A DNA stretch of 20,000 bases. It comes from an uncultured Gemmatimonadota bacterium (GTDB taxonomy: Bacteria; Blakebacterota; Blakebacteria; Blakebacterales; Blakebacteraceae). This document shows positions 1-20,000 of this stretch, one piece after another. Made by a program: the position numbers and the translations under genes. The notes beneath the pieces were generated by a model, which saw only the letters and a list, made by a program, of their open reading frames with translations, searched no databases and was not told the DNA's origin. Where the stretch lies: the NCBI GenBank assembly GCA_964576115.1, contig CAZNUA010000018.1:45196-65195 (forward strand). The letters run 5' to 3'. Numbering within the stretch: the first letter of the stretch is position 1; each line of letters opens with the position of its first letter.

Positions 1-1
1 C

Positions 2-61
2 GGGCTGGTGATCGTGATGAGCACCCTGGCCGGTTTGTTCTACGGACTCCTGAGCGGCTGA
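2..61 (+). CDS. 3' end of a permease (ArsP/DUF318-like), partial
   Basis: Frame 2 reads GLVIVMSTLAGLFYGLLSG*, a hydrophobic C-terminal helix ending at TGA 59-61. It lies directly upstream of a small thioredoxin and ArsR, the usual context for DUF318 permeases. Only 19 codons are visible. Confidence 0.6.
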   Translation, partial: GLVIVMSTLAGLFYGLLSG

Positions 62-121
62 CCGGGCTGAACGCGGGAAAAGGAAGACGCTCACACGGAG
101 CAATGAAGGGGAGATAGACGC

Positions 122-373
122 ATGGGACTGCAGGTGAAAATTCTCGGACCGGGGTGCGCCAACTGCGACCGGCTCGAAGAAATGGTCCGCGCCGTCCTGG
201 CCGAGCTGGACATGGCCGCCGAACTCGACCACGTGCGCGATCCGATGGCGATCGCCGAGTGGGGGATGGTACAGACCCCGGCCCTGGTGGTGGGGAACCG
301 TATCGTGTGCTCCGGTCGGCTGCCCCATCCCGAGGATATCCGCGGGTGGCTACAGGAAGCCGCGGTCCGATGA
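122..373 (+). CDS. Small redox-active disulfide protein (MTH895/thioredoxin-like)
   Basis: 83 aa with KILGPGCANC (CxxC) and a VQTPALVV cis-Pro motif; GGGGAG RBS upstream. Confidence 0.92.
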   Translation: MGLQVKILGPGCANCDRLEEMVRAVLAELDMAAELDHVRDPMAIAEWGMVQTPALVVGNRIVCSGRLPHPEDIRGWLQEAAVR

Positions 374-705
374 GGGCGTCAGCTTCCGCGCCCGATCCCG
401 TCCGGATCTCCCACGAGGCCAGGCTTCTGGCCCTGCTGGGACAGTCCACCCGCCTGCGGCTGCTCTATATGCTGCGCGAGGGGGAGCGATGCGCCTGCGA
501 ACTCGATCCAGCCATGCCGGAAGACCAGTCGGTCATCAGCCGGCATCTCATCAAGATGCGCGAGGCGGGCCTGCTCTCCTGGCGCCGGGAAGGCGTCTCG
601 ATCTACTACCGTGTCCGCGATCAGCGTCTTTTCGATCTGCTGCAGCTCACCGACGATCTCATCCTGGGTGCGCTCGAAGAGAGCCGTGAGCACCTCAGGG
701 GCTGA
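370..705 (+). CDS. ArsR/SmtB family metalloregulator
   Basis: ATG at 370 overlaps the thioredoxin stop (ATGA). Motifs TRLRLL, ERCACEL (CxC), QSVISRHL..MREAGL and RREG..IYY match the ArsR winged helix. Confidence 0.9.
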   Translation: MRASASAPDPVRISHEARLLALLGQSTRLRLLYMLREGERCACELDPAMPEDQSVISRHLIKMREAGLLSWRREGVSIYYRVRDQRLFDLLQLTDDLILGALEESREHLRG

Positions 706-735
706 ATTCCGGAAACCGCCGGTTGCGCTCGCCGG

Positions 736-2361
736 TCAGGTCTCGTAATCGAACCAGTCGAAAGCGGCAGTGTTGCTACTCTCCTGCCCACCGCCGGTGG
801 CATAGAGACCGAAGTAGACGCCGGTGAATCCTCCGGCTACTTCCGAAGAGAGCCAGCGGCACTCGCCGGTTCCGACCGTCGTGTACGATCCACCCCCGAA
901 ACCGATACTGAAGGTGTAGGACTGCCGGTCGGCGGTGACCTGCAGTCGGACCGTTCCCGGTTCGAGTTCCCGGACCACCGTTTCAGCCCGCAGATCACCG
1001 ATTCGGCGCCGCAGAATGAGGCGGCGCCTTCCGTCGTGCCGGACCACGGCCAGATCGTAGTGATGGGATTCGTTCATGAAGACGGTCAGACCGGCCTCTT
1101 CGCCCTCCCGCTCCGGTTCGAAATTCAGGCGGGTTGAGGCCCGACAGTCGAAATGCTCCTGCCGCCGGCCGAGGAAAGCCGGGGCGCCGCCGTCGTCGAG
1201 GGTCACCGGCTCGCAGCGCAGGGTCAGAGATCCCGGCCGCGTGGTACGTGAATACGCTCCCGGAACCGGGTTGCGGATCGTATTCCATTCCGGACCCGGC
1301 CGATCGCCGTCGAAATCGTCGCGGACCGGTGCCGCCGGCCAGGGATGGGGTTCGAGGTCCGGAGCCGTCATCTCGAACTCGAGTGCCTCGCCGCCGTTGA
1401 TGACCGGCCAGCCGTCGGCGGTCCAGGTCACCGGGGCCAGGAAGGTCTCGCGTCCCAGGTGATGGTAGCCGGCCATCATCCCCATGACCTGGCGAATCCC
1501 GAGGCACACCAGCCACCAGGAGCCGTCATGGGCCTCGAGCAGGTCACCGTGACCGACGGCCTGGATCGGGTGGGTGACCCGGTGGCGGTGAGTGAGGATC
1601 GGATTGTGGGGGCAGCTTTCGTACGGGCCGGTCACCGAACGACTGCGGGCGATGACGATCATGTGTCCCCGGTGAGTTCCCCCCTCGGCCGCCAGCAGGT
1701 AGTAGAAGCCCTCCCGTTGGTACAGATGCGGGGCTTCGACGTAGGGGTCCTCGAGACCGGTGAAGATCAGGTGCGGCTGCCCCAGAAGTTCGCCCCGTCC
1801 GGGATCGAGCCGCCGGGTGACGATCCCCCCCCGCTCCCAGTCGTTGCGGGTGAACCAACAGGTGCCGTCGGTATCCCAGAACAGGTCGGGATCGAACTGC
1901 GGGCCGGCGACGGGAACCGGTTCCGACCACTCCCCGGCGGGATCCTCGGCGGTGACGTAGAAGTGCCCGCGCCCGCCCACCAGGGTGGTGATCAGCCAGA
2001 ATCGTCCGGCGTGATGGCGCAGGGTGGGGGCGAAGATGCCGTACGAACTCCTGATGCCCTCCAGCGGCAGCTGACTCGGGCGGGTCAGCGCGTGGCCGAT
2101 CGGGCGCCAGTGCACCAGGTCGCGGCTGTGGTAGAGCGGCACCCCGGGGAAATATTCGAAACTGCTGGTGGCCAGATAATACTCCCCGCCGACCCGGCAG
2201 ATGCTCGGATCGGGATGGAAACCGGGAATGATCGGGTTGGTGAAGGTGGTCACGGTCTGTTCTCCGGCAGCTCGGTCCGGGGCGGGTGATCCGTGCCGCC
2301 GGCCGAGCCCCAGACCCATCATCCCGGCGGCTGAGAGCTGCAGGAAACCTCGCCGTTTCAT
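736..2361 (-). CDS. Glycoside hydrolase family 43 (beta-xylosidase/arabinofuranosidase) with C-terminal beta-sandwich, Tat-exported
   Basis: NPIIPGFHPDPSI, ATSSFEYFPGVP, IFAPTLR, FDPDLF, VEAPH, AAEGGT, HLGRET and a C-terminal GGFTG motif. N-terminal MKRRGFLQ twin-arginine motif. Confidence 0.95.
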   Translation of the reverse strand: MKRRGFLQLSAAGMMGLGLGRRHGSPAPDRAAGEQTVTTFTNPIIPGFHPDPSICRVGGEYYLATSSFEYFPGVPLYHSRDLVHWRPIGHALTRPSQLPLEGIRSSYGIFAPTLRHHAGRFWLITTLVGGRGHFYVTAEDPAGEWSEPVPVAGPQFDPDLFWDTDGTCWFTRNDWERGGIVTRRLDPGRGELLGQPHLIFTGLEDPYVEAPHLYQREGFYYLLAAEGGTHRGHMIVIARSRSVTGPYESCPHNPILTHRHRVTHPIQAVGHGDLLEAHDGSWWLVCLGIRQVMGMMAGYHHLGRETFLAPVTWTADGWPVINGGEALEFEMTAPDLEPHPWPAAPVRDDFDGDRPGPEWNTIRNPVPGAYSRTTRPGSLTLRCEPVTLDDGGAPAFLGRRQEHFDCRASTRLNFEPEREGEEAGLTVFMNESHHYDLAVVRHDGRRRLILRRRIGDLRAETVVRELEPGTVRLQVTADRQSYTFSIGFGGGSYTTVGTGECRWLSSEVAGGFTGVYFGLYATGGGQESSNTAAFDWFDYET

Positions 2362-2379
2362 ATCAACCCGGTCGATCCT

Positions 2380-3519
2380 TCATCGCAGGGCATACCCCTC
2401 CAGCCATTCCGAGCCCCATTTCCCGCTCCGGGTCGAGATCGTCATGATCGAGCTCCCCGGAGAGAGCCGGCGGTAGAGACTCTCGGTCACGGTTATCTTC
2501 TCGGTCTGTTGTCCCGCGCGCCACGACTGGACGATGGCGTGGTAGCTCTCGTCATCGTCGGAGGTGCTGATATACCTGTCCACGACTCTCACCTCGTGTT
2601 CGATAGCGGGCGAGGTATCGAGAGCGCCGTTGGTCCAGATCTTTACGCCGGCGCCGGCCAGCGGAAAACCGAAAAGGGCAAGCAGAGCAACCAGAAAGAA
2701 CTCCCGGTGCGAGGCGGAGCGGCCTTTGAGCAGGGAGAAGGCGAAGTAGAGAAAGAGCAGGAACAGGGGGATGCTGAGCAGGAGCCCGCTCAGTGCCAGG
2801 GGCCAGCCATCGAGCGGGGTATAGGTTGTCAGACCGATCACGAGGGCCGCGACGCCGAGCAGGTCGACGGCGATCGGGATTGCGAAGGCGACCACCCGGC
2901 GGGCTTTCCAGCCCGATTCGGAGCTGGTGATCATGAAGGCCTCGGGCAGGCTGGCGTGCAGTCTGACGAGCAGCCCGGCGACCTGCTGCAGTCTAGCCCG
3001 ATCCATGTCCCGCTTGTGCCGGAAGGGCGTCCAGACCGACTTGAGCGCTTTCCGGTTCAACTCGATCGAGGTGAAGCCGAGGTCGTGAATCTCGCGGATC
3101 AACTGCCGTGTCGCCGAAGAACCCAGCACGGTTCGCATGTATTCGGTGGCGCTGCTGGTGATGTAAAAGGTCTCGTCGAACTCGGGGTCGCCGGTCTTGA
3201 GCTCCACGTTCAGGCCGAGCTTTTCGGCGAAGCGGTCGAAACCGGACTCTCGTGACACTTTGAAGGTCACCGTCGAGGGATGAGCCACCTTGACGGTGTA
3301 GGAGGAAGGGGAGTTCTTCGAACCGGGGTGGTAGTGGTAGGAGTAGGCGACTCCGTCGTGTTCGCCGCTGCCGTTGCGGGGGAACCCCTCCTCCTCCCCG
3401 CCGCCCGCAAAGAGTCCTCCCGCCGACTGCCTCCGCTTCAGAATCACCACCAGGATGGCCGCTGTGATACCGATCGAAACGACCATCATCAGGATGATGA
3501 AGATCATTGGATTGTCCAT
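2380..3519 (-). CDS. Uncharacterised integral membrane protein
   Basis: 379 aa ORF with GGAGG RBS. One N-terminal TM, a ~170 aa soluble region, three further TMs and a beta-rich C-terminus. Confidence 0.8.
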   Translation of the reverse strand: MDNPMIFIILMMVVSIGITAAILVVILKRRQSAGGLFAGGGEEEGFPRNGSGEHDGVAYSYHYHPGSKNSPSSYTVKVAHPSTVTFKVSRESGFDRFAEKLGLNVELKTGDPEFDETFYITSSATEYMRTVLGSSATRQLIREIHDLGFTSIELNRKALKSVWTPFRHKRDMDRARLQQVAGLLVRLHASLPEAFMITSSESGWKARRVVAFAIPIAVDLLGVAALVIGLTTYTPLDGWPLALSGLLLSIPLFLLFLYFAFSLLKGRSASHREFFLVALLALFGFPLAGAGVKIWTNGALDTSPAIEHEVRVVDRYISTSDDDESYHAIVQSWRAGQQTEKITVTESLYRRLSPGSSIMTISTRSGKWGSEWLEGYALR

Positions 3520-3549
3520 GACGTCGAAATCCTCCGGTTATGGATTTCG

Positions 3550-3555
3550 AGTATA
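3550..3555 (-). promoter_or_regulatory. Candidate sigma70 -10 box (TATACT) for the membrane protein gene
   Basis: TATACT on the minus strand about 30 nt upstream of ATG 3519. The -35 match is weak. Confidence 0.4.
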
Positions 3556-3587
3556 TCCGGTCCGGTCTCAGGGTGCGAGGGCCGGGC

Positions 3588-4898
3588 TCAGCCCCCGATC
3601 GCCCAGCGCACGAAGTTCTTCAGTTTCGGCGGAGTGCCCTGCATCAGGATCGCCCCCCGGAAGACCCGGCCGCTGATCCAGACCAGCAACAGGGTAAAGA
3701 GGACCGAACCGCCGAAGCCGGCCCAGACCTGCCAGCCGGGAACCCCTTCGGGGGTGGCCATGCGCATCAGCAGCAGGGTGGGGGTGAAGGGGGGGATGAG
3801 CGAGAAGAGTGTGGCGAAGGTGGCGTTGGGAGCCTGCAGGATCGGCATCGTGAAGAACAACGGGATCATGATGGGCAGCATGGCCGGGAAGGTGACGTTC
3901 TGGGCTTCCGAGGGGTCGTTGCACATCGCTCCCAGAGCGGCCAGCAGAGCGCCGTACATGAAGATCGCCACGATGACGTAGAGCAGGAACCAGGGCAGGA
4001 TGTTCCAGGGGATGAACCTTTCCAGGTGGACATTGCGCAGAACCACGACCGCGACCGTGAGATAAACCGTCCAGGCCGTCAGGGCCACCGCGACCCCGCC
4101 CAGGAGCTTGCCCATCATGAAATCGAAGGGGCGGATCGAACCGAGGATCACCTCGGCGATGCGGTTGCTCTTCTCTTCCATGACCGCCTGCAGCTGCGGT
4201 ACCGCCGCCATCATGATCATCAGGAACATCAGCAACATGACGGCGATCGGCACCAGGATCGTCTCGAGCTCGCTGGCCTGCTCCGCCTGGCCGATCTCGC
4301 CGGTGGCTTCGTCGGTCGAGACCAGGCCCATGCCGGCCACATCGATCCAGGCGAAGAGGTCGGGGACCTGCTCGGTATTCACTCCCGCCTCGACCAGCCG
4401 CAGGCGCCTGAGTTCGTTGTTGATCACCGAACTGAACCAGCCCCGGTTCTCGTCGATGGCCGCGTTCGGGGCATGATATCCGATCCGGTCACGTTCGCTC
4501 CCGGTGGGATGGAGCACCCCCGGGCCGATCTCGATGAAGGCGTGCAGTTCGTTACCGCGCACGCGTTCGGACAGCGCGAACCGCTGGCCGTCGGGATCGG
4601 CCTCGTCGGGCGGCACGATCTCGATCAGGTAGGCGGGCACACGGCGGTTGCTTGCTTCTGCGAGCAGGGCGGCATTGCGCTCCCCGGCTGCCGCAGTGAT
4701 GACTTCGGCCATCAGGCCGGAGCGGTCGACGACGGCGAACTGCTTGTCGGCGGTATCCACCCGGCCTTCCATCAGGGCGAACACGATCCCGCTGCCGCCC
4801 ATAAAGACCGGCGCGACGAGCAGGCCGATGATGAAACCCTTGGTGCGGACGGTGGCGAGGTATTCACGGCGGGTGACCTTGAGCATCTTACTCATCAT
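3588..4898 (-). CDS. ABC-2 type exporter permease (NatB/YhaP-like)
   Basis: RREYLATVRTKGF N-terminus, large extracytoplasmic loop, EEKSNRIAEV..GS..PFDFMMGKLLG, SLIPPFTP..LMR. Start overlaps the ATPase stop (ATG at 4898 or 4895). Confidence 0.92.
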   Translation of the reverse strand: MMSKMLKVTRREYLATVRTKGFIIGLLVAPVFMGGSGIVFALMEGRVDTADKQFAVVDRSGLMAEVITAAAGERNAALLAEASNRRVPAYLIEIVPPDEADPDGQRFALSERVRGNELHAFIEIGPGVLHPTGSERDRIGYHAPNAAIDENRGWFSSVINNELRRLRLVEAGVNTEQVPDLFAWIDVAGMGLVSTDEATGEIGQAEQASELETILVPIAVMLLMFLMIMMAAVPQLQAVMEEKSNRIAEVILGSIRPFDFMMGKLLGGVAVALTAWTVYLTVAVVVLRNVHLERFIPWNILPWFLLYVIVAIFMYGALLAALGAMCNDPSEAQNVTFPAMLPIMIPLFFTMPILQAPNATFATLFSLIPPFTPTLLLMRMATPEGVPGWQVWAGFGGSVLFTLLLVWISGRVFRGAILMQGTPPKLKNFVRWAIGG

Positions 4899-5802
4899 CC
4901 GCCTCCTCTCCCGCTTCGGGGCCGGCAATCCTGACGAAGATGTCGTGCAGAGACGGGCTCATGATCTCGAAGAGCTCGACCCGGGCCCGGCTCACGATCT
5001 GTTCGAGCAGGGCCTGTGGATCAGCCTCCCGGCTCAGCTTCAGCTCCTGCTCGCGGCCGTAGTCGATCACCTTTTCCACCCCCGGCAGATTGTCGAGTGC
5101 TCCCTGCCCGTCACCGAGGCGCAGGCGGATGGTATCGTGGCCGTAGGTGTTCTGGATCGATTCCAGGGAGCCGTCGAGCACCTTCTGACCCCGAAAGATC
5201 ATGAAGATGAAATCGCACATCCGTTCGGCCGTTTCCATGTCGTGGGTGCTGAAAATGACCGTCGCACCCTGCCGGCGCATCTCCAGGATCGCCTCGCGGA
5301 TCACGTCGGTATTGACCGGATCCAGACCGGTGAAAGGCTCATCGAGGATGATGAGATCGGGGGCGGCCACGACGGTGGAGATGAACTGCACTTTCTGGCT
5401 CATCCCCTTGCTCAACTCCTCCACCTTGCGGTTGGCCCAGTCGGTCAGGTCGAGTCGCTCCAGCCAGCTGTCGGCTGCCTGCGGTACATTCCGGCCGCCT
5501 TTCAGATCCCCGTAAAAGCAGAGCAGTTCGCGCACCTTCATGCGCTTGTACAGACCGCGCTCCTCGGGCATATAGCCGATCCGGTCGGTGGCCGCACCGG
5601 TGCGCTCGGAGCCGAAAACACGTATCCGCCCCCGGTCAGGGTAGAAGATGTTCATGATCATTCGCAGAGTGGTGGTCTTCCCCGAGCCGTTCGGTCCGAT
5701 GAAGCCGTAGACCGTTCCCTCCGGAACAGCGAGGGTCAGGTCCTCGACGGCGGTCACTTTACCGAAGGTTTTCGTCACTCCTTCGATCTCGACTGCGTGC
5801 AT
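4888..5802 (-). CDS. ABC transporter ATP-binding protein (NatA/YhaQ-like, DUF4162-type C-terminus)
   Basis: Walker A GPNGSGKT, signature LSKGM, Walker B IILDEP, H-loop STH, C-terminal PSLHDIF. Confidence 0.96.
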   Translation of the reverse strand: MHAVEIEGVTKTFGKVTAVEDLTLAVPEGTVYGFIGPNGSGKTTTLRMIMNIFYPDRGRIRVFGSERTGAATDRIGYMPEERGLYKRMKVRELLCFYGDLKGGRNVPQAADSWLERLDLTDWANRKVEELSKGMSQKVQFISTVVAAPDLIILDEPFTGLDPVNTDVIREAILEMRRQGATVIFSTHDMETAERMCDFIFMIFRGQKVLDGSLESIQNTYGHDTIRLRLGDGQGALDNLPGVEKVIDYGREQELKLSREADPQALLEQIVSRARVELFEIMSPSLHDIFVRIAGPEAGEEADDE

Positions 5803-5908
5803 GCAAGACACTCCGGGCCGCGGGTGGCGGATTCCGACCTTCTCACGGGTCAGGTTCCTCTGATATACGTCAGAATAGGCACGTTCTCTTCAGGGGAATC
5901 CGACGTGT

Positions 5909-6241
5909 ATGGCAACTGAATCAGAAGTGACAATCTTCGCTCCCGGCGATTTGCCTCCCGAGGGGGAATACCGCATTCTGGCGGAGGCTGAACGGAGCTG
6001 GATCGTCGCCGTCGTTGAGGGACGCCCCTATGCTTTCCGGAATCGTTGCGGCCACATACCCCAACGGATGGACGGCGGGCGACTTCAGGGGCGGATCTGG
6101 CGCTGTCCACACCACGGCATCCGCTACGATATCGGCACCGGAGAGGTTGTCGACGATCGGGGTTTCAACTTCATCCAGCCTCTCGAGATCGTAGCCTGTG
6201 AACTTCTGGATGGTTCGCTCGTCCTGCAGACCGGGGAGTGA
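5909..6241 (+). CDS. Rieske [2Fe-2S] ferredoxin
   Basis: NRCGH (CxH) and CPHHG (CxxH) followed by YDIGTG; 110 aa. Confidence 0.92.
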   Translation: MATESEVTIFAPGDLPPEGEYRILAEAERSWIVAVVEGRPYAFRNRCGHIPQRMDGGRLQGRIWRCPHHGIRYDIGTGEVVDDRGFNFIQPLEIVACELLDGSLVLQTGE

Positions 6242-6297
6242 AAGAAGCATATAGACATCCCGTTCGGGATCGTCTGTGTTACCGGAGGATCTACGTC

Positions 6298-6981
6298 ATG
6301 TATCGGTATTGTCTTGCAGGCCTGATGATTGCCCTGCTCGCCGGTTGTGCGGCGCGCGGAAGGGTGCCGGCCGGTTCTGAGGCCCGGACCGGCCCGCTGG
6401 CCATCACCCACCGGGGGCGGGGGGCCTGGATCTTCGAACGGATCGTCATCGACAGTACCGGTACGCCAGGTGCGCCCGAGATCGTCCGGATCGATATCGC
6501 CGACGGTGGAGTCCTCGAAGCGGGCCGGCCGGACGTGGAGGGTGATTGCCCCGATCCCGGAGACATCACCACTCCCGTCTGGCGGATCCGGTTCCTGACC
6601 GGCGATGACTGCTTTCTCTTCGAAACCGAACGGGGGCTGTACCAGGCCTTCAGCCGCAGGCTCCACTCGGCCCGGCGCCTGCTGACCTCGCAGTACCGGT
6701 ACGAAGTGATCTGGCGTTCAGGCGTTACCGACCTGTTCCGGATCGCCTCGATAGAGCGTGAGACCATCTTTGGTAAGGAGTACGAGGTCGTGGAGGTGTA
6801 TCACGAGGCCGGTATCCGGGAACCGATCATCTACCGCTGGGCGATCGGTCTGGGACTCATCTACTACGAGCATCCGGACCACCTGGCCCGGTACTATCGC
6901 CGGTCCACCACCCGCACGCCGCAGCGCATCTGGATCAATCGTTCCCGGATTACCTACCGACTGGTCGAAATCGCCCGCTGA
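6298..6981 (+). CDS. Hypothetical lipoprotein
   Basis: GGAGG RBS before ATG 6298; signal peptide with lipobox LLAGC; beta-rich with a C-terminal YRWAIGLGLIYY motif. Confidence 0.75.
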   Translation: MYRYCLAGLMIALLAGCAARGRVPAGSEARTGPLAITHRGRGAWIFERIVIDSTGTPGAPEIVRIDIADGGVLEAGRPDVEGDCPDPGDITTPVWRIRFLTGDDCFLFETERGLYQAFSRRLHSARRLLTSQYRYEVIWRSGVTDLFRIASIERETIFGKEYEVVEVYHEAGIREPIIYRWAIGLGLIYYEHPDHLARYYRRSTTRTPQRIWINRSRITYRLVEIAR

Positions 6982-7716
6982 TCAGCGCCCCCCCGAGATG
7001 ATCTCGACCCTCGAGGCCATGCTGTATCCGGTCGACCCGATGTACGCGTAATAGGTCTGACCGTGACCGGTGATGGCCATCCGGTTGACCGCGAAAGTCC
7101 GCAGGTAGTAGAGCTCCGCCGGCGGATAGCCGCTGATTTCGCGTGAAGTCGTCGTACTCGGCAGCAGCCACGATTCCATTACAGAAGGATCGAGGTTGTA
7201 ATTGCTGACACTGACCACGACATGAGACGCAGCGGCGGTCTCGTGAGCCAGGGTCCAGGTCAGATCGAAGGGCTGGCTGACCTGCGATTCATCCGCCGGG
7301 GCCGTAATCGTGGCCACGGCATCGGGAGTCGCAGTCGGGCCGCCGGTATAGGTCTGATCACCGATCGTGATCGAAACCGAGATCTCATCCCCGGCGTCTT
7401 GAGACCAGTTTTCACTTTCCGGCATGTACCTCCCGACCAGGTGATAATCGCCCGGCGGGTGGTAGGTCAGAGTCACTTCATCACTGGTGGTGTTGTTGGT
7501 AACCACCACCGTGGCGTCGGTGACGGGGGTACCGCCGGTGATGGGGTTCCAGAAGTCATCGGTCGAGGTGGTGGCATCGGTGTTGTAGATGAAGAAGGTC
7601 GGCCAGGAGAAGTAACCGACGATCTCGTACCGGCCGGTCGTCTCGTTTTTCTCACAGCCGTTCGAGAAGATCAGGACCAGGCCGAAGGCGGCGGCCAGAG
7701 CCAGAACGCGTTTCAT
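6982..7716 (-). CDS. Lipoprotein, DUF4249-like
   Basis: GGGAGGG RBS before ATG 7716; MKRVLALAAAFGLVLIFSNGC signal. The pattern PVTDATVVVTN...GRY...GDEISVSITIGDQTY resembles DUF4249 (by eye). Confidence 0.7.
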   Translation of the reverse strand: MKRVLALAAAFGLVLIFSNGCEKNETTGRYEIVGYFSWPTFFIYNTDATTSTDDFWNPITGGTPVTDATVVVTNNTTSDEVTLTYHPPGDYHLVGRYMPESENWSQDAGDEISVSITIGDQTYTGGPTATPDAVATITAPADESQVSQPFDLTWTLAHETAAASHVVVSVSNYNLDPSVMESWLLPSTTTSREISGYPPAELYYLRTFAVNRMAITGHGQTYYAYIGSTGYSMASRVEIISGGR

Positions 7717-7755
7717 GTATCCCTCCCTTGAAGGTGCTTTCCCGGAATCCGGAAG

Positions 7756-7784
7756 AATGTAACAACCCGTTCCAGGAGGAGCAA
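7756..7784 (-). promoter_or_regulatory. Candidate sigma70 promoter for the lipoprotein gene
   Basis: TTGCTC-N17-TACATT with a TGn extension, about 40 nt upstream of the start. Confidence 0.5.
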
Positions 7785-7886
7785 ACGGTATGAAAAGGCC
7801 GTGACGGAACGATGACATCGGGGGTGGGACGTACACTACCCGGACAGGAATATGCCCCGCATCTTTTGCACTCTGGAGGTTCCCGG

Positions 7887-8456
7887 ATGGAATTCCTGCA
7901 GACCCTGCCTGTCTGGGCGGTCGCCCTCGTCATCTTCCTGTTGCGTCTGATCGATGTTCCCCTCGGGACCTTCCGGACCATCTCGGTCGTTCTGGGGCGG
8001 ATCAAGATATCTGTCGTGCTCGGCTTTTTCGAAGTTGCCATCTGGGTACTTGCCATCTCCCAGGTCGTGGCCGAGATAGATCATCATCCCTTCCTGGTAC
8101 TGTTTTATGCCGGCGGTTTCGCCGCCGGCAACGCGCTCGGCATCTACCTCGAACGCCGCTTCTCGCCGGGAATGTACACTGTCAGGATCATCTCCACTCA
8201 GCGGGCGCAGGAGATCATGAACGCCTTGCGGGATCACTGCGTCGTTCTGGCCCGACTCAGCGGAGAAGGCCCGCAGGGTCCGGTAAACCTGATCTACCTG
8301 ACCACCCCCCATCGCCAGATTGCCGGGGTTCTGCAAACGGCCCGCGACATCGATCCCGACCTCTTCTTTCTCATCGAGCGGGTTCAAGCCTGGAGCGCAA
8401 ACCTGAAGCCGATCACCAACCCGACCGGCTGGCGGGCGGTGATCAAGAAGAAGTAA
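7887..8456 (+). CDS. UPF0316 / DUF2179-DUF5698 membrane protein
   Basis: IFLLRLIDVPLGTFR, LGFFEVAIW, YAGGFAAGNALG, C-terminal IDPDLF; GGAGG RBS before ATG 7887. Confidence 0.88.
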   Translation: MEFLQTLPVWAVALVIFLLRLIDVPLGTFRTISVVLGRIKISVVLGFFEVAIWVLAISQVVAEIDHHPFLVLFYAGGFAAGNALGIYLERRFSPGMYTVRIISTQRAQEIMNALRDHCVVLARLSGEGPQGPVNLIYLTTPHRQIAGVLQTARDIDPDLFFLIERVQAWSANLKPITNPTGWRAVIKKK

Positions 8457-8526
8457 AGTCGGTTCGGATCGAGTCCGGGAGACAGAACGCAACCTGGATG
8501 CCTCCAACACGGTATGTAGGGGTGAG

Positions 8527-9747
8527 ATGGATATCCCCCGCGACAGACGCGAGGTGCGTCGGGAGAAGCGCCGGCGCCTGATCCTCAGGAGCCTGCCGCC
8601 GGTGCTGGCGATGTCGCTCCTGCTCGGGGCCATCGTTCTGGCTTCGGGCCGCGATGAACCGGCTCCGATATCCGTGGCGGCGCCTCTGCCGCCGGCTTTG
8701 CCCGACAGCGTCTGGAATGCCCGGATCAACGACTGGGCGGCCGATGCGGTTCCTCTGACCAGTCTGCTGGTCTCGTGGCGCGACACCCTCATCATCGAGC
8801 ACTACGCCCCGGGTGTGACGCCCCATACCCGGGTGAATGTCAAATCGGTATCCAAGAGCGTTCTCTCCGCCCTCGTCGGCCTGGCGTTCGAACAGGGGCA
8901 CCTCGACAGCCTGGGACAGACGGTAGCCGACATCCTGCCCGAATACTTCACGGCCGAGACCGACCCGGGCAAACGGGAGATCACGATCGGCCATCTGCTG
9001 ACCATGTCAAGCGGGCTCGAAGGAACCAGCTTCGGCAACTACGATGCCTGGATCGCCAGCCGGAACTGGGTTCGGTACGCTCTGGACAGGCCCCTGCTGA
9101 ACGAGCCGGGCCGGCGGATGGTCTATTCGACCGGTAACACCCACCTGCTCTCGGTGATCCTGACCCGGGCAACGGGAATGAGTACCCTGGCCTTCGGCCG
9201 CCGCCACCTCTTCGAACCGATGGGGATTGCGATGCCGGCCTGGGATCGCGACCCGCAGGGCTACTACCTGGGGGGAAACAACATGCACTTCACCCCCCGG
9301 GAGATGCTTTCCTTCGGGCGACTGTATCTCGACGGCGGCTCATATCGGGGAAAGCAGCTCCTGAGTCCGGAATGGGTCAGCGCTTCGCTCGCGCCGACCG
9401 TCGGACGGCCCGGTCGTTCCGGATACGGTTACCTCTGGTGGTACCGTCGGATCTGGGGCTACGACGTCCACTACGCCAGCGGGTACGGCGGGCAGTATAT
9501 TGTGCTCGTGCCCGGGCTCGATCTGGTCGTGGTCATGACGACCTCGCTCACGAACCGGCCGCGGGGCACACCGCGCCCGCCGGTTTTTTCCCTGCTCTCC
9601 ACCCGCGTCCTGCCGGCGGTTCGGGATCGGCTGCGGCACGAGGAGAACGCCCGGCTGGCTGTCGCGGCCCGGCTGGTACCGGTGGCTCCTCCCGACGAAA
9701 CGATTCTGGGTCCCTACCTGGCGGCGCTCGCCGACACCGTTCGCTGA
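8527..9747 (+). CDS. Serine hydrolase, beta-lactamase class C / 6-aminohexanoate-dimer hydrolase-like
   Basis: SxxK (KSVSKS), HLLTMSSG, PG..MVYS, FGRLYLDGG, YGYLWW, ASGYGGQ; N-terminal TM anchor. Confidence 0.93.
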   Translation: MDIPRDRREVRREKRRRLILRSLPPVLAMSLLLGAIVLASGRDEPAPISVAAPLPPALPDSVWNARINDWAADAVPLTSLLVSWRDTLIIEHYAPGVTPHTRVNVKSVSKSVLSALVGLAFEQGHLDSLGQTVADILPEYFTAETDPGKREITIGHLLTMSSGLEGTSFGNYDAWIASRNWVRYALDRPLLNEPGRRMVYSTGNTHLLSVILTRATGMSTLAFGRRHLFEPMGIAMPAWDRDPQGYYLGGNNMHFTPREMLSFGRLYLDGGSYRGKQLLSPEWVSASLAPTVGRPGRSGYGYLWWYRRIWGYDVHYASGYGGQYIVLVPGLDLVVVMTTSLTNRPRGTPRPPVFSLLSTRVLPAVRDRLRHEENARLAVAARLVPVAPPDETILGPYLAALADTVR

Positions 9748-9815
9748 TTCCCGTCTCCTGCCGCCGATTGCGGCCGGTATCCTCCTCGTACCGCCTGTGG
9801 TCGTCGAGCCCGCCA

Positions 9816-9836
9816 TCTGCCCGGCTCACGGGCAGA
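9816..9836. other. GC-rich hairpin (possible terminator or processing stem)
   Basis: TCTGCCCG-gctca-CGGGCAGA, a perfect 8-bp stem in the intergenic region. No U-tract on either strand. Confidence 0.3.
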
Positions 9837-9894
9837 AGAGGGTAGTCCCGGCCGGCATCCGATCTGCATATTGGGCCGGTCAGGAGCAAACCCG

Positions 9895-10479
9895 ATGAGC
9901 AGCGACTTCACCGACATACGCCGACGTCTGGCCGCCCGCCGGCCCCGGCGGGCCGAGATGGACGGCCGGATCCCGGCCGCCGTGGCTGCTGTGCTGGTCG
10001 AAGGGGAAGAGGGATTGGAGATCCTGCTGATCAAGCGTAGCGAGCGCGAAGGCGATCCCTGGTCGGGTCAGATGGCCATGCCCGGCGGCCGCAGGGAACC
10101 CGAAGATGCCGACCTGCTCGAAACCGCCATCCGCGAGACCCGCGAAGAGACCGGGGTAGCTCTCTCGGACGCCGACCTGCTCGGCGAGCTGGACGACCTG
10201 AGCCCCGCGCACGAACACCTGCCTCCCATCCTGGTCCGGCCCTACGTCTTCGGTCTTCCTGTCCGCCCGCCGGCACACGCCCGCGATGAAGTCGATCTGG
10301 TTCTCTGGGTGCCCCTGCGCCGGCTGCGGGAGAGCCTGCAGGAAGAAGAGATCACCGTTCGGGAGTTCAACCTGAGGGCCCCCGGCTACCGGCTCGGAGA
10401 GCATTTTGTCTGGGGTCTGACCGAACGGATGCTCACGCCCTTCCTGGCCCTGCTCGACCTGCCCGCCCCCTTGGACTGA
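9895..10479 (+). CDS. CoA pyrophosphatase, Nudix family (NudL-like)
   Basis: AAVAAVL, LLIKRS..WSGQMAMPGG plus Nudix box ETAIRETREETG, C-terminal VWGLT; AGGAG RBS. Confidence 0.92.
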   Translation: MSSDFTDIRRRLAARRPRRAEMDGRIPAAVAAVLVEGEEGLEILLIKRSEREGDPWSGQMAMPGGRREPEDADLLETAIRETREETGVALSDADLLGELDDLSPAHEHLPPILVRPYVFGLPVRPPAHARDEVDLVLWVPLRRLRESLQEEEITVREFNLRAPGYRLGEHFVWGLTERMLTPFLALLDLPAPLD

Positions 10480-10488
10480 CGCGGCGGC

Positions 10489-12189
10489 TCAGAGCTCGCA
10501 CTCGCTCCCCGGTCCTGCAGTCACCCCCGCAACCTTCGCTCCCGTCTTGTCGCGGGTATACGTGCCCGGTGTAAACCGGGCGGCGGTGAAGACCGGACCG
10601 TCTACGCAGGCCCGCTCCCCCGACGGGGTCGAGCATTTTCCACAGATCCCGATTCCGCAACTCGTCATCCGCTCCACCAGGTGGTGGATCTGCTCCGGAT
10701 CGGCGTAGCGTCGGGCGATCGCGTCCACCCCGGCCATGGCCACTTCGGGACCGCAGGTAAAGAAGAGGGCGCCGGCGGGGGGATCATCGGCCAGATGCTC
10801 GGCGAGCAGTTCGGTCACCAATCCCGCAAAGCCGCGGCTACCGTCGTCGGTGGAAACCGCTACCGGCCCGAGGGCCTGCAGTTCCTCGAGGTAGACCAGT
10901 TCGGCCGAAGTCGTGGCGCCCACCACGATCCGTTTCGGGCCCTCGTGACACCGGGCGGCGTGATGGACCGGGGCGATTCCGCACCCCGCGCCCACAAAGA
11001 CGACCTCCCGCCCGGCCGGCAGCTCGAAGGCCCCGCCGTAGGGGCCGCGGATACGCACGATGCTGTTGGGGACCAGTTCGAAGACCTTCTCGGTCATCGG
11101 TCCGACCCGGCGCACGACCAGTTCGAGCCCGGAGCCGCAGGCCGCGACCGAAAAGGGCCGGGCCAGTCCGGTTCCGAGCTTGAGAAAGACGAACTGCCCC
11201 GTTGCGGCCTCCAGATCCTCGTAAAAACGGATCCGGCGCAGCTTGGGGCCGTAGTCGGTCACCGCAGCTACGGTGAAGGGGCGGTAAGTCATCAGCGGGC
11301 GGTCGAGGGTCAGTTCGGCGGCCGAGTCGGTCCCTTCGGCCAGGTCGGTTTCGAGCCGCTGGAAGTATTCCCGGATCCCGGCCGAGTCGAGGCCGCCCAG
11401 AGACGAACCGATAGCGTAGAAGAAGCCCGGATCTATGTCGTCGAGCCGGCGGATGTCGGCCGCGCCCCGGATGCCGCCCATGACGATGAAGGGCACCCCG
11501 GTCACCGCTCTGAGCCGGCGGACGGTGTCGAGGGTAACGGGGAAAATCGGGGGCCCCGAGAGCCCTCCGAAACCGTTGGTCAGCTCGGGATTCGGGCCTC
11601 CCAGGGTATTGATGGCCGACAGGGCGTCGGCCCCGGCTTCGACTGCGGCCCGGGCGACCTCTTCGAGGCGCTCCACACCGGCATTGAGCTTGACCACCAG
11701 GGGCCGCGGGCACACCCGCCGGACCGCCGCCACGATCCCGGCCACGCACTCGGGATCGGAGCCGATCAGAATGCCCCCCTTCTCGACATGCGGGCAGGAG
11801 ACGTTGATCTCGATCCCGTCCACATCTCCGGCCGCTTCGAAAGCCGCTGCGGCCTGCGCGAAACCCGCCTCGCTGCTCTCCCCGATCTGGGCCAGCAGGA
11901 AGACATCGGGCGGAGCGCTCGCCCGCAGAGCCCGGAAGCTCTCCACCATCGGTTCCAGGCCCGGATTGGCATAGCCGACCGCGTTCCAGAGAGCGGTCGG
12001 AGCGGGTTGAGTGAGAATGTCCTCGGCGTACCCCGTGCGCGGTTCGATTGTCGTGCTCTTGCCCACGAAGAAACCCAGTTGAGGGATGTTTTCGAGCATC
12101 CACCGGGCGGTGTCGTCGTTGGTGGCGATTACTCCCGAGGGGAAGCCGAACCGTCCGCGCACCTGTTTCCCGAGCAAGGTGTATGACAC
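10489..12189 (-). CDS. pyrD: Fused class 1B dihydroorotate dehydrogenase: catalytic PyrD domain plus electron-transfer PyrK domain
   Basis: N-half has KSTT.EPR.G, NAVG.ANPG, EINVSCPH, VKL, INT, GGLSG, MGGI. C-half has RPFS, RGPYG, VGAGCGIAP, TDDGS.G, CGPE..M and CGIGICGKC-X9-C. GTG start at 12189 after AGGAG. Confidence 0.92.
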   Translation of the reverse strand: MSYTLLGKQVRGRFGFPSGVIATNDDTARWMLENIPQLGFFVGKSTTIEPRTGYAEDILTQPAPTALWNAVGYANPGLEPMVESFRALRASAPPDVFLLAQIGESSEAGFAQAAAAFEAAGDVDGIEINVSCPHVEKGGILIGSDPECVAGIVAAVRRVCPRPLVVKLNAGVERLEEVARAAVEAGADALSAINTLGGPNPELTNGFGGLSGPPIFPVTLDTVRRLRAVTGVPFIVMGGIRGAADIRRLDDIDPGFFYAIGSSLGGLDSAGIREYFQRLETDLAEGTDSAAELTLDRPLMTYRPFTVAAVTDYGPKLRRIRFYEDLEAATGQFVFLKLGTGLARPFSVAACGSGLELVVRRVGPMTEKVFELVPNSIVRIRGPYGGAFELPAGREVVFVGAGCGIAPVHHAARCHEGPKRIVVGATTSAELVYLEELQALGPVAVSTDDGSRGFAGLVTELLAEHLADDPPAGALFFTCGPEVAMAGVDAIARRYADPEQIHHLVERMTSCGIGICGKCSTPSGERACVDGPVFTAARFTPGTYTRDKTGAKVAGVTAGPGSECEL

Positions 12190-12232
12190 CGCTCCTGCCT
12201 CCCTTTCCCGTCCTCCGGTTCCCGGTTGCCTC

Positions 12233-12997
12233 TCAGTCGCCCTGTTGATCGAGGGCTTCGGCGATATCATCGAGGACCTCACCGGCCGCCGCTTGCTGAT
12301 CGGCGGCGGCGGTGATAGCCCGCCCGATCACGAGCAGCGACGAACCGGCGGCAACCGCCCGACCCGGACTCATGACCCGTTTCTGGTCCTCCCCGGCCGG
12401 GGTGGTCGTGCCCCGGATCCCCGGGGTGACGTACATGAAACCGGGTTCGAGTTCGGGGCGCAGGGTCTCCAGGTCGAGAGCCGAACAGACGATCCCGTCC
12501 AGACCGGCGGTAGCACTCAGATGTGCCAGCCGCAGGACCTGGGTCTCGAGATCGCCCGGCACGCCGCATTCGGTGTTCAGGATCTCTTCGTCGATGCTGG
12601 TCAGCACGGTTACGGCAACGATCTTCGGGCGCCGACGGCCGGCTCCGGCTGCGCTCTCGGCTCCCTCGCGGGCCGCTTCCATCATCGCCCGCCCCCCCGC
12701 GGCGTGTACGTTGAACAGGCTGACGCCGAGTTCGGCCGCGGCCCGGGCCGCCCCGCGCACCGTATTGGGGATGTCGTGGTATTTCAGGTCGAGGAAAACC
12801 CCGCTGCCGGACCGATGGACTTCATCGATCACCGCCGGCCCGAACCGGGTATACGATTCCTTGCCGATCTTGAAGATGCCGACGAAAGAGCCGAGCAGTT
12901 CCAGCCGCTCCCGGATATCGGCCAGGCTGTCGAGGCCGTCCAGGGGCAGACAGACCATCGCCCGGGCCGCTTCCCGGGCTGCTGAGAGCTGGCTCAC
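12233..12997 (-). CDS. pyrF: Orotidine-5'-phosphate decarboxylase
   Basis: FLDLKYHDIPNT, NVHAAGG, AVTVLTS, TPGIR, DQKRVMSP, VIGRAIT; GTG start after AGGAG. Confidence 0.97.
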   Translation of the reverse strand: MSQLSAAREAARAMVCLPLDGLDSLADIRERLELLGSFVGIFKIGKESYTRFGPAVIDEVHRSGSGVFLDLKYHDIPNTVRGAARAAAELGVSLFNVHAAGGRAMMEAAREGAESAAGAGRRRPKIVAVTVLTSIDEEILNTECGVPGDLETQVLRLAHLSATAGLDGIVCSALDLETLRPELEPGFMYVTPGIRGTTTPAGEDQKRVMSPGRAVAAGSSLLVIGRAITAAADQQAAAGEVLDDIAEALDQQGD

Positions 12998-13018
12998 GTT
13001 CCGGCTCCTTTCCACCGC

Positions 13019-13702
13019 TCACTCGACTTTCGGAAACCCGTGCTTCTCGCCCCAGCCGAAGGGATCGCGGCGCCACTCGTCGAGCAGGGCGAGCTCGTCG
13101 TCGGTAAAACTGCCGCTCTCGCGGGCGGTGGCGAGCAGAACATCGAAAGTCAGCAGAGAACGGACCGTGCAGGGGGGCTCGAGGGCCCCAAAGGCTTCGG
13201 CGGCCCGCTCCAGACCGTAGCTGAAGATCGCGAAGCAGTGATCGGCACGCCCGTTGGCCTCGCGCACGGCCTCGACCGCGCGGGCCGAACTGCCCCCGGT
13301 CGAAACCAGGTCCTCGATCACCACCACCCGCCGTCCTTCCAGATCGCGGTCGGCATCGATCCCCTCGATGCGGTTCTTCAGACCGTGCCCCTTCGGTTTA
13401 TCCCGGATGTAGATGAAGGGCAGGGAGAGGTGGTCGGCCAGAGAAGCGCCGTGGGGGATCCCGGCCGTGGCTGTGCCGGCGACTACCTCCGGATCGGCCC
13501 CGGCCCCGGCGATGAGATCGGCCAGGCCGGCCACGATCACCTTCCGTATCCCGGGATGGAAGAGAAACATACGGTTGTCGTTGTAGATCGGCATGCGGTA
13601 ACCCGAAGCCCACTGAAAGGGATCCCCGGGACTCAACTTGATGGCGCCGATCCGCAGACCCTCGCCAGCGATGATGCGTCCGATCTCGTCGATGGTCCTC
13701 AA
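13019..13702 (-). CDS. pyrE: Orotate phosphoribosyltransferase
   Basis: PFQWASG..PIYNDNR, GTATAGIP, IRDKPKGHG, PRPP motif VVIEDLVSTGGS; TTG start at 13702 after GGAGGAGG. Confidence 0.96.
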   Translation of the reverse strand: MRTIDEIGRIIAGEGLRIGAIKLSPGDPFQWASGYRMPIYNDNRMFLFHPGIRKVIVAGLADLIAGAGADPEVVAGTATAGIPHGASLADHLSLPFIYIRDKPKGHGLKNRIEGIDADRDLEGRRVVVIEDLVSTGGSSARAVEAVREANGRADHCFAIFSYGLERAAEAFGALEPPCTVRSLLTFDVLLATARESGSFTDDELALLDEWRRDPFGWGEKHGFPKVE

Positions 13703-13730
13703 CCCTCCTCCGCCCGGGCGGGCTCGGCGT

Positions 13731-13759
13731 ATTGTACGCCTTCGGGCCGGAGGGTCCAA
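13731..13759 (-). promoter_or_regulatory. Sigma70-type promoter of the pyrE-pyrF-pyrD cluster
   Basis: TTGGAC-N17-TACAAT about 29 nt upstream of the pyrE start. Confidence 0.6.
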
Positions 13760-13797
13760 CCGCGATTCAAGCGGCCGGCGGCGATTGCCCCGGGGGT

Positions 13798-15111
13798 TCA
13801 GGCGGGCGGGGGGATCTGGAGTCGATAGCGGCGCACGATCGGCCGGCCCTCGTCGTCTACGGTCAGGCAGATGAAAGAGTCGCCTTCGATGACAGGCTCC
13901 GGTTGCGACGCAAAGCCTTCCGGCACGGGCACCCGCCCCAGGTAGCGGCCGGTTGCCTCCTCGAAGACCTCGAACCAGGTGTCCTCGGCCCAGGCCGGGG
14001 AGCGTTCCCACCCGCGCCAGTCGTCGGGTTCGGTCCAGCCCTCGACCGGCCGGCCCTCGCCGGTGCGAAGTACCCAGAGGCGACCGCTGCGGTCGGGGAT
14101 GACGGCGGCGTACCACGGTTTGGTGTCCGGGATCTGGGGCCCGTTCCAGGCCCAGCCGGGCCGGAAGTGCCGCATGATGGCCTGAACCCGGCGCGTGTAC
14201 CACGCCTTCTCGGTTCCAAGCACCCGGACCGGCTCGGCGGTGCGCTCGATGACGGTGCGCCGGCCGTCAGGGTAGTGGACCTCGAAGCGATAGTCAGCTG
14301 CATAGCCGGTGATGAGAGCGCCCTCCCAGGTCAGGCTCCAGACCTCCTGGGGACCGAAGGGCACCGGCTCGGGGCGGTAGTTCCCCTGCTCATCGGCCAC
14401 GGCGGTCAGAATAAAGTGCTCGTGTTCGTATTCGGGCAGGCGCAGGGTGTCGATGATGGCGCCGGTTGCATCGAGGGCGAAGAAAATATAGGTGTTCACG
14501 TACCCCAGGTCGGTCTCGGGTGCCGGACGGTAGGTGAATTGCGTTACGATCGGCACTCCGGTACGGGTGACGCGCAGCAGCAGGTTCGATCCGCTCAACC
14601 CTCCCTGCAGACCGGGGTGCAGGGTCTCGAGGTACTCCCCCTCGAGGGTGAAGCGGTGCAGGATGCCGCCCACCCCCTCGCGCACGATCAGAAGCTCCTT
14701 GACCGGATCGATCCCCACATCGGTCGGCCAGATCAGTTCGCCCGGCCCGCGGCCCTGGCGGCCGATGTTCCCGACGTGGTTCCCGGCCCGGTCGTACACC
14801 TTGATGGTGTAATAGGAAGCATCGCAGATGTAGACCCGGTCGGCGGTGGCGTCGATACCGACAACTTCTCCGAGCAGGTCGTGTTCGCCCCGGGTTTCGG
14901 TCCCGATGGCGGCTTCTTCGATCAGACGTCCCTCGCCGCTCCAGACCGAACCCCCGGTGGTCCGGACGATCAGGGTGGTTCCCTCGGTGGTCGTCTCGCC
15001 CTGCCAGTCACCGGTCTGCCCGTTACTCTGCGGGGCGGCGTTGCAGGCGGTCAGGAGGATCAGCATCCCGATCGAGGTGATGAGCCGTTCGTGCTGAAAA
15101 CGGGATGTCAT
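13798..15111 (-). CDS. 6-bladed beta-propeller (NHL/DUF5128-like) lipoprotein
   Basis: AAGGAG RBS before ATG 15111; lipobox LLTAC; IKVYDRAG..VGNIGRQGRGPGEL..P repeat motif; DRSGRLWV. Confidence 0.85.
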   Translation of the reverse strand: MTSRFQHERLITSIGMLILLTACNAAPQSNGQTGDWQGETTTEGTTLIVRTTGGSVWSGEGRLIEEAAIGTETRGEHDLLGEVVGIDATADRVYICDASYYTIKVYDRAGNHVGNIGRQGRGPGELIWPTDVGIDPVKELLIVREGVGGILHRFTLEGEYLETLHPGLQGGLSGSNLLLRVTRTGVPIVTQFTYRPAPETDLGYVNTYIFFALDATGAIIDTLRLPEYEHEHFILTAVADEQGNYRPEPVPFGPQEVWSLTWEGALITGYAADYRFEVHYPDGRRTVIERTAEPVRVLGTEKAWYTRRVQAIMRHFRPGWAWNGPQIPDTKPWYAAVIPDRSGRLWVLRTGEGRPVEGWTEPDDWRGWERSPAWAEDTWFEVFEEATGRYLGRVPVPEGFASQPEPVIEGDSFICLTVDDEGRPIVRRYRLQIPPPA

Positions 15112-15231
15112 GATCGTGCTCCTTTTGGAGTGAGACCGGGCGCGTACTCCCTCAAACGAGGTCCCGGGGGTATAGTTCTGCAACAGTGCAGGCAACCGTC
15201 CGGTTCGCAGTCCCTGCCGTCGGCTGATGAT

Positions 15232-17181
15232 TCAGCGTGTCCGCTCCCGCACCGGCAGGACGAGCCGCGAAGGATAGACTGCGTTCCTCTCGACCGTGAT
15301 GGCCGGCATTCCCTGCTCGGGGCAGCGGTGCGCCATCGACTCGTCGTGCCCGGCGATCGCCACGCGGATGGCGTGCCCGGCCCGAAACACGGTGGAGAAG
15401 GGCAGCAGGGTGAGGCCGATCTCGGTGACCTCGCCCGGCACCAGGGGTGCCGCGTCTCCGGTCCTGAAAGTGTGGTAGATCCCGAGCGGCACGAAGGGGG
15501 CCTGCGTTGGATCCTTCTCTTTCCGATGGCGGGCCCGGAGCATCCCCTCGGTGAGATAGGTCACCCTCCCGTCGGGTGAGACGTCCTCCAGATAGACATG
15601 GAAGGCGCCGTCCTCGAAGTCGGATGAAACGTACAGGCGCACCGTCGGACTGCCGGTCATCTCCAGGTCGGCCGGGAGCGGAGCCGAGGTGTAGACCAGG
15701 AGTTTTTCGTCTTCCTCGCGGCGGTCGCCGTAGTGCACCTGATTTCCCATCTGGGCCATCCAGCGGTTTTCGTCGCCGGTCGTGGCGGTGAAATCGACCT
15801 CATAGCGGTCGTTCCCTTGCCGACCCGCGGGGCTGTCGTTCGCCAGGAGGTTGTCCGGCGCGAAGTACCAGGTCCGGTCGGCGATCCCCGCGGGGGGCCA
15901 GGTGGGCGTCACGGTCCACTCGTTCAAGCCGTAAGTGAAGTAGAGGATGCGTCTGGGCTCGCTTTCATTCGTGCCCGCTTTCAGGTGGCGATCGAACCAG
16001 GTGAACATGTCCTCGCAGATGTCGGACGGCGCTTCCTCGAAACCGGGCGCCCGTCCCTGGTCACCGAAGAGATCCACGATGTTGCTCAGCTGATGTCCGG
16101 TCGGCCCGATTACCACTTTCTGGGGTGAAGCGAAGGTCAGATACTTTGACAGCACGCCCTTGGCGACCTCGGCGTCGAGCCATCCGGCCCGGGTGTAGGT
16201 GTTGACGCCCGCCGCTTCGATCCGGGCCCGGTAGGTGTACAGGGCGACGTCCTCCACCGCACAGGCGAACCCGGGCATGGTCTGATCCGTGTACTCGATC
16301 TGCTCGAGATAGGCGTAGAGCCCGGTATTTTCCCGCCTGTCTCGCAAGGCCTGTTCGAAGATCGCGAGGTCGCCGGCCTCCGTCGGTCGGCGAAGACCCC
16401 GGATGAGCGACCGGTAGAACAGTTTCTGGAACAAGGAGAGTTCCTCCACCCCCTCGGAGAGCGCGAAGAGGCTGTCCATATCGTCCAGGTCCATGGCTTT
16501 GATCATCCGCGCCCAGGCGTGGATGAACTCCGCCGAGCCCAGTCCTCCGGGCCGGATGACCGTATAAGGATCGAAATCGGGAGCGACGACGTGGACGGCC
16601 TGCAGGGCGGGATGCCCGGTGGCGCAGCTGACCTCGGCGGTGGTGCCCGAGTAGGAACCGCCCATGGCCCCGACGTGCCCGTTCGACCACGGCTGATCGA
16701 CGATCCAGTCGAAGCCGGCCGAAATGGCGTCGACCTCGTTCGGCGGGTACTCCGCCGGTCTCGGCCCGCTCGACTGGCAGGAACCGGGGGACTGGATCCG
16801 GACGAAGGCATACCCCCTGGTCGTGAATCGCGCCGCCGGGCCCTGATTGAGGTCGGCCTGCAGGCCCCAGGTCTGCAGCACCTGGTAGAGCCAGCCGGGG
16901 TCGTATTCCTCGAGATATCGGGAGGTCTCGATCACCGTCGGGATCCTCTGGCCCGATTCGAGGTCCTCCGGCAGCCAGGCACTGATCCAGATCTGTGTCC
17001 GGGAGTCGAGTGCGAGATAAGTCGTGACGTTCACCGGCCAGCCGGCCGGGATCGTCCTGCGGGTGTAATCGGGCGCGAACGCGATCCCGATTCCGACGAA
17101 CAGGACCAGCACGCCGCCAACCGCACCGAGCCCGATTCCGATCCAATGGAAAATGGATTTCCGGTTCTTCCTGCGACTCAT
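15232..17181 (-). CDS. CocE/NonD family serine hydrolase, membrane anchored
   Basis: WIVDQPWSNGHVGAMGGSYSG (nucleophile), GWLD, IGPTGH, LVYTSAPL..D.EMTG.P, FRAGHAIRVAI; N-terminal TM. Confidence 0.94.
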   Translation of the reverse strand: MSRRKNRKSIFHWIGIGLGAVGGVLVLFVGIGIAFAPDYTRRTIPAGWPVNVTTYLALDSRTQIWISAWLPEDLESGQRIPTVIETSRYLEEYDPGWLYQVLQTWGLQADLNQGPAARFTTRGYAFVRIQSPGSCQSSGPRPAEYPPNEVDAISAGFDWIVDQPWSNGHVGAMGGSYSGTTAEVSCATGHPALQAVHVVAPDFDPYTVIRPGGLGSAEFIHAWARMIKAMDLDDMDSLFALSEGVEELSLFQKLFYRSLIRGLRRPTEAGDLAIFEQALRDRRENTGLYAYLEQIEYTDQTMPGFACAVEDVALYTYRARIEAAGVNTYTRAGWLDAEVAKGVLSKYLTFASPQKVVIGPTGHQLSNIVDLFGDQGRAPGFEEAPSDICEDMFTWFDRHLKAGTNESEPRRILYFTYGLNEWTVTPTWPPAGIADRTWYFAPDNLLANDSPAGRQGNDRYEVDFTATTGDENRWMAQMGNQVHYGDRREEDEKLLVYTSAPLPADLEMTGSPTVRLYVSSDFEDGAFHVYLEDVSPDGRVTYLTEGMLRARHRKEKDPTQAPFVPLGIYHTFRTGDAAPLVPGEVTEIGLTLLPFSTVFRAGHAIRVAIAGHDESMAHRCPEQGMPAITVERNAVYPSRLVLPVRERTR

Positions 17182-17424
17182 CCTGTTTGTCCCTTGTCTG
17201 TCGGCGATACACTGATCCCGGTGGGAGCGTTCCGGGACGCGGGAATATCTGTTCTACGAGGAACACCGGGCCTTCGGTTCCATCAATAGATTCCGCCTGT
17301 GACGGAAAGTATGCCCCCGTTGCGGTTCCTTGCGGAGCAGACCACCCTCATCCGCTGCGGGACCGGTGTCGTATATGGTCATGAGTGATCCGGGGGCACA
17401 TCCCCGGCACCGGAGGAGATCCGG

Positions 17425-18128
17425 ATGTCAGACGTCGAACTGCTGAATCGAGCCCGTACCGGTGACGCCGGGGCCTTTTCGGCCCTGGTCGACCGCCACG
17501 CCGGCGCCGTCTGGAACTACCTGTACCGGTTCATGCCCGCCCGCGCCGACCGTGAGGACCTCTTACAGGATGTTCTCGTCAAGGCCTGGCTCCGGCTGAA
17601 TTCCTACGATCCGGGGCGCGGTGAGTTCCGGACCTGGCTTCTGCGCCTGGCCGCCACCACCTNNNNNNNNNNNNNNNNNNNNNNNNNNNNNNNNNNNNNN
17701 NNNNNNNNNNNNNNNNNNNNNNNNNNNNNNNNNNNNNNNNNNNNNNNNNNNNNNNNNNNNNNGATCCGGGGCGCGGTGAGTTCCGGACCTGGCTTCTGCG
17801 CCTGGCCGCCACCACCTCGCTGGACGAACTCAAACACCGCCGGCGCGAGCGAACCCGGATCGAGTCATATGCCGGAACGGTCGAGAAAGTCACCACACCG
17901 ACTGACGGTTCGGCCGCCTCGCCCGGCTGCGAGGAGATTCGCGCTGCCCTCGAATCACTCTCCGATACCGAGCGACAGGTCGTCGTTCTCTCCTTCTACC
18001 ACGATCTGTCCATGCCCCGGATAGCCGCTCTGCTCGACATCCCCCTGGGGACGATCAAGTCGCGGATGCGCAGTGCCCTGGCGCGCCTGAGAGAGCGGAC
18101 GCCCATACTCAAGGCAGGTGATCTGTGA
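17425..18128 (+). CDS. ECF sigma-70 factor, interrupted by an assembly gap (182 aa once the duplication is collapsed)
   Basis: Region 2 before the gap: GDAGAFSALV, EDLLQDVLVKAW, FRTWLLRLA. Region 4 after it: LESLSDTERQVVVL, IAALLDIPLGTIKSRM. GGAGGA RBS; the stop overlaps the anti-sigma start (TGATG). Confidence 0.9.
17608..17817. other. 100-N scaffold gap (17663-17762) flanked by an identical 55-bp duplication
   Basis: 17608-17662 is identical to 17763-17817. Confidence 0.95.
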
Positions 18129-19360
18129 TGAAGCATCTCGCCGCAGACGAGATCCTCGACTATCTCAAAGGCAGAACCGGCCCCGAAACCTCGGCCCTGA
18201 TCCGTCGGCACCTGGAGGAATGCGAGGTCTGCCGCTGTGAACTCGCCGCCCTGGAAACCACCACGACGTGGCTCGAGGCGTGGCCCGACGAAGCGGTCCC
18301 CGATGACGTCCTCGGGCGGGTCAAAGACACTCTTTCGGGACTCTCGCCGGTGCCGGTTGAGGCCCTGCCCGCCAACGGAAGCGCCCGCCGGTCCGGCCGC
18401 CCGTGGCCGGCCAGGTTCGCCACCGCGGCGGCCGCCATCGTCGCCCTGCTGCTGGTCCAGACCTTTCTCTGGACTCCCTTCGGGACGACCGTCAACGTGC
18501 AGGGCCTGCTCACCCTGGCCCCACCGGCGATGGCCATGACGGCCGGGCAGACCGTACCCGACACGGTGCTGGTGATCACCCTGCATCCCGACGGAACGGT
18601 GAGCGTGCCGCTGATCGAGGGTCAACTCGCGTTCGACGATCTGACCGACCGGCTTCCCGGAATGGTCGGGGCGGACAGGTGGCGGACGATTCTCCTGCTG
18701 GGTTCAGATCCCGAGCATCCGGTCTCGATCCGGCTCGACCGTTTCGAGGCTCTCAAGGAGGCACTCGGAATCGACAACCTGCGTGTCGGAAGCGGGGTCG
18801 TGGGTGTGGCGCCCTTCTTCTGGTCGCATTCTCATCCCACCTGGAGTTTCAGGCGGGGTGTCCCGTTCGTCGCCCGTGGTGACTCCCTCAACCTGCCGGC
18901 GTTTTTCAATGAGTTCGCCGTTCCGGCCAGGGAAGAAGGACTCCAGTGGATCTTCTCTCCGGGCCAGGGCCTGCCCGGTCACTGGGTGTACCGGCCGGAA
19001 GAGGAGGGGGGCTCCATCTTCGCCTTCTCTCCGGGGAGTTGGAGTGTACCGGGACAGTGGTTCGCATCCGGTCCCGGGGCCGGTTCCGATGCGGAAGCAG
19101 TTCTGGAGTACAGCGCCCTGACCGAAGGCAACGGGATCACCGCCGCGATCACCGACGAGGGCCGGATCATCTTCAGCCGGGGAACGGCTGAGGAGAACCT
19201 GGCCGTGGAGCAGCTGCGGGCCCTGGCCGAACTCATCCCCGATCTGCATGTGAAGATCCTCGTTCCCGAAGACCGCCTGGACCAGGCCCGTGAACTCGAG
19301 TTCGCCGCCCGCCAGCTCGGGATCGAGTCGATCGAGATTGTGAAAGTGAAGAAGAAATAG
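18128..19360 (+). CDS. Transmembrane ZAS (zf-HC2) anti-sigma factor with two putative ExbD/TolR-like extracytoplasmic domains
   Basis: HLEECEVC (HxxxCxxC), TM FATAAAAIVALLLVQTFLW, coupled to the ECF sigma gene. The ExbD-like assignment is by eye. Confidence 0.85.
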   Translation: MKHLAADEILDYLKGRTGPETSALIRRHLEECEVCRCELAALETTTTWLEAWPDEAVPDDVLGRVKDTLSGLSPVPVEALPANGSARRSGRPWPARFATAAAAIVALLLVQTFLWTPFGTTVNVQGLLTLAPPAMAMTAGQTVPDTVLVITLHPDGTVSVPLIEGQLAFDDLTDRLPGMVGADRWRTILLLGSDPEHPVSIRLDRFEALKEALGIDNLRVGSGVVGVAPFFWSHSHPTWSFRRGVPFVARGDSLNLPAFFNEFAVPAREEGLQWIFSPGQGLPGHWVYRPEEEGGSIFAFSPGSWSVPGQWFASGPGAGSDAEAVLEYSALTEGNGITAAITDEGRIIFSRGTAEENLAVEQLRALAELIPDLHVKILVPEDRLDQARELEFAARQLGIESIEIVKVKKK

Positions 19361-19474
19361 CCGAACAACCGGAGGGAAGGTCCGGATCCAGAATTTATCT
19401 GGAACGTCCTGAGTGTCACCTGCGCAGGAATGATGATTGCATCCCACCAGGTCCTGGTGTTGAGAAGAGGGTGA

Positions 19475-19527
19475 CATTAGTAAATTAAGGTGTACTCTAG
19501 AACACTCATTAGTTTATTAGAGTGTAC
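19475..19527. repeat. AT-rich imperfect 21-bp direct repeat, two copies 32 bp apart
   Basis: CATTAGTAAATTAAGGTGTAC (19475-19495) vs CATTAGTTTATTAGAGTGTAC (19507-19527), 17/21 identical. Confidence 0.7.
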
Positions 19528-19567
19528 CTGATTATACCAACGCACACATCCGGGGGTGATCGCCGCC

Positions 19568-20000
19568 ATGAAACCGCGCTACATCGCCGAGAGTATCGAA
19601 GCGGATCTCGCCGAGAAGATGGTCTTCGTGGGCGGTCCGCGCCAGGTGGGTAAAACGACACTCGCTCTGTCTCTGCTTGGCCGGGACCAGAATGAATCGT
19701 CGCCGGCATACCTGAACTGGGACTCACTGGCCGACCGTGAGGATATCCTGGCGGCACGGATTCCGGCCGGACAGAAGCGCATCGTTTTCGATGAAGTCCA
19801 CAAGTACGCCCAGTGGCGCAACCTGATGAAGGGACTCTTCGACACAAACAGGTCTTCGGTCGAGTTCCTGGTCACCGGTTCCGCGCGGCTCGACTACTAT
19901 CGCAAGGGTGGTGACTCGCTGCAGGGGCGATATCACTACTATCGCCTGCATCCCTTCTCGGTGATGGAAATCGAATCCGCCCCGGACAACCAGGGAGCCG
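19568..20000 (+). CDS. AAA+ ATPase (AAA_14 / COG1373, usually with DUF4143), 5' part only
   Basis: Not in the ORF track because it runs off the window. Translates as MKPRYIAESI..MVFVGGPRQVGKTT (Walker A), IVFDEVHK (Walker B), LVTGSARL, DSLQGRY..YRLHPFS. Confidence 0.93.
   Translation, partial: MKPRYIAESIEADLAEKMVFVGGPRQVGKTTLALSLLGRDQNESSPAYLNWDSLADREDILAARIPAGQKRIVFDEVHKYAQWRNLMKGLFDTNRSSVEFLVTGSARLDYYRKGGDSLQGRYHYYRLHPFSVMEIESAPDNQGA

Follow-up and report, generated by a model that had tools for sequence, protein, structure and literature searches.

The window analysed here, a 20,000-nt stretch from an uncultured Gemmatimonadota bacterium, carries an ECF sigma factor gene followed directly by the gene for a zinc-binding anti-sigma factor, whose single transmembrane (TM) helix leads to two periplasmic domains. 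The second of these is firmly supported, by profile comparison and predicted structure, as a homologue of the ExbD/TolR periplasmic domain, while the first, which is supported more weakly, appears to be a diverged version of the same fold. No description of an ExbD-type sensor on a ZAS anti-sigma factor was found in the literature, in keeping with the initial annotation, which knew of no characterised example. The features of the locus are as follows (nt positions of the window; aa positions of the anti-sigma factor).

17350..17373, + strand: candidate autoregulated ECF-type promoter, ATCC-N16-CGTA, about 50 nt 5' of the sigma factor start
17425..18128, + strand: ECF sigma factor gene, broken only by a 100-N scaffold gap (17663–17762)
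18128..18352, + strand: cytoplasmic zinc-binding anti-sigma domain (ZAS, class I), aa 1–75 (Pfam zf-HC2, conserved ligands, family profile, AF2)
18404..18478, + strand: single TM helix without acidic residues, aa 93–117 (AF2 helix 93–115)
18479..18550, + strand: membrane-proximal linker, aa 118–141 (low model confidence)
18551..18811, + strand: periplasmic domain 1, aa 142–228, probable diverged ExbD/TolR-like fold (AF2, Foldseek, Atlas, hhalign)
18812..19132, + strand: inter-domain linker, aa 229–335, variable, aromatic-rich and predicted to be disordered (pLDDT <50, aa 230–331)
19133..19357, + strand: periplasmic domain 2, aa 336–410, predicted ExbD/TolR homologue with a conserved basic tail at its end (hhalign, Foldseek, Atlas)

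The sigma and anti-sigma gene pair

The ORF of the anti-sigma factor (18125/18128..19360, + strand) is present, and its database copy (P0001) is 410 aa in length from the ATG at nt 18128. The sigma factor gene shows a Sigma70_r2 match 5' of the scaffold gap (E 4.8e-16) and a Sigma70_r4 match 3' of it (E 1.8e-15). An exact 55-nt duplication flanks the gap and abuts it on both sides (17608–17662 is identical to 17763–17817), and with gap and duplication collapsed the sigma ORF encodes 182 aa. Four related genome loci (L001–L004), two of them labelled Gemmatimonadota, were found with a query of 10 sequences, and the collapsed ORF is 44–53% identical to the sigma genes of L002–L004. In the window the sigma stop codon, TGA (nt 18126–18128), overlaps the anti-sigma ATG, and in L002, L003 and L004 a 184-aa sigma gene has a 4-nt overlap with the anti-sigma start. 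A search for the architecture beside ECF genes had been suggested at the outset, and a sigma gene does lie directly upstream in L002–L004, while in L001 the upstream sigma ORF is truncated. Sigma and anti-sigma genes form a two-gene, translationally coupled unit.

The motif ATCC-N16-CGTA has no other match in the window (0.41 expected by chance), and L001 and L002 have it at the equivalent site 5' of their sigma genes; the L004 motif is a degenerate AACC-N16-GGTA. It is a candidate promoter that would drive the sigma gene. A scan of nt 17150–19600 for sigma-70 promoters and terminators gave nothing informative. No conserved protease gene was found beside the pair across the window and L001–L004. 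The window has an S15 peptidase gene adjoining the pair, and L004 an M61 peptidase gene nearby.

The N-terminal domain of the anti-sigma factor has a zf-HC2 match in Pfam (aa 10–37) that is barely over the cut-off (23.0 vs 22.2 bits, E 8.3e-5). The motif H28-x3-C32-x2-C35 is conserved together with H3, and H28, C32 and C35 are each retained in at least 90% of 27 sequences. The AF2 model places helices at aa 6–13, 19–31, 33–51 and 59–71 (pLDDT 83–96). When the family profile was compared with PDB sequences, it matched ChrR (E 1.6e-8) and RsiW (E 3.9e-7), and also DdvA and chain B of 3HUG; the 19 matches at E ≤10 were to anti-sigma domains only, with no ExbD/TolR chain among them. Of 27 relatives, 26 match the NCBIfam model NF052375 ('anti-sigma factor'), each under its cut-off. 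Where eight relatives were scanned singly, the match stays within the ZAS and TM parts; in the window protein it stops at aa 160, at the beginning of domain 1, so that the model is uninformative on the sensor domains. Similarity to RsrA is weak (NCBIfam, E 0.002). Judged by its sequence, the protein is a ZAS anti-sigma factor of class I that has an ECF sigma factor of its own, and the initial annotation was correct in describing a ZAS anti-sigma factor with a single TM helix beside an ECF sigma gene.

The N-terminal H-x3-C-x2-C domain is shared with ChrR (2Q1Z, 2Z2S), RsiW (5WUQ) and the 3HUG anti-sigma chain, and, as in other class I ZAS systems, the cognate ECF sigma gene is directly upstream. 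None of the solved anti-sigma factors matched by the family profile has an ExbD-like domain. The C-terminal regions of those proteins belong to other domain types, that of ChrR, for instance, being a cupin.

The two periplasmic domains

Both outer segments had been proposed to follow a β-β-α-β-α-β pattern. Each is indeed a confidently modelled AF2 domain where it had been placed, but with more strands than that pattern lists. In domain 1 the model has strands at aa 147–152, 158–160 and 163–167, a helix at 169–179, strands at 187–192 and 199–202, a helix at 203–213, and strands at 217–220 and 224–227, the last being an extra C-terminal β-strand. Domain 2 is preceded by a helix (aa 321–333) and comprises strands 336–341, 347–349 and 352–354, helix 356–369, strand 374–380, helix 381–396 and strand 401–407.

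The case for ExbD/TolR ancestry is strongest for domain 2. Compared by hhalign with a profile of 14 ExbD/TolR sequences, its family profile scores 95.6% (E 1.3e-8) over 74 columns (ExbD 60–133), while the controls (a reversed profile and 20 column shuffles) all remain at or below 0.9%. In Foldseek, ranks 1–6 in the PDB are all ExbD/TolR. Against four ExbD crystal-structure chains the TMt is 0.75–0.79 (rmsd 2.1 Å), and values for TolR (5by4) and the ExbD NMR dimer (8pek) are 0.56 and 0.50; the Atlas match is likewise an ExbD cluster (TM 0.76). In its last strand, I402 is aligned with ExbD I130 and I404 with ExbD L132, and a hydrophobic residue occupies the two positions in 96% and 83%, respectively, of 24 sequences. 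Nine relatives show PF02472 matches over this domain, which are sub-threshold and in register (profile positions ~48–125 of 128).

Domain 1 is modelled with good confidence (pLDDT 86–95 in the full AF2 model; 81.9, with pTM 0.73, when modelled alone). Its best Foldseek match is ExbD (8pek, E 4.4e-3, TM 0.50/0.48), other ExbD chains give TMt values of 0.52–0.60, and the rmsd over ExbD matches is 4.0–4.5 Å. Unrelated folds are interleaved in the same list (2f9t at rank 3, and ribosomal proteins). The Atlas structure match is an ExbD cluster (TM 0.53), and the comparison with the 14-sequence profile is marginal by sequence (43.8%, E 2.4e-4). Matches to PF02472 over domain 1 occur in P0002 and P0003, both sub-threshold. 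The check by AlphaFold and Foldseek that had been suggested at the outset thus ranks ExbD top for both domains, and the original claim of two ExbD/TolR-like domains stands firmly for domain 2 and with less assurance for domain 1, where TM values are about 0.5–0.6.

Several comparisons set bounds to this assignment. The Pfam check that accompanied the original claim was negative, the window protein having no PF02472 match at E ≤10, and the ExbD resemblance is clear only from family profiles and predicted folds. Among relatives, 11 of 27 match PF02472, all below the 25.4-bit cut-off (best 24.0 bits, E 4.5e-5). Foldseek gave no match at E ≤1e-3 for either domain (E 4e-3 to 6e-2), and identity to ExbD in the fold alignments of both domains is 8–15%. 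Against a template of ~120 near-identical enterobacterial ExbD sequences plus a single TolR, neither domain was significant in hhalign (≤1.6%); this template was of low diversity (its ExbD relatives are 86–100% identical), and the diverse 14-sequence set was used instead.

The two domains resemble each other beyond chance (hhalign of their family profiles, 77%, E 2e-5, 70 columns). In the family alignment all 27 sequences cover the columns of domain 1, and 24 of the 27 cover those of domain 2. Domain 1 sequences form one clade (support 100/100), which indicates that the tandem is older than the spread of the family. Some 25 relatives (sequence clusters) share the architecture of ZAS domain, TM helix and two periplasmic domains, and the genome copies found belong to Gemmatimonadota or to unclassified MAGs. 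A profile search of a 5.8-billion-protein set, limited by its word filter, returned 10 proteins, none labelled PF02472, and among plasmids the anti-sigma factor had no tblastn match.

In the window protein the linker between the domains is ~107 aa long and modelled with low confidence. In the 25 relatives where it is at least 25 aa long, it spans 29–145 aa, and 19 of these 25 linkers contain P-x-hydrophobic-x-hydrophobic (shuffled mean 11.4, maximum 18 in 500 shuffles). The full-length AF2 model (pTM 0.35) shows no confident packing between domains 1 and 2. A complex prediction of aa 140–232 with aa 325–410, made with family alignments, gave a score of 0.00 (mark 0.32), and is counted neither for nor against the intramolecular pseudo-dimer proposed earlier.

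The membrane helix and the Ton/Tol comparison

The best-conserved motif of the family, Q111, W115 and P117, lies at the end of the TM helix; these residues and W93 are conserved in at least 90% of 27 sequences. The initial annotation had remarked on a TM helix without Asp, and this is confirmed for the family: neither Asp nor Glu is present in the TM core of the window protein or in the TM of 25 of the 26 TM-bearing relatives, and in the exception, P0022, an Asp sits in an insertion preceding the helix. At the column of ExbD D25, 14 of 14 ExbD/TolR sequences have Asp, which is absent from the anti-sigma family. ORFs scanned in the window and L001–L004 include no ExbB/TolQ, TonB/TolA or TonB-dependent receptor genes and no MotA_ExbB match, nor was there any match to TonB_dep_Rec or Plug in the flanks. 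In a comparison set, 11 of 12 plasmid exbD/tolR genes adjoin a MotA_ExbB-type gene, as do both E. coli genes. Since the TM helix lacks the D25 Asp and no MotA_ExbB gene is among the ORFs scanned in the five loci, the anti-sigma protein, as far as sequence can tell, is not a proton-conducting stator subunit.

The TM helix, membrane-proximal linker and domain 1 are together collinear with ExbD 25–134 (hhalign, 71.5%, E 3.6e-5). The linker is modelled poorly (pLDDT <50 over aa 116–141), and the TM and post-TM segment alone is not significant against ExbD (0.7%, E 0.077), so descent of the TM helix from ExbD is not claimed.

With ExbD/TolR (PF02472; PDB 8VGC, 8VGD, 8P9R, 8PEK, 5BY4) the window protein shares the predicted fold of both periplasmic domains, with homology detectable for domain 2, the topology (N-terminus inside, one TM helix, periplasmic domain outside) and a last strand that, in domain 2, has kept its hydrophobic pattern. 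ExbD, however, is a homodimer of one domain, whereas the anti-sigma factor has two domains per chain, and the short cytoplasmic tail of ExbD contrasts with an anti-sigma domain of ~75 aa. Unlike ExbD/TolR, the anti-sigma factor has no TM Asp and no adjoining ExbB/TolQ gene, and falls under the Pfam cut-off.

FecR-type anti-sigma factors, which in the available text of PMC9249621 conceptually tie ECF control to the Ton system, are likewise single-pass inner-membrane anti-sigma factors with a periplasmic sensor, but the window protein has no FecR domain and there is no TonB-dependent transducer gene nearby. Among the relatives a FecR match was seen only in a doubtful entry, P0077, and was weak (E 0.0095). 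Recombination of ExbD/TolR modules with other domains is described in the available text of PMC12204202, where transpore-helix vWA proteins adjoin TolQ homologues. There the Asp-bearing TM helix is retained and a TolQ gene lies alongside, but the periplasmic domain has been replaced (PMC12204202). The window protein is the opposite case, in which the periplasmic domain is kept but there is neither Asp nor TolQ neighbour.

Proposed sensing mechanism and significance

On balance the evidence leans modestly towards a ZAS anti-sigma factor whose two ExbD-like domains act as an envelope sensor that frees the sigma factor, as opposed to a proton-conducting stator subunit. The cytoplasmic ZAS domain would tether the sigma factor to the inner membrane, and the ExbD-like domains would face the envelope and reuse activities that the fold has in ExbD/TolR, namely pairing of two domains, binding of an extended peptide strand along the edge of the final β-strand, and/or transient contact with peptidoglycan. 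An altered binding state would then release the sigma factor, either through a conformational change or, by analogy, through regulated proteolysis, a route of release known for other membrane ZAS anti-sigma factors. Once free, the sigma factor would drive transcription from its own ATCC-N16-CGTA promoter and of a further regulon. For the ExbD fold, the available texts describe dimerisation, capture of the TonB D-box strand at β6 and peptidoglycan contact (PMC10907165, PMC10771500, PMC4646322); ExbD L132 is required for D-box binding (PMC10907165), and both ExbD and TolR contact peptidoglycan (PMC10771500, PMC4646322).

It is unlikely that the ZAS domain itself senses zinc or redox state, with the ExbD-like domains only anchoring or positioning the protein at the cell wall. 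In redox-sensitive ZAS proteins the ZAS domain is itself the sensor. The conservation of the full H-x3-C-x2-C motif with H3 and the slight RsrA similarity (E 0.002) would fit this explanation, as would the peptidoglycan contacts that the available texts report for ExbD and TolR (PMC10771500, PMC4646322). Against it, both periplasmic domains and the motif at the TM end are conserved family-wide, which argues for a role beyond anchoring. To our knowledge, moreover, ChrR and RsiW, the nearest solved ZAS matches, are not classical thiol switches. Less probable still is a sensor coupled to the motor, as inferred in the initial annotation. Through its ExbD-like domains or its TM helix the protein would engage the D-box-type strand of TonB/TolA, ExbD/TolR itself or an ExbB/TolQ pentamer, and the sigma factor would report motor occupancy or the state of the proton-motive force. 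The homology of domain 2, with I402 and I404 retaining the last-strand pattern, the collinearity with ExbD 25–134 (71.5%, E 3.6e-5) and the ExbD-like topology speak for such coupling, but genes for ExbB/TolQ, TonB/TolA or a TonB-dependent receptor are absent among the ORFs scanned in the window and L001–L004, the D25 position and its surroundings are without acidic residues, and the TM and post-TM segment by itself is not significantly ExbD-like (0.7%, E 0.077).

An equally slim chance is given to an ExbD paralogue turned transcription switch, whose domains, paired as in an ExbD dimer, would hold a D-box-like strand, either from their own linker, where P-x-hydrophobic-x-hydrophobic is enriched, or from TonB/TolA. 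Through competition for this groove the ECF sigma factor would be informed directly of how the Ton/Tol force-transducing machinery is working, or of the envelope peptide load. Very improbable is a convergent origin, by which both domains would be generic small α/β modules that share neither descent nor function with ExbD/TolR. The missing Pfam ExbD match in the window protein, the low identity to ExbD (8–15%) with Foldseek E-values of 4e-3 to 6e-2, and the mixed Foldseek matches of domain 1 would be expected of such modules. They are countered by in-register PF02472 matches, which recur in 11 of 27 relatives, and by two independent structure predictors, whose models of each domain point to ExbD chains or clusters. 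For domain 2 in particular, convergence is unlikely in view of its profile match (95.6%, E 1.3e-8), for which reversed and shuffled controls were clean.

Pairs of ECF sigma and anti-sigma factors are a major route of envelope sensing in bacteria, and the outer domain of the anti-sigma factor sets the signal. The ExbD/TolR domain is known to us only from within proton-driven envelope motors, and in the envelope-sensor reading it would here be reused as a sensor module without the motor Asp or a channel partner. If the domains engage TonB/TolA, this would represent a new coupling of envelope mechanics to transcription, and a paralogue switch, if true, would be a form of trans-envelope signalling without a FecR protein or the transducer domain of an outer-membrane receptor. 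The pair offers a small, defined two-gene system in which to ask what a motor-free ExbD-type domain binds. We know of few studied signalling systems in Gemmatimonadota, and the protein described here adds an uncharacterised type of regulator to this phylum.

The ECF sigma/anti-sigma gene pair and its neighbours

The anti-sigma gene lies immediately downstream of an ECF sigma gene, the stop codon of which (TGA, nt 18126–18128) shares one base with the ATG at nt 18128 where the database copy of the anti-sigma protein (P0001) begins. The pair and its surroundings in the window are as follows.

nt 10489–12282, minus strand: 597-aa ORF, apparently a fusion of a dihydroorotate dehydrogenase domain with NAD-binding and Fe-S domains like those of the DHOD-B electron-transfer subunit
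nt 12233–13015, minus strand: OMP decarboxylase, adjoining the DHOD ORF
nt 13019–14203, minus strand: phosphoribosyltransferase, near the DHOD ORF
nt 13798–15195, minus strand: 6-bladed beta-propeller protein, DUF5128-like, upstream of the pair on the opposite strand
nt 15232–17181, minus strand: S15 X-Pro dipeptidyl peptidase, upstream of the pair on the opposite strand
from nt 17425, plus strand: ECF sigma gene (Pfam domains)
nt 17663–17762: scaffold gap of 100 N inside the sigma gene
nt 18125/18128–19360, plus strand: anti-sigma open frame (411/410 aa)

The gap, together with a duplication, makes the sigma gene appear broken, and the listed ORF is shifted out of frame. An exact 55-nt duplication borders the gap (17608–17662 is identical to 17763–17817), and collapsing it yields an ORF of 182 aa with 44–53% identity to the sigma genes at related loci. 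Because the flanks are identical and the collapsed ORF resembles those genes, the gap looks like an assembly artefact in an unbroken gene; Sigma70_r2 precedes it and Sigma70_r4 follows it (Pfam). ATCC-N16-CGTA precedes the sigma gene in the window, where the motif occurs only once, and at the related loci L001 and L002, with a degenerate form at L004; it may serve as an autoregulated ECF promoter.

One scan of species-representative genomes gave four related loci (L001–L004), two labelled Gemmatimonadota and two only 'bacterium'. A 184-aa ECF sigma gene overlaps the anti-sigma start in each of L002, L003 and L004. In L001 (nt 1335–3154) the sigma ORF is shortened to 130 aa and the anti-sigma factor lacks its first ~26 residues, while in L004 (nt 10001–11301) a frameshift divides the anti-sigma factor into 10001–10420 and 10372–11301. 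This damage, present in two of the four orthologues, could represent MAG assembly errors or decay. Flanking genes vary by locus (sulfatases, GH109, M61 and S15 peptidases, GH43, MacB-type permeases, sodium:solute symporter), with sulfatases, GH109, an M61 peptidase or MacB permeases standing at related loci in place of the S15 and beta-propeller genes. Degradative or uptake genes are frequent neighbours of the pair, none of them conserved. Genes for ExbB/TolQ, TonB/TolA or TonB-dependent receptors were absent from the scanned ORFs (18, 25 and 27 in three scans).

Anti-sigma domain, membrane helix and family

The identification of a ZAS anti-sigma factor in the initial annotation is borne out by several observations besides the adjoining sigma gene. 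The zf-HC2 domain (Pfam) covers aa 10–37, marginally over the cut-off (23.0 vs 22.2 bits), and H28-x3-C32-x2-C35 shows at least 90% conservation across 27 aligned family sequences, with H3 conserved in a closer set (n = 10). Over its first ~80 positions the family profile matches solved ZAS anti-sigma factors, namely ChrR (E 1.6e-8) and RsiW (3.9e-7), as well as DdvA (1.9e-5) and 3HUG chain B (2.8e-4). In an AlphaFold2 model built from the 27-sequence alignment, the N-terminal domain is confidently helical and is followed by a single TM helix (aa 93–115). Judged by its sequence, the protein belongs to the class I ZAS anti-sigma factors and should work as they do. Three further features lie beyond this domain.

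nt 18449–18481 (aa 108–118): TM-end motif F/L-Q-x-x-V/I-W-N/S-P-L/F, at the periplasmic end of the helix
nt 18812–19132 (aa 229–335), plus strand: linker between the two periplasmic domains, aromatic-rich and predicted disordered
nt 19334–19357: C-terminal basic tail, (K/R)(K/R)-V-K-K, closing domain 2 in most relatives

No other stretch of the family is as well conserved as the TM end (Q111, W115, P117), which surpasses either sensor domain and might be a determinant of intramembrane proteolysis or a contact to a membrane partner.

A word-indexed search recovered only 4 proteins, whereas an exhaustive representative search returned 133 at E ≤1e-3 (23 of these at E ≤1e-10), about 25 of which share the region beyond the TM. 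Domain 1 (aa ~142–228) is filled in all 27 rows of the alignment and domain 2 (aa ~336–410) in 24. Two doubtful members were omitted from the tree. P0024 has the ZAS, TM and beginning of domain 1, but its C-terminus is unrelated and matches an MlaE permease; the prediction is probably chimeric or frameshifted. P0077, poorly aligned past the TM, is probably the row with a weak FecR match and probably belongs to another family. In the tree, drawn from a short alignment, domain 1 formed one clade (100/100) and ExbD/TolR another (96/94), with domain 2 unresolved beside the latter, so the two domains were already in tandem before the family spread.

Two ExbD/TolR-like periplasmic domains

The periplasmic part is modelled as two confident alpha/beta domains (aa 147–227 and 321/336–407), the profiles of which are similar to one another (hhalign: 77%, E 2e-5, 70 columns); in domain 1 the last ExbD-like strand is followed by an additional one (aa 224–227). 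Their relative placement is not fixed by the model, given its pTM of 0.35 and the pLDDT below 50 at aa 116–141 and 230–331. When the full model was compared with the PDB, ranks 1–6 were all ExbD or TolR periplasmic domains, at E-values of 5e-3 to 1.6e-2 (no match reached 1e-3). ExbD crystal chains 8vgd_B, 8vgc_A, 8p9r_A and 8p9r_B gave TMt 0.75–0.79 (rmsd 2.1 Å, 70–71 columns), TolR 5by4 gave 0.56, and the ExbD NMR dimer 8pek 0.50. Domain 1 modelled alone (5 sequences, pLDDT 81.9, pTM 0.73) also had ExbD 8pek as its top match (E 4.4e-3, TM 0.50/0.48), followed by further ExbD chains (TMt 0.52–0.60, rmsd ~4 Å) with unrelated folds in between; since these matches are looser, the tight ExbD match of the full model belongs to domain 2. 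Likewise, the ESM Atlas model of residues 140–226 matched an ExbD cluster, 100% of which carries PF02472, with TM 0.53, and that of residues 330–410 an ExbD/TolR cluster with TM 0.76. Of the two ExbD/TolR-like folds proposed earlier, that of domain 2 is firmly supported and that of domain 1 more weakly.

The Pfam check suggested at the same time failed for the window protein, which has no PF02472 match even at E ≤10. Sub-threshold matches occur in 11 of the 27 aligned members, all in register with a periplasmic domain, the highest scoring 24.0 bits (E 4.5e-5) against a cut-off of 25.4. Nine lie at domain 2 (P0007, P0008, P0010–P0013, P0017, P0022, P0023), the other two, P0002 and P0003, at domain 1. 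Profile-profile comparison with a low-diversity ExbD set plus a single TolR was not significant. Against a diverse profile of 14 annotated sequences (E. coli ExbD and TolR and 12 plasmid genes), domain 2 scored 95.6% (E 1.3e-8; 74 columns, ExbD 60–133) and domain 1 43.8% (E 2.4e-4, 48 columns), with controls (each domain's profile reversed, or column-shuffled 20 times) at no more than 0.9%. The TM, post-TM segment and domain 1 together are collinear with ExbD 25–134 (71.5%, E 3.6e-5); the TM and post-TM segment by itself is not significant (0.7%, E 0.077), so an ExbD-derived TM is not claimed.

The TM core is free of acidic residues throughout the family (the lack of Asp had been noted for the window protein); the ExbD D25 column is Asp in 14/14 ExbD/TolR sequences. 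Both sensor domains adopt the ExbD/TolR fold, with homology in the case of domain 2. Functionally, however, the protein does not count as a member of the ExbD/TolR family, since it has neither the aspartate nor a gene for a channel partner and falls short of the Pfam cut-off.

A putative envelope sensor

Each ExbD homodimer takes up a single extended strand of TonB, the D-box, which is recruited as a beta-strand to the edge strand (residues 130–134); L132 is required for this binding (PMC10907165). The ExbD dimer also alternates between a closed and an open state, and its contact with peptidoglycan is transient (PMC10771500); TolR binds peptidoglycan only once its strand-swapped dimer is rearranged (PMC4646322). 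The hydrophobic pattern of the edge strand is kept in domain 2, where I402 aligns with I130 and I404 with L132. From this literature and the retained pattern, the domains are proposed to be a peptide- or wall-binding sensor. Beyond the domain architecture and the pairing with a sigma gene, which are directly visible, we infer that domains 1 and 2 would face the envelope and bind the cell wall, an extended peptide or both, and that their binding state would govern release of the sigma factor, most likely via regulated proteolysis. Regulated proteolysis frees sigma factors from other membrane ZAS anti-sigma factors.

The linker varies from 29 to 145 aa across the family, and P-x-hydrophobic-x-hydrophobic is enriched, occurring in 19 of 25 linkers, more than in any of 500 shuffles (mean 11.4, maximum 18). 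This pattern is reminiscent of the D-box and is taken as a lead only.

The initial annotation knew of no characterised anti-sigma factor with an ExbD-like sensor, and no description of ExbD/TolR-like domains paired with anti-sigma factors was found in the literature searched; 'ExbD', 'TolR' and 'PF02472' are all absent from the main text of PMC7826278, a re-classification of ECF sigma factors, the supplements of which hold the per-group anti-sigma domains. A connection of this sigma system to the Ton/Tol motors, if shown, would make its interest high.
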